The notes: generated by a model from the sequence alone, not told the origin. A DNA stretch of 53,126 nt from a virus (IMGVR_UViG_3300031953_000274:1-53126); one strand, 5' to 3'. Counted from the first letter of the stretch, positions 1-53,126 are shown. Numbers and translations: made by a program.

Positions 1-1793
1 ATAATCTGGCCGTCGTTCTGGTAAATGCTGTAACGATTAGCGACGGTGGTGCGCCTGGCTGGAGCTTCCTGGTCATACGGATACACCACAGCAGATACGA
101 CGGTAACGGTTCGCGTGGCCGTGGTGATGTTTCCGGCTTCATCGCTTACCGAGTAAGTGACGGTGTATGGCCCTGGCACAGCGGTATTCACTGCCCCTGA
201 CACAACCACCGAGTCGGTCAGATCCCCACTCACGGCATCGAGTGCGGTGAAGCCTGGCTCAACCCAAAGGTCGCCCTCAGTCAGCGTGATGTTGCCGCCG
301 GTCAGGGTAATAACGGGCGCAGTAGTATCGTTCGACGCCACCACCACGACGGTGACCGTACGGGTGGTCTGGGCGACGTTGCCGGACAGATCGGTGCTGG
401 TGTAGGTCAGGGTGTAGGCGCCAAGGGTGCTCACATCAACCGTGCCAGTCACCACGACTGAACCCGTAATAGTGCCATCGGCATTATCGGTCGCCGTGTA
501 GCCCGGATCTATCCAAGTTACGCTCTGGGTCCAGTCCAGGTTACCGCCCTGAAGCGATATAACCGGCGCTGTAGTATCCGCAATCGTTGTGCTGGTGAAC
601 GTACCAATAGTGGTACCAACGTTCAGCGTTGTGCTGCGAACGCCGTCATAGCCGCCAGATGAATACTCTTGGCTCGCGTCGTGCTGCACCTGAACCTGAT
701 AGTTTAACCGAACGTTGGTTGGGGTTGTGGTCCATGCGCCCCAGGTGCTTCCGCCGTCAGTAGAGACTCGGTATTTGCTGCCTGTATCGCCGGATACGGA
801 TGCAGGTGCGTCCGTGGCTGCATCAATGCCCCGAACAGTCACTGGAGTGAATATCACGATATTCGGTGTGGCGACTGTAGAGAGCGCTACACCGGCCCTA
901 TTGATGACCGTGAAGGCGTCTGGCTTGGCGTCCACTCCAGCCAGAGTGGTGAACGATGTCTTGGTGATGATGCCATTGGCGTCGGCGTTGTAGGCCGTAA
1001 CCCAATAATTATAGAACGTTGCCGAAGTGAGGGTGCTTAGCTCTGTCGGACTTGACGTGATAACCCATGTAGCGCCTTGATCAATGCTGTACTTGAAGCC
1101 GCCAGCGTCCGCGCGGTCATAGTTGAAGCTTATCGTTGCCCCGTTGCGGGATTCGGTGATTAATTCAATCGTAACGGTGCCATTCGGCCCAAGGTCTTCA
1201 ATAGTTCGTGTGAACGGGTCAACCGCACCGGTTTCTGTTGTGTAGACTTCAAAGCTCGCCGAGGCTGAGCCGTTTTCAAGCCCGGAGGCCAGTGTAACGT
1301 AGGGTGTAATGTCCAGTAGCCACGCGCCATCCGCTTCGATCTGAGCCCAATCCACGGTCATCACAGCCGGGTCCGGCTCTGACGTAATTTTTAGCTCATA
1401 CGGTTGAGTGCTGGCCAATTCAACACCGAACAGCACCGAAAGCGCATCCGGCTCGCCGTGCTCCGGGTTGTAAGGAAAGGTGTTGGTGTAAGCGATATCG
1501 ACGGTTTTTGTGAAGCCGTCAACATCCACTTGCAGCGTCGCCACAATGCCACTGGTCGGATCGGGCAGCAACGGTGCAGTGAATGTGAACTCTCCGCCTG
1601 TGGCATCCGTCAGCGTCAACACGGACCCGTTCAAGCGGGCCTCAGTAGGTGCAGCAATGTTTCCGGTCAAGAACAGGCTTGTAGCCTGCCCCTCAACCGT
1701 TGACGCATCGGCGGTTAGTCCTGGGCCTGCGGTGAAAGCGCCAGTGTAACCAAGATTATAGTCGGTACTGACATAGCCTAAGTTGTAAGCCAT
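1..1793 (-). CDS. Ig-like repeat protein (FN3-like plus two DUF5011/HYR-type repeats), 3'-truncated; probable virion decoration/adhesion protein
   Basis: Not in ORF track (no stop in window). ATG at 1793 overlaps upstream stop; reads MAYNLGYV...; repeats DTTAPVISLQGGNLDW..DPGYTATDNADG..YTLTYTSTDLSGN..RTVTVV and DTTAPVITLTGG..EPGFTALD..YTVTYSVSDEAGN..RTVTVV. Confidence 0.8.
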   Translation of the reverse strand, partial: MAYNLGYVSTDYNLGYTGAFTAGPGLTADASTVEGQATSLFLTGNIAAPTEARLNGSVLTLTDATGGEFTFTAPLLPDPTSGIVATLQVDVDGFTKTVDIAYTNTFPYNPEHGEPDALSVLFGVELASTQPYELKITSEPDPAVMTVDWAQIEADGAWLLDITPYVTLASGLENGSASASFEVYTTETGAVDPFTRTIEDLGPNGTVTIELITESRNGATISFNYDRADAGGFKYSIDQGATWVITSSPTELSTLTSATFYNYWVTAYNADANGIITKTSFTTLAGVDAKPDAFTVINRAGVALSTVATPNIVIFTPVTVRGIDAATDAPASVSGDTGSKYRVSTDGGSTWGAWTTTPTNVRLNYQVQVQHDASQEYSSGGYDGVRSTTLNVGTTIGTFTSTTIADTTAPVISLQGGNLDWTQSVTWIDPGYTATDNADGTITGSVVVTGTVDVSTLGAYTLTYTSTDLSGNVAQTTRTVTVVVVASNDTTAPVITLTGGNITLTEGDLWVEPGFTALDAVSGDLTDSVVVSGAVNTAVPGPYTVTYSVSDEAGNITTATRTVTVVSAVVYPYDQEAPARRTTVANRYSIYQNDGQI

Positions 1794-2836
1794 CAGATCA
1801 GCTCCACTGTCTCAGTGCTCGTGATGCTGTTACCTGCCGATGTTAAAACGGTCATTAGCACAGGATCAGCGGCCGCGGCTGCGCTGGTGGATACATCAAG
1901 AGTGGCGAAGTTTCCGCTTGCGTCCGTTGTTTCAGTTCCTGAGTAGTAAACTTGGGGGCCGTCGAGGTTTGCGCCATCTGTAATGCGGATCTGTACGTCG
2001 GTAAGGCTTGCCAGTGCTGCCCCGTCCTTCTGTGCAGGGTTATTGCTGGGCACTACACCGTAGACATTAAGCTGCACCGTAGACTTTTCAGTGCCCGTAC
2101 CATCGCCCAAAGCCAAATCGTATGTGCCAGATGTTGTAATGCCGCTGGTATCGGTCAAATTCACAGTGCCTGCGCCAGTGGTGTTGATCGTGATAGTTGT
2201 GCCGTTGAGCGCTGCGGTAGTGATTGTTCCGAGGGTGTGGGTTACGTCGAATGTGGAGCCTTTGCGCTGGGTGTAGTCTGGGCCGCCCGCCTCCCCGCCC
2301 GCCCACGACGCTGCGCCTGCGTCGTTAAAGCCCGACATATCTACGTGATATCCGGGACGGACGCCAACACCTTGATATGTAGTATCTGTGCCCGAATCAA
2401 CCAGCGATCCATCGACAAAAACCTCTAACAGCCCCGTGCTTTCTGTATAGTTAAGCTCTACCACGGAGCCAGTAACCAAGGTTAGGGAAACAGACCCGAT
2501 AGCGTCACCTGACGCCTGCCTGACTCCGGCATCAACTCGGAAAGTCCGAACGAAACCAGAGCCTATTGATGCATACCAACCGTTGTTTGAAGTGTTAACG
2601 ACCGCTGGGCCATATTTAACACTTCCAGCTACGCCCACTTCAACCCTTGACTTAACTACATCGTCCACCTGAGCGGCGTCTGTATAAAAGCCAACGTTCC
2701 CTTCCCCAGACCTATTTAAATACCCACTTTTTACTTTAAAATTGCCGCCGTAAGTTGTTACAGCAACCGGGATTGTATATGGATCGGTGTTCGCAATCCC
2801 CGACACATCAAACTGAATTGCACCTGTAACTGCCAT
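1793..2836 (-). CDS. Thr/Gly-rich beta-sandwich protein (possible ConA/lectin-like N-terminal domain), putative virion accessory protein
   Basis: 347 aa, AGGAG RBS, coupled to neighbours; LEVFVDGSLVDSGTDTTY..G.RPG is lectin-like by eye. Confidence 0.6.
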   Translation of the reverse strand: MAVTGAIQFDVSGIANTDPYTIPVAVTTYGGNFKVKSGYLNRSGEGNVGFYTDAAQVDDVVKSRVEVGVAGSVKYGPAVVNTSNNGWYASIGSGFVRTFRVDAGVRQASGDAIGSVSLTLVTGSVVELNYTESTGLLEVFVDGSLVDSGTDTTYQGVGVRPGYHVDMSGFNDAGAASWAGGEAGGPDYTQRKGSTFDVTHTLGTITTAALNGTTITINTTGAGTVNLTDTSGITTSGTYDLALGDGTGTEKSTVQLNVYGVVPSNNPAQKDGAALASLTDVQIRITDGANLDGPQVYYSGTETTDASGNFATLDVSTSAAAAADPVLMTVLTSAGNSITSTETVELI

Positions 2837-2848
2837 TGCCTGGCTCCT

Positions 2849-4324
2849 TTAAGCTAATTGATGACCGTGAGTTCCGATAAACTCTGCGTAAGCCGGCGTT
2901 AAGTTGCCTTGAGCGTCCACAATCCCATCGGCTGTCACGCCAGTGAGGTTGTTTTCAATCACAAGCCTTTCGGGCGCTTCTATATAGTCTTTATCGATTT
3001 TGTCAGGGTCGCTGGAGTTGTTAATGATGACATTGCGCTGCCAGTAGAAAGGCCCGTTAGTAGACGTGGTGCGCTGCTGATGGGCGCTGGCATAAATCGT
3101 GTTTCTGAATATGTAGACGGGGTAGCCGATAGCCTCATAGCTCTGGTTTACATTTACCTCACCACCGCCTGCCTCCATGACATTGTACGAAATCTCGATG
3201 TTTCCACTAAACTCCGTTGCGCTGTTGTTGTTGTAGTGCAACTCAATGCTCTGTAAAGCGTTATTTCTAAACCTGTTTGATCTAACTGCCCAGTCCTCAG
3301 AGCGTACTTTCATGCCGACACAGTGGCTGCCAATATCTTGGAAGAGGTTATCCTCGACCAGTACATATCGTGTGTTGTAATTAAGAATGCCGTAGCCCTC
3401 GTTTACGCTGATGAACTCGTTATCCTGTATGGCGTAATTATTTCCCGTCCCCCATCTGTTGATAAATAACAGAGCGTTGTTACCGCCTTGGAACCCTCCC
3501 GTGATGCCGGAGAGCTTATTTCGCCGGATGACCATATTTTGTTTTTGAGAGGCGATCTTCAGGCCCATGGCCCTGACATTTGGCGCTCGAATATCCAGAC
3601 TGTCTAGGTATACGTTACTGCCGCTGCCATCGAAATACAGGTGCGCATCCATCATGTTAAAGACGGGTTTGGTATCACCGGGGTAGCCAAGCCATACCAA
3701 AGGCTTAGTGGTTCCTCTGATTGGTGTCTCAAGCCCGTCGTTGCCGTTGTCTTCAATATACGCATCCATCTGGTAAGTACCGGCGCGCCAGTAAACAAAT
3801 TCTCCAGAACGGTGATTCGCACCCATCGCTGAATAGGTATCTCCGCCGTACACGTCTTTTAGGGTTTTCCAAGGATTTCCGATTGTTCCAGTGCCGCCTG
3901 CGGTATTCGCAGTGCCGTTTACAGCATCAACGAATATAAAGCCGCTGGTTGTGACTAACACTGTCCAGTCAACCGTCTGAATGCTTCCTTCTGCGTCCGT
4001 GACTTTTGCCGATACGCTATAGGCGGTGCCGGAGGCTGCCGGATTTGGCCAACTTATCTCCCCAGTGAAGGCGTTGATAGTCATCCCACTCGGAGCTGTG
4101 GTTAGCTCATGCGTGAATGGGTAAAGCCCGCCAATGACTGCCATCCGCACGTTGTATTCAAAACCCGGATACGCCTTATAAAAACGATTGGTCGTTGTTA
4201 GAGCGGGCTGTGGCTGGATGATCTTCAGGGGAAAGTTGGCTGTGAACCGGGGAAATGCCTTCCCTAGCGCTATTTGTAGCGTGAGACTCGCCAATATTAC
4301 CTTAGGGCTGCCAGATGTCGCCAT
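2849..4324 (-). CDS. Putative Ig domain plus right-handed beta-helix (pectin-lyase-like) protein
   Basis: GGLYPFTHELTTAPSGMTINAFTGEISW (He_PIG-like), FVDAVNG..GTGTIGNPWKTL, then repeated IRRNK/IQDNEF/VEDNLF/VRSNRF/ISYNV/IFRNT coils. Confidence 0.75.
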   Translation of the reverse strand: MATSGSPKVILASLTLQIALGKAFPRFTANFPLKIIQPQPALTTTNRFYKAYPGFEYNVRMAVIGGLYPFTHELTTAPSGMTINAFTGEISWPNPAASGTAYSVSAKVTDAEGSIQTVDWTVLVTTSGFIFVDAVNGTANTAGGTGTIGNPWKTLKDVYGGDTYSAMGANHRSGEFVYWRAGTYQMDAYIEDNGNDGLETPIRGTTKPLVWLGYPGDTKPVFNMMDAHLYFDGSGSNVYLDSLDIRAPNVRAMGLKIASQKQNMVIRRNKLSGITGGFQGGNNALLFINRWGTGNNYAIQDNEFISVNEGYGILNYNTRYVLVEDNLFQDIGSHCVGMKVRSEDWAVRSNRFRNNALQSIELHYNNNSATEFSGNIEISYNVMEAGGGEVNVNQSYEAIGYPVYIFRNTIYASAHQQRTTSTNGPFYWQRNVIINNSSDPDKIDKDYIEAPERLVIENNLTGVTADGIVDAQGNLTPAYAEFIGTHGHQLA

Positions 4325-4436
4325 TACAGAAAGTCCTCATTATTTCGGGTAGTTCGCCAATCGTGCCGGTCCGTCGATATTCTTTACAGTAATGTGGAAA
4401 GAGCTACACGCACGCGGAATCAATTGACTGATAGCA

Positions 4437-4464
4437 TTGAAAGCTTTGCGTATTGGCTTAAATT
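4437..4464 (+). promoter_or_regulatory. Candidate sigma70 promoter for the ATP-grasp moron
   Basis: TTGAAA-16 bp-TAAATT upstream of ORF 4527. Confidence 0.4.
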
Positions 4465-4526
4465 GTGCTTAGTGTTTCGGAATAAAAATGACGCAATAAA
4501 GCGCTGCACCAAAATAGGGTCATGTC

Positions 4527-5444
4527 ATGAAAAAAAACCAACTTGCTGGCGTTAATCTCAAGCGCCCGATTCGGCTGGCTAAGCGATTTCTGCCTAAAAA
4601 CCGATGGGGCGACCATATTGTCTCGCTGCTCAACTTCTTTCAGTTCCACGCTCGGCTGCCCAAGAAAGTCGGTGGCGACCTGAGCGATGCACTATTTTCG
4701 ATAAAAGCCTCTAATGAAATCCTTGACCCGCTCCGGGTGTTTGTGAGCGACAAGCACTATGTGAAGCTTTTTGTTAAGGCCACTATCGGCGACTTGTATA
4801 ACGTCCCGACAAACGCGGTGCTTGGCAGCTATGAAGAGGCTCTTTCGTATGAATACCCGAAAGACTGCGTGATCAAGCCCACCCATATGTCAGGCGAAGT
4901 TATGTTTCGGAAAAATGGGTCTGACCTTGATTTCACGAAAATAGCCCGCTGGTTTGAGTCGAACTATTACACCAGATATAGAGAGGCAAACTACAAGAGC
5001 CTCAAGCCGAAGCTCATCATTGAGCCGTACATATTTGGTGGCGAAAGCTGTGAAGATTACAAAATCTTCTGCGTTAATGGTGAGCCCCGGCTTATCTGGG
5101 TAGACTTTGATCGGCAGTCAGATCATCGCCGCAACTTGTACACGACAGACTGGGAGCTTCTGCCTGTTTCCGTGAATTTTGAGCAGGGTCACAACGTGCC
5201 GCGCCCCGTGAATCTGAAAGAAATGCTCCGGGTAGCCAGAGAATTGAGTTGTGATTTCTCATTTATCCGCGTCGATCTTTACTCCAGCGGGAAAGAGGTT
5301 TTGGTCGGTGAACTTACCAACTGCTCCGGCAACGCTAACGAAAAAATAATGCCGGCTGAAAATGCCTCAATAGTGACCGATCTGCTATTCGGTCCTGAGC
5401 GCGAAGGTGCAAGCTATGCCCATTTTCGGCCAGTCGCGGAATAG
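4527..5444 (+). CDS. TupA-like ATP-grasp amide ligase (surface polysaccharide modification family), moron
   Basis: Motifs DKHYVK, VIKPTHMSG, KPKLIIEPYI, DYKIFCVNGEP, DFDR, RPVNLKEM, FIRVDLY, GELT; oriented opposite to late operon. Confidence 0.85.
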   Translation: MKKNQLAGVNLKRPIRLAKRFLPKNRWGDHIVSLLNFFQFHARLPKKVGGDLSDALFSIKASNEILDPLRVFVSDKHYVKLFVKATIGDLYNVPTNAVLGSYEEALSYEYPKDCVIKPTHMSGEVMFRKNGSDLDFTKIARWFESNYYTRYREANYKSLKPKLIIEPYIFGGESCEDYKIFCVNGEPRLIWVDFDRQSDHRRNLYTTDWELLPVSVNFEQGHNVPRPVNLKEMLRVARELSCDFSFIRVDLYSSGKEVLVGELTNCSGNANEKIMPAENASIVTDLLFGPEREGASYAHFRPVAE

Positions 5445-5448
5445 GCTA

Positions 5449-5736
5449 TTAGCTGTTCTCCGATTCAGCAGCAGATTGACGTTTAACGTTCAGCCGATGC
5501 TGGTGGAATTCTTGATCGCGCTTTTCGCGGCGGCGCTGGAAATACAGGCTGGTGAAATAGGTCAGCGCAACGAAGATCAGGCCGATAGCAGCCATCAGTT
5601 CGTTCTTTGTCCAGGCGCCGCCAAGGAACGTGACAGTGCTGGTGGTGTATGAGGTAAGGTTTGCCCCGGCTTCTACCTTGATTTGGGCGACTGACGACGG
5701 GACTTTGCTTAGGGCACTGTTTAGGCTCACATTCAC
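5449..5736 (-). CDS. Small holin/antiholin-like membrane protein
   Basis: One TM segment (LMAAIGLIFVALTYFTSLYF) followed by basic tail RRREKR; in lysis cassette. Confidence 0.6.
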   Translation of the reverse strand: MNVSLNSALSKVPSSVAQIKVEAGANLTSYTTSTVTFLGGAWTKNELMAAIGLIFVALTYFTSLYFQRRREKRDQEFHQHRLNVKRQSAAESENS

Positions 5737-6191
5737 CCCTTGTTAACGCTTTGAGTGAATTTACCGGTCACAGCCTTGGCTATGTCGCCCATGTGTGGCG
5801 CTGCGAAGTAGAAAGCAAGGATCAGCATGACAGCGGGGTTCATATCCATGGCAGCAGATTGCGAGATTGAGCCAACCGCATTGATTTTGGCAGCGGTGAC
5901 GGTTCCAGTGCTGTCAGCAAAGACGGCAATCATTCCGCATAAGACCGACAACAAGTACATGCCCAGCCAGACGCCGGTTATTACCAGCGAGATTAGGCGG
6001 CGAGCTAGGTTCTGACCTTGCGTTGCGGCCATCCATTGGACGACCATGTTTCGTGCTTCAGACCGATCACGGGCGGCATCACCGGCTTTTTCTTCGTCGG
6101 TATATATCAGCGCATCAAGGCCATTGGTTACACCGTCAACGATGCCGGCCAGCGCCTTTTCGGTGCCAAAGAGTTTTCCGAAGAAGCTCAT
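5733..6191 (-). CDS. Holin-like membrane protein (3TM/GTA-holin type)
   Basis: Start reassigned to MSFFGKLFG (6191), directly after the endolysin stop; D...YTDEEKA, two hydrophobic segments, ILAFYFAAP. Confidence 0.6.
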   Translation of the reverse strand: MSFFGKLFGTEKALAGIVDGVTNGLDALIYTDEEKAGDAARDRSEARNMVVQWMAATQGQNLARRLISLVITGVWLGMYLLSVLCGMIAVFADSTGTVTAAKINAVGSISQSAAMDMNPAVMLILAFYFAAPHMGDIAKAVTGKFTQSVNKG

Positions 6192-6192
6192 A

Positions 6193-6573
6193 TTAGTAGC
6201 TCCATACCCAAGGTCTGGGGCGATTTGGGGCGTCCGGCAAATCATCAAGATGAATAAACCGGCTCGTACCTTTCTGTTTGATGCCAACACCCGTAAAGCC
6301 GTGCTTCAGCGCCAGCCCTAGCAGCTTGTGCGCGTCATTCCCGCTGATCGCTATGTCACACGCATGGCCTGTGCTGTGGGCGCCAGGCTCTGCCTTGCGG
6401 GCTTCAATCGGGTGCGTCTTGTCGCGGTATCCGCTGCTAATAACCATCGCCTTTCCATAATCCGTGCGCAGCGCTTGCAGTCGATCCATAAAGCCAGCAT
6501 CCATGCGCAACTGCCCTGTGTGCTTGCAGCGAAACTCTGCGGCTGAAAAGTTCGGGTAGTTGTGCCAGTTCAT
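6193..6573 (-). CDS. Endolysin, peptidase M15 family
   Basis: NFSAAEFRCK, ISSGYR, AHSTGHACDI, FIHLD Zn-peptidase motifs; ATG 6573 with GAGG RBS. Confidence 0.88.
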   Translation of the reverse strand: MNWHNYPNFSAAEFRCKHTGQLRMDAGFMDRLQALRTDYGKAMVISSGYRDKTHPIEARKAEPGAHSTGHACDIAISGNDAHKLLGLALKHGFTGVGIKQKGTSRFIHLDDLPDAPNRPRPWVWSY

Positions 6574-6588
6574 GCTGACCTCGCGAAT

Positions 6589-6644
6589 AAAAAAAGCCGC
6601 TAACACACGACCGGGTAACTCCCAATCCAGAATTGCGCAGCGGC
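6589..6644 (-). terminator. Long hairpin plus U7 directly before the endolysin RBS
   Basis: GCCGCUG...UUAGCGGC-UUUUUUU on minus strand. Confidence 0.6.
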
Positions 6645-6686
6645 AAAAGTGCGGCGTAGCTGACCGCGTGGAGATGTTCGGGGCAT

Positions 6687-6721
6687 AAAAAAACCCGCAA
6701 TCCTGTTATGGGTGCGGGTTT
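6687..6721 (-). terminator. Rho-independent terminator
   Basis: AAACCCGCAC-CCAUAACAGGA-UUGCGGG-UUUUUUU. Confidence 0.75.
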
Positions 6722-6755
6722 ATGTAATAAGTGCTCGGCTCACCCTCCTACCAAA

Positions 6756-6835
6756 CTAGACCCAGGAGGCCACGCGACACCACCGTGTTTCGACTGATTC
6801 ACACAGTCTCGTCAGGCGCGTTAATATTGGTCTAG
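6756..6835 (-). ncRNA. Type I hammerhead ribozyme
   Basis: Minus strand: CGCGC-CUGACGA-GACUG(UGUGAAU)CAGUC-GAA-ACAC(GGUG)GUGU-C^GCGUG; core consensus, stems I-III and a GUC site all present; outer CUAGACC/GGUCUAG pairing. Confidence 0.9.
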
Positions 6836-7007
6836 CCCGGATGCCTACTTGCCGAGCTTTGGCATCGTATGCTCGTTTGTGATCTTTGCAATTGCCCTGC
6901 GGGCTTTAGGGGAAACTGATCTTTCAGGCTATTGCTTTACAAAGAGTTCGCCAGTCTCACCGTGAGCTATGGGATTGCGGGCCGCTCAACGTCGTATGGC
7001 CAGACAC

Positions 7008-7039
7008 AAAAACCCCGCAAGCGTTAACGTGCGGGGTTT
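7008..7039 (-). terminator. Rho-independent terminator
   Basis: AAACCCCGCAC-GUUAACGC-UUGCGGGG-UUUUU. Confidence 0.75.
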
Positions 7040-7196
7040 CCCAGTCTTTCCCGGTGTCAGACCTCCCCATGCCTGGTGGGGCACTCCCTAAGAGCCTTTC
7101 AGCCCAGTGCAGGTTCTCGAACCTTGCTCTTTCGCCAGATCTCGGTCAACGAGCTGGAATTGAACCAGCCTGCTCTTTTTGGCTTTCGCCAATTCT

Positions 7197-7232
7197 AAAA
7201 AAGCCCACAACCCTGTTACGGACGCGGCTTTT
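7197..7232 (-). terminator. tR'-like terminator just downstream of the late promoter
   Basis: AAAAGCCGCGUCC-GUAACA-GGGUUGUGGGC-UUUUUU. Confidence 0.65.
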
Positions 7233-7246
7233 GGGGTAATTGTGAT

Positions 7247-7287
7247 AGGTTATAAAATAGTCTATACATTTGTGACGGACTGGTCAA
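7247..7287 (-). promoter_or_regulatory. pR'-like late promoter with a -10-like pause element
   Basis: TTGACC(7287-7282)-17 bp-TAGACT(7264-7259), then TAACCT (7252-7247) near +1; overlaps stop of Q-like gene as in lambdoids. Confidence 0.75.
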
Positions 7288-7787
7288 GCAGCCTTTTGTT
7301 GTGGCTGAATGATAGCCTCCAGCATCTGATAGCCTCGGCTAATTCTTTTGCGCATACACTCCACGGTTATACCAAGGTGGCCAGCGCATTGAGCATCATC
7401 CCATAAAATATAAACCGGGCTGGCGCTCTGGAACGGGTCAATCGCCACCGACTTTGTTCGTCCACGATAGCAGCGGTCAACGCACAACGCTGTTGCGTAA
7501 TCATCATCCAGCCTGCTCACCATTTCGTGCGCAATGACCATTTGCGCGGTAGTGCGCCTGACGCGCATGCGGTCAACTTTTCCAGCTAACTTGCAGAACC
7601 CGGCAAACCCTGAGCCCTGTGGCAACTCACCGTGCTCGGAGTAGGTGCCAAGAATGCACCGGCCCTCATACGCTATCCGGACTTGATCGCTGTCAATCAG
7701 TAGGTAATCAATGTGCAGGTCTATAATTTCTCCCGCCCTGAATCGAAGCGCCTTCTGGCTACCATCTTTCCGGTTCTGCTCAGCCAT
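7284..7787 (-). CDS. Putative late antiterminator (Q-like)
   Basis: Last gene before late promoter; C-terminal HTH-like CAGHLGITVECMRKRISRG. Confidence 0.55.
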   Translation of the reverse strand: MAEQNRKDGSQKALRFRAGEIIDLHIDYLLIDSDQVRIAYEGRCILGTYSEHGELPQGSGFAGFCKLAGKVDRMRVRRTTAQMVIAHEMVSRLDDDYATALCVDRCYRGRTKSVAIDPFQSASPVYILWDDAQCAGHLGITVECMRKRISRGYQMLEAIIQPQQKAA

Positions 7788-7790
7788 ACC

Positions 7791-8054
7791 CTATCCCCTC
7801 AGCCGGTTAAAAATTCCACGTATCGCCGCTTCTTCGTCCTGCCCGCTTAACCAGTCGTTCAACTCCCCTCGATCAATCTCTTTCGCCATAAACGCTGCCC
7901 ATTTTTCATGCGCCGCCCGCTGCCAGTCAGGCATATCGAAGCCTTCAAATCGTGAGCCAAAACGGTCGCGACAACTGCGGCCAGACTCTGCCAGCGGGCC
8001 AGGCGTGAGCATGATGCAGTCTTTGCCGGATACTTTTGCGGTGAGTTGGATCAC
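7791..8054 (-). CDS. Hypothetical phage protein
   Basis: 87 aa, 4-nt overlap with upstream gene. Confidence 0.5.
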   Translation of the reverse strand: MIQLTAKVSGKDCIMLTPGPLAESGRSCRDRFGSRFEGFDMPDWQRAAHEKWAAFMAKEIDRGELNDWLSGQDEEAAIRGIFNRLRG

Positions 8055-8347
8055 TCAACCCAACCCACGGCAACGAGCCCGCAGGTCCGGCACATTGCAC
8101 CGTCTTGCGTCAAATAGAACAAGTCGCTGCCACAATCGCACTCCCAGAACTCGCGCGGAACTACTGGCGCTCCGACTACCCCCATGTGCAGGCTGCATTC
8201 TGGGCATTCAAGACTGTCGTGCGATCCTGCCGGTGTCACGCATTGCCATTGGTGCTTGCAGTGCGTACAAATTGCCGGGCCGGTGAGCGTGTAAATGGTC
8301 TCGTCACCGCCTTCTTTCGCCTTATCAAATGAAACAACTTCACCCAT
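8051..8347 (-). CDS. Cys-rich zinc-ribbon protein
   Basis: CTHC, CPEC, CDC, CRTC; GGAGG RBS. Confidence 0.65.
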   Translation of the reverse strand: MGEVVSFDKAKEGGDETIYTLTGPAICTHCKHQWQCVTPAGSHDSLECPECSLHMGVVGAPVVPREFWECDCGSDLFYLTQDGAMCRTCGLVAVGWVE

Positions 8348-8807
8348 AAGTCACCTCCGCACTTTCGGCCACAGGCGTAGGCCGCCACATTTTCCGCAGC
8401 ACACGGTTATCCAGGTAAAAGACCTCGCACCGGGAAAGGCGGCCGCTCATAATGTCCTCATCGCTGTAAAAGTCTTTCCCGTCTCGACCTTTGTTCGGGT
8501 CATGCACCTTGTAACCGTCGCCATCCACTTCCACGACAACGCAATGCATGCTGCCGGGCAGGTTCAGGCTGCAAGTCCCAACGATGTATATTCCGCAGGT
8601 ATCAAAGGGGTGCGGCTGGAACGTGGTGTTAACCGGCCATATTTTGTGTTCAACAAGAACCGTTGCCTTTTCATCGAATGAAAGGCCGTGGTCACCAAAG
8701 CGCTCAACCAACTCATGAACGTCTTCACCCGTAACCATTGCCAGGCATGCATGCACGCACGTCAAATGTGTTGGCTGCTCAATGTGCTCTATCTTCTTCA
8801 TATTCAC
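8340..8807 (-). CDS. Papain-fold (C39-like) peptidase-like protein
   Basis: QPTHLTCVHACLAMV, HCVV, VHDPN give a Cys-His-Asp arrangement. Confidence 0.6.
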   Translation of the reverse strand: MNMKKIEHIEQPTHLTCVHACLAMVTGEDVHELVERFGDHGLSFDEKATVLVEHKIWPVNTTFQPHPFDTCGIYIVGTCSLNLPGSMHCVVVEVDGDGYKVHDPNKGRDGKDFYSDEDIMSGRLSRCEVFYLDNRVLRKMWRPTPVAESAEVTYG

Positions 8808-8876
8808 CTCGTCACTCCAAAACCAAAAGAATCAGCATTGTTGCGTGTTGGCCGGCTATGATTGCGGTCAACTGGA

Positions 8877-9539
8877 TCATTCGGCGCCATTCATCTCAAG
8901 CCACCGGTTCAACGTATCTCGCGCTTCCTCAATGTCTTGCTGCTTCGACTTGCCGCCCGTCCGAACGCCGCTCAGCAGCAGCTTTTTGCTCGCGTGTTGA
9001 ATGCAGCCGCTTGGGTCGTCAATGGCATAAAGCCGGTGGGTTTCGTAAACGTCGATTGAGTCCAGGTGACGCACGTCCTTTCGGTACTTTGCGTATTTTT
9101 CGGGCCCTGTCTGCTTCGGCTGGGTCTCTTCTTCTTCAGGCGTCACGGTGCAGTCTGGGATTTTTGAGGCCAGACCTACTGGCGGCGCATCGCCGCACAC
9201 GCCATTAATCGCTCTCGCCAACTCCAGGGTAACGGTGCCGCTATCGTATTCGCCGCAAATGCCAGGAAAAGCCTCGTATTGACAATGTTCCTCACCGCAA
9301 ACCGGACAAGAAGTGTCGGGCCACACGTCCTTTCCGGGGAACCAATACCCCAGCAGCGTCCTGGCTGCCGCCCATTGCTCTCGATTTATGTACTTACAGA
9401 CGGCTGAATCGCCGCCCTCAATGATGTGGATAACATCGCCTGGCCCCAGGTAAATAAAATCGGCACCCTTTGGCCACTCTTTTACATGCTCGGCAATGTG
9501 CGCCAGATCTGCCGCTTCTTGCTTGTTTGGATTAATCAT
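8877..9539 (-). CDS. Modular phage protein with a C-terminal DUF3310-like domain
   Basis: IDVY..CIQHASKKLLLSGVRTGGKSKQQDIEEARDTLNRWLE. Confidence 0.55.
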   Translation of the reverse strand: MINPNKQEAADLAHIAEHVKEWPKGADFIYLGPGDVIHIIEGGDSAVCKYINREQWAAARTLLGYWFPGKDVWPDTSCPVCGEEHCQYEAFPGICGEYDSGTVTLELARAINGVCGDAPPVGLASKIPDCTVTPEEEETQPKQTGPEKYAKYRKDVRHLDSIDVYETHRLYAIDDPSGCIQHASKKLLLSGVRTGGKSKQQDIEEARDTLNRWLEMNGAE

Positions 9540-9578
9540 GCTGCCATCCTCTCTTTTTGGATTTCGCGAATTTGCTGA

Positions 9579-10196
9579 TTACATTGCATGCGTCACGCCT
9601 CCAGTTAAGTGTGGCCATATCCTTCCTGTTTTTATGGAGCTGACGGTTGATGCTGCTATGCCGTGATCTTTGGCTATTTCTTTGTGGCGCCGACTGTCGT
9701 TGAATATTGAGATTACTTGATGATCTTTAAGCTTAGAGTTTTTTGCGTTTTCGCCAAAAGGGGCATTCACCCTGCCTCTGTTAACCATATCTCTGGAATT
9801 TTCGGCGGGCGTTCCAAGGTACAAGTGATCTGGGTTTATGCAGGCTGGGTTGTCGCAATGATGCAAAGCAAGAAGATCTGTTTCTTCAATGCCAAGATGA
9901 TTGAGCAAGCTCAACCGATGTGCGCCAATTCGCTTTGCTTTGTAGCAAGCAAGCCCATAGCCATACACGTTTAGCGTCCCAGTCCAGTTCCAGCAGCCGC
10001 TAACAGAAACCTCGTAGTCAGCAAGGACTAAATCTAATGGCCGAAAATAAGCTGGCCTCTTTGGCTTCTTCCTGCACTCCTTGCAATATGGAAAAAGGCC
10101 ATCTTTTCGCTTTGCGTCTGTGTGAAATTCCTTAGGGGCTTTCTCGTTGCCGCACTTTACGCACAGCTTCTTAGCTTCATTATTTGTCGCGCTCAC
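9579..10196 (-). CDS. HNH homing-type endonuclease
   Basis: CWNWTG, AHR, LHHCDNPACINPDHLYLGT..ENSRDM; N-terminal CxxC pairs; C-terminal HTH. Confidence 0.9.
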   Translation of the reverse strand: MSATNNEAKKLCVKCGNEKAPKEFHTDAKRKDGLFPYCKECRKKPKRPAYFRPLDLVLADYEVSVSGCWNWTGTLNVYGYGLACYKAKRIGAHRLSLLNHLGIEETDLLALHHCDNPACINPDHLYLGTPAENSRDMVNRGRVNAPFGENAKNSKLKDHQVISIFNDSRRHKEIAKDHGIAASTVSSIKTGRIWPHLTGGVTHAM

Positions 10197-10801
10197 GCTG
10201 CCTCCTGCTCTTTCCGTAATTCCCGCGTTCTTGCCCTGTAATGCGCTGCCATGGCTTTCATCTCATCAGCTGTGTACTTCTTCGCCTCATTCGGACCTTC
10301 CAGCCGGTCAACTTCTGCCTGCCCAATTTTCTCAATTAGCCTTACCCTGTACTCATCGCCGACCGTGCGCCTTTTCCCAGCGTACTTTCCCTCGCCCGCA
10401 TTACATGATTTGAGCTGCTTGTGGCAGTTGGCCTCGTCAAACCTTAGTTCTGGGTGGCCACCCACTGAAAGGAAGTGCCCCGCATCCCACTGGCCGCCAA
10501 GCTTCCAGAACTCGTCATCGCCCCACTGCCCGCAACAGATGCAAGGCAGGTGCGCATCTCTGGCGCGAATAAACCGGTTAAAATCACGCTGGCAGTCTTT
10601 CTCATAATCTCGGCGCGTCTTCAGTTTTTCTCGCCCCTCGCGAACCCACTTGCGCTGCTCTTTTTCGCGGTTCGTGCTGGCCAGGTGCAGGCCATGCTTG
10701 GTGGCGCAATCGTATGAGCAGAAGCCGGCAGCCTCGATGGGCGTGGATGCCTTTTTGGCCGGCAGTGGCAGGCGGCACTGTTTGGAGCGGCACTTTCTCA
10801 T
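10193..10801 (-). CDS. ninG: NinG/Rap recombination endonuclease
   Basis: Start reassigned to MRKCRSKQC; FCSYDC, FNRFIRARD..LPCICCG, WDAGHF, ELRFDEANCHKQ..CN. Confidence 0.9.
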   Translation of the reverse strand: MRKCRSKQCRLPLPAKKASTPIEAAGFCSYDCATKHGLHLASTNREKEQRKWVREGREKLKTRRDYEKDCQRDFNRFIRARDAHLPCICCGQWGDDEFWKLGGQWDAGHFLSVGGHPELRFDEANCHKQLKSCNAGEGKYAGKRRTVGDEYRVRLIEKIGQAEVDRLEGPNEAKKYTADEMKAMAAHYRARTRELRKEQEAA

Positions 10802-10950
10802 CCGACGGCCGCTCCAACGATTGTTACAGCGGAGTAAATGGCAGCCACGGCAAATATCCATGCGGATAGAAAATTCCGCGCGCGAATATCGTAGCCGACC
10901 ATCCCGCAGGTAAAAGCGAGTGCAAGTATCGACGCATATAAAATAATCAC
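10798..10950 (-). CDS. Small two-TM membrane protein (50 aa)
   Basis: Read by hand; 4-nt overlaps on both sides; hydrophobic. Confidence 0.5.
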   Translation of the reverse strand: MIILYASILALAFTCGMVGYDIRARNFLSAWIFAVAAIYSAVTIVGAAVG

Positions 10951-11177
10951 TCCACACCCTCCCGCGGCTCGTTCGGCTCAACGCCCAACTCCAGGCAAGT
11001 ATCGATGTAGTCGTCAATCGCGGCTTTTGCTTCCTGCTCCATATCGCCGACGCGATCAGCGATGACAGTGATGAGATCTTTGATGTAAAGGATGCGCCCG
11101 CACCAGTGGCTATCGTCGCGCTCAAACTCTACGGTGTAGCCCTTGTGACGTACTGTTAAAGTGCCTGTAACAATCAT
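10947..11177 (-). CDS. hicB: HicB-like antitoxin domain protein (orphan)
   Basis: HKGYTVEF..WCGRILYIKDLIT..AIDDYIDTCLELGVEP matches the HicB N-terminal pattern; no DNA-binding tail. Confidence 0.7.
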   Translation of the reverse strand: MIVTGTLTVRHKGYTVEFERDDSHWCGRILYIKDLITVIADRVGDMEQEAKAAIDDYIDTCLELGVEPNEPREGVE

Positions 11178-11398
11178 TCCACCCCCTCCACTTCATCCAT
11201 CGCGCTCATGGCGTAATGTCTGAACGTCAGATCCACCGCCCGGCTCCGGCCCACTTCCGAACACTCGATCTTGCCGCCAGATGCCAGAAACTCGGCGGTC
11301 TGCGCTTCGATCCTGGCCGATTCGTGGCGCTTCATGCTGTTGCTGCGCATTGAGATGTTGACGGGCTGATAGCGCTGCTTTAGCTCTTCTTCGGTCAT
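11174..11398 (-). CDS. SutA-like RNA-polymerase-binding small protein
   Basis: RIEAQTAEFLASGGKIE motif. Confidence 0.6.
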   Translation of the reverse strand: MTEEELKQRYQPVNISMRSNSMKRHESARIEAQTAEFLASGGKIECSEVGRSRAVDLTFRHYAMSAMDEVEGVE

Positions 11399-11871
11399 GC
11401 GGCTCTTGCCTCCTGCATCTCGTCGTAAATGGCCAATGATTTATCGCTCCAGTGCACGCTGTATTCGGCACCGGTGGCGTACAGAAACTCAATGAAATCC
11501 GCGGCTTCTTTTTTGCGGAAACCCTTCGTGCTGGGGCGAACGTAGACTTGCACCTGATTCACCCAGTCCCACGCCTGCTCGCCTGGCTTGCCCAGGGGCT
11601 CCCCGTTGCGCTCCATTTCGAGAGCAAACTGATTGACCAATGCCGCTTTGAGCGCCTCGCGTGAGTAGCCACGGAAGCACTGAAGGCGGATTTCTTCGAT
11701 CATTACGTGATATTTAGCTTCCTGCTCGCGGCTCTTGCTCTCTCGGCCAAGTGTCAATAGCACCGGGCCTGCGGTTAGGGCTCGCTCTACGGTTTCCTGC
11801 ATCCATCGGGCAATTAATGAGATCTGTTCGGGGCGCTCGATCTTGCGGGTTAGTTGGCCGGGGCGGCTCAT
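11395..11871 (-). CDS. NinB/YbcN-like protein
   Basis: KSREQEAKYH, RPSTKGF.K.E.ADFIEFLYA.GAE..V.W; nin region position. Confidence 0.7.
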   Translation of the reverse strand: MSRPGQLTRKIERPEQISLIARWMQETVERALTAGPVLLTLGRESKSREQEAKYHVMIEEIRLQCFRGYSREALKAALVNQFALEMERNGEPLGKPGEQAWDWVNQVQVYVRPSTKGFRKKEAADFIEFLYATGAEYSVHWSDKSLAIYDEMQEARAA

Positions 11872-12005
11872 CTCCCACCTCCAGCCAAAAACAGAGCCGC
11901 CACGGACACTCCAAGCCAGTAGCCAAAATCATTACCTTGACCAAGCTGAACGCCCGCACCGATCAATAGAAAGGCCCCAAAGGTGACAAGGATAAACTTC
12001 CACAT
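11868..12005 (-). CDS. Small membrane protein (45 aa)
   Basis: Read by hand (MWKFILVTFG...); GGAGG RBS, overlaps neighbours. Confidence 0.45.
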   Translation of the reverse strand: MWKFILVTFGAFLLIGAGVQLGQGNDFGYWLGVSVAALFLAGGGR

Positions 12006-12139
12006 CACTCACCTCCTTTGATATGCCCGGTACGCATAGCATTACCAACGAACCGCTGGCTGCGATAGGCGGGCGGCATGAGCTTGAGCGCGAACGATAT
12101 GAGCCTGCAGCCTGCCCAGATTCTGATAGAGGCGATCAC
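12005..12139 (-). CDS. Hypothetical protein (44 aa)
   Basis: Read by hand; GTG start overlapping upstream stop, fills gap. Confidence 0.35.
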   Translation of the reverse strand: MIASIRIWAGCRLISFALKLMPPAYRSQRFVGNAMRTGHIKGGE

Positions 12140-12900
12140 TTGTCAGCCCTCCGCAGCATTCCGGCGTCGTAAAGTTCCATCGCAAAACCAGACAGCAATG
12201 TGTGCTGTTCTTGGCTGACCGTGCGGCTAAATGTTTTAAGTGCGGCATTTACAGATGATTCCCGGTCGCGCTCCGCCTGGGTGCGGATTGGGCGGAACTG
12301 CGTTGCATCACCAATCAGGGGGAGGTATTCGGTTTGGCAGAAAGCAACCGCTTCTCCGTGATCCTCGCCGTGTGCGATTATCTTTGCTGGAATCCAGTGG
12401 CCGTGATGTGCGACTTTGCACTCACACCCAACAGGCGGCAGGCCAATGCCATCCCATTCCGGTGAGGCTGGCTTGGCGGGACGCGGAATAAACCTTCCTG
12501 GCTCGTCAGACCCTGGGTTTATGACGCTCCAAGGCTTGAAACCGTAATCTGTGTAATAACCTTTTTCGTCACAAAAGAAACCGCTCTCCTTGTCGTAATA
12601 AGTCCGGCCCGGAACCGAAACGCTATCCCAGTATTTCCGGTCACACTTCAACCGCTCGATGTCAATTTCCATGCTGCCTCCGGGCACTGGATCAACGCTG
12701 GATTCTGGCCGCCTCATGAATATTCCGGTGTCCATAAATGTAACGACCGGCTTTGGCCCTTGGCGCAGCACCACCCACTGCTCTGAATCAAAGGGCTTCA
12801 CAAACGCGCCGTAATACTCGCTGTAATGCGTGGCATCTTCAGGAGCCCATACGCCCCACCATTGCGGGTCTTTCAACTGCGCTGCTGTTGGTTTGTTCAT
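12136..12900 (-). CDS. Modular hypothetical phage protein
   Basis: Start MNKPT at 12900; APEDATHY and WDGIGLPPVGCEC modules common in gammaproteobacterial phage early genes. Confidence 0.7.
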   Translation of the reverse strand: MNKPTAAQLKDPQWWGVWAPEDATHYSEYYGAFVKPFDSEQWVVLRQGPKPVVTFMDTGIFMRRPESSVDPVPGGSMEIDIERLKCDRKYWDSVSVPGRTYYDKESGFFCDEKGYYTDYGFKPWSVINPGSDEPGRFIPRPAKPASPEWDGIGLPPVGCECKVAHHGHWIPAKIIAHGEDHGEAVAFCQTEYLPLIGDATQFRPIRTQAERDRESSVNAALKTFSRTVSQEQHTLLSGFAMELYDAGMLRRADK

Positions 12901-13088
12901 CGCAGCGTCCTCGCGACGTACAGGAACATGCACGAAAAAATAAGCACAAGTGCGGCAAGCTCTATTTGCCCGTCAGCCGCCGCAAGTCCTGCTAGGCCCA
13001 GCGCTGCCAACCCGAGCAACAAAAAATAAACGAATAACAGAAATACTATGAGGTCGAATTTCACTGGCTGTACCGTTGGTTTGTTCAT
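12897..13088 (-). CDS. Small two-TM membrane protein
   Basis: Start MNKPTVQ at 13088; two hydrophobic segments. Confidence 0.55.
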   Translation of the reverse strand: MNKPTVQPVKFDLIVFLLFVYFLLLGLAALGLAGLAAADGQIELAALVLIFSCMFLYVARTLR

Positions 13089-13285
13089 GCTGCACTCTCC
13101 GGATTCGGCGCGGGTGGGCGTTTGGCGTACTCGCCATAGCTGTTTAAATAAATCAGGCCGGATACGCACAGCTCGTTAATCAGGCGCATGACCTGCACTT
13201 CGTTTGCGTCCAGCAGTTGGCCTATTCGGCGGCGATTGAGCGGCTGATTTTTCAGGGCTTCTAAAATCGTTTCTTGCTGAGTCAT
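13085..13285 (-). CDS. Winged-helix DNA-binding protein
   Basis: MTQQETILEALKNQPLNRRRIGQLL..V.RLINEL..SGLI. Confidence 0.6.
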   Translation of the reverse strand: MTQQETILEALKNQPLNRRRIGQLLDANEVQVMRLINELCVSGLIYLNSYGEYAKRPPAPNPESAA

Positions 13286-13473
13286 ACCTTGCCCTCCGAG
13301 GTAAACGGCACGTCCACACGCCTGGCCGGCTGGTGCCACACTTCTCGGATCTTTGGAGTGTCGGTCATGGGCTCCAGCGTTAATTCCGAGCGCTCGCATT
13401 TGTGCATTTCGAGTTCGGACAAGTGGACGCCATTCTGTAAGTGGGTGCCGCGCTGGCAGTGTGGGCAGTTCAT
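13282..13473 (-). CDS. Small CxxC protein
   Basis: MNCPHC; 4-nt overlaps both sides. Confidence 0.5.
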   Translation of the reverse strand: MNCPHCQRGTHLQNGVHLSELEMHKCERSELTLEPMTDTPKIREVWHQPARRVDVPFTSEGKV

Positions 13474-14354
13474 GCGACTTGCTCCCATTGCATAAATTCT
13501 GACCCGAACGCTTCACACGACTCGCCGCAACCATTCGCCTGATCCAGATCGAAAAGCATTTCCTGCTTCCAGTCGTCACTCTCAACGAAAGGACGGAATG
13601 ATTGATCTGCCAGCGCGAACAAGTCATCTGCGCTCATGTTCTGGCGGAAGAACACTCTCGGGTTGCCGTCTACGTTATGCCCGCTGAGGCCGTGCTCAGC
13701 CTCCATGCGGCGCGGAAAGTCGTATATCTCTGGGGTTTCGTTAATTAGAGTCAGGTGCTTGCGAAGTGATTTCTTCCAGCACCAGGCGCAGTTCCCTTGA
13801 TGCTCCAACAATTCCAGATCAAACGGCTGTTTGAGCCACCAGCGTTTAACGTCTTGCTTGGTAATGCCCATCCCGACCAGCGGATACCAAAACCGAAGCG
13901 CTCGGAACTTTGGGTTGATGCGGTCTATTTCATCGGCGCGAATGCCAATGGCTGTTGTCCACTTGCTCCAGCCAAGCGACTTGATGTAGCTCGTCATCGC
14001 GTTGGTTTTCAGTTCGCGTGTACAGTGCGGATAAGCCTGGTTCGGAATGCCGTATTCCTTGACGACTTCTTCAAAAGGCTCGCTGTTGCGGCTGGCTGTC
14101 TCAAAATTCACAACCTTGTGCGTGCTGCCTTTGCGCTGGCCGTGATGGACAACGGCCTCAACCCAAGCCACGTTCCAACCGAAATGCTTATCGCACTTGT
14201 CCACGAACTCTAAAGTCTCTTCGCGCTCAGATCCGGTATTGGCGAATACCACCTGAATGTCGAACTGGTCGCTGTAGTTATTGACCAGAAACCAAGTCAT
14301 AAAGCCGGAAGTGCGACCACCTGAAAAGCTGATAAATAGCTTTGGCTTGCTCAT
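13470..14354 (-). CDS. PAPS-reductase-like (PP-loop adenine nucleotide alpha hydrolase) protein
   Basis: SFSGGRTS, FANTG.E, CTRELK, IGIRADE, GNCAWC, C-terminal CGESCE. Confidence 0.85.
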   Translation of the reverse strand: MSKPKLFISFSGGRTSGFMTWFLVNNYSDQFDIQVVFANTGSEREETLEFVDKCDKHFGWNVAWVEAVVHHGQRKGSTHKVVNFETASRNSEPFEEVVKEYGIPNQAYPHCTRELKTNAMTSYIKSLGWSKWTTAIGIRADEIDRINPKFRALRFWYPLVGMGITKQDVKRWWLKQPFDLELLEHQGNCAWCWKKSLRKHLTLINETPEIYDFPRRMEAEHGLSGHNVDGNPRVFFRQNMSADDLFALADQSFRPFVESDDWKQEMLFDLDQANGCGESCEAFGSEFMQWEQVA

Positions 14355-14385
14355 AGCTCCACCCCCATGCGCTCAAGCTCGATGC

Positions 14386-15762
14386 TCATAGCTCCATCCC
14401 CCGCTTGTTTTTTTGTCGCTTATGGTATTGCTCCTGCTCATTCGCCTCTTTCGCTGCACGGAGGCCGTTAAAGTCGATCTTGTGGCCCAAGGCTTTGAAT
14501 CGTGAGTATTTCCCTTCAAACTCCAATGCCTCGCTGCCACGCTCACCCATGCGTATCTTTCCGAAGATGATTTCAGTGGTTGCGTCAGGGTCGTCCGGGT
14601 TGTCGTAGTAGCCTTGACGGAAGGGGAATATGATTATGTCCGCGTCCTGCTCGATGGCACCGGATTCACGCAGGTCGCTCATCATTGGCCGCTTGTCGTC
14701 TCTAGACTCAACGCCGCGACTAAGTTGTGACAGGGCGATCACCGGGCACTTGAACTCTTTGGCCAGACCTTTCAGTCCGCCTGAAATCTTTGTGATCTCG
14801 TTGGTGCGGTTCTCTGCTTTGGCCTGCATAAGCTGCAGATAGTCCACCATGATGAGTCCCAAGCCCCCGCACTTACGCTTAACCTCGTGTGCCCTGGCTC
14901 GCATCTGGGCGATGGTCAAGCCACCACGGTCGTCTATGTGCAGGCGGGCACTCTGAATGAGCAAGTTTGCCGCGGTGAACTTGCTCCAATCTGAATCTGA
15001 TAGAGCTCCCCGGCGCAGGTCGTTCAAGTTGATCCCGCCAAGGGATGCGGTCATCTTCTCCATAATCTGAGGGGCACTCATTTCCATACTGAACACCAGG
15101 CTTGGCACGCCGTCACGAATGGCGTTGTGCTCCACGATATTCATGGCGAACGTGCTTTTCCCCATCGAAGGTCTGCCGGCAACGATGACCAGATCACCCT
15201 CGCGGAAGCCGTTGATTCGCTCATCCAGGTGCGGGTAGCCTGTGGATAATCCAATCAGCTCGCCGCCCGCATCGTTCCGGCGCTGCATTTCCTTGATAAA
15301 CTCACCACTGGCACGCTTCATATCCCAAAGGCTTTCGTCGTCCTTCTGGCCCTGGACAGACTCAAACACGGATAAAATCTTTTCTTGTGCTACCTGTACG
15401 TTTTTTTCTTCGTCCAGAATGGTCCGGGCAGTCAGCGCGGCGCCGTACAGGTCACGGCGTAATCCACGGTTGCTCAGGATCTCGCAATAGGCTGGAAGGT
15501 TCTCGATGTTCGGCTTGTGGCTCTGCTCAGCAATCTCGGCAAGCAAGGCGCCTGCATTCACCACGCCTTCAGATTCCATGCGCTCGAAAACGGTAATCAG
15601 GTCAACGGGGCGATTTTCTTGCAGCAGGTCGTAGGCGGTCTGTGCGTACTGGCGCAACTCCACGCCAAAGTCTCCAGGCTTGATCTTGTCGAATACCTGA
15701 GCCGCATAGTCGGCACGCAGGGTCAGGCTTAGAACGGCGGCTTCGTAAACGTCGATGCTCAT
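14386..15762 (-). CDS. dnaB: Replicative DNA helicase
   Basis: AGRPSMGKS, FSMEM, VDYLQLM, LSQLSR, SDLRESGAIEQDAD. Confidence 0.97.
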   Translation of the reverse strand: MSIDVYEAAVLSLTLRADYAAQVFDKIKPGDFGVELRQYAQTAYDLLQENRPVDLITVFERMESEGVVNAGALLAEIAEQSHKPNIENLPAYCEILSNRGLRRDLYGAALTARTILDEEKNVQVAQEKILSVFESVQGQKDDESLWDMKRASGEFIKEMQRRNDAGGELIGLSTGYPHLDERINGFREGDLVIVAGRPSMGKSTFAMNIVEHNAIRDGVPSLVFSMEMSAPQIMEKMTASLGGINLNDLRRGALSDSDWSKFTAANLLIQSARLHIDDRGGLTIAQMRARAHEVKRKCGGLGLIMVDYLQLMQAKAENRTNEITKISGGLKGLAKEFKCPVIALSQLSRGVESRDDKRPMMSDLRESGAIEQDADIIIFPFRQGYYDNPDDPDATTEIIFGKIRMGERGSEALEFEGKYSRFKALGHKIDFNGLRAAKEANEQEQYHKRQKNKRGMEL

Positions 15763-16595
15763 GAAGCCTCCTGCAAGTCACTGCGGCGGTCATCGCCCTG
15801 GTGGTAATAGCCTTCGATCACCTTAATCATGTTCGATTCGTTCAGAAGCCAGTCGAAGTTAGGGCGCCAGTCGAAACCCTCTTTTGTGCCTGTGAGGGTC
15901 TTGGATCGGCGAACGTGCAGAAAATACTTGCGCCAAAATTCCAGATCACTGCCTTTGGAGTGCTCACCCCAACTTTGCTTCCAGCGAGCGCGAATCAGGC
16001 TTTTGCGCTTTTCGTTCAGTTTTACAATTTCCGACAGGAAGTCTTTGGCTAGCAGTTCGTTGTAGAGGTTCGATATGCCCTCGTAGTTAGGCTGATCTTT
16101 TTGGACAGGCCGGATCTTTTCGCCCGCGCCCTCATCGCCAGATGACGGAGTGTTATTACTCTGTTCTGTTCTGTTCTGTTCTTTATTCGTTGACCTTTCG
16201 TTAGACGATTGCTCAACGGGCGTTGAACGGGCGTTACTTTGCCTCTTCAATTCATCGCGCTTTGCAGCCTTTCTTGCCTCTGCGGAAGCCTTGCCAGCAG
16301 CGGCTCTCTGGGCTTGCGAATCTTTGGCAGCAATCAGGTCTGCTTCAATCCGTTCGTGCTTCCAGCAGCCGTCAGTCTCAACAAAGAACTCGATCAACGA
16401 TTGCTCAACGTCTGCCCAGCGGTCGCTGGACACTCGCGAGATCTTTTGAAGGCGTGATTCTGGGATTGGCTTTCCGGTCTGCCAGTAGTTGAAGATCAGC
16501 AGCAGGTACGCACCGTGTTCCTCTGCGGTCAGGTGCATTGTGTCGGCCTGGTACTCGGCCACATAAAATTGCATATACGGAAGTGCAGCCATCAC
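15759..16595 (-). CDS. Phage replication initiator (YdaU/DUF1376 N-terminus)
   Basis: LPYMQFYVAEYQADTMHLTAEEHGAYLLL; C-terminal W..NFDWLL....KVIEGYY; upstream of dnaB. Confidence 0.88.
   Translation of the reverse strand: MMAALPYMQFYVAEYQADTMHLTAEEHGAYLLLIFNYWQTGKPIPESRLQKISRVSSDRWADVEQSLIEFFVETDGCWKHERIEADLIAAKDSQAQRAAAGKASAEARKAAKRDELKRQSNARSTPVEQSSNERSTNKEQNRTEQSNNTPSSGDEGAGEKIRPVQKDQPNYEGISNLYNELLAKDFLSEIVKLNEKRKSLIRARWKQSWGEHSKGSDLEFWRKYFLHVRRSKTLTGTKEGFDWRPNFDWLLNESNMIKVIEGYYHQGDDRRSDLQEAS
16161..16235. repeat. Iteron-like repeats, probable replication origin
   Basis: (CTGTT)x4 at 16161-16180; AACGGGCGTT twice (16215-16235); TCAACG-GG-CGTTGA palindrome; lies in the linker of the initiator gene. 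Confidence 0.55.
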
Positions 16596-17068
16596 TAAAC
16601 CCTCATGCCGATAAGTGGGTTTCGTGTTGCGGCAAGCCTTCTATTTCTGGCTTTAGCAATATCTTCTGGCTCCAGCCAGATTATCGCGCCACGAACATCT
16701 GGCCAGGCATCATCAGACTTACTGGCGAGGTAGGCGACATCTTCCACAATGCCGCGCTCCTCTTGAGTGCAGACCGTGTAATCTTCTTGCCTTAGGGCGC
16801 AATCTATAACCGCGTGCTTTGCGGTCATCAGATCAACGCTGAAAAATTCTCTCGACCGGCTTGGGCGGTTTCCTTGCAGAGCTTCGTGAGCTAGCGCTTC
16901 AACGTCTTCAGGACAATCAACCAGCATTTCGAACTCAAGAACAAATGGAGATGGAACCCCTGTCTGATACATATTTTTGGCCCTCGACTGCCCGCCATTA
17001 ACCGAACGGCCAATCTTCAGAAGGCCGGGCATAGATGGGTTGCTGAGTATGTAGACGTAACCGCTCAT
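16595..17068 (-). CDS. GIY-YIG / T5orf172-domain protein
   Basis: GYVYILSNPSMPGLLKIGRS, TGVPSPF, E..AHEAL, REFF. Confidence 0.85.
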   Translation of the reverse strand: MSGYVYILSNPSMPGLLKIGRSVNGGQSRAKNMYQTGVPSPFVLEFEMLVDCPEDVEALAHEALQGNRPSRSREFFSVDLMTAKHAVIDCALRQEDYTVCTQEERGIVEDVAYLASKSDDAWPDVRGAIIWLEPEDIAKARNRRLAATRNPLIGMRV

Positions 17069-17274
17069 GCCAGCCCCCTGCTCTTTTCAATTTTGCGAAT
17101 CTCTGCGGGCGTCAACAGATCACTGCGGCGACGCGCCAGCCCGGCGTGTTCACGGGCTATCTGCTTCCACTTAGGGGTTATCCCCTCTTCGCGATCCATG
17201 ACGCAGCGAAGGTATGCCAGGCGACCTGTGTAGTAGGCGATCTTTACCTTGCGTATGAACGTATCCTTTGGCAT
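17065..17274 (-). CDS. Hypothetical protein
   Basis: 69 aa, GGAG RBS, overlap with next gene. Confidence 0.55.
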   Translation of the reverse strand: MPKDTFIRKVKIAYYTGRLAYLRCVMDREEGITPKWKQIAREHAGLARRRSDLLTPAEIRKIEKSRGLA

Positions 17275-17298
17275 GATCTTCTCCAGTTGTTTCTGATT

Positions 17299-17340
17299 AA
17301 CCCGGCGAGCTGTCCAACCAGCGTCTGAGCCGGGTTTTTT
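17299..17340 (+). terminator. Hairpin plus T-run, antisense to the early-right operon
   Basis: AACCCGGC...GCCGGGTT-TTTT. Confidence 0.5.
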
Positions 17341-17365
17341 GGTTTCTGGACACTTAAAATTCTAT

Positions 17366-17551
17366 TCAGTCACTTTTGGGTGACTTAAAAGCTCTAACCT
17401 CCCCCCTCTTCATTCTGATTTTTAAGCGACTGGTAATGCCGCCCATCGCCAGTCGCCCTATCGCTTCCTCTTCTGTCATTCCGTTTTCGTCTGCATATTT
17501 CTTAATAACTTCACTTTCGCGCTGAGATAGCACGGTGCTGATTTCGGGCAT
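17366..17551 (-). CDS. Small putative ribbon-helix-helix regulator
   Basis: 61 aa, GGGGAG RBS, downstream of cro. Confidence 0.5.
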   Translation of the reverse strand: MPEISTVLSQRESEVIKKYADENGMTEEEAIGRLAMGGITSRLKIRMKRGEVRAFKSPKSD

Positions 17552-17580
17552 GACTCCCCCGGTGACTTGAAAGTGAGTGT

Positions 17581-17769
17581 CTAACCCGCATCGCGGCGGC
17601 TATATTCAGGTCTGGAAATATCAGCAACGTGTTCTAGCGCCATTTCACGAATGTAAGCGCTGGGCTGCATACCGGCCCTTTCGGCAAGCAGCAAGACCAG
17701 ATGGTGATCGTCGTCATTCAACGAAATTTTGAAGGTGTTCTTCTTTATGTGTTTTGGATCTGCGTACAT
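17581..17769 (-). CDS. Small regulator at the cII position (RHH-like)
   Basis: FKISLND..LAERAGMQPSAYIRE; follows cro. Confidence 0.6.
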   Translation of the reverse strand: MYADPKHIKKNTFKISLNDDDHHLVLLLAERAGMQPSAYIREMALEHVADISRPEYSRRDAG

Positions 17770-17778
17770 GGTTTTCCC

Positions 17779-17961
17779 TCACGCTGCTTCTGGCTGGTCA
17801 GCCTTAAGCTTTCCTTTAGTCAATGCTTCGATCTGCCACTGGCGACCTTCCGGTATCCCTGCAGATTTCCACTGCGAAATAGCCCCTCGGGATACGCCCA
17901 TTTTCTTGGCCAGCTCGTGCGGCTTCGCGTCAAAATGCTTAAGAACTTGTTCCAGATTCAC
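17779..17961 (-). CDS. cro: Cro-like repressor
   Basis: LAKKMGVSRGAISQW..IPEGRQWQIEALTKGKLKAD; divergent from cI. Confidence 0.9.
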   Translation of the reverse strand: MNLEQVLKHFDAKPHELAKKMGVSRGAISQWKSAGIPEGRQWQIEALTKGKLKADQPEAA

Positions 17962-17988
17962 TGGCCACCTCCGATTGCTTTAGAGGCT

Positions 17989-18055
17989 AGTTTAGTATGC
18001 TTAATAAAATAGCGCAACACTCAATGTGCTTACTAAACACACAATCTCGTATTGT
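17989..18055. promoter_or_regulatory. pR / pRM switch with two operators (oR)
   Basis: Minus strand TTGCGC-17-TAAACT (18017-17989); operators TTTAGTATGCTTAA (17991-18004) and ATGTGCTTACTAAA (18024-18037); plus strand -10 TATTGT (18050-18055). Confidence 0.7.
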
Positions 18056-18062
18056 TTGCCGA

Positions 18063-18449
18063 ATGGAACTACACGAAAGAATTCAGCGAGCAATAAAAAT
18101 CTCTGGCGTTAAAGGCAAGGACGTTGCTGCCGCCTGCGAAGTAACCCCTGGCGCTGTTTCTCAGTGGATGGCCGGAAGCATAAAGAACCTAAAGTTCGCT
18201 AGCCTTTATGCCCTCAGCGACATAACCGGCTTCTCTGACCGCTGGATCGCCATGGAGGAAGGCCCGGAGCGCAACTCTGACCTGCCCGGCGTAAGGCTCG
18301 CCTCCCACGAAGCCGCCCTTCTCGATATTTACAGAGAGCTTTCTGACCGCGACAAGGAAATGTTATTCGGCATTATTCGGGGCATGAAAAGCGTTGACGT
18401 TACACCCCCAAAGCGACATGGCAGGAAGGAATCAAAAGCGACCGGGTGA
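18063..18449 (+). CDS. cI: CI-like repressor (XRE HTH, no S24 peptidase domain)
   Basis: MELHERIQRA..DVAAACEVTPGAVSQW..LSDITGFSDRWIA..GP; 128 aa from ATG 18063. Confidence 0.88.
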   Translation: MELHERIQRAIKISGVKGKDVAAACEVTPGAVSQWMAGSIKNLKFASLYALSDITGFSDRWIAMEEGPERNSDLPGVRLASHEAALLDIYRELSDRDKEMLFGIIRGMKSVDVTPPKRHGRKESKATG

Positions 18450-18543
18450 AGCTGATTTGTGATTTCAGACCCTGCTCTCTCTGCCATATCCACGATTGCT
18501 TAGCCCGCAATTACCTACACCACCAAAAATAAAATTAATTCAG

Positions 18544-18593
18544 TTAAGTTTACTGAATATTTTCTTGACCTTCTGAGTTTAGTTTACTAAAGT
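18544..18593 (+). promoter_or_regulatory. pL promoter with two operators (oL)
   Basis: TTGACC(18565)-17-TAAAGT(18588); operators TTAAGTTTACTGAA (18544-18557) and TTTAGTTTACTAAA (18578-18591). Confidence 0.8.
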
Positions 18594-18627
18594 TAGTTCC
18601 ATAAGATATTCACTGGAGCTAAACAAC

Positions 18628-18795
18628 ATGACCACAACCCATCGCACCATCCACACCGGCAGCCGGCACCCCGTCAAGGGCGCTACGGCCACGCCCATCA
18701 AGTCTGTCGAGCTGACCGGCATCGACGCTAAATCAAATGCGCAGCGGCTGGCTGAGTACGTCCTGCGGCGCGACAACTTGAGGTTTGCAGCATGA
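18628..18795 (+). CDS. First early-left gene, hypothetical (55 aa)
   Basis: Read by hand (MTTTHRTIH...RFAA); GGAG RBS; ATGA overlap with next gene. Confidence 0.55.
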   Translation: MTTTHRTIHTGSRHPVKGATATPIKSVELTGIDAKSNAQRLAEYVLRRDNLRFAA

Positions 18796-19136
18796 GCCTG
18801 GAAAAACTCAAAGAGCTTGAGGATCAGGCCCAATCAGAGGCGTCGAGGTCTAAGAGGTTAGAGAATGCAAAGAACCTGCTCGCTTCAACTAGGAATGGCC
18901 CCTACTCGCTTGTCGATGCTTTAGAGAATGTGATTAAGGAATGGCGCCACGGGTTAAGTATGGAGGCAAGGGACGAGTTGCATTCGGTTTTGAATGAAAT
19001 GGCATGTGACATCTACCGAATTGCTGAAATGCGCCTTGCGGCAAGGGCTCGGTTTCACAAGGTCCAAGCGGCCCAAAAACGGGCGATTGTTACCGCCTCC
19101 ATTTTGCCACTTCCAGATGCGGAGCAATCAGCATGA
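18792..19136 (+). CDS. Hypothetical protein
   Basis: 114 aa, ATGA-coupled. Confidence 0.6.
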   Translation: MSLEKLKELEDQAQSEASRSKRLENAKNLLASTRNGPYSLVDALENVIKEWRHGLSMEARDELHSVLNEMACDIYRIAEMRLAARARFHKVQAAQKRAIVTASILPLPDAEQSA

Positions 19137-19372
19137 TCGACGCAACGATACATCACCCAATTCCAGCCGGTAGAAACGTGTTCCACACAATCAGGGGCCA
19201 GATGGGTCAGCTAGACCTGAACGCCGAACTGGACGACACACTGCCAGAGGCGCGGGTTTTTGTGACACGGAAAGAGGCACTGGCGCTGGCTGAAGCCTTT
19301 GCTGAGCTGGCGATTGACATAGAAGGCGCTGAGACGATTGCGGCGCTGGTTAGAAAAGGGGAAGCGGCATGA
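19133..19372 (+). CDS. Hypothetical protein
   Basis: 79 aa, ATGA-coupled. Confidence 0.6.
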   Translation: MIDATIHHPIPAGRNVFHTIRGQMGQLDLNAELDDTLPEARVFVTRKEALALAEAFAELAIDIEGAETIAALVRKGEAA

Positions 19373-19482
19373 CCTTCCTAATCGAAATGTCCGCAGTCCT
19401 ACTCATCGGCCTGGTCGTTAGCACAATCGTCTGCCTGGCCAGCGCGCCGTGCGCAATGAGTGTGCGTAGGGGGTCGAAATGA
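19369..19482 (+). CDS. Small membrane peptide (37 aa)
   Basis: Read by hand; ATGA overlaps at both ends. Confidence 0.45.
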   Translation: MTFLIEMSAVLLIGLVVSTIVCLASAPCAMSVRRGSK

Positions 19483-19856
19483 GCACCGTAACGCCAAGGC
19501 CGTGGATGGCAGTTCAGCTGGTAAACGAGGACGGCAGCAGGATGACTGCACAGGAGTCGTCTGTGTACGCGGCAAATACTGCTATCCATGGCGGCGAGGG
19601 CTTTTATGCAGTGCAGGCCAGGAAGGACGACGACGGCAAGCTGTATGACGTGTGCCACACAGGTAATGGCCCTGACTCTAAATGGAACGCCAGCGCTATA
19701 GCTGAGGCCGTGAACTATCACGAGCGGCTGGTTGAGGCTCTGAATGAACTGCTGGAATTTGAGGGTGATTACAGCCCGAATGAAATACGGCTGGCAGACA
19801 CCTGCGCAAATGCCCGCAGCGTTCTAGCCGAGATGGAAAAGGAGCCGACGCAATGA
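19479..19856 (+). CDS. Hypothetical protein (TPxPW family), paralogous ends with 20101-20457
   Basis: MSTVTPRPW...NA..I..AVNYHERL. Confidence 0.7.
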   Translation: MSTVTPRPWMAVQLVNEDGSRMTAQESSVYAANTAIHGGEGFYAVQARKDDDGKLYDVCHTGNGPDSKWNASAIAEAVNYHERLVEALNELLEFEGDYSPNEIRLADTCANARSVLAEMEKEPTQ

Positions 19857-20104
19857 ACAATTCAGATATGCCGGCCATGCCGCAGCCGGACATTTTTCAC
19901 GGAAACGGGGCGATTGAGTACGGTTCGCCTGGGCTTACCAAACGTGAGTATTTTGCAGCAAGAGCAATGGAGGCAATTATCGCCAGCAAGCACTTTGAGA
20001 TCCAGTGGTGGGACCAAGACGAGAAGCAGGATTCATTTGCTAAGTCAGCTTGGGGCTACGCGGACGCAATGCTTAACGCTCAAGAAAAGGAGCCGACGAA
20101 ATGA
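19853..20104 (+). CDS. Conserved phage protein (GLTKREYFAA motif)
   Basis: PAMP..GLTKREYFAARAM..ADAML. Confidence 0.75.
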   Translation: MNNSDMPAMPQPDIFHGNGAIEYGSPGLTKREYFAARAMEAIIASKHFEIQWWDQDEKQDSFAKSAWGYADAMLNAQEKEPTK

Positions 20105-20457
20105 GCAACGTAACGCCAAGGCCATGGGCCTCAATAGATCACGGGGCTGGAGAGATTGTTGTTTACCGGCCCGAGACAGAGGAAGCCATTTGCACCTTCG
20201 ATGACACAGACGGGTCATGGGGGTGGCCAAAAAATTACAGCACTAACGGCAACGCGAAAGATAACGCCGCTCACATCGTCAAATGCGTGAACTATCACGA
20301 GCAACTAATTCATGCGCTGCGATGGTATGAGGGAAATGCCCGCCTATGCCGAAAGATCACGGACTCGGGCGAAGAGGCGAGAACGGCGCTAGATAGGGAT
20401 GGCGGCGAATTGGCCCGCAGCGTTCTATCCGAGCTGGAACAGGAGCCGAAGCAATGA
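20101..20457 (+). CDS. Hypothetical protein (TPxPW family)
   Basis: MSNVTPRPW...NAAHIVKCVNYHEQL. Confidence 0.7.
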   Translation: MSNVTPRPWASIDHGAGEIVVYRPETEEAICTFDDTDGSWGWPKNYSTNGNAKDNAAHIVKCVNYHEQLIHALRWYEGNARLCRKITDSGEEARTALDRDGGELARSVLSELEQEPKQ

Positions 20458-20798
20458 ACAAATCAAACATGCAGAACCAGCGTGAGATTGACGAAGCGGC
20501 AGAGATTGAAAACCGCACCGAAGAGCTGGCTATTGAGATGACATCGGCTCTGGCCAGTGGTGAGGACTTCCACCTGGAAACTGTCGATGGCTACAACAGC
20601 TTTGGCGCATACGAAGTCGTTGAAGCGATGAGGACAATAGAGCCTGAAATTTTCTATGACTCGGTTTTTGCGCTCAACGGGGCCGCCAAAAAAAGCCTGG
20701 CCAAGCTGAAGGTTGAAGCGATTACCGAGGTAGTCAAGGACGCGCCGCTGGTTGATGCGGTGATTTTTGAGCGTAAACAGATGGAGCGTGCGGCATGA
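20454..20798 (+). CDS. Acidic hypothetical protein upstream of the recombinase
   Basis: 114 aa, Glu/Asp-rich, ATGA-coupled. Confidence 0.65.
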   Translation: MNKSNMQNQREIDEAAEIENRTEELAIEMTSALASGEDFHLETVDGYNSFGAYEVVEAMRTIEPEIFYDSVFALNGAAKKSLAKLKVEAITEVVKDAPLVDAVIFERKQMERAA

Positions 20799-21574
20799 AC
20801 GCAATAGCAAAAACAAAAGGCATGGGGTTCGCCCTGCAGCCAAACAGCATGGATGAGGCTTTCCGAATGGCAGAGATGCTGGCCGGCAGTCAAATGGTGC
20901 CAAAGAACTATCAGGGCAAGCCACAGGACGCGCTGGTCGCAATGATGATGGGCTCTGAGCTTGGGCTTAACCCGATCCAGTCCCTTGCCAATGTTGCAGT
21001 GATTAATGGCAAGCCTGCGATTTACGGGGATGCACTTCTGGCTCTGGTTCAGAACCATCCGAAGTTTGGCGGGCATGAAGAATCGTTTGAAGAGAGCGGC
21101 ATGGTCGCCACCTGCACGGTTTGGCGCAAAGGTGACGCTACCAAACACACAGTCACGTTCAGCCAGGCTGACGCACGAAAGGCGGGGCTTTGGGAAAAGT
21201 CCGGGCCGTGGACTCAATACCCAAAGCGGATGCTTATGTGGCGCGCCAGAGGCTACGCATTGCGCGACAAGTTTGCCGATGCCCTTGGTGGCCTGATTAC
21301 CGTCGAAGAAGCGCGGGATATTCCCGAGCAGGATATGGGCGTTGCGAGTCGAGCTCCGCAATCACAGGAATCGGAAGGCCTGGCCAATAAGTGGATCGGC
21401 AGGGCAAACACTGCCGGCAGCGCAGACGATCTATCAAAGGTCTGGAAGGATGGTCTGGCAGAGATAAAGAGTGCTGGCGATATGAAAGCCTACGGCGAGT
21501 TCAAGAATGCCGTGGCAACTCGCGGAGAAAGGCTGAAAGAGCTGGAACAAAAGGTTTCGGAGGTGGCGCAATGA
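20795..21574 (+). CDS. recT: RecT-family single-strand annealing recombinase
   Basis: VPKNYQGKP, GSELGLNPIQSL..INGKPAIYGD, WTQYPKRMLMWRA..ALRDKF.D.LGG. Confidence 0.8.
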   Translation: MNAIAKTKGMGFALQPNSMDEAFRMAEMLAGSQMVPKNYQGKPQDALVAMMMGSELGLNPIQSLANVAVINGKPAIYGDALLALVQNHPKFGGHEESFEESGMVATCTVWRKGDATKHTVTFSQADARKAGLWEKSGPWTQYPKRMLMWRARGYALRDKFADALGGLITVEEARDIPEQDMGVASRAPQSQESEGLANKWIGRANTAGSADDLSKVWKDGLAEIKSAGDMKAYGEFKNAVATRGERLKELEQKVSEVAQ

Positions 21575-22245
21575 TTACGCTTAATCTTGTGCAGGGATCT
21601 GACTCTTGGCTACAGGCCAGAGCTGCAGTTATCACCGCATCCCGGTTTGTGGATGCCCGCGCCAAGCTGACACGAAAGAGCAAGACCGGCGAGGCTGGCG
21701 ATTTTGCAGCCAAGGCCATTGATTACGCATGGACGGTAGCCCTTGAGCGTATCGCCTGCAAGCCCTTGGACGACACGTTTGTTACGTGGCAGATGCGCCG
21801 TGGAAGTACGCTCGAACCTGAAGCGCGTATGGCCTACGAAATGGAAACCGGTTTGCTGGCTGGCGAGTCTGGCCTGCTTCTGACCGATGACAGCGTATTC
21901 GGGTATTCATCGGACGGCCTTGTAGACGATGACGGAATGGTTGAAATCAAGTGCCCGGCCAACTGCCAGAAGATCGGGACAACCTGGGCCAACCCTGACA
22001 GCGCTGTTGACGATTACATAGATCAGATTCAGGGCGGCATGTGGATCACCGGACGCAAGTGGTGCGACTTCATCATGTACTGCCCATGGCTGGAGTCAGT
22101 GGGCAAGGAGTTGTTCGTTAAGCGCGTGCTGCGTGATGACAACTATATCGAGGCATTGGAAAGCGACCTGATGGAATTTCACAGGATGGTTTCTGTTTTC
22201 GTTGAGAGCATCGCCAGCAAAAATACAAAGAGGAAGGCAGCATGA
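21571..22245 (+). CDS. YqaJ / lambda-exonuclease family protein
   Basis: Start MITL at 21571; QGSDSWLQAR..ITAS, G..LEPEAR, SSDGL, EIKCP, QIQGGMW. Confidence 0.9.
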   Translation: MITLNLVQGSDSWLQARAAVITASRFVDARAKLTRKSKTGEAGDFAAKAIDYAWTVALERIACKPLDDTFVTWQMRRGSTLEPEARMAYEMETGLLAGESGLLLTDDSVFGYSSDGLVDDDGMVEIKCPANCQKIGTTWANPDSAVDDYIDQIQGGMWITGRKWCDFIMYCPWLESVGKELFVKRVLRDDNYIEALESDLMEFHRMVSVFVESIASKNTKRKAA

Positions 22246-23330
22246 CCACAACCATAGAAAGAGAATCAACCGAGCTGGTGACGGTGCCACCAAAAGAGAC
22301 AGCCTTGCAGACGTTCACTGCGGACAAAGGGCTTGATCCTTACCTGAAAACCATCCGCCAGGAGCTTGATAAATTTCTGTCCGATGCCCCGGCACTGGAT
22401 ACCGCGAAAGGCAGAAAGCAGTACGCCTCAATGGCCTACAAAATAGCCCAAAGCAAAACGGCTATCGACAACCTCGGAAAAGAGCTTGTGGCCGATCTAA
22501 AGAAGCAGCCGGCTAAGGTTGACGCTGAGCGCAAGCGGTGGCGCGACCAACTGGACGCATGGCGCGACGAAGCCCGAGGCCCGCTGAATGAGTGGGAAGC
22601 GGCTGAAGATGCTCGTATTGCAAAGCACCAAGATCACATAGAGCAAATCAAGGGCTTTGATGTTTGCGACGGATTAACTGCCGCCGGCATCTCTGCTCAG
22701 CTAGACAACCTGAAAGCAATTACTGTTGACGCGCAATATCAGGAGTTTGAAGCAGAGGCGCACAGGGCAAAAGAGCAGGCCGTTAAGGCGCTTGAGATTG
22801 CACTCCAGCGCCAGTCGAAGCACGAAGCTGAACAGGCTGAGCTTGACCGGCTGCGGCAAGAAGCGGCGGAGCGTGCACAGAAAGAGCGCGAGGAACAGAT
22901 TGCCAAAGATGCTGCAGACAATGCCCGCCGCCAGGCTGAGCAAGCCGCACAGGCAGAACGTGACGCCGCTGCCAACCGTGAACGCATGGCAAAGGAAGAG
23001 GCCGAACGGAAGGAGCGTGAAGTCAAGGAAGCGACAGAGCGCCGGGAGAGTGAGCACCAGGCTGCCATTGATAAAGCGCAGCGTGACGCTGCCCAAGAAC
23101 GTCAGCGGATCGAAGCCGAGCACAAGCGCATTGAAGATGACCGGCTGGCCGAAGAGCAGCGCCAGAAGAGAGAGATACTGGCGCGCCAGGCAGATAAAGA
23201 CCATCGAGGCGCCGTTAATCGGTTAGCTCTTGAGGCAATGATTAAAGGCGGGATGCCGGAGGATTGCGCAAAGCAGGCGATCACTCTGATCGCAAGATGC
23301 CAAATCCCGAACGTCACAATCAACTACTGA
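22242..23330 (+). CDS. Long coiled-coil phage protein
   Basis: TAKGRKQYASMAYKIAQSKT N-terminus, E/A/R/K-rich middle, IPNVTINY end. Confidence 0.75.
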   Translation: MTTTIERESTELVTVPPKETALQTFTADKGLDPYLKTIRQELDKFLSDAPALDTAKGRKQYASMAYKIAQSKTAIDNLGKELVADLKKQPAKVDAERKRWRDQLDAWRDEARGPLNEWEAAEDARIAKHQDHIEQIKGFDVCDGLTAAGISAQLDNLKAITVDAQYQEFEAEAHRAKEQAVKALEIALQRQSKHEAEQAELDRLRQEAAERAQKEREEQIAKDAADNARRQAEQAAQAERDAAANRERMAKEEAERKEREVKEATERRESEHQAAIDKAQRDAAQERQRIEAEHKRIEDDRLAEEQRQKREILARQADKDHRGAVNRLALEAMIKGGMPEDCAKQAITLIARCQIPNVTINY

Positions 23331-23345
23331 GCAGGAGGCCGCGTA

Positions 23346-23999
23346 ATGCCGAAAATCAAACTAACCATAACCCGCGATACCCTGGCAAAACTGAAGGCCA
23401 TGAAGAAGGCTGACAGCAGCCTTTCCAAGCGCGACTGCGGACACAAGCTCGGCGTGTGCCTTGTCACCCTGAACCGGGCTGCGGACCGCGCAGGATTGCG
23501 AGATGAGTTGACGAAGATTTTCCCGGTAAGCGTGTTCACTGGCGCGGAGTCGTCAAAGCCAACGGCTAAATCAGTGGAGAGAAATCTTAGCGAAGAACTC
23601 CGCGCCATAATCCGCCGACGCTACGCCCGGGGCCGCAGAAATTCCGCGGAGGCTCGCGAGCTTAACGACGCATCCGTGGCGCTATCCCTGAACACCACTC
23701 GCGGCAACGTGTACAGCGTCAGCAAGGGCCGGACACCGAGGGGTGTGAACGCTGAAACGGTTGAAAAGATCCGGGCTGCAATCGTTCGGCGTCATTATCA
23801 CCAGCGCATGGCCTTGGCCGATACGGCAGCCCAGATTTCGCGGGATACCGGGATGGCAGAAGATGTTATCCGCAACCTGTGCCATTACGTGCGCCAGAGC
23901 GAGCGCGCGGGAGGGTCGAGCGGCATTGGAAAGGGTTCGGCCTGGTTATTTCTAACAGCGCCGGCGTGTAATCCGGGGCAATGTGTGGGGTATTACTGA
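23346..23999 (+). CDS. Basic, putative multi-HTH DNA-binding protein
   Basis: 217 aa, AGGAGG RBS, very Arg/Lys-rich. Confidence 0.55.
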   Translation: MPKIKLTITRDTLAKLKAMKKADSSLSKRDCGHKLGVCLVTLNRAADRAGLRDELTKIFPVSVFTGAESSKPTAKSVERNLSEELRAIIRRRYARGRRNSAEARELNDASVALSLNTTRGNVYSVSKGRTPRGVNAETVEKIRAAIVRRHYHQRMALADTAAQISRDTGMAEDVIRNLCHYVRQSERAGGSSGIGKGSAWLFLTAPACNPGQCVGYY

Positions 24000-24000
24000 G

Positions 24001-25071
24001 ATGAGCAACTTACAGGAATGGATCAATGCGGCCTTGCTGGTCGCTGAAGCGGAAGGCATGGAGGATGAAGTGGTTATAAACACATGGCCACAGTCTTGTG
24101 TTAAAAGCTTTCCCGATATGTATCCGCAGCTTACCGTTGGGGCTTTGCGGGAGTGGCAAGCAGCCAGCGCGCAGGATGGCGGGGAGCCTGTGGGCATTGT
24201 AGAGCTTTCGGATTACATGCTTTTTGGTACAGATCGCAAGAAAGCCGTTGCTGAACTTTACGATGGGGCGCTGCAATCGCTGCCCGTAGGCACAAATCTC
24301 TACACCCACCCGCCCAGCGCCGTGGTGCCGGATGAGCGTGGAACGAATCAATACGGTTTAGATGTGGGCTACTTCCGCAAACTGTTTAACCGAGAGCTAA
24401 GTAGCCTTAGAAGTTTTCGGCCCGATGAGCTAGCCAGAGTCCTTGCTCGTGCGGCTAGAACGGCAGATGCGTCAGTGCTTCAGGAAAGTGAGTTTCAGTG
24501 CGGTGCCGTGGTGCCAGATTGGGAAATTGAAGCGAAGCGGGCTTTCTGGTCAGGCCTGGAAATTGGCTCATCCATGGGGTCGGTGGCGATATTGCCGAGA
24601 TGGGATGAATACATTGCTAAGCGCAAAGGCGAGATTTCAGCAAGACCGCCCAGCGCCGTGGTGCCGGATGGGAGGAAGCTGGTTCCGGTTGAGCCTACTC
24701 CGGAAATGAGAGAAGCCTTTTTTGGCGCGCAAGAAGAATGCGAAACCTTTAAAGGGAGGCACGGGCCGGCAATGCCAGACCACCAGTGGGCAGCAATGCT
24801 TGCAGCCGCCCCACAACAGCCCGTGCAAGGGCAGTGGGTACCAACACAAGACACAGAAACCCGCTGGATATTGGGGCGCCCTTGCTTCGTGTGTGCCGGT
24901 ATCGCTCAAAACTTGAGGGCAAAGGGTTATGAGATAGAGCGAAAAGCCGAGGACGAACAGGCGGTCGTTATCGACTGGATGTTGAGCCTTTACGCAAAAC
25001 ATGGCCCTGACTGGCGGTCGGAAGCTGAGTCCTTTCTAGCAGCGCCACCTGAGCAGGAGCAAGAATCGTGA
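24001..25071 (+). CDS. Mosaic Ead/Ea22-like protein with repeated linkers
   Basis: Start MSNLQ at 24001; AVVPD linker three times; LVPVEPTPEM..WAAMLAAAP; RWILGRPCF..KAEDEQA modules. Confidence 0.7.
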   Translation: MSNLQEWINAALLVAEAEGMEDEVVINTWPQSCVKSFPDMYPQLTVGALREWQAASAQDGGEPVGIVELSDYMLFGTDRKKAVAELYDGALQSLPVGTNLYTHPPSAVVPDERGTNQYGLDVGYFRKLFNRELSSLRSFRPDELARVLARAARTADASVLQESEFQCGAVVPDWEIEAKRAFWSGLEIGSSMGSVAILPRWDEYIAKRKGEISARPPSAVVPDGRKLVPVEPTPEMREAFFGAQEECETFKGRHGPAMPDHQWAAMLAAAPQQPVQGQWVPTQDTETRWILGRPCFVCAGIAQNLRAKGYEIERKAEDEQAVVIDWMLSLYAKHGPDWRSEAESFLAAPPEQEQES

Positions 25072-25280
25072 GCATGAAATACATCCGTGATTATTACAGC
25101 GTTCCTGCAAAGCGTGGGGCACGTGTCGAGTACACGGGCGGAATCACTCCAAAAACTGGGGTGATTACATCGGCCAGGGGCGCAAAAATAAACATTCGTA
25201 TGGATGGACTGCAGCACCCTCGGCCATATCACCCGACCTGGGAAATCCGCTACCTGGACAAGCAGGAGCAAGAATCATGA
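25068..25280 (+). CDS. Conserved small phage protein
   Basis: YIRDYYSVPAKRGARV..YHPTWEIRY. Confidence 0.7.
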   Translation: MSMKYIRDYYSVPAKRGARVEYTGGITPKTGVITSARGAKINIRMDGLQHPRPYHPTWEIRYLDKQEQES

Positions 25281-25669
25281 GCACCGATAACCACGATCTT
25301 GACGAGAGGGTTTTCCAATTTAGGCTCATGGAACTGCCCGGCCAGCCCATGATGATGCACATGGGAACCAACAGGCTGGTCAACGATCTGCACGCTGAAC
25401 TGAAACGTGAACGGGCGCGAGTGGCCGAGCTTGAGTCAGTTCTGGTCAGAGGAGTGGAAGGCGAAGAATATTTCTGGCGAGATGATGCTGAGAAAGCTTT
25501 GAACGGCAGCTCTACCGCTGCATGGCTACTGCGGCAGAAGGCTGATGCGGTTGATGCGATAGCCGAGAACATGGTTCGGGATATGACTGTGAGCGACATC
25601 AGAATGGTCGCCAGTCTACATCGACAAGCCGCCGATGAGGCCGACAAGGCTGGAGGTGGTGATGAGTGA
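25277..25669 (+). CDS. Hypothetical protein (cassette family)
   Basis: ARVAEL..LRQKA..DEADKAGGG shared with next gene. Confidence 0.65.
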   Translation: MSTDNHDLDERVFQFRLMELPGQPMMMHMGTNRLVNDLHAELKRERARVAELESVLVRGVEGEEYFWRDDAEKALNGSSTAAWLLRQKADAVDAIAENMVRDMTVSDIRMVASLHRQAADEADKAGGGDE

Positions 25670-26120
25670 CTTTAAAACCTGCGATCAACTGGTAGAGCAC
25701 TTCGACGAGAACACAAAGCACCTAATAGACAGCGACACTTACGACCTGATCCGCATTACGTGGGAAGAGGCAAGCGCCGCAGCGTGTGACGAGAACAAGG
25801 GCATGAAATCCGAGCGTGACGCCCTCCAGGCGCGAGTAGCCGAGCTTGTGACGGCCTTGCAGGATGCCGTGGACATCATCCAAGCGGATGCCAACACAGA
25901 AGAAAACTATGGCTCGTTGTGCCGTATAGGCAACGTGCTATCTTCCAGCAACTCGGATGCCTTAATTCTCCGTAAGCAGGCCGAAGAACTCGACATCGAA
26001 GCCGCTGGCTTTGAGCTTTCGGGCAACGAGGTCGTGAGCGGGCGTTATGTGGCTACGGTTCTGCGTCATGCTGCTAACAAAAGGCGCGACGAGGCCGACA
26101 AGGCGGGAGGTGGTGTATGA
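25662..26120 (+). CDS. Hypothetical protein (cassette family)
   Basis: Start MSDFK at 25662 after GGAGG; ARVAEL..LRKQA..DEADKAGGG. Confidence 0.65.
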   Translation: MSDFKTCDQLVEHFDENTKHLIDSDTYDLIRITWEEASAAACDENKGMKSERDALQARVAELVTALQDAVDIIQADANTEENYGSLCRIGNVLSSSNSDALILRKQAEELDIEAAGFELSGNEVVSGRYVATVLRHAANKRRDEADKAGGGV

Positions 26121-26236
26121 GCAGGCGCGCATGGTATCGCTGCAATGCCCGCAAGGCTCGGGTGTTGCTTGAGCGGGGCGTGAAGATCCGGCTTGAGAAT
26201 GGGGTTTGGTATTTTAAGCGGAGGGCGAGGGGATGA
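26117..26236 (+). CDS. Small basic protein (39 aa)
   Basis: Read by hand; ATGA overlaps at both ends, GGAGG RBS. Confidence 0.5.
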   Translation: MSRRAWYRCNARKARVLLERGVKIRLENGVWYFKRRARG

Positions 26237-26424
26237 TCGATAGATTTATTAGGCTTCCAGAGGTTATCAAAGCTGTCGGACTGTGTAAGCCGACTATCTA
26301 TGTCAAGATCAGCGCCGGCGAATTTCCAGAGCCCATCAAGCTTGGCCGGGTGTCGGTATGGCTGCAGTCAGAAATCAGCGCATGGATTGATGAGCGTGTG
26401 TCAGAATACCGGAAAGCCAGTTAA
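26233..26424 (+). CDS. alpA: AlpA-family excisionase / recombination directionality factor
   Basis: RFIRLPEVIKAVGLCKPTIY.KI..GEFPEPIKLG..SVWLQSEI..WI. Confidence 0.9.
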   Translation: MIDRFIRLPEVIKAVGLCKPTIYVKISAGEFPEPIKLGRVSVWLQSEISAWIDERVSEYRKAS

Positions 26425-26439
26425 CCAAGCGGCGGCGAT

Positions 26440-26726
26440 TGCGGGTACCTATGAGGGTACCGTCAGCAGTCGCCAGCCATTACCCCTTTAAATTTCAACC
26501 GGTTGCAGTCCGTATGATACTGATGATCGAGAATTATCATTAACCAAACTTAGTGTCCATGGCAGTCTATTGACGTATGCGAATTTATTTACATCTGCTC
26601 AAAATGGATTTATCTGCCATTATTTGAATATGCACTTTCTGTTGGCGTCTATCAGGGATTACTCAAGTCTACGGTTTTTGAGGGTAGATTTAGGGGTAGA
26701 TCTGAAAATGGCCGGCGATACCCTCA
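26440..26726. other. Putative attP with integrase arm-type sites
   Basis: Two matching clusters: TGCGGGTA/TGAGGGTA plus inverted TACCCCTT (26440-26488) and TGAGGGTA/TAGGGGTA plus inverted TACCCTCA (26679-26726); AT-rich core; IHF-like TTTCAACCGGTTG. Confidence 0.72.
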
Positions 26727-26746
26727 AATAAAATTGGAGAGTGGCG

Positions 26747-27106
26747 ATGGGTGAATTGAAGCCATGCTGGAAATGCGGAAGCCCAGGCAAAGTAGAAGAG
26801 AACGGCGGGTATATCTTTGCAGTTTGCAAAAGTGCGCGCTGCTCTAATAGCGGTAGCTGGGGTGTTGATATAGATGTGTGGAATCGTGGCGGGATAACTG
26901 AGGTGCAGGAGCTTCGGGCAAGGGTGGCGAAGTTGGCAAGGTTCATAACCATGAACTGCGAGGGCTTCACAGGAGATCATGCCTGCAAAGAGTGCCACCC
27001 ATACAGCGAGTTAGCGACCGCAGGTTTTCAGTGCGGGCTGCACTTGGCTGAAAGCATGATGCAATCCGACGAAGAATCGGAGAAAGCGCGCCGTGCCCCT
27101 AACTGA
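26747..27106 (+). CDS. Lar-like zinc-finger protein
   Basis: MGELKPCWKCG..C...C..WNR; GGAG RBS; overlaps the int start. Confidence 0.6.
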   Translation: MGELKPCWKCGSPGKVEENGGYIFAVCKSARCSNSGSWGVDIDVWNRGGITEVQELRARVAKLARFITMNCEGFTGDHACKECHPYSELATAGFQCGLHLAESMMQSDEESEKARRAPN

Positions 27107-28307
27107 CCTTGCCCTGCGCCGCGCCAAGCCAGAAGCCAAAGCTTACAAGATGACGGACGGTGCCGGCCTCTACATCGAGATCCGCCCGACTGGCTCCAAG
27201 CTGTGGCGATATCGCTACCGGATCGCCGGCAAGGAAAATGCTTTTGCCCTGGGCGAGTATCCCGAGCTGTCTTTATCGGCGGCAAGGGTGGCGCGTGATG
27301 AAGCCCGAAAGCTGGTCAAAAGTGGGATTAATCCCGCGCATGTTCGGCAGGCCGAGAAGCTGAACAACATCGCCGAGGGTGCGCAAACGTTTGAATCCGT
27401 GGCGCGGGAATTTGCAGAGCAGAAAGCGAAGGTCTGGACGCTAAAATACGCAGACCAGTTCAAGCGGGCGATGACGAACAACGCTTATCCGTTTATTGGG
27501 AAGTTGCCTATACGCCAAGTGACCAGCATGCACATTCTGGAAATCTTGCGGCGAATGGATAAACGAGGTGCAGCCACCTACGCATTCTCAGTTCGCCAAT
27601 GGTGCAGCGCCGTATTCAGGTATGCAGCCTCAACGATGCGTGCAGAGGGTGACCCTGCGGCCGCATTGCGGGGCGCCATTTCAAGGCCGGCCGTGAAGCA
27701 CGCTCGGGCGCTTGAGCAAAAAGAAATTGCGGAGTATTTGGGTAAGCTGAAAAAGTTCGGCGGGAATCGGACAACGGGGATCTGTCTTGAGTTGTTACTG
27801 CTGACGTTCGTTCGGTCGGCAGAGATTCGCCAGTCACGATGGGAAGATTTCGACTTGGAGGGATCCGTGTGGCGCATACCCGCAGAGAAAATGAAGATGC
27901 GGAGGATTCATGTGGTGCCGCTAGCAAAGCGGGCTGTTGAGCTTCTGAGGGAGTTGCGCACTATAACCGGCGCCGGTGACTGGCTATTCCCGAATATGCG
28001 TCGGCCGCGGGATGTGATGTCACCAACAACGATCAACCGGGCGCTTGAGTATATGGGTTACGCTACCGGCAAGGTCACAGGCCACGATTTTAGGGCCACG
28101 GCATCTACCCGGCTGAATGAAATGGGGTACCCGGAGGCGCACATTGAAATGCAGCTGGCTCACGCCAAAAAGAACAAAACTGCAGCGGCTTACAATCACG
28201 CGCAGTACCTGGCAGAGCGAACGCGCATGATGCAAGACTGGTCGGATTATGTGTATTCTTTGAGTGGTAATGTGGTGGGGATTCATAGGGCTAATGTGAG
28301 GGGGTGA
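27093..28307 (+). CDS. int: Tyrosine integrase (P4-like, arm-binding N-terminus)
   Basis: DGAGLY..GSKLWRYRYR..LGEYPELSL; VRSAE, KMK, HDFR, LAH, AYN catalytic residues intact. Confidence 0.97.
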   Translation: MPLTDLALRRAKPEAKAYKMTDGAGLYIEIRPTGSKLWRYRYRIAGKENAFALGEYPELSLSAARVARDEARKLVKSGINPAHVRQAEKLNNIAEGAQTFESVAREFAEQKAKVWTLKYADQFKRAMTNNAYPFIGKLPIRQVTSMHILEILRRMDKRGAATYAFSVRQWCSAVFRYAASTMRAEGDPAAALRGAISRPAVKHARALEQKEIAEYLGKLKKFGGNRTTGICLELLLLTFVRSAEIRQSRWEDFDLEGSVWRIPAEKMKMRRIHVVPLAKRAVELLRELRTITGAGDWLFPNMRRPRDVMSPTTINRALEYMGYATGKVTGHDFRATASTRLNEMGYPEAHIEMQLAHAKKNKTAAAYNHAQYLAERTRMMQDWSDYVYSLSGNVVGIHRANVRG

Positions 28308-28310
28308 TTT

Positions 28311-28640
28311 ATGTACTGGACACTAGAAACACGGCGGCCAACGCTGGACGAGATTATGGTGCAAGGCGAGGACAGAATACGCAAAAGCATTGATGATGCG
28401 TGCGCGGGGTTTGAGACGCCACAGATTCCCGTCAAGCTAGCGCCTTCGTGGATGGATGAAAAATCTGTAACAGCTAGGCGGCACCTTCAAAAGATTGCCG
28501 ATATACAAAATGCGTTCGTCAACCAATCGTGCCACTGCCACGCAATCCCTCGCGGAGCATCAATTCCTAGTAGTGGCCGAGTTATCTGGCCGCAGTACGC
28601 TCAGGGGCTGGCTGACGTTTACGGTGGAACTTTGGGGTGA
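28311..28640 (+). CDS. Hypothetical protein
   Basis: 109 aa immediately after int, GAGGGG RBS. Confidence 0.5.
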   Translation: MYWTLETRRPTLDEIMVQGEDRIRKSIDDACAGFETPQIPVKLAPSWMDEKSVTARRHLQKIADIQNAFVNQSCHCHAIPRGASIPSSGRVIWPQYAQGLADVYGGTLG

Positions 28641-28643
28641 CAT

Positions 28644-28826
28644 ATGAATGAGTGGCGAGATTTTACACATGAGGATTTAAAGTCAATCGTCGAGAATGGA
28701 ATTATTCGGATTGAGAATGTTCGGTTTATCGAGAGCGAGACCTGCACGCCGGCAAAGGACTATAGCTCAGTGAGCCGCGGCAAGGGTAAAAAGCGGAAAT
28801 TGTGGGAGGGTCAGCGGTATGGGTGA
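28644..28826 (+). CDS. Hypothetical protein
   Basis: 60 aa, in operon arrangement. Confidence 0.45.
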   Translation: MNEWRDFTHEDLKSIVENGIIRIENVRFIESETCTPAKDYSSVSRGKGKKRKLWEGQRYG

Positions 28827-29151
28827 AATGGTCGCGATAGCTGGCGTTCAGGTCAGCACAGATTTCATTTGGGCGATTATGGTTTCAGGCCTGACTGCCA
28901 TCCTGCTCGCCCTCGAAATGAGGATCTTTCGAAAAGAAATTTACGATCAGACGGGGTGGATGGACTGGTGCGGATACTTCGCCCTTGCCGGGATACCTAT
29001 CATTCTGGTCGGCGGCATTCTCGACTTGCGGATTTTAATGGCCGCAGGCGTGCTACTCCTGTTCCCGCTCTACCCGATAGCCATCCTTGGCCTTATTGGT
29101 AAGCTGGACGATATAAGAATCAGCCTGGTTAGGGGTTGGCGAGAACGCTAG
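28819..29151 (+). CDS. Membrane protein (about 3 TM)
   Basis: Three hydrophobic segments; GGAGG RBS; convergent with the giant gene. Confidence 0.6.
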   Translation: MGEMVAIAGVQVSTDFIWAIMVSGLTAILLALEMRIFRKEIYDQTGWMDWCGYFALAGIPIILVGGILDLRILMAAGVLLLFPLYPIAILGLIGKLDDIRISLVRGWRER

Positions 29152-32100
29152 TCGCTCGCCTCGTTGTACCGCTTATTGAACTTGTCGATGGCGCCCTTCA
29201 TTCGGCGTTCGACTTTCTGCAGGCGCTCATCCTTTTCGCTGGCTGAAAGCTCCAGGGACTCAATTCGGTCGCGCTGATTGCGCAGACTTTTGAGCCTCTT
29301 CTCAACCGACTTCACCATACCCTGCAGTTGCATTTTTCCACGGTACTCCTTCGCAAACTCAAGCCGTTCCCGGCCTTTCAGGTTTTTGCGCTCATCAACA
29401 AGTTGAGCAATTTCATTGCGGCGGTCATAGAATTTCGATTGATCGTCGTAGGGGAGAACTTTACCGCTTACTTTCCGGTAAAACGGAAGCTCTCGATCCT
29501 CCATCTCGACCCCGGTTGACGCCTTGACGGCAAAGTTTGGAACCCGACTGGTGAAGAAGCTGTACGCCCCGCCGCCATAATAGCCAACAAGAAACTGCAT
29601 CACGTCGGGGCTTAGATCGACGGCGCCGCTGCGGTAATCGCTACCACCTGTTCCGTCGTTCAAGCCCTCTGCCAAAACCTTGAACGCCTCGGGTGTACTG
29701 CGGAAGTAAAGGCTGCTGTCGGGCTTCTGTGTGCCGAACGGGAAGTTTTCTTTATAGATCGGTCCGCCCATAAAGTTTTCGTTCAGCGCTATGCTGGCGA
29801 TTGGTCGCAGGATTGTTGGGGTGATGTTTTTGGCAATGACGCCGTAGGCTTCGCCGGACTCCTGGAAGCCAATCGGTGAGAAGCTGCCCAGCGCTGCCAT
29901 CACCACGTTCCCGGCAATGTCACCGGCTGACTTGTCGCTGGCAAGCATGTGCTCCATGCTCAATCCGATAACCGGGAAAATGTTATAGCCATAAGGCAAG
30001 GGGATCGTCCAGTAAGTGCCAGGCTCGCCGCCATACAACGACTTCATGATGACGATGTTGCGCTCTTTCACATAGTCGGGCACCTTATCCCACCAGTTAA
30101 TCCCATCATCATCGTCACCGGCCACCATGCGGTTCAGCGATGACAGCGCGAAACCGCCTACGGCCATGCCGGCAGCGATTTTCTGTGCCGTGTTTAAGCG
30201 ACTCCACATCGGGTCACCTTTTACGCCGTTTAGCCGGCCCAGGGTGCGAATGAAGTTTGCCGTACCTTGAACCGAGGCGTTGGCGAACATGTACAGCGCG
30301 TTCATGGTGGTGCCAAGCTCACCCTTCCGGTTGAAGTTCACCGTCATGTTCTTGGCCAGGGATGCCGCCTTCGCACGGGATATACCGGCCTCTATGGCGT
30401 TGACGTAGGCGGATAGGCGAACCCCGTTTTCAATGGCCGAGTTGGTATTTTCCACCCAGTCCGCGACCGCCCGAAATGCCTGGCGTGAGCGATTGGTAAA
30501 CCCTCCGCCCGCCATGGACATCATGGCCTCAAGGTCTTTCATCTGGCCGTCCACATCTTTCATGTCAAACCAGCCAGTCTTCGCGCCATCTGCACGGAAC
30601 TGGTCAAAGTGGGCTTGCCACTCGCCAGCCCTTCCCGTCAGCGGCTTTCCTTTGAGGGAGGCATTGATAGCACGTATTGCGCCAGGCACATCCTTTACGG
30701 TCTTAGCGGCGATGCGCGTACCCCTTGCCATGCCATCATCGGAAGACTGCTCAGATGTCAGGTTCAATATCGCAGTTTGAATGTCCCGCGAGAAGTTGGA
30801 GATAACGAACTCGGGGTTATAACTGGTGTTCAGCGTTGACATTAATCGGGTGACCGCGCTCAGTGAGCGGATCAAGATATTGTTGTTCTCCGGCCCAATG
30901 TTGCGCATGGCCTTCAGTAGTCGCTCGTCCTCCAGCTTAATGTAGTGCGTTTTGCCGTCCACTTTGGTGGTGAAATACCGATCACTCATCATCGCCATGG
31001 GAACCGCCTGCTCTTCGACGCGAACAACGGTTTTTTTGGTGGCCGGATCAATGCGCTTTACAGCCTTGCGCTCGACTTCTGGGTTTTCGGCGGTGAACAC
31101 TTGCCAATAATCGCCATTCGGATAGCTGTTAACCAGATTCAGAAAGGCGTTTCCGACTTCGTTTTTCCGATGGCGCAGCACCGCCTCTGACAAATCGCTG
31201 ATGGTGTTAGCGGTTGGAGAGGCGGCCTTTGATTTGCGCCCAGCGGCCAGTCGGGATTCATTGCCCGAGATGGCAAAGCCTTTACCGGACCTTGGCATAC
31301 TGGTTTGTTGCTCGTCAGCCGCCCAACCCTTGAGTGGCACGTAAAATTTGTATGAGGCTTCCCACGCCCCAAGCGTGTCCTCGTCCAGCAGGCCGGCATC
31401 TTTGAGTATCTGGCGGCGGCGCTCTAGCATGGCGTGAACCTTGCCGGCCAGAGACTTGTATTTCGTTAAGTTGCCAGCCTGGTCTACCCTATTAATGGCG
31501 GCGGCGGCTTCTGCATTCATCATGCCTGAGCCGCCGTCCGGCATTTCCGGGTTGCGGGCCGCAATGACCTTGTTGCGCTCCGGGGCATGCATGGCATACA
31601 AGAACTCATCAAGCTGTTCAAGCGTCACGCCATCACGGGACATTTGCTTTGCAAGCGGCTCGACCATGCTTTCCTGAATCAAGCGAACGTCATTTTCCAC
31701 CTTTCCATGGAACGACTCTTCGAACCTGTAGGCGTTGGCGTCTTCGCTAATTTCACCAAAGCGTTCGTTAATATTCTGCTGGACCCCCTTCAGCACGGTG
31801 AACTTGTCGGCAAATTTCGATACGGTCTGGCGTATGAGCGTGTCGCTTGGCGGACCAAACGGCTGCGCATCAGGGTCACCCGCCCGACTAAACCGAATGT
31901 CGGCGCTGTCGGAATCAAAGTTGCCGTTGTTTTCGGTGGATTTGATTTGGTTGGGCTTGAAGGTGACGTAAACGTCAGAAGCAATCAGGTTGTTGCCTTT
32001 GTCGTCCATGGCGGCAGTGTCGAGCATGCCCTTAATAATTACACCATCATTGCCAGCTCGCTTAGCAGTCTGCACCTCACGGGCAATCAAACCGTCATCA

Positions 32101-35100
32101 AAGGCGGTATCCGATTCGACAGTAACGATTCGAGGGTTGCTGATTGCCAAGAAGACCGATTTTACCTCGCCGGTATTCAGCAGGTCCGAGTCAATATAGT
32201 TTCGTAGCTCTTGGTCAATGTTACTGCGGTCATCGAAATATGCAGAGCGGTCCTCGTCTAATCGCTCTACGATCTGATCGATTACGAATTCCCTGCCATC
32301 GGTGTAATAGTCCTCAACCATCCCAGAGCTATCTGCTAGCGCCTCGAAATCTGACTCTGACAACTGCTCTACAGCTGCGCGGATCTCGGCAATCTGGGTT
32401 CTAGCGAGTTGTGCGCTGTCTCGGAATTGCTCGGCCAACACTCTGTTTGCAGTAAAGAAGAAGCCTTCTCCTGCAGATTCGGCCCCCGTAAAACTGCCCA
32501 TTCTCTGCTCATCGAAAGTATCGAATCGGCTACCGGACCCGTGATAAACAATCAGCGGCTGCCCACTCTCATCCACCACCTTGCTATCGCCAAACCATTT
32601 CTGGAAGGCTTCGGTATCGGTTTGGCTGGAGCGGCTGAAACTAGAAGGAGTTACGCCATCAGGCGAGTAATTGCCGCTTTCAATTCTTGCCGCATTGATT
32701 CTTTCTCCTGAGGTGTCAGGTGATACGGCCTGCAGCCCTTCCCTGATCTTATTCGCTGTTCTGTTGCCGTCTCTGGACGACACAATGCTTTCAGGCTCGA
32801 TCCGGTCTCTGTGCAGTGTGAACTTTTCGCCATTTTTATCGTACCCGTAAAAGGTTGTCTGCTCCGCTGGGTTTGTGAATCCAGACAGACGGCTTCCGTC
32901 TTTCAAATATACCGGATTCTTTAACCGAGAAGAGCCACCTCCGCTCGTTAGTAGTTGATCATCGAGATCCCGCATGACGAGGCTGAAATTATTATCTGCG
33001 CTTGACGGCTGAGAGTATCCGCCCCGCTCTACCACCTTTTGCGCTCCCGCCAGAATACCAAGCAAATCAGCTTCGGTCATTTGCAGCGTGAAGCCAAGTT
33101 TTCTGAGCCCTTCGCGCACGGCGGCCACAATCTTGTTCCACAGTTTCTGGTGCTTGCCGGTTTCGGCCAGGTGCGCCAACAGTTCTTCAGCCACGGTCAG
33201 CCGGTGATTGCTGTTGCTCGCACTGAAGTCACCGTTCGGGAAGTAGTTGCGGATGATCTTCTTGGCTTCGGCCGACTGGGCAAAGCTCATATACACCTGA
33301 TTCAACAGCGGTTTCAGATCGGCGCCCATCATCGTGCGCAAACCGTAGTGGCCTACCACTTCGTGCAATACAACCTCTTCCAGTGCCGCCCTTGTGGGGA
33401 TGCGGGAAGCCAGAATGTAAACCTTGCCCTCGAAGAATACGCCGCGCATATCGCTTTCTGCGCCGGCCTTGCGTATGGCTTCGCGTAGCTTCTGCGGGAG
33501 CTGGGCGATACGGTCGGTAATGATAACGTCGGGTTTGCCTTTCCAGCCGTCCATCAGGCCGCTGGTGATGGTTTCAGCTTGGGTGGCGGTTAGGTTGGGG
33601 GTGGCTTGGGTTGGGGAGCGTAGGAACTCGCCTTCGCGGGAGAACATCGCCACGCTGCCATCGTCGGCTTCTTTGCTTTCCACAACTTCAAAGAACGCAT
33701 CGTAGGCGGTGCGGATTTCTGGGATCTCGGCGGCTTCGGGGTACGGGTAACTGTCGCTGTCTTCCATGCCGAGGGCTTCTGACGCCTTCCAGTATTCCTC
33801 GGAAACAATGTTGGCCAGATAGTCGTTACTGGCGTTCTGGTCTTTCAGTTTTTCGATCACGTAGCTCTCAAAGGATCGGGCCGTCATTTCAATGTCGGTT
33901 GACCAGTAGGCTTTCGTGCGCACTTTGTCCAGCGACTGGCTGCGCTGCTTGAGCTTTGAGCGGTTAACGGTTTGGCGGATCTTCTTAAACGCCTCTGCCA
34001 TTTCCGGGCGGATAGAGTCGGCGGGCATACCGTCAGTGGCAAAGCGTGTGCTGCTTCCAACCCCTCGCTCACGGCCAAAATAGTTGTCCAGCGAATGCCA
34101 CCACTCATGCGCCAGACTTCCGGCGCCGCTATTTTTGGTCAGGTTAATGACAATCTGCCCGGGCTCATAATGTGCGGCCGCAGGGCGTTTACCGCCTTTT
34201 CCGCGGGCGCCGAGCGCCAGCCCAAGTTCGCCGTTCAGTGAAATCGCTTTTGCGGGAATGCCAATCACACCAGCCAAATCCATCAGCGCATCGTAAGCTT
34301 GATTCAAGTCGGCTTGGCGCCGGCCCTGCTCCACATAATTTCCAAACTGAACGCCTCTAAATCCCAGAGCTTCAGCAAATGCCTCCGGTGTCACGTCGCC
34401 GCCGTTGCGGTGATCCGCGCCTACTCTCGGTGAGTTGCTGGACTTTCGGTGGGCAGGGATGTTTTTCATTTTTTCCAGCGCAGCATCGAGCGCGGCTTGG
34501 TTTTCGGCCAGATACACCCGCGCATCTTTTACATTCGTAAAGCCCTCTTTAATTCGCACCACGTTGCTGCCAATTTTCTTGCCTATGAACACGTCGGTTT
34601 TGTCGTGGCGGTTGGAGTAAATATCAAAGCGCGTGTTTTTGGAGGGATTATCTTTTTCTGCCAGCGTTGCTTGCAGCTTTTTAAACTTCGCAATCGCCTC
34701 GTCTTTTGTGTCAGCAACAACCAACCGTTTCGGCATATTTCCGAATGAGGTTGTTTTAGCGGTGCGCTCAACCAGCCATTTGTTAAAGTTGCCTTTTACG
34801 CCATCAAACATGGTGTAGTGAGCAGAGTGGAATCTCAAACCTTTAAGGCTGGCACTGTGGCCTACAGCTGCATAAAGTTCGGCGCGGCTAAACACGTCAG
34901 AATCGACGGCGTGATAGGGGTCACTTTTTGCGCTGGCGCGAACATCCTCAATGCTGACATCGCCGGCCATGATGGATTCTGTGAAAGTGCGCAGCGCCTC
35001 TACTTTTCGCACCCACCCCTTTAGCTTCCACGCCGCCCTTGGCTTTGATGGCACTTCATCGCGGGCCGCTCGGGCAAACCCAACGGCCACCGGATCAGCG

Positions 35101-38100
35101 CCAGAATCAATCATCTTCTGGTAGTCAGGCTGAGGCCATGATTCGGACAGCGGTACGCCGGCAACGTCTTTCTCTTTCGCGTCGGCCATGCGGCTTGCGT
35201 AATCCTTTCGGGCGCCTTCTAGCTTCTGGCCGAAATCAGATATAATGGAGTCCCGATTAGGCGCGCCACTTGCTTGACTGGCTGCCGGCGCCTTGCTCTC
35301 TGCCTGACTGGAAGGCTTGGCATCAGCGGCTTTTGGTGCTTGACTGGGTTTTGATTCTGGCTCAGCAATCGGCTTGGTTGTATCCCCATCCTGCATCCAG
35401 GCCTTAAATTCATCGGTGCTCATACGGGTGATGGGGCCAGCGGTCCAGCCTTTCTGATAGTTGTCCAGATACCCGGCCTTCGCGGCCTTCTCGTTCTGAA
35501 AACCAAGCATTATTTTATGCTCGTCAAAGGTGCCGTCAGCGTTGGGCTGGTCAATCACGAACACCTGATCTATGTCAGGATCCGGGCCAATGAACACATC
35601 CAGGTTGTCGCCGTCTGCCGCCGTGGTGCCTTTGATGTCACCGTAATGGTGAGCCATGGTGTTTTCCCACGCCTTTCCATCCGGGTCGGTTCCTGAGCGT
35701 GTGGAGCCCTTCGGGTTCTCAATGGCAATTTCTATGCCCTGAATGCGGATATGGCCTTTTTTATAATTATCTGCCTTTACCTGTCCTTCGGTGGGGCTTG
35801 TGTCCGTCTCTGCTGCGGCCTGTGAAAGCAGATCATTCTGTCCACGCGCCTCGGCCACATCCGCCTGCCGGTCACTGCCAGATAGTACGAAATCATCCGC
35901 TTGGGCATCGGCCTTGTCTTTCTGCTCGGCGTCACGCTTGGCCTTGGTAGCGGCCTTCTCGGTAGCATCGCGGTCTGCGGCTTGCTTGGCCAGGCTGGCT
36001 TCGGTTTGGGTGGTTAGGTCGAGGTCGGGGGCTGCTTCTGGCTGTCCGATTTCAGGTTGTCCGCCTTGACCTGCTTCAGTGGTGTCTGGCTTAGGTACTG
36101 GTTGACTTGCTCTCGGCTCTTGCCCTGGTTTAGCAGCCGGTTGCTCGCCCTGTGTTTTGCCATCTCGTCGGCTATCCGGCCCATATGTTCCTCGTTCATA
36201 GCTCAATAGCTCCTGTTTCAGATCCTTGACCACGGCGGCCCGGCTTTCACCATCATACACCCGGCGCGCAGCACGGTTGACCATTTCATTCAGTGCTGGC
36301 GTGGTGGTGACACGGCCAATAAGATCCAGACTGCGAGCGCTCTGCTCGGTAATGCTCTCGTTGGCTTCGGTGGCAATCTGATTGCCGGCGCTGGTCGCTT
36401 GGTCGGCGTGCGTGTTCAGGCTCTTGAACAGCCGCTTGTCAGAGTTGAGTTGCTGGCGCAGATTGTCCAAGACCTTCAAGCGGTCCTGCATCAGACTGAT
36501 TTCTTGGGCGTCCTCGCCAAACAGCCCGCCCTGGTTATCGCTGGACGGTGCAAACTCGGCGGCCCGGATCTCGTTAACCAGCAATTGGCGCTGGTAATCG
36601 GTTTGCGGTTCAATTTTCTGGAACGCTTTGGCCGCGGCCTCCTGCTGTGATTGCTCACTGAAAGCCGTCCCCACGGTGGCGCCGTCTTTCTCGCTCATCT
36701 GGCCGGCCGCAACCATGCCAAATACATTGTCTGACAATTTGGCCAGGGCTTCGCCATCCCGCACCAGCTGATTGTTGGGCAGGTTGAATTTGTCGCGCAC
36801 CTTGTCGGCGGGTGTATTGCCGTCACGGAACACCTTAGCCGCGTCGAGGGCTTCAGCTTTGCCGTCCGCAATGTTGTTGGTGGCGGCAGCCAGTCGGGCA
36901 TCGGGTACACTCACGCCGTCCGCCTCATCAACTACACGGGCGTTGACTTCGCTCTGACCTAGACGCTTGGCCAGGTCTAACCGGTGATGGCCGTCAGCGA
37001 CGTACAGGGAACCGTTTTCGCGGCGGTGCAGTAGAATGTCCCCGGCGCGTCCGTCATCCCACTTCTTAACGCCCTCAAGGCGCTTGTCCACACCCTGCTC
37101 ATTGACGCGGCTGCGGAACTGGTAGGCTTTCGGGTCAACCTGGATCTGATCGACGGGAACGCGATACGTGCCGGTGCCGGTTTCGGTCAATGACTCGGAT
37201 GCGGCAGGAATTGGCGGCGCCGGCTCGGCAGTCTGTTCACTCTGAGGGGCGCCCTGGCTGGACGGCGCAGAGACTGGCGCCTGATCGAACACATCAAAAG
37301 GATTGCCAGCGACGGTAGCGCTTGGCTGAACCCCGTCACGGAACACGTTGGTTTGATCGGTTGCCCAATCAGGACGACCGGAGTAGTCGTTGACCGGTGC
37401 GTTGTCGCCACTGGGTGCGTCTGGCTGCAGGGTTGGCAGTGCCAAGTCGGCAGAGCCTCCCTGGACTTCATCCTGAATGGTGGGGGGAGCGGTGTCAGCC
37501 TCTCCGCCCGCTTCGGTTGTCGCGCCTGAACTGCCCGCCATGCCGCCGAGAGCGCCCACGCCTGCGCCCATGGTGGAGCCGGCAGCCAAACCGGTCACCA
37601 TTTCATTCACCAGATCGGTGTAGGAATATTCTTGCGCGGCGTATTTTTCAAGTGCTCGCTGCTTGGAGTCGGATTCCATGCCAGATTGCAGGGTTTCCGT
37701 GCCACCCTCAATGACAAGCCCCTTCGCGCCTTCACCTACTGGGCCGCCAGACAGTCGGCCCGTCAGCGCGTCACCCAGGAATTTGTTGAAAGCCAGGCCC
37801 AGCGCGGCGCCTACCGTTCCCGCTTTGAGTGCGGCGGGGTTGGCGGCCATGGTAGACAGTCGGTTGGTGGCTTCTTCTTCTCCATACAGCTTGCGCAGAT
37901 CCGAATAGTAAGGGGATTGTATCTTGTCCGCTTCGGACATTCCGCGAATGGTCTGATCCACTTCCTGTCCAACCATGGCGCCAATGGTCACGCCTTCACC
38001 GGAAGAGCCTGCTGCAGCGGCCAGCCCAGCGGCCAACTTCTTCCCGGCGCCCAGTGCCGTCGCGGCTTTGGCGGTCACGCCGGCAGCGCCCATGCCAGGC

Positions 38101-38576
38101 ACCATCATCGGCAGCGACTGAACGCCTAGACCAAAGTACGTCCGTATATCGGTTGCGCCTTCGCCCAGACTCCAATCCTCGTTCACGAACTTTTTGTTGT
38201 TCGCGGCCACCTGCTCGGGTGACAGCTTTTTCTGCCAGTAATCTTTTGCGTCGGAGCCAAGGCGGGTTAGTTCGTCGCTGTTGAACAACCAGCCCGCACC
38301 TTCCAGCAATGAGCCGGAGCCCATACCCCACAAGCCGGCAGCGTCCTGAAAAATGGAACCGGACTCTTGTTCTGGCTCTTGGGTTAGGGTTTCTATCTGA
38401 GGGCCCGCAATGCTTTGACCGGTGGCGCCTTCGTTGTTAGCCGGCAGGCGGCGGTCAACTTCACGCAAGCCACTCGGTATCGGCTGACCCTGCGCCGCGT
38501 CGAACGCATCAAACGGATTGGCGGACGACTGACCACCCGATGCAGGCAAATCAAAGCGATCAAAGGCGTTAGCCAT
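29148..38576 (-). CDS. 3142-aa polyvalent protein, probable ejected internal virion protein (ParB-like, InPase-like, LPD5/LPD1-like, two zincin motifs, ART-PolyVal-like, LPD38-like)
   Basis: LYVADGHHR; NYKKGH..IENPKGSTRSG..YGDIKGT..DGDNLDVFIG..FDEHK; DFGQKLEGARKD; AHEWWH; LHEVVGH; FQKWFGDSKVVD..PLIVYHGS..GFFF..QIKS..NNGNFD; IPLPYG. Confidence 0.85.
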   Translation of the reverse strand: MANAFDRFDLPASGGQSSANPFDAFDAAQGQPIPSGLREVDRRLPANNEGATGQSIAGPQIETLTQEPEQESGSIFQDAAGLWGMGSGSLLEGAGWLFNSDELTRLGSDAKDYWQKKLSPEQVAANNKKFVNEDWSLGEGATDIRTYFGLGVQSLPMMVPGMGAAGVTAKAATALGAGKKLAAGLAAAAGSSGEGVTIGAMVGQEVDQTIRGMSEADKIQSPYYSDLRKLYGEEEATNRLSTMAANPAALKAGTVGAALGLAFNKFLGDALTGRLSGGPVGEGAKGLVIEGGTETLQSGMESDSKQRALEKYAAQEYSYTDLVNEMVTGLAAGSTMGAGVGALGGMAGSSGATTEAGGEADTAPPTIQDEVQGGSADLALPTLQPDAPSGDNAPVNDYSGRPDWATDQTNVFRDGVQPSATVAGNPFDVFDQAPVSAPSSQGAPQSEQTAEPAPPIPAASESLTETGTGTYRVPVDQIQVDPKAYQFRSRVNEQGVDKRLEGVKKWDDGRAGDILLHRRENGSLYVADGHHRLDLAKRLGQSEVNARVVDEADGVSVPDARLAAATNNIADGKAEALDAAKVFRDGNTPADKVRDKFNLPNNQLVRDGEALAKLSDNVFGMVAAGQMSEKDGATVGTAFSEQSQQEAAAKAFQKIEPQTDYQRQLLVNEIRAAEFAPSSDNQGGLFGEDAQEISLMQDRLKVLDNLRQQLNSDKRLFKSLNTHADQATSAGNQIATEANESITEQSARSLDLIGRVTTTPALNEMVNRAARRVYDGESRAAVVKDLKQELLSYERGTYGPDSRRDGKTQGEQPAAKPGQEPRASQPVPKPDTTEAGQGGQPEIGQPEAAPDLDLTTQTEASLAKQAADRDATEKAATKAKRDAEQKDKADAQADDFVLSGSDRQADVAEARGQNDLLSQAAAETDTSPTEGQVKADNYKKGHIRIQGIEIAIENPKGSTRSGTDPDGKAWENTMAHHYGDIKGTTAADGDNLDVFIGPDPDIDQVFVIDQPNADGTFDEHKIMLGFQNEKAAKAGYLDNYQKGWTAGPITRMSTDEFKAWMQDGDTTKPIAEPESKPSQAPKAADAKPSSQAESKAPAASQASGAPNRDSIISDFGQKLEGARKDYASRMADAKEKDVAGVPLSESWPQPDYQKMIDSGADPVAVGFARAARDEVPSKPRAAWKLKGWVRKVEALRTFTESIMAGDVSIEDVRASAKSDPYHAVDSDVFSRAELYAAVGHSASLKGLRFHSAHYTMFDGVKGNFNKWLVERTAKTTSFGNMPKRLVVADTKDEAIAKFKKLQATLAEKDNPSKNTRFDIYSNRHDKTDVFIGKKIGSNVVRIKEGFTNVKDARVYLAENQAALDAALEKMKNIPAHRKSSNSPRVGADHRNGGDVTPEAFAEALGFRGVQFGNYVEQGRRQADLNQAYDALMDLAGVIGIPAKAISLNGELGLALGARGKGGKRPAAAHYEPGQIVINLTKNSGAGSLAHEWWHSLDNYFGRERGVGSSTRFATDGMPADSIRPEMAEAFKKIRQTVNRSKLKQRSQSLDKVRTKAYWSTDIEMTARSFESYVIEKLKDQNASNDYLANIVSEEYWKASEALGMEDSDSYPYPEAAEIPEIRTAYDAFFEVVESKEADDGSVAMFSREGEFLRSPTQATPNLTATQAETITSGLMDGWKGKPDVIITDRIAQLPQKLREAIRKAGAESDMRGVFFEGKVYILASRIPTRAALEEVVLHEVVGHYGLRTMMGADLKPLLNQVYMSFAQSAEAKKIIRNYFPNGDFSASNSNHRLTVAEELLAHLAETGKHQKLWNKIVAAVREGLRKLGFTLQMTEADLLGILAGAQKVVERGGYSQPSSADNNFSLVMRDLDDQLLTSGGGSSRLKNPVYLKDGSRLSGFTNPAEQTTFYGYDKNGEKFTLHRDRIEPESIVSSRDGNRTANKIREGLQAVSPDTSGERINAARIESGNYSPDGVTPSSFSRSSQTDTEAFQKWFGDSKVVDESGQPLIVYHGSGSRFDTFDEQRMGSFTGAESAGEGFFFTANRVLAEQFRDSAQLARTQIAEIRAAVEQLSESDFEALADSSGMVEDYYTDGREFVIDQIVERLDEDRSAYFDDRSNIDQELRNYIDSDLLNTGEVKSVFLAISNPRIVTVESDTAFDDGLIAREVQTAKRAGNDGVIIKGMLDTAAMDDKGNNLIASDVYVTFKPNQIKSTENNGNFDSDSADIRFSRAGDPDAQPFGPPSDTLIRQTVSKFADKFTVLKGVQQNINERFGEISEDANAYRFEESFHGKVENDVRLIQESMVEPLAKQMSRDGVTLEQLDEFLYAMHAPERNKVIAARNPEMPDGGSGMMNAEAAAAINRVDQAGNLTKYKSLAGKVHAMLERRRQILKDAGLLDEDTLGAWEASYKFYVPLKGWAADEQQTSMPRSGKGFAISGNESRLAAGRKSKAASPTANTISDLSEAVLRHRKNEVGNAFLNLVNSYPNGDYWQVFTAENPEVERKAVKRIDPATKKTVVRVEEQAVPMAMMSDRYFTTKVDGKTHYIKLEDERLLKAMRNIGPENNNILIRSLSAVTRLMSTLNTSYNPEFVISNFSRDIQTAILNLTSEQSSDDGMARGTRIAAKTVKDVPGAIRAINASLKGKPLTGRAGEWQAHFDQFRADGAKTGWFDMKDVDGQMKDLEAMMSMAGGGFTNRSRQAFRAVADWVENTNSAIENGVRLSAYVNAIEAGISRAKAASLAKNMTVNFNRKGELGTTMNALYMFANASVQGTANFIRTLGRLNGVKGDPMWSRLNTAQKIAAGMAVGGFALSSLNRMVAGDDDDGINWWDKVPDYVKERNIVIMKSLYGGEPGTYWTIPLPYGYNIFPVIGLSMEHMLASDKSAGDIAGNVVMAALGSFSPIGFQESGEAYGVIAKNITPTILRPIASIALNENFMGGPIYKENFPFGTQKPDSSLYFRSTPEAFKVLAEGLNDGTGGSDYRSGAVDLSPDVMQFLVGYYGGGAYSFFTSRVPNFAVKASTGVEMEDRELPFYRKVSGKVLPYDDQSKFYDRRNEIAQLVDERKNLKGRERLEFAKEYRGKMQLQGMVKSVEKRLKSLRNQRDRIESLELSASEKDERLQKVERRMKGAIDKFNKRYNEASD

Positions 38577-40081
38577 TAAAAACCCTCCGGTAGATAGCCG
38601 TATTTTTGTCTGAACTGCGCGGCGAGGTCAGGGTTTTTCCTGAGCATATCAATGGCAGCGGTGGGCGCCGTTGCCTGGCCGGTGTTCGCTGGCGCTTGTG
38701 TGGTAGCGGTTTGCTGTGGGTCGCGGTTTATGCGGCCAGAATAGCTCCCGTTCTCCTGCTTAATTGACCTCCCGCTCACCGGCAATGCTTCAGCCGTGTC
38801 GCCGGGCACCTTTAGCCCTTTCGAACCAGGGTTGGGAGTTTTCTTGCCGTTGTAATTACGGACGGTCTGCAAAGAAATGAGCGCGTCGTCCTGCATTTGG
38901 TCTGGCGTGCGGTAACCATCCTCCCCGGGATAAGGCCCGTTGTCTTTTTGATATTCAATGCGTTGGTCGATGTAATCAGACACGTATCTTGCCGGGTCGG
39001 TGGTGGCGGTTTTTAACTTGTCCCAGGCTTCTTCCGCCGTATTGACATCAGCCATGTTGGCCATCATCCATTTAGCGGTTTTCACATTCGCCGGGTCTTT
39101 TCCGCCGCCACCGATGGAAGCCGGATCTCCCGCCTTGATGGATTCTCCGGTGCGCTGATTGTAAAGCGTGCCGTCGTTCAGTTTTCGCCAGTCTGCCTTG
39201 CCCGCGCCCTGGGACTGCTCGCCAGATTTTTTTACTTCGCCTGTTCGCTGGTTAAACAAAGAGCCATCGTTCATTTTCCGCCAGTCTGCATTGTCCTGGC
39301 TTTGCGCGTCGTTATAATCCCCGATCACCTCGCCGGTATCCGTATTCACCAGCTTGCCCTTGACCACTGCCGTTTTGGCTTTTCCTGGTTGGTCGCCACG
39401 CAATGCTGCATTAATCTTCGCTGCCGTCTGTTGGCCTTCAGGTGTCTGGAAAGCGTTGCGCATCATACGGTAGCCCTGCACTTGATCTACCAATGTGCCA
39501 ACATTGGTTTGCAGGATCTCGTCGTCGCCTTCTACACCCCGGTTCTTGGTCATAGGGCGCAAAACTTCTTTTCCGTCCTCGCCAGTCACGCCTAGATCAA
39601 ACGTGACCTTCTCGGGCTCGCTGCCAGGGTACATTCCTGCGATGCGCTTCTTGCCGCCTTCGCCACGATTCACGCGATGACCAAAAAGCAAGTTCATCGA
39701 ATAGAGGGCTTCGGGGTCGTTGGCGCCCATCGGGTCGTTCGGGTCAATCACGCGCTGCGCGTTCTCGATGGCCGTGTCAGTTTCGGGGTCGAAAGCAGGC
39801 CAGTATTCAGTGTGCTCTTTAAGAAACGTCAATTCTTCATTATTTGGCATGACCCCTTGGGCCGCTTTGCTAAGAACAAACTTGGCCTGCTCCTGGTTGC
39901 GGTTGCGCTGAGCGTCTTCCTGCTGACCGGCAAACTGCTGCTTCTGCATATCAAAGCTTTCGTCCGCCCGCTCGCTCTGCTGATCTTGCAAGCCTTGCCG
40001 GTGTTGCCGTGCGTAATATTGATCCGCAAGGCCAAAGCCCTGCCCAAATCCCGATGCGAGTCCGCGAGTGTCCAGCGCCAT
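38576..40081 (-). CDS. Putative ejection (DNA transfer) protein
   Basis: GLASGFGQGF N-terminus, Gln-rich helix, C-terminal AIDMLRKNPDLAAQFRQKYG; position before the giant gene. Confidence 0.65.
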   Translation of the reverse strand: MALDTRGLASGFGQGFGLADQYYARQHRQGLQDQQSERADESFDMQKQQFAGQQEDAQRNRNQEQAKFVLSKAAQGVMPNNEELTFLKEHTEYWPAFDPETDTAIENAQRVIDPNDPMGANDPEALYSMNLLFGHRVNRGEGGKKRIAGMYPGSEPEKVTFDLGVTGEDGKEVLRPMTKNRGVEGDDEILQTNVGTLVDQVQGYRMMRNAFQTPEGQQTAAKINAALRGDQPGKAKTAVVKGKLVNTDTGEVIGDYNDAQSQDNADWRKMNDGSLFNQRTGEVKKSGEQSQGAGKADWRKLNDGTLYNQRTGESIKAGDPASIGGGGKDPANVKTAKWMMANMADVNTAEEAWDKLKTATTDPARYVSDYIDQRIEYQKDNGPYPGEDGYRTPDQMQDDALISLQTVRNYNGKKTPNPGSKGLKVPGDTAEALPVSGRSIKQENGSYSGRINRDPQQTATTQAPANTGQATAPTAAIDMLRKNPDLAAQFRQKYGYLPEGF

Positions 40082-40090
40082 GATGGCTCC

Positions 40091-40351
40091 TTAAAAAATA
40101 AATGAAGCGACAAGGCCGACGCCTGCGCCAATGACGGCGCCCACGGGGCCACCTACGGAACCGGCTTGCGCGCCAGCCATCATGCCAACGGCTGCACCGG
40201 TGCCGACCGCGCTCATTTGCTGCGATTTCTCTGCAGCCTTGATGGCGTCGTTTGATCGCTTTTGCTCCGCTTGCTGACCGGCCAGATCGCCGATGCCCTG
40301 CAGGGCGTCCGATTCCATATCGCGGCGTAAACCCATTAATCCGTAGCTCAT
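40091..40351 (-). CDS. Glycine-zipper small ejection protein
   Basis: GTGAAVGMMAG..GGPVGAVIGAGVGL. Confidence 0.65.
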   Translation of the reverse strand: MSYGLMGLRRDMESDALQGIGDLAGQQAEQKRSNDAIKAAEKSQQMSAVGTGAAVGMMAGAQAGSVGGPVGAVIGAGVGLVASFIF

Positions 40352-40812
40352 TGGTTCATCACTCGGTCAGGTATGTTGGACAGCCCCATGCCGCCCGCCA
40401 GGATGGATTGCTGGCGATCCAGTGCGGATATGCGGGCCTCGTTGCCGGCGCTCGCCATAGCAGCGGTACGGCCTGTGACGTTCATGCGCTCTTGCGCTTG
40501 CTGTTGCGCGGGATTCAGGGCGATGCCGTATTTCTCGCGGCTCTGATTGTTGATGGTCGCGGCAGAATCGAATGCCAGGCCCACGGCATCTTTGGCTTGA
40601 GTCGCGGCGTTGGTGGCGGCGTTCGGGTCGGTTGCTTCACCGGCCAGCTGTTCCACGTAAGGCGCAAAGCGTTGCTTCCAGTCTTCCCATTGAGCGCGGT
40701 TAAGTTGCCCCAGTAATTGGGATGCGCCCTGATTGCCCGTAAAGGCTTGGTTGGGGTCGATGGAGTTAGGCGTAGTGGAGGCCGGCTCGCCATTCCAGAA
40801 GTTTGTGAGCAT
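40348..40812 (-). CDS. Putative internal virion protein
   Basis: Start MLTNF at 40812; Ala/Gln-rich; cassette position. Confidence 0.6.
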   Translation of the reverse strand: MLTNFWNGEPASTTPNSIDPNQAFTGNQGASQLLGQLNRAQWEDWKQRFAPYVEQLAGEATDPNAATNAATQAKDAVGLAFDSAATINNQSREKYGIALNPAQQQAQERMNVTGRTAAMASAGNEARISALDRQQSILAGGMGLSNIPDRVMNQ

Positions 40813-40813
40813 A

Positions 40814-41497
40814 TCAGCCGCCCCTGTTTGCAAAGTTGTAGAGTCCGCCACTGGACTTGCCCATATCAAAGTTGTTGGGTTGGGTGCTGAAATCGGTGCT
40901 CATGCCGTACTGGCCAGGAGTGGGCGCTGGTGCTGACGCCTCCATTCCGTAGCGTGTGCCTGCTCCGGCCACATTTCCCAGCAACTGTAGGTTGGCACTG
41001 CGCCGGCTAAAGGCGTTCCGCGCATTGCTGATGGCGTTACTGGACGACTCTTGCGCCAGTCGCGATAAGCCGGCTTGAGCCTGCCCTGACTCCCCCTGAC
41101 CAATAGCAGTGATGTTCTGCAGGCCCATGATCTTCTGGCTGTCCTGCTCAAACTCTGCGCGGCCCAGAACCTCGCCACCGGACGCGGCCACCTCATCGCT
41201 GAGTCCGGCTACCTCGCCCTGATAGCGCCCGCTGTTCGGGTTAATGCCCGCACGGCCAAGACCGTCTTCCATTTGACCTTGCGCTGCCCCTTGTGCGCGG
41301 TTTTGCGCCTGCATGGTTCGGCCCCGGATATAGGACATATTGCCCGCGGAGTCCATTTGCTCAACGCTGGCCATGTAATCATCTTCAAGCGGCGCCAGCT
41401 TATCCTGCGCAAAGTTCCACTTTTCAGCGGCTACTTGCGCCAGATATTTCTGCTCCGGGGTATCCTTTACTGTGTTATCTCCGCCGCCGCCGCTCAT
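40814..41497 (-). CDS. Putative internal virion protein
   Basis: MSGGGG start typical of first podoviral ejection protein; GINPNSGRY. Confidence 0.65.
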   Translation of the reverse strand: MSGGGGDNTVKDTPEQKYLAQVAAEKWNFAQDKLAPLEDDYMASVEQMDSAGNMSYIRGRTMQAQNRAQGAAQGQMEDGLGRAGINPNSGRYQGEVAGLSDEVAASGGEVLGRAEFEQDSQKIMGLQNITAIGQGESGQAQAGLSRLAQESSSNAISNARNAFSRRSANLQLLGNVAGAGTRYGMEASAPAPTPGQYGMSTDFSTQPNNFDMGKSSGGLYNFANRGG

Positions 41498-41910
41498 GAA
41501 AGCCTCCTGATGTACCTGTCGCCAAGTTTTTGCCAGTCATGGAAAATCCTCTGATACCCTCGCCTCGGCGACTCGATCTCGATCTGTTCGGCGCCTATCT
41601 CAAGCGCCAAAGCCTCAATAATAGGGACGTACTTTTTTATCTGCCCACCTCCAAGCCCGTAGGCCACCCAAACCAGAACAGCGGGGCAAGTTGTATGAAT
41701 GGGAAGGAGGATAAAAAAACCGTTGGGCGCAACAAACAAAAAGGCTTGCCGGGTGATGAGCCTTTGACGGATAAGGTTGAGGTCGTCCAGCCCTGCCTTG
41801 GCCTTTACCGCCTGAAAGCCGACGGATAGACCGGGCCATGCGGAGTCAATATCTTCGGGAGGGATCAGCTTAGCTGTCTGATGCAAAGCCGCTTCATTGG
41901 GTCGTGGCAT
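41494..41910 (-). CDS. GNAT-fold-like protein heading the ejection cassette
   Basis: GFFIL..VLVWVAYG..IEALALEIGA..I..ESPRRGY; position analogous to podoviral acetyltransferase-like genes. Confidence 0.55.
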   Translation of the reverse strand: MPRPNEAALHQTAKLIPPEDIDSAWPGLSVGFQAVKAKAGLDDLNLIRQRLITRQAFLFVAPNGFFILLPIHTTCPAVLVWVAYGLGGGQIKKYVPIIEALALEIGAEQIEIESPRRGYQRIFHDWQKLGDRYIRRLS

Positions 41911-41941
41911 GTTATGGCCCCATGTGCAGATTATGAGCAAT

Positions 41942-41973
41942 AGTCTACCACGCAATGCTGTTTATTTAGACAG
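41942..41973. promoter_or_regulatory. LexA (SOS) box next to an extended -10 promoter candidate
   Basis: CTGT-TTATTTAG-ACAG (41958-41973); minus strand TGgTAGACT (41950-41942). Confidence 0.65.
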
Positions 41974-42005
41974 TTGCGGTCGTAGATTCGGGTTTTAGAG
42001 AAAGG

Positions 42006-42395
42006 TTATTGTGCCAGCCAGAAACTCAGGCTAGAAAGTTGCGCGGGCGTGGGTGTTGGCGTCATTTGATTGAACACCTCGGCTTTGACGTGCAGTACCG
42101 CGCCGCGATTCGCTCTGGCTTGTCCTATTTCCGCGTGAACCTGAATGATTTCCGCTTTGCTTAACGGCACGAAACTGTTGTCTTCCCGCTTCCATGCCAG
42201 CTTGCCATCCACCAGTGTCGAAAGCCCATCAAAAAACTGGATCATTTCCGTAAAGTTGTTGTCGGATTCGTTGTCCGCATCGAACACGCCGAAGCTTGTG
42301 GCCACTGGGGCGCGCTTGTGTGCCTCACGCCATTGCCGGATCTGTGCCCAGACCGCAGGCCGGTGGTCCGGGTTAAGCTGCAGGGATCGCTGCAA
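42006..42395 (-). CDS. DUF4376-like tail-fibre-associated protein
   Basis: IRQWRE..FDAD..WKREDNSFVPLS. Confidence 0.6.
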   Translation of the reverse strand: MQRSLQLNPDHRPAVWAQIRQWREAHKRAPVATSFGVFDADNESDNNFTEMIQFFDGLSTLVDGKLAWKREDNSFVPLSKAEIIQVHAEIGQARANRGAVLHVKAEVFNQMTPTPTPAQLSSLSFWLAQ

Positions 42396-42801
42396 TGGTG
42401 ATCTCCTTGTCTAGATACGCTACGGCGGTGAGCTTGAGGATGTAAGTGCCGGGGAGGTCCACGGCAAAGCGTACCTCGCCATCAGTCACTTCGTCGGTCT
42501 GACCATCAGTCACTTCGTCGGTCTGACCATCTGGCCATTTGACGGTAGTACCTGCGGGGATGTTGGTGATAACACACTCGTCGATGCCATCAGCTACAAT
42601 CTGTGACTTGTCAAGTGCAGTTGGAAAAACCCTTTTAGGTTTAACTTGTCCACTTACCACGTAAGCCGTCCTATCGGTAAGCGTGCCTCCCAACTCGATA
42701 ACAGACTCAAACTCAGATGGTTGAATCATTGCCTCTGTTTCAGGACCGTAGTACACCCGATCAATAAAGCCTGTGTTGTCATAGATTGCCCATTGTTTCA
42801 T
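42373..42801 (-). CDS. Tail-fibre-associated protein
   Basis: Follows tail fibre; IVADGIDE..ITNIPAG..PGTY. Confidence 0.65.
   Translation of the reverse strand: MKQWAIYDNTGFIDRVYYGPETEAMIQPSEFESVIELGGTLTDRTAYVVSGQVKPKRVFPTALDKSQIVADGIDECVITNIPAGTTVKWPDGQTDEVTDGQTDEVTDGEVRFAVDLPGTYILKLTAVAYLDKEITIAAIPAA
42479..42531. repeat. Perfect 24-bp in-frame tandem duplication
   Basis: CCATCAGTCACTTCGTCGGTCTGA x2 plus CCATC (encodes DGQTDEVT twice). Confidence 0.95.
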
Positions 42802-44402
42802 CGTTTAGCCTCTAAAGCGGTTAAAGCCCTATACCGGTAACTTATGTAGCTGCCCCCGTATTTACTTACTTGCATGGTGTAAGTCCCTGAAACCGCGCTG
42901 GCTAGGTAAAAAGAAAGTGAAGAAATCCCATCCACAGTGTATGTTGTTTGATCGCTTAGATATGCGTTAAGTATTGTTACGGGACCGAAAACAATGGTGC
43001 CACCCCTGACCACGCGCAGATTAATCCATCCAGACTGGTTGCTACCACTCAAGTAACCACTGAAAGTTGCCGTAAACATTATGGGCGCTCCGGTAGACGC
43101 GACTGCTAAGGAGATCATGTTATAATAACCGGCACCAGCACTGATATAAGACACTGCAGAAGAGCTTATGCCTCTCGGAAACGTAACCGCCTGTCCTTTA
43201 ATCTGAAGCGTATCGACGTAAGCATCGCCAGTGTAAATCTTGTTGCCGTCAATGAGGGTAAATCCTGGCCTGGTCCAGGCGTCGGTCTTGGTCTTGGCGG
43301 CATTTGCAGTCGTAATGGCCGATGCGGCATTGCTCTGCACCGTCGCTAGATCGTCCGGTGTGCCCCCAATCTGCAAGGTGCTGGCAATGTAACCAGAATC
43401 CGCTTCGATATGGCCGCGCACCGTGACGTTGTACGCCTCAAGACTTCCAGTCTGCCAAAACTTCCAGCCGTCCACGTCAGTCTGAAAACTGCCTGACTGT
43501 GCATCACCGTAGAACGTCGCCGCGCTGGCCACGCTCAGGTTATCCGCATCGATGTAGTCGGCCTTGAGCAGCCCAGACACCGTGGTAATGGGGGTAAAGC
43601 CGTCCGCCGCCACCAGCTTGCCAAAGGTTAGGGCGCCAATCTGGCCCGACTGAATGGTGCCGTCGCGGATGATGGCGGTGTCCAGCACCACGGTCGGCAC
43701 GCCCACAATGTCCGCGATGATAAGCGGGTAGGTGAAGGCGCCGGCCTCCCCGGTGCGAATGGCGAAGCGTTCGGCGTGTAGGATCAGGGTTTCGTTCGCG
43801 GCCCCTTGTGTGGTGGGCGCATCGTCCAGATTGTTGCTCAGGGTTTCGAGCAGATATTCCACGTCGATTAGGGCCTGTGCCGGGGTGCCGGCGGTGCCGT
43901 TGGTCGGGCCTTCAATGTTGCCTTTCGAGGTGAAGGTGATCCAGTAATAGTAGAGCGTCGGGGTTACATCGTCGCGCACAATGTCGGTGTAGAACGCGCC
44001 GGCTTCCCTGCCAACCAGGATAGCGTTGGCAAAATTGTCGGTCTCGGCCCGGTAGATATTGGTGTAGGCGTGATTGCTGTAGAGCGAGCTGGGAATGGTC
44101 CAGGTCAAATCAATGCGACCGTCGAAACCACCATAGGCGTTGAAATTGGACGGAGGTGGTGGGGTTGACCGATTCGGCGGGGTTGGTTGTGGTGCAATGG
44201 TGCCGCCGCCACCCCTCAAGTTTCCGCTGATCGTGATAACACCACCATCCACTAAATCGCGCAGCGTAATCTTGCGATCCATCGGGTCCCCGCGCACACC
44301 CTCACCGGTTTCGATGATTTCCGAAATAGCAGCCACCAGCGGGCGCAGTTCGGCCGCAATCTTGGGCGATACGGGCGGCAGGGAGCGACGGCGATTGGCC
44401 AT
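42798..44402 (-). CDS. Tail fibre / host-specificity protein
   Basis: FN3-like IYRAETDNF..YYWIT; DTAIIRDGTI and AYVDTLQIKGQAVT (J-like C-terminal motifs); AT-richer C-terminal tip. Confidence 0.75.
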   Translation of the reverse strand: MANRRRSLPPVSPKIAAELRPLVAAISEIIETGEGVRGDPMDRKITLRDLVDGGVITISGNLRGGGGTIAPQPTPPNRSTPPPPSNFNAYGGFDGRIDLTWTIPSSLYSNHAYTNIYRAETDNFANAILVGREAGAFYTDIVRDDVTPTLYYYWITFTSKGNIEGPTNGTAGTPAQALIDVEYLLETLSNNLDDAPTTQGAANETLILHAERFAIRTGEAGAFTYPLIIADIVGVPTVVLDTAIIRDGTIQSGQIGALTFGKLVAADGFTPITTVSGLLKADYIDADNLSVASAATFYGDAQSGSFQTDVDGWKFWQTGSLEAYNVTVRGHIEADSGYIASTLQIGGTPDDLATVQSNAASAITTANAAKTKTDAWTRPGFTLIDGNKIYTGDAYVDTLQIKGQAVTFPRGISSSAVSYISAGAGYYNMISLAVASTGAPIMFTATFSGYLSGSNQSGWINLRVVRGGTIVFGPVTILNAYLSDQTTYTVDGISSLSFYLASAVSGTYTMQVSKYGGSYISYRYRALTALEAKR

Positions 44403-46018
44403 TAAACAAGTTCTCCGGGCGACGTGGCGATCTGAATAGAGGCGACTTCACTTGTGCCTTGGATCTCCACTTCCCAATCACGGGACAGGGTGAAGCCAGC
44501 AGGCAGGCGAAACAGGTTGGTGGACTGAACCGCCTTGTCGAGCATGGTCACGCCGTCCGCGTAGATCTTCAGTTGCACCGGGTAACCGTAGGCAATGAGC
44601 TTGGCGCAACTGAACCCAGCGGCGCCTGGGGGGATTTCATGGATGCGGGAGCGCCAGGTATAGGTCTGTGCGGCACCGGTGCCCCAGGTCACAATGTCGA
44701 TGCCCTGCACCAGATACAGCAGATCCTCGGCCACGTCGTAATAGCCGGCGTCGGCCTGAGTGTCGAAGAACTCAAAACCAACGCCCGGCGTAAACAGGAA
44801 CGAGCCGGTATCGGTGAAACCAAGATACGCGCCGTCATAACGGTAGGCGTGAATGGTTGCCGGGTTCAGAGCCTGCCATTGTTCGCGGGTCATTACATCC
44901 GCGGTTATGACGCGGGCCTCACTGCCACCCACGGCCACCAGACCGTCGTAGCCTGCATACACTGCGTAACCGCCCATATCGACCATAGAGCGCTTAACAA
45001 GACACGGTTGGTTAACGTCCATCTGCATCTGCGCCATGGCTTCGGGACTGGAGCCGGTGACCAGCCAGGGCTGCTCGGTGGTGGTCACAACCAGACCTCC
45101 GCTTATAACAGCAATGGCTACTATCGGATCTGGAAACGCTAGTTGGTAAGAGACCGGCCAGGCGTGCGGAAGGTACGGCTCACAGAACGCCAGCGTATTG
45201 CCGAAGAATCCTACAAGAAAGCCACCGGGGAGCGTGGTCAGGCCGCGCATGGTCGCATCTGGACCATCCCACTCAAGGGACTGCAAGGAAATGCCAAGCT
45301 GTTCAGACAGGACGTTATCGGTATAGGTGCCGGTTGCTGCAGCTAATTCGGTTACCAACTGATAGGTTCCGCCGCTTTCTACGCGGTACAGGCGCTTCTT
45401 GGTAATGTTCAGGTTGGCCGTGGGTATAGCGGGCAGGGTGACTTCGATTTCACCAAAGTCGGGATTGGTGGTTACGTCATCCCATCGCAACGCAAAGCCG
45501 GAAGGATCTGATGGAGGGCCCTCTTCACCAAACTCGGTAACCAGTGTCACCACATACGCTGTTTCAATCGCGGTATCGGGAACATCCGTTCGGGAGGCCG
45601 GGGCAGCAACGGAAGGAGCGGATGCTGGAGCAGGCACGCCCAGTTGAAACCAGGCGGAAGGGTATGGGCCAACGCCTGCAGTCAACTGCGCAATGGAGCC
45701 CATTTTGGGGCCATCCTGACCGGTCCAGTACACGCGGGCATAGGCGTCGTCAGCAATCGGGGAACGCACCACGTCAATGTCATACGCATCACCCCATGAA
45801 AACCAGAAGCCGGCGCCATTGTTGCCCTCATCGTACCGCCAGAGATTCGCCGGATTGATGGTAGCCGGCAGACTTGAGGCAGCGGTGACGCCTTTGTACG
45901 GCTTGAGCGTGCCGCGTTTCAGATTCAGATTCCGGGCAATCTGTGCATTGTTTTCGGGCAATAGCCGGGGGTCCAGGATAGGCAGTTCGCCCCGGAACGC
46001 TGCGTGTTGAATTTTCAT
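44402..46018 (-). CDS. Tail nozzle / virion stabilisation protein
   Basis: FRGELP..PRLLP..AQ.A.N; YVVT.VT.FGEEGPPS; FCEPYLPHAWP; position after adaptors. Confidence 0.7.
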   Translation of the reverse strand: MKIQHAAFRGELPILDPRLLPENNAQIARNLNLKRGTLKPYKGVTAASSLPATINPANLWRYDEGNNGAGFWFSWGDAYDIDVVRSPIADDAYARVYWTGQDGPKMGSIAQLTAGVGPYPSAWFQLGVPAPASAPSVAAPASRTDVPDTAIETAYVVTLVTEFGEEGPPSDPSGFALRWDDVTTNPDFGEIEVTLPAIPTANLNITKKRLYRVESGGTYQLVTELAAATGTYTDNVLSEQLGISLQSLEWDGPDATMRGLTTLPGGFLVGFFGNTLAFCEPYLPHAWPVSYQLAFPDPIVAIAVISGGLVVTTTEQPWLVTGSSPEAMAQMQMDVNQPCLVKRSMVDMGGYAVYAGYDGLVAVGGSEARVITADVMTREQWQALNPATIHAYRYDGAYLGFTDTGSFLFTPGVGFEFFDTQADAGYYDVAEDLLYLVQGIDIVTWGTGAAQTYTWRSRIHEIPPGAAGFSCAKLIAYGYPVQLKIYADGVTMLDKAVQSTNLFRLPAGFTLSRDWEVEIQGTSEVASIQIATSPGELV

Positions 46019-46029
46019 AGGGGCTTCCG

Positions 46030-46587
46030 TCAGATAAAGCGGCGGGCTTTCACGCGATTGCCGCCGCGAGCATGACCAAGGATGGCCAGACGTTTGGCGT
46101 CGGTGGAGCCGATTCGATACTGTGCTTGGTAGTAGCTTCCCAGCTCAGGGTTTTGCCACGGCTGCGGCATCAGCAGGAGTCGCCAGCGGGCGCCATTGGC
46201 CAATGTATCGCCCCAGTCTTTCAGGAGAGTATCAGGCAGGTCAGCGCCCGTTTCGGGCCGGCAGGCCAGTCGCCCGGTCAGGGTGTCGCTTTGTGGCTTG
46301 CGGAGAATTTCAATCGAGTCCGGTCGGCGCTGCTCAAAATCTTGCCCCGGCCGCATCAGGCGGTCACCGTCGTACAACTCCAGAATGCGCAGCACTTCGC
46401 CGCCCTCAGGGGCGAGTAATTGTGGGTAGCCGGATTTTGCCGCCACCACCACAAGGCCCTCCACCGCCCAGGCTTCGGAGTCCTGGCACAGCTCGCGGGC
46501 CATGCGCTTGATCTGCTCGCGCACGGTCATTAAGGGGGCTTCAGGCACGTCGACCGTTACCTGGCTGACAATCTCATTCAGTGTCAT
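46030..46587 (-). CDS. Head-tail adaptor-like protein
   Basis: VPEAP..ARELC..GARWRLLLMP.PW.NP; synteny. Confidence 0.6.
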   Translation of the reverse strand: MTLNEIVSQVTVDVPEAPLMTVREQIKRMARELCQDSEAWAVEGLVVVAAKSGYPQLLAPEGGEVLRILELYDGDRLMRPGQDFEQRRPDSIEILRKPQSDTLTGRLACRPETGADLPDTLLKDWGDTLANGARWRLLLMPQPWQNPELGSYYQAQYRIGSTDAKRLAILGHARGGNRVKARRFI

Positions 46588-47258
46588 GCTCTGGCCCTCT
46601 GCGGATTAGCGGACGCATCAACAGCGTTAGGGGACGCCCTAGAGTCGGCCTGCGCCTTGTTGCCCATTTGCTGCATGTAGTTCTGATAGTGCATCTGCGC
46701 ACGCTGCAGGTTGGCCGGTGTTTCGGCGTCCTTGCTGAAGGCGCGATATAGCAAATAGTCGGCAGCTACGGGAGCGTAGGCGTCACTGAGCCTGAAATTG
46801 TCGGTCAGGCCGGTATTGGTGTCGTGCGAATCGGGCGTGGCAGAGTACAAAATGTCGATCTCGGCGCCGCTTATGGCCGGTGGGTACACGTAAAAGTGTG
46901 TCGGATCAAGCTCGTCAAACGTGAACTGCTCCACCTCGACGCTGGGTGTGTCGGAATGCCAGCCGCGTCGGGCTGAATCCAGTGCTCGGCGGGTGGTGAC
47001 CATGACGGCCATACCGGTGCCGTTACGAATCACGTCCAGCAAGCGCAAGCCGCTGACGGGGATTGTCTGTTTGGTGCCGGTAATCAAGGCCATGCTTTCA
47101 TTCACAGAAAAAGCGTCGGGGCGCAATTGCACCGTTGCCCGATAAAACTCGTTCAGCCACCCCAATATTTCAGCGTTCTTCCAACGGGTGCCGTCTGCGG
47201 TTATTTCCTGCAGGATCAGCTTGGCGTTATCGACAATCTCGGAAACGATGACGGCCAT
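46584..47258 (-). CDS. Head-tail adaptor (DUF6682-like)
   Basis: RW...EILGWLNE, RPDA, GTKQTIP, FYVYPP, DYLLYRAFSKD. Confidence 0.7.
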   Translation of the reverse strand: MAVIVSEIVDNAKLILQEITADGTRWKNAEILGWLNEFYRATVQLRPDAFSVNESMALITGTKQTIPVSGLRLLDVIRNGTGMAVMVTTRRALDSARRGWHSDTPSVEVEQFTFDELDPTHFYVYPPAISGAEIDILYSATPDSHDTNTGLTDNFRLSDAYAPVAADYLLYRAFSKDAETPANLQRAQMHYQNYMQQMGNKAQADSRASPNAVDASANPQRARA

Positions 47259-47261
47259 GGC

Positions 47262-47555
47262 TCAGACTTCCTCCATGTGCGAGAACTTGGCCATTGCAGC
47301 TGTCCACGGCATCACTCGGCCTGTATTTACGTTGCGAGCCATACGAGCGCTTGGGTTTGGTTTTGATGTCGCTACGGGCTTCTCTGCCGCCGTTCGTGGC
47401 GCTTCGGGCTGCAGTTTTTCCGCCTCGGCCAGCAGCTCGGCGCGGATCACTTCTTTGGTTTTGCGCTTGTCCACATCGACACTCAGATACTCAATACCAA
47501 GATCTTCGAGTTCGTCTTTGGTTTTAGCCCCTTCCAGGGCGCGAATCAGATCCAT
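47262..47555 (-). CDS. Hypothetical virion-region protein
   Basis: 97 aa, AGGAG RBS, after capsid. Confidence 0.6.
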   Translation of the reverse strand: MDLIRALEGAKTKDELEDLGIEYLSVDVDKRKTKEVIRAELLAEAEKLQPEAPRTAAEKPVATSKPNPSARMARNVNTGRVMPWTAAMAKFSHMEEV

Positions 47556-47568
47556 GGAAATACTCCTG

Positions 47569-47597
47569 AAACAGCAAGGCCACCCCGAAGGATGGCC
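47569..47597 (-). terminator. Post-capsid terminator
   Basis: GGCCAUCC-UUCG-GGGUGGCC-UUGCUGUUU. Confidence 0.7.
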
Positions 47598-47609
47598 CGC
47601 TGAGTGGGT

Positions 47610-48551
47610 TTAGCCGTGTTCGGCGTACAGGTGACCGATGGCGTTTGGATCAATGACTTTGCGGCCAAAGACGTTCAGGCCACGAATCAGCTTACCGAAG
47701 TCGTTCGGGTTGGGCAGGGTTTCCATGTTGGTCATCTGGCTAGCAAAGGTCAGCGCCTTCTTATGGCCAAAGATCACGTTGGTTGCCTGATTGGTGGTGG
47801 TGGCGTCGGTGACGGTGGATAGGCCGTTGCTGGTGTAAACCATGAAGCGGTCCAGCATCCCAACCTTGCCATTACGGAAAACAGACTCCGCATCGCCCGT
47901 TATGCTTGCGTCACGAAGATCGGACTTCTTCAGCATCCCGTTCATCCAGGCCGGCAGAATCACATAACGTCCGGTACCTGGTACGTTTTGCTCATCCATC
48001 ACAGTGCCGCAATCCACCAGAACATCGAGGATGTTTGCCTTGGTGATGACCACCGGTGCCCCCGCCGCGCCAAGATTCAGAGCGCCGGACTTAGCGCCAG
48101 CCGCAGCGCCCGCGTTCTCTGCAGCAGCCTCGGTGTAGGCGTAGGCATTGATGTTTTCATCAATGACGATCTTCATCTGTTCGCCGCCATCGTCAGACCA
48201 GTTATTCATCAGCCCAATGTCAGCCTGGTATTCGTCTACATCATTCACTTCAAAGGCAAAATACTTCGCCTGGTCAATCTGCAACTCTACCTTGTCGCTG
48301 GTGGGCTTTTCGTAGGTCAACCCGCCGCCAACCTCGTAGTCGCGGATAATCATGCTGGGCGTGGTCCGGATTTGAACCGAGTCTCCACGGCTTTTTATTT
48401 CACCTTCGTAGATGGTGTTTGAAATCTCCGCGTAGCACGTAGATTGATACAATTTCTCTACCAACTTTCCCGACCAGATTGACGGGATAAACCCGCTGGC
48501 ACTGGTGCTGGAATAGTTGGGATGACCTGCGTCACGAGTTGGACCTGCCAT
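47610..48551 (-). CDS. Major capsid protein
   Basis: FIPSIWSGKL, YEGEI..GDSV.I, IDQAKYFAF.V.DVD, RGLNVFG.KV. Confidence 0.9.
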   Translation of the reverse strand: MAGPTRDAGHPNYSSTSASGFIPSIWSGKLVEKLYQSTCYAEISNTIYEGEIKSRGDSVQIRTTPSMIIRDYEVGGGLTYEKPTSDKVELQIDQAKYFAFEVNDVDEYQADIGLMNNWSDDGGEQMKIVIDENINAYAYTEAAAENAGAAAGAKSGALNLGAAGAPVVITKANILDVLVDCGTVMDEQNVPGTGRYVILPAWMNGMLKKSDLRDASITGDAESVFRNGKVGMLDRFMVYTSNGLSTVTDATTTNQATNVIFGHKKALTFASQMTNMETLPNPNDFGKLIRGLNVFGRKVIDPNAIGHLYAEHG

Positions 48552-48589
48552 GATAATAACCTCTCAATCATGAATGCCCAGACCGCTCC

Positions 48590-49516
48590 TTAGCGGGTGC
48601 GGCCTTCTTTTTGGGCTTGGAATATATCGGCTTCCAGCCTCTGCCCCTCGTCTGCGCTGTATTTACCCAGCGACTTCTCCTGATAGAACCGCTTGATCTC
48701 GGCGCCCGTCCAGATCGTGCCGCCTTGCGGGGCTTGACCGTTGGAGCGGCTGGACTGCGGATCTATCTGATCGTCGGGGATTTTGCGTTGAGGGGCTGGC
48801 TGGTTGTTTTTAAAGGCGTTGAAGATGGCGCCTACCTTGTCGGCATCCAGTGCCTGTTGCGCAGCCACCAAATCGTTCTGGCGCTGGGTTCCGGTCTGCG
48901 GGTCGTATTGGGCTAGAAAGGCGTGAAACTTCGGGTCGGCGTTGATGTCCTTCCAGTTGGGAACCAGCTCGGGCAGGACCGTCCAGAATGACGCCTGACT
49001 CTTTTGCTGTTCGCGTTCCTCAAACTGGCGAACCTTGCCTTCCAGTTCCTGCACTTTTGAGTTATCGGGCGGGGCTTTGCTGTCGATCATCTTTTGCACG
49101 AACGATACAAAGTCGTCACCAAACTCATCTTTGCCCGCCTGAATCTGCTCATTCGTCAGGCCGCCAGGGTTGCCCGATGGGGCGGGAGTGTGTTGCGACT
49201 CCGTTAATTGGCGGTCTTTCTGCTCAAGCGTCGATTTCAGGCCTTTAACCTCATCACGCAGCGCGGACACCTCGGCGACGAACTTGCCATTTATGACGTT
49301 AAAGCGGTGTTCCCAGTAACCTTCCGAGCGCTTTGGCTCATCTTGGGAGTGCTTTTCGTCGTCGGCGTTCGGCTCGGGGTCGGCGGATTGCGTGGCAGTG
49401 TCCGGTGCAACAGGCTCGTCAGGAGTCGGGGTTGTTACCTCGGGGTTCTTGACGGGTTCGAAGTGGCGTTGTGCTTCTTCGATTTGCTGCTGAATGGACT
49501 TCGGTAGTGCTGACAT
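48590..49516 (-). CDS. Scaffolding protein
   Basis: Start MSALP at 49516 (AGGAG RBS); acidic coiled coil; between portal and capsid. Confidence 0.75.
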   Translation of the reverse strand: MSALPKSIQQQIEEAQRHFEPVKNPEVTTPTPDEPVAPDTATQSADPEPNADDEKHSQDEPKRSEGYWEHRFNVINGKFVAEVSALRDEVKGLKSTLEQKDRQLTESQHTPAPSGNPGGLTNEQIQAGKDEFGDDFVSFVQKMIDSKAPPDNSKVQELEGKVRQFEEREQQKSQASFWTVLPELVPNWKDINADPKFHAFLAQYDPQTGTQRQNDLVAAQQALDADKVGAIFNAFKNNQPAPQRKIPDDQIDPQSSRSNGQAPQGGTIWTGAEIKRFYQEKSLGKYSADEGQRLEADIFQAQKEGRTR

Positions 49517-49625
49517 TTCAACTCCTGTGCGCTTCATGCGCGGTGAGCCGGTTAAACCGGGGTTCACGATCAAGGGGTCACGGATTCAGGTGCTTCTGCA
49601 GTTCAACAACTGAGTGATCGCCCAC

Positions 49626-49660
49626 AAAAAAACCGCCTCCCATGACAGAAAGCGGTTTTT
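49626..49660. terminator. Bidirectional terminator-like hairpin before the scaffold gene
   Basis: AAAAAAACCGC-CTCCCATGACAGAAA-GCGGTTTTT. Confidence 0.55.
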
Positions 49661-49689
49661 GTGTGAGGCCCGACGGATCGGGCTGGGGT

Positions 49690-49920
49690 TTAGTTCGGGG
49701 TGAAGCGCTTATTCACGACATCGCGGGATTCGTTCAGGCTCTGGATCAAATCTCTGAGGATTTCAGCGGCCCCCTGGGATCGGGAAATTTGCTGGGCGTC
49801 CGGCAGGCGCTCCAACTTGTCCCTGCAGTCCTCCCGTTGCCGGGCGAGGATAGCCAGTAGGCGCTTGCCGTCCGGCGAGCTGCTGATTCGGGCCAGCGCT
49901 TTCCAGTCCTGCTCGTCCAT
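49690..49920 (-). CDS. Small portal-adjacent protein
   Basis: AGGAG RBS; G.RLL..L..R.QG...IL..L pattern; overlaps the portal 3' end. Confidence 0.6.
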   Translation of the reverse strand: MDEQDWKALARISSSPDGKRLLAILARQREDCRDKLERLPDAQQISRSQGAAEILRDLIQSLNESRDVVNKRFTPN

Positions 49921-52027
49921 TCGTGGGCTCCTGCATCATTTTGTAGATTTCAGCCAGCAACTTGCGGGCGTCCAGCGGGGTCAGCGCTTGCGTTCTTTCG
50001 GTATCCGCCTGAGTTTCCGCCACTTCGGCCATGGTTTTTTCAGCCTTGGCGGCCTTGTCTTGCGCTTCCGCCTGCTTGATAGCCTGCTCCAGTTGCTGCA
50101 TGGCCTGGCCGGCTTCGTTCTGCGCCGCGCTGTTCTGCTCCATTTCTTCCTCGGTCGGAATAATGCTCGCCAGATCCAGCTTTTCAGCGATGGACTCCAG
50201 CAACTTACGCCGGCCTTCTTGGCCGATGATGCCCATATCGGTCGGGTTGTTGGTCATCTGCAGGAAGGTAGACCGCATCTGATGGGTCTGCTCACGTATC
50301 AGCATGGCCGATGAGCCGCGGGGGATCACGTTCACGTCGCCTTTGATGCTGTTGTCTTCGGAATACTGCATGTTGTGCAACCACAAGGCCTCGATGACGC
50401 GACGGATCACGCCGCGGTCAATGTGGCGTATGGCGTCTTTAATGCCTTTGTTGGCCGACTCCATCAGCATGGACAGGCCCGAGGCCGTATTGCCTGCACC
50501 GCCCACGCGCTCATTGCCGTAGGTGTAGCGGGGAATGTTGGTGGCGTCGTCGGCCCGTATTTCAAACTTTTCATACACGGCCAGTAACTCGGCGGCGTTG
50601 CTGTCGGGCTGAAAGAAACGAACGGCGGGGTTGTTGCCGGCCACATGGGAATCTTTGGTGCGCCATATCTTCCAGGGGTACATATCCTCGGCGTCTTCGG
50701 TGGGGTCCAGTCGCTCCCAGACCACCTCGACTTGCGGGCCAGATGAAATGGCCAGGTTGTTTATCAGGCTCCGCGCAGTGGCATTGCACACGTCCTGAAT
50801 GTCGCTCATCAGCTCAGGAATGCCAGCACCCCAGAACGAGCCTGGCACCGGTTGAAAGCTGGCTTTGTGGTACGGCCGGCGCTCCAGCGGGTCGCGGTTG
50901 AACTTCACGCGAATGACGTGTTGACCAATCAGAGTGGCTTCCACTTCGTATTCGGCCAGCGGATCTTCCACTTCGTCGGGATTGATACCCCACTGCAGCA
51001 AGCTGGTGCCTTGTGCGCCACCGCAATAGATCAATGCGTCGATGGTCTGGCCGCGGGTCAACCATTCATGGCCGCGACCTTCCAGGGTGGCTCGCTCGCC
51101 GTCTGACCACAACCAGTCACGCAGACCGCTTTGGCCGTGTTCGCTCAGGACTTCACGGATGGCTTCGGTGTTGTAAGACGGTACGCCGATCAACTTGTTC
51201 AGGTGCGCCCGAGTGAATCTTGCCCGCTCGATGATGTAAGCGCCGTCGTCTACATTGGCCGCGTCCGGGCTTGGGTAGATGTCGAACGGACTGACGCGAT
51301 ACCACTGGGGGCGAATCTCCTGTGTCTTGACCGCTTTCCAGCCTTCCATCCACGCCAGAGTCGATACACGGCGCAGGTTATGCCCGCGAATAAACGCGGC
51401 AGGGTAGGTTACGAAATCGTCAATAAAGCCTTCAAAAGCCTCATCCCATTCGCCCTCAGCCATCTGGTCGTCAATCAATTCCTCATGGCGTTTGGCGGCC
51501 TCGCGGGCTTTTTCCTGCACCGCCTGACGGATGTAATCCTCGGCGGCCTGCATCAACTCCTGTGGGTCAGGCTTCTCGCCAGACTGTTGCGCCTGCTGCA
51601 TGGCGTGCTGCATAAACTGCTGAAACACCGGCTGTACAAACTCGGGCGGCAGGTCGGCCAGCGGGGTTGGGTTGAGCCCCCACGGCTTTTCGGTCACTGG
51701 CATCAGAATGTCGCGCACCCAGGCTGCCGCGGCTCGGCATTTGGTGGTGGTCAGCATCATAAAAATGGCGCTGCCGCCTTCTGCCTTGATGGCGCTCAGC
51801 TTAGATGGGTCGTATTCCCCCGTGCGACGGCGCAGGCAGTCCAGCAAGCGGTACTCAACTTCTTGCTTGGCCATCTTGGCTTCTTCCCAAGACCGCCGTA
51901 TGTGCGCACCCAGAGAGCTTTCCACCAGATCTCGGCGACGAGCCTCTTCATCCTGCAGCTGCTGCGCATCATCGTCTTTCCGCAAGTCCGTCGCAGAGCG
52001 GTACTGCATCAGCCCCAAGCTCGCCAT
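49763..52027 (-). CDS. Portal protein
   Basis: TKCRAAAAW, VSPFDIYP, SFWG.GIPE...DIQ..CN, TASGLSMLM; between terminase and scaffold. Confidence 0.88.
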   Translation of the reverse strand: MASLGLMQYRSATDLRKDDDAQQLQDEEARRRDLVESSLGAHIRRSWEEAKMAKQEVEYRLLDCLRRRTGEYDPSKLSAIKAEGGSAIFMMLTTTKCRAAAAWVRDILMPVTEKPWGLNPTPLADLPPEFVQPVFQQFMQHAMQQAQQSGEKPDPQELMQAAEDYIRQAVQEKAREAAKRHEELIDDQMAEGEWDEAFEGFIDDFVTYPAAFIRGHNLRRVSTLAWMEGWKAVKTQEIRPQWYRVSPFDIYPSPDAANVDDGAYIIERARFTRAHLNKLIGVPSYNTEAIREVLSEHGQSGLRDWLWSDGERATLEGRGHEWLTRGQTIDALIYCGGAQGTSLLQWGINPDEVEDPLAEYEVEATLIGQHVIRVKFNRDPLERRPYHKASFQPVPGSFWGAGIPELMSDIQDVCNATARSLINNLAISSGPQVEVVWERLDPTEDAEDMYPWKIWRTKDSHVAGNNPAVRFFQPDSNAAELLAVYEKFEIRADDATNIPRYTYGNERVGGAGNTASGLSMLMESANKGIKDAIRHIDRGVIRRVIEALWLHNMQYSEDNSIKGDVNVIPRGSSAMLIREQTHQMRSTFLQMTNNPTDMGIIGQEGRRKLLESIAEKLDLASIIPTEEEMEQNSAAQNEAGQAMQQLEQAIKQAEAQDKAAKAEKTMAEVAETQADTERTQALTPLDARKLLAEIYKMMQEPTNGRAGLESAGPNQQLAGRQAPTGYPRPATGGLQGQVGAPAGRPANFPIPGGR

Positions 52028-52028
52028 A

Positions 52029-52415
52029 TTACGCAACCCCTTCCGTTAGAATGTCGTACATGGCTTGATTCATCAGTCGCTTGTTGTTGCGCAATCGCTG
52101 GCAATTTCTGAGCATGGGGTGAAGTTGCTTGAACAGGTCTTGGAGATACGCCACCGGGCTTGCTTCAAATTCCTCCAGCTTGACGTTCAGGGTAATGCCA
52201 TAGCTTCCTTCCACCTCAAACTGAAGTCGAATGCCCGGCTTGGGCTGGGTTACCTTGGCTTCAAGGACGATCGGATCAATCTGAATGTGGTCCACGTCGT
52301 TGCGGAACTTGCCGGATGGAATGGGTAATGCCGCTTTAGCCACCGCCTGAGCGACCACTACGGCAACTTCCCGTTGGGTCAGGCTTACGGGTTTGTTCGA
52401 TTCAAGAATGGCCAT
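52029..52415 (-). CDS. Hypothetical protein
   Basis: 128 aa, GAGG RBS. Confidence 0.6.
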   Translation of the reverse strand: MAILESNKPVSLTQREVAVVVAQAVAKAALPIPSGKFRNDVDHIQIDPIVLEAKVTQPKPGIRLQFEVEGSYGITLNVKLEEFEASPVAYLQDLFKQLHPMLRNCQRLRNNKRLMNQAMYDILTEGVA

Positions 52416-52442
52416 GGATACCTCGTTTGTTTTGGGGCAGGA

Positions 52443-52598
52443 TCATCGGCAGCCCAAAATAGCAAGGGCTATCACTGCAGTTGAAAAGCCGGCGAAGGTC
52501 CACATTACCCAGCAAAAAATGAGCGTCGAGCGGTAGCCGCTGGCTTTGCTGTCGGTATCATTCCAGTAATACCCGGTGATAAACTTGAGAAATTCCAT
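52443..52598 (-). CDS. Small membrane protein (51 aa)
   Basis: Read by hand (MEFLKFITGY...); TAATG overlap; C-terminal TM. Confidence 0.45.
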   Translation of the reverse strand: MEFLKFITGYYWNDTDSKASGYRSTLIFCWVMWTFAGFSTAVIALAILGCR

Positions 52599-52921
52599 TA
52601 TGCGAGCACCTCCCAGTCACAGGTGCCGGTCACCACCAGCCGTAACGCGGTGGCCTGCACGGTGAGCGTCTTCAGGGTTGCCGCCGAAACGGCGCCGTCT
52701 GCCCAGGCAGTCCATACCGCAGTTTGGGCTTTGACTTGTGCGGGGGTGCTAATTGTGATCTCCACGCTGCCGGTGGACGTTGCGCCGGGCACTACCAGCA
52801 CGGTAGCCAGTGCGCCGTTGCCCGGCAGGATTACCGCCTCGGAAGTGGTGGCGGCCAAGGACTCGCTGTAGTGATAGCGCAATTGGCCGCTGCCCGTCTC
52901 AACACTTGTCATGATCTTCAT
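52598..52921 (-). CDS. Small beta-sandwich protein, possible virion decoration protein
   Basis: 107 aa; W..W..G.V, ATALRLVV; GGAG RBS. Confidence 0.55.
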   Translation of the reverse strand: MKIMTSVETGSGQLRYHYSESLAATTSEAVILPGNGALATVLVVPGATSTGSVEITISTPAQVKAQTAVWTAWADGAVSAATLKTLTVQATALRLVVTGTCDWEVLA

Positions 52922-52938
52922 AGACTATCTCCGGGGAT

Positions 52939-53126
52939 TTAAGTGTGTGCTGCCCAGCTGCCGCGCCTTGATGGGCGGTTGGATCGTGCCGTCCAGTTAA
53001 GCCGCAAAACGGAATCAATCGGGTGAAAGGTGAGCGCCAGACTGTCAGCCTTATCCGGGCTTGGTACGCCGCGAGACTTCATATCTTTTTTGCTCTCCAT
53101 CTGGATGCGCAGTTTTTTGTCGTAGC
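52939..53126 (-). CDS. terL: Terminase large subunit, C-terminal fragment
   Basis: Read by hand: YDKKLRIQMESKKDMKSRGVPSPDKADSLALTF. Confidence 0.85.
   Translation of the reverse strand, partial: YDKKLRIQMESKKDMKSRGVPSPDKADSLALTFHPIDSVLRLNWTARSNRPSRRGSWAAHT

Follow-up and report, generated by a model that had tools for sequence, protein, structure and literature searches.

A conserved, doubly pseudoknotted phage RNA with a hammerhead motif at its centre in the leader of a viral lysis operon

Introduction

According to the text of Perreault et al. (2011, PMC3088659), many hammerhead ribozymes lie near prophage genes and in phage intergenic regions, a role in processing long transcripts of the phage was proposed for them, and the hammerhead of phage PaP3 was tested and found to be active. 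The same text describes pseudoknots between loops I and II that stabilise the arrangement of stems I and II. The late leader is unmentioned there, and Dataset S1 of that paper may still include sequences of the family described below. Small ribozymes of another class, the HDV-like theta ribozymes, occur beside phage tRNA genes, and the parts of Kienbeck et al. (2024, PMC10879173) that deal with them propose that they trim the 3' trailers of tRNAs. Searching the full-text literature, we came upon no hammerhead placed in a lambdoid late leader and no extended fold of the kind reported here; supplementary alignments may hold such sequences.

Two other systems offer points of comparison. RiboJ is a synthetic hammerhead insulator that removes the promoter-derived 5' leader of a transcript, the remaining RNA having a 5'-OH end with a hairpin next to it; because it is synthetic, the analogy is functional only. 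The leader between genes Q and S of phage lambda (NC_001416) carries features that we take to be those named PR', the 6S RNA and tR', although this accession does not annotate them as such. Lambda itself has no hammerhead in this leader.

Here, we analysed a window of 53,126 nucleotides from a virus (IMGVR_UViG_3300031953_000274, positions 1-53126), in which an initial annotation had read a hammerhead ribozyme upstream of lysis genes on the minus strand; coordinates are those of the window, and descending coordinates run 5' to 3' on that strand. The RNA found there resembles type I hammerheads of the Rfam family RF00163 in its CUGANGA...GAAA core, its H17 cleavage site, the loops on stems II and III and a joint in stem I about 5 bp from the core. 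It differs from RF00163 in that stem I runs into a three-way joint within a pseudoknot while a second pseudoknot closes the RNA, in about 100 nt of conserved periphery beyond the 45-position Rfam model, and in the U.U apposition at 10.1/11.1 of 8 of its 18 members. Whereas the pseudoknots treated in the text of the 2011 study join loops I and II, those of the present RNA involve the distal part of stem I and the RNA termini. The theta ribozymes, as portrayed in the source cited above, are likewise small, self-cleaving and tied to phage tRNA genes, but differ in ribozyme class and cleavage geometry; here, the predicted cut lies inside a larger conserved RNA. In one relative (L010), the leader is near-identical to the Q-S leader and has a terminator at the place of lambda's hairpin, whereas the leader of the window phage is unrelated to that of lambda.

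Results

A complete type I hammerhead motif on the minus strand

Direct reading of the minus strand from 6820 to 6771 gave a complete type I hammerhead that matches the initial annotation letter for letter, each element being present where it had been placed. Stem I consists of 5 bp, one of them a G-U pair (CGCGC 6820-6816 with GCGUG 6775-6771). The core sequence CUGACGA (6815-6809) is followed by stem II (GACUG 6808-6804 with CAGUC 6796-6792), which has 5 bp, a canonical G10.1-C11.1 pair and the loop UGUGAAU, by the GAA of the core (6791-6789), and by stem III (ACAC 6788-6785 with GUGU 6780-6777), which has 4 bp, including A15.1-U16.1, and the loop GGUG. In hammerhead numbering, the GUC triplet places the predicted scissile bond between C17 (6776) and G1.1 (6775), and the strand would be cut 3' of C6776 and 5' of G6775.

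The proposed type I topology was borne out: loops cap stems II and III, the strand ends and a distal extension lie in stem I, and the Rfam alignment spans model positions 1-45, with an invariant core and covarying stems in the homologues described below. A descriptor with at least four pairs in stem I, four in stem II and three in stem III, applied to both strands of the window, found this single site, and none of 200 dinucleotide-preserving shuffles contained the motif. Together with its covarying conservation across phage families, this result shows that the motif is not a chance occurrence. Judged by its core features, the element is a type I hammerhead despite its failing Rfam score.

Homologues of the RNA in phages and prophages

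Homologues were gathered by blastn on deposited phages, by motif scans of IMG/VR, GTDB genomes and metagenomes, by blastn with a relative, and with a covariance model, R1, that was built from 11 sequences and contains helices a, b, I, II and III (see below). We obtained 18 distinct close homologues (the window counted) in 25 loci, scoring 103-184 bits with R1. The first blastn matches fell in unannotated intergenic DNA of three N4-like phages. This close group comprises N4-like phages (L001-L003 and L031), Klebsiella phage 05F01 (L037), enterobacterial lambda-like prophages (L006, L007, L009 and L010), temperate phages of Pseudomonas, phita81A among them (L038 and ten IMG/VR loci), and the remaining loci L044, L045, L048 and L050/L054.

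A second, divergent group of four sequences (L005, identical to L029; L008; L023, from an Ochrobactrum assembly; and L027) has retained the hammerhead with helix sequences unrelated to those of the close group, and at least helices b and d are kept in three of the four. For L005 and L008, an automated helix finder recovered all peripheral helices at nearly the same offsets and with different sequences; for L023 and L027, its choices for e, a and b were in part or entirely alternative helices, and the equivalents were read by eye. A third group (L030, L032 and L034-L036) has in common the hammerhead and the first 3' hairpin, while its 3' domain differs. One of the six loci from the genome scan (L023) and nine of the ten from the metagenome scan belong to the family or to these group-three cousins.

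Fourteen other candidates (L011-L019, L021, L022, L024, L026 and L028) were dropped as chance matches of the relaxed motif in coding DNA. Another locus, L025, resembles a different hammerhead. No copy of the RNA was found by blastn in any of 5,426 complete E. coli genomes. Phage PaP3 contains no member of the family, a partial R1 match of 13.4 bits (E 0.084) being taken as noise, and the descriptor scan found no canonical type I motif in it.

A larger pseudoknotted RNA surrounds the hammerhead

The hammerhead is merely the central part of a larger pseudoknotted RNA with its own terminator, which the initial annotation had overlooked. This conserved structured RNA spans 6878-6733 on the minus strand (about 145 nt) and consists of a 5' pseudoknot domain, the hammerhead and a 3' pseudoknot domain. 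R1 matches 6878-6725 at 136.5 bits, a score to which the window's own row in the model contributed, and blastn conservation with the N4-like phages covers 6876-6732 at about 75% identity. No open reading frame of at least 40 codons' worth of amino acids overlaps 6701-6968.

From 5' to 3', the strands follow in the order e, a, e', b, I, core, II, GAA, III, H17, I', d, b', d', a'. Helix e pairs GAUGCC (6866-6861) with GGCAUC (6845-6840); all six of its pairs form, 100% of its alignment cells are paired, and two pairs have changed on both sides. Helix a joins GCUCGGC (6857-6851) to GCCGAGC (6739-6733) at the 3' end of the RNA, with 99.2% of cells paired and six of seven pairs changed on both sides. 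Helix b, the distal part of stem I, corresponds to the pairing of CUAGACC (6835-6829) with GGUCUAG (6762-6756) that had already been pointed out; the strands are complementary, 100% of cells are paired and 6/6 pairs have changed on both sides. It can be extended through G-U pairs to 6840-6829 with 6762-6751. Hairpin d pairs CCUCCU (6769-6764) with AGGAGG (6749-6744), with 97.2% of cells paired and five of six pairs doubly changed. Because the 5' strand of a lies inside the loop of e, helix e crosses helix a in an H-type pseudoknot; in the same way, the 3' strand of b lies inside the loop of d, and b crosses d in a second one. Helices I, b and a bridge the predicted cleavage site, and the pseudoknots join the RNA on the 5' and 3' sides of the cut.

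Between helix b and stem I runs an A-rich joining strand, AAUAUUAA (6828-6821), whose equivalent is AAYUAA-like in most homologues. This joint, 5 bp up stem I, and loop II (UGNRAU-like) are each conserved, and AAUAUUAA is a candidate partner of loop II, with which it may make contact. We saw no pairing rule between the two, and loop II of L044 is just 3 nt long.

Over the 18 distinct sequences, 96.9% of 701 cells were paired, as compared with 33-40% when the partners were slid by one to three columns. Changes on both sides were found in 27 of 39 pairs, against 16.8 ± 1.7 in shuffles, none of 500 of which reached 27, and none of the seven helices had fewer than two such pairs. Because the model to which the sequences were aligned contained a, b, I, II and III, the alignment is biased toward these helices; e and d, which lie outside R1, were supported equally well. 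Earlier pair counts from a plain MAFFT alignment and from an alignment that included two divergent sequences concur. MAFFT misaligned the divergent group, and the pair counts across groups use the latter alignment together with the helix-finder offsets.

The covariation in related phages that had been put forward as a check was observed in the hammerhead itself, stems I, II and III having two, four and two doubly changed pairs, respectively, around a core of 11 nucleotides (C3, U4, G5, A6, G8, A9, G12, A13, A14, A15.1 and U16.1) that is invariant in 18/18 sequences. N7 is U in 16 sequences and C in two; the window has C. H17, which is C6776 in the window, is A in nine sequences, C in four, U in five and G in none. 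The 10.1/11.1 pair is G-C in nine sequences, the window among them, G-U in one and U.U in eight; changes at this pair lower hammerhead activity without abolishing it. An invariant core combined with an H17 that is never G is the pattern of constraint expected of an active hammerhead, and we regard it as very probable that a functional hammerhead is present.

Rfam scores and thermodynamic folding

Comparison with Rfam was another check that had been suggested. When the RNA was scanned as a 69-nt segment, Hammerhead_1 (RF00163) was at the top of the list and its alignment covered all 45 model positions (6820-6770), but its score of 15.4 bits (E 0.16) did not reach the gathering score of 34, and under the criterion that Rfam itself sets, the window copy does not count as a member of RF00163. 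Nor did wider scans detect it: at the gathering score, the whole window gave no match to any family and 19 homologous loci gave tRNAs alone, and at E ≤ 10 the region 6500-7100 gave no hammerhead, matching only terminator-like leader models. Two relatives that have the stem I and III sequences of the window scored 36.6 bits (L032, above the threshold of 34) and 30.6 bits (L034) with RF00163. L032 was overlooked by the faster gathering scan, which indicates that such scans under-report hammerheads of its kind. RAGATH-1 (RF03152), a variant hammerhead, was also considered, and membership was rejected because the scores of the window (12.8 bits) and of L027 (25.2 bits) are far below its gathering score of 56.3.

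Thermodynamic folding did not single out the hammerhead fold of the window copy. With nearest-neighbour energies, the isolated 50-nt hammerhead favoured an alternative fold (-17.5 vs -13.5 kcal/mol), and the stability of the whole RNA was nothing unusual (z = -1.14). Seventeen other copies were folded, and for about 10 of them, a count made by eye with four rows obscured, the hammerhead was the minimum-energy fold or nearly so.

The lysis-operon leader of the window phage

The location of the RNA in a non-coding leader upstream of lysis genes was confirmed. The first downstream gene (6606-6193, minus strand) encodes an M15 peptidase endolysin (PF08291, 1.9e-12; phrog_894, 3.7e-27), which probably starts with the ATG at 6573, about 200 nt 3' of the RNA; a gene for a 185-aa protein and then a holin gene (5736-5449) follow. 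Upstream are NinG-like and HNH genes and a gene for a 167-aa protein at the position that Q has in lambdoid phages.

The gap of 680 nt between the 167-aa gene and the endolysin contains one promoter-like site and three terminator-like hairpins, all on the minus strand. The promoter-like site, a consensus match, lies at the end of the 167-aa gene (7287-7259), within a segment (7300-7243) that is identical in the closest relative. Hairpin 1 lies at 7228-7197, and Rfam RsmY and rnk terminator stems align at hairpin 2 (7036-7008). The third, which resembles an intrinsic terminator (6718-6687; CCCGCA/UGCGGG followed by a U-tract), begins 14 nt past the RNA, and Rfam leader and terminator models align there. 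No promoter-like site was found between hairpin 2 and the RNA.

These consensus matches are compatible with the Q-dependent leader that the initial annotation had assumed; the identity of the 167-aa protein does not bear it out. The protein had no Pfam or PHROG family, and the three of its 32 homologues that carry a name are all 'hypothetical protein' of Marinobacter. A confident structural model of it (pLDDT 81.8) had weak fold matches, with ECF sigma factors and sigma region 4 at the top (best E 0.24), nothing at E ≤ 0.001 and no Q structure among the matches listed. A Q-dependent promoter is thus unsupported in the window, where no recognisable Q-family gene lies directly upstream of the RNA, as one does in L006, L007, L009 and L010. 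It is equally possible that an activator of another kind than Q drives this leader; in both cases, the RNA is part of the lysis-operon leader.

In the closest relative (L041), the 167-aa protein is 93% identical, and the DNA matches the window almost exactly over 7300-7243 and 7003-6925, the homology of the latter leader block stopping just ahead of the RNA module. L041 is without a 195-nt insert of the window (7242-7048), diverges completely from 6925 onward and has a different downstream gene. R1 found no match in L041, L042 or L043, the three relatives examined that have the same upstream gene (3/3). The absence of the RNA from these relatives indicates that it is a mosaic module, dispensable for late expression.

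Genomic context in other phages

All four enterobacterial temperate relatives have a Q-like gene immediately upstream of the RNA, belonging to phrog_753 in L006 and L009 and to phrog_127 in L007 and L010, which are two distinct Q families. L010 is near-identical to lambda (NC_001416) from a point ahead of the stop codon of Q and across the initial part of the leader; the RNA and a different terminator hairpin then substitute for the lambda hairpin, presumably tR', and identity returns at the U-tract. Holin or endolysin genes follow the RNA in L006, L009, L010 and L055, the next gene being an endolysin gene in L055, and the next downstream gene is terS, for the small terminase subunit, in L023 and L044.

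A run of at least five T residues occurs within 50 nt 3' of the RNA in 19 of 29 loci, and a hairpin is visible before it in the window, L006, L007, L009, L010, the Pseudomonas group and L044. The module of temperate phages is located in the late-operon leader, usually with a terminator-like hairpin after it. The N4-like, 05F01, L008 and L050 copies have no T-run 3' of the RNA. A tRNA gene was detected by ARAGORN within 1 kb in 16 of the 29 loci. The last of the ten tRNAs of Klebsiella phage 05F01 is followed, 4 nt later, by the start of the RNA, and in L005 and L050 a tRNA lies 6-11 nt downstream; in these three, in the N4-like phages and in L008, the RNA sits in or beside a tRNA array, with no obvious mRNA leader.

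Discussion

We consider it, on balance, somewhat probable that the RNA belongs to a conserved phage RNA family with a hammerhead at its centre that cuts itself within the late leader; that leader processing is its main role has, in our estimate, not quite an even chance. Under this proposal, the RNA would be transcribed within the lysis-operon leader and would undergo self-cleavage between C6776 and G6775. The cut would leave a 2',3'-cyclic phosphate on the upstream piece and make G6775 the 5'-OH terminus of the downstream RNA, clamped in helices I, b and a and with hairpin d next to it; this downstream RNA would be either a short terminated RNA or, upon read-through, the lysis mRNA. Transcripts that have come as far as the RNA are already past two hairpins and probably reach the endolysin gene, so that cleavage would separate the late message from its leader, and the 5' end of the message would be both uncoupled from the promoter-proximal leader and protected. 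In the 5'-end-dependent decay of Gram-negative bacteria, a structured 5'-OH end should be protected, and the synthetic insulator RiboJ operates on this principle. Terminated transcripts, as in L010 without Q, would yield a nicked small RNA that may be stable, its pieces being held together by about 19 bp. The clamp that two pseudoknots appear to form across the cut suggests that the products stay together, which would be unusual for a processing ribozyme.

Several observations weigh against the self-cutting leader RNA that we favour. Its window copy scores 15.4 bits where Rfam sets 34 and goes undetected in wider scans, the isolated hammerhead prefers another fold by 4 kcal/mol, the stability of the whole RNA (z = -1.14) is unremarkable, and 8 of 18 homologues have U.U at 10.1/11.1, although the window has G-C. 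Moreover, the RNA is absent from the closest relative and from all three relatives that share the upstream gene, the 167-aa protein upstream is no recognisable Q, and the copies in tRNA arrays (N4-like phages, 05F01, L005, L008 and L050) are more in keeping with a free-standing RNA.

Such a free-standing RNA would be stable and trans-acting and would occupy a tRNA slot of the phage genome, self-cleavage being its maturation and the product a two-piece, nicked molecule that has a 2',3'-cyclic phosphate and a 5'-OH and is held by its pseudoknots, an explanation that we consider possible but rather unlikely. The proximity of tRNA genes (within 1 kb in 16/29 loci, at 4 nt in 05F01 and at 6-11 nt in L005 and L050) speaks for it, as do the virulent-phage copies, whose surroundings beside tRNA arrays are unlike mRNA leaders, and the roughly 100 nt of covarying structure outside the ribozyme, which exceeds the needs of a simple cutting site. 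The module is also mosaic and dispensable, as cargo genes are, and its copy in L010 precedes the first terminator of the leader shared with lambda, which means that short terminated transcripts would carry it. The window itself argues otherwise, since the lack of a promoter-like site between hairpin 2 and the RNA implies that the RNA would be made mainly as part of read-through transcripts into the lysis genes. That such an RNA acts on host RNA repair or on tRNA-directed defence is speculation. A bolder version, to which we assign a low likelihood, is a new class of stable, doubly pseudoknotted, self-nicking RNAs of about 150 nt, in which the clamped cyclic-phosphate/5'-OH nick would be functional and the hammerhead would serve as a maturation step. 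If this were true, the RNA would travel with phage tRNA genes and in late-leader cargo slots and would not be a simple transcript-cutting site; it might be a decoy or signal for RNA-repair or tRNA-cleaving defence, or a reversible cleavage-ligation switch. The hammerhead-like core could also be a scaffold, for example a protein- or polymerase-binding fold, from which cleavage has been lost. The U.U apposition in 8/18 homologues, the 3-nt loop II of L044, the sub-threshold Rfam score and the competing fold of the window copy would all fit a scaffold, but the catalytic core is invariant, H17 is a non-G residue in 18/18 sequences and the window copy has G-C at 10.1/11.1, and we hold loss of cleavage to be quite unlikely.

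The initial annotation had suggested a lysis-timing device specific to the lysis cassette. The position of the RNA, about 200 nt before the endolysin start in the window and ahead of holin or endolysin genes in L006, L009, L010 and L055, is what such a device would call for; however, the RNA also precedes terminase genes (L023 and L044) and sits in the tRNA arrays of virulent phages, and it is absent from the closest relative, whose lysis gene is a different one, and from all three relatives with the same upstream gene. These contexts and absences make a lysis-specific timer very improbable, and less likely than either cleavage of the leader or an RNA that is self-nicked and stable. A cis-acting RNA antiterminator like put of HK022, which would allow polymerase to pass the terminator 3' of the RNA, would explain the hairpin found closely downstream in the window, L006, L007, L009, L010, the Pseudomonas group and L044. 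It is nevertheless very improbable: L006, L007, L009 and L010 already encode Q-like proteins, the N4-like, 05F01, L008 and L050 copies have no T-run after the RNA, a self-cleaving core would detach the RNA from the polymerase, and no similarity to an Rfam antiterminator was detected in the window at the gathering score or in 6500-7100 at E ≤ 10. As for a chance match to the hammerhead consensus, with which a score under the Rfam threshold would agree, it is refuted by the shuffles (0/200 even with the relaxed motif) and by covarying conservation across phage families, and its probability is negligible.

Hammerheads in phages and prophages are not new, having been known since 2011. What is offered here is a fixed, covarying surround of about 100 nt and a repeatable genomic address, directly downstream of two Q families, in a lambda-type late leader, before terminase or lysis genes, or in tRNA arrays. 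Because one member (L010) lies in an otherwise lambda-like leader, the function of a phage hammerhead becomes testable by classical lambda genetics. The RNA is real, conserved and structurally richer than had been seen at first, and, while the functions proposed for it are inferred, it provides a tractable route to the role of hammerheads in phages.

Related Hammerheads with a Different 3′ Domain

The stem I and stem III sequences of the window hammerhead recur in the hammerheads of five other loci (L030, L032, L034, L035, and L036), in which the hammerhead is followed on its 3′ side by a conserved domain unlike that of the window, as for example at L034:714-806 and L036:624-760. This domain consists of a hairpin in which GCCCAAU/AUUGGG forms the stem and GGUUGUG the loop, followed by AAGCC and then by more helices. 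The Rfam match in this group was limited to the hammerhead part (36.6 bits in L032 and 30.6 bits in L034), and the hammerhead together with its 3′ domain may be a separate, undescribed RNA.

A weak, partial match to R1, the covariance model of the hammerhead RNA built from 11 sequences, was also obtained in an enterobacterial lambda-like prophage (L009:8874-8936, plus strand; 12.6 bits, E = 0.55). It resembles the 5′ domain of the RNA only, including the CCAAGU.GG stretch, and is probably noise. In the deposited record of Klebsiella phage 05F01, a 31-aa hypothetical CDS (L037:2545-2640) is annotated on the strand opposite to the hammerhead RNA, and is probably a spurious gene call across a non-coding RNA.

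A Second Structured RNA in the Leader

The leader that carries the hammerhead RNA also holds a second conserved structured RNA (7192-7095, minus strand), located within an insert (7242-7048) that is entirely missing from the closest relative, L041. It contains two T-arm-like hairpins, GCUGG-UUCAAUU-CCAGC and one of the GGUUCGA type, and a compensatory change was found in its first stem. Homologues were found in Pseudomonas phage Touem01 and in four IMG/VR contigs (L059-L062). No tRNA was called in this RNA by ARAGORN, and a comparison with Rfam gave no convincing family match.

Genes Flanking the Leader

A fourth hairpin that resembles a terminator, also followed by a T-run (6612-6595, minus strand), lies a short distance 5′ of the probable endolysin ATG (6573). 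A TupA-like ATP-grasp gene (4527-5444, plus strand; PF14305, 1.2e-39) and the lysis genes lie on opposite strands. The ATP-grasp gene adjoins the gene of a 491-aa protein (2849-4324, minus strand) that, from its Ig-like and beta-helix matches, looks like a tail spike.

The gene at the Q position, directly upstream of the leader, encodes a 167-aa protein (7787-7284, minus strand) for which no known family was found, and whose named homologues are Marinobacter proteins. Its predicted fold is confident (pLDDT 81.8), and the best fold matches, which are weak (E at least 0.24), are to ECF sigma factors and sigma region 4. This protein may be a sigma-like late activator instead of a Q protein.
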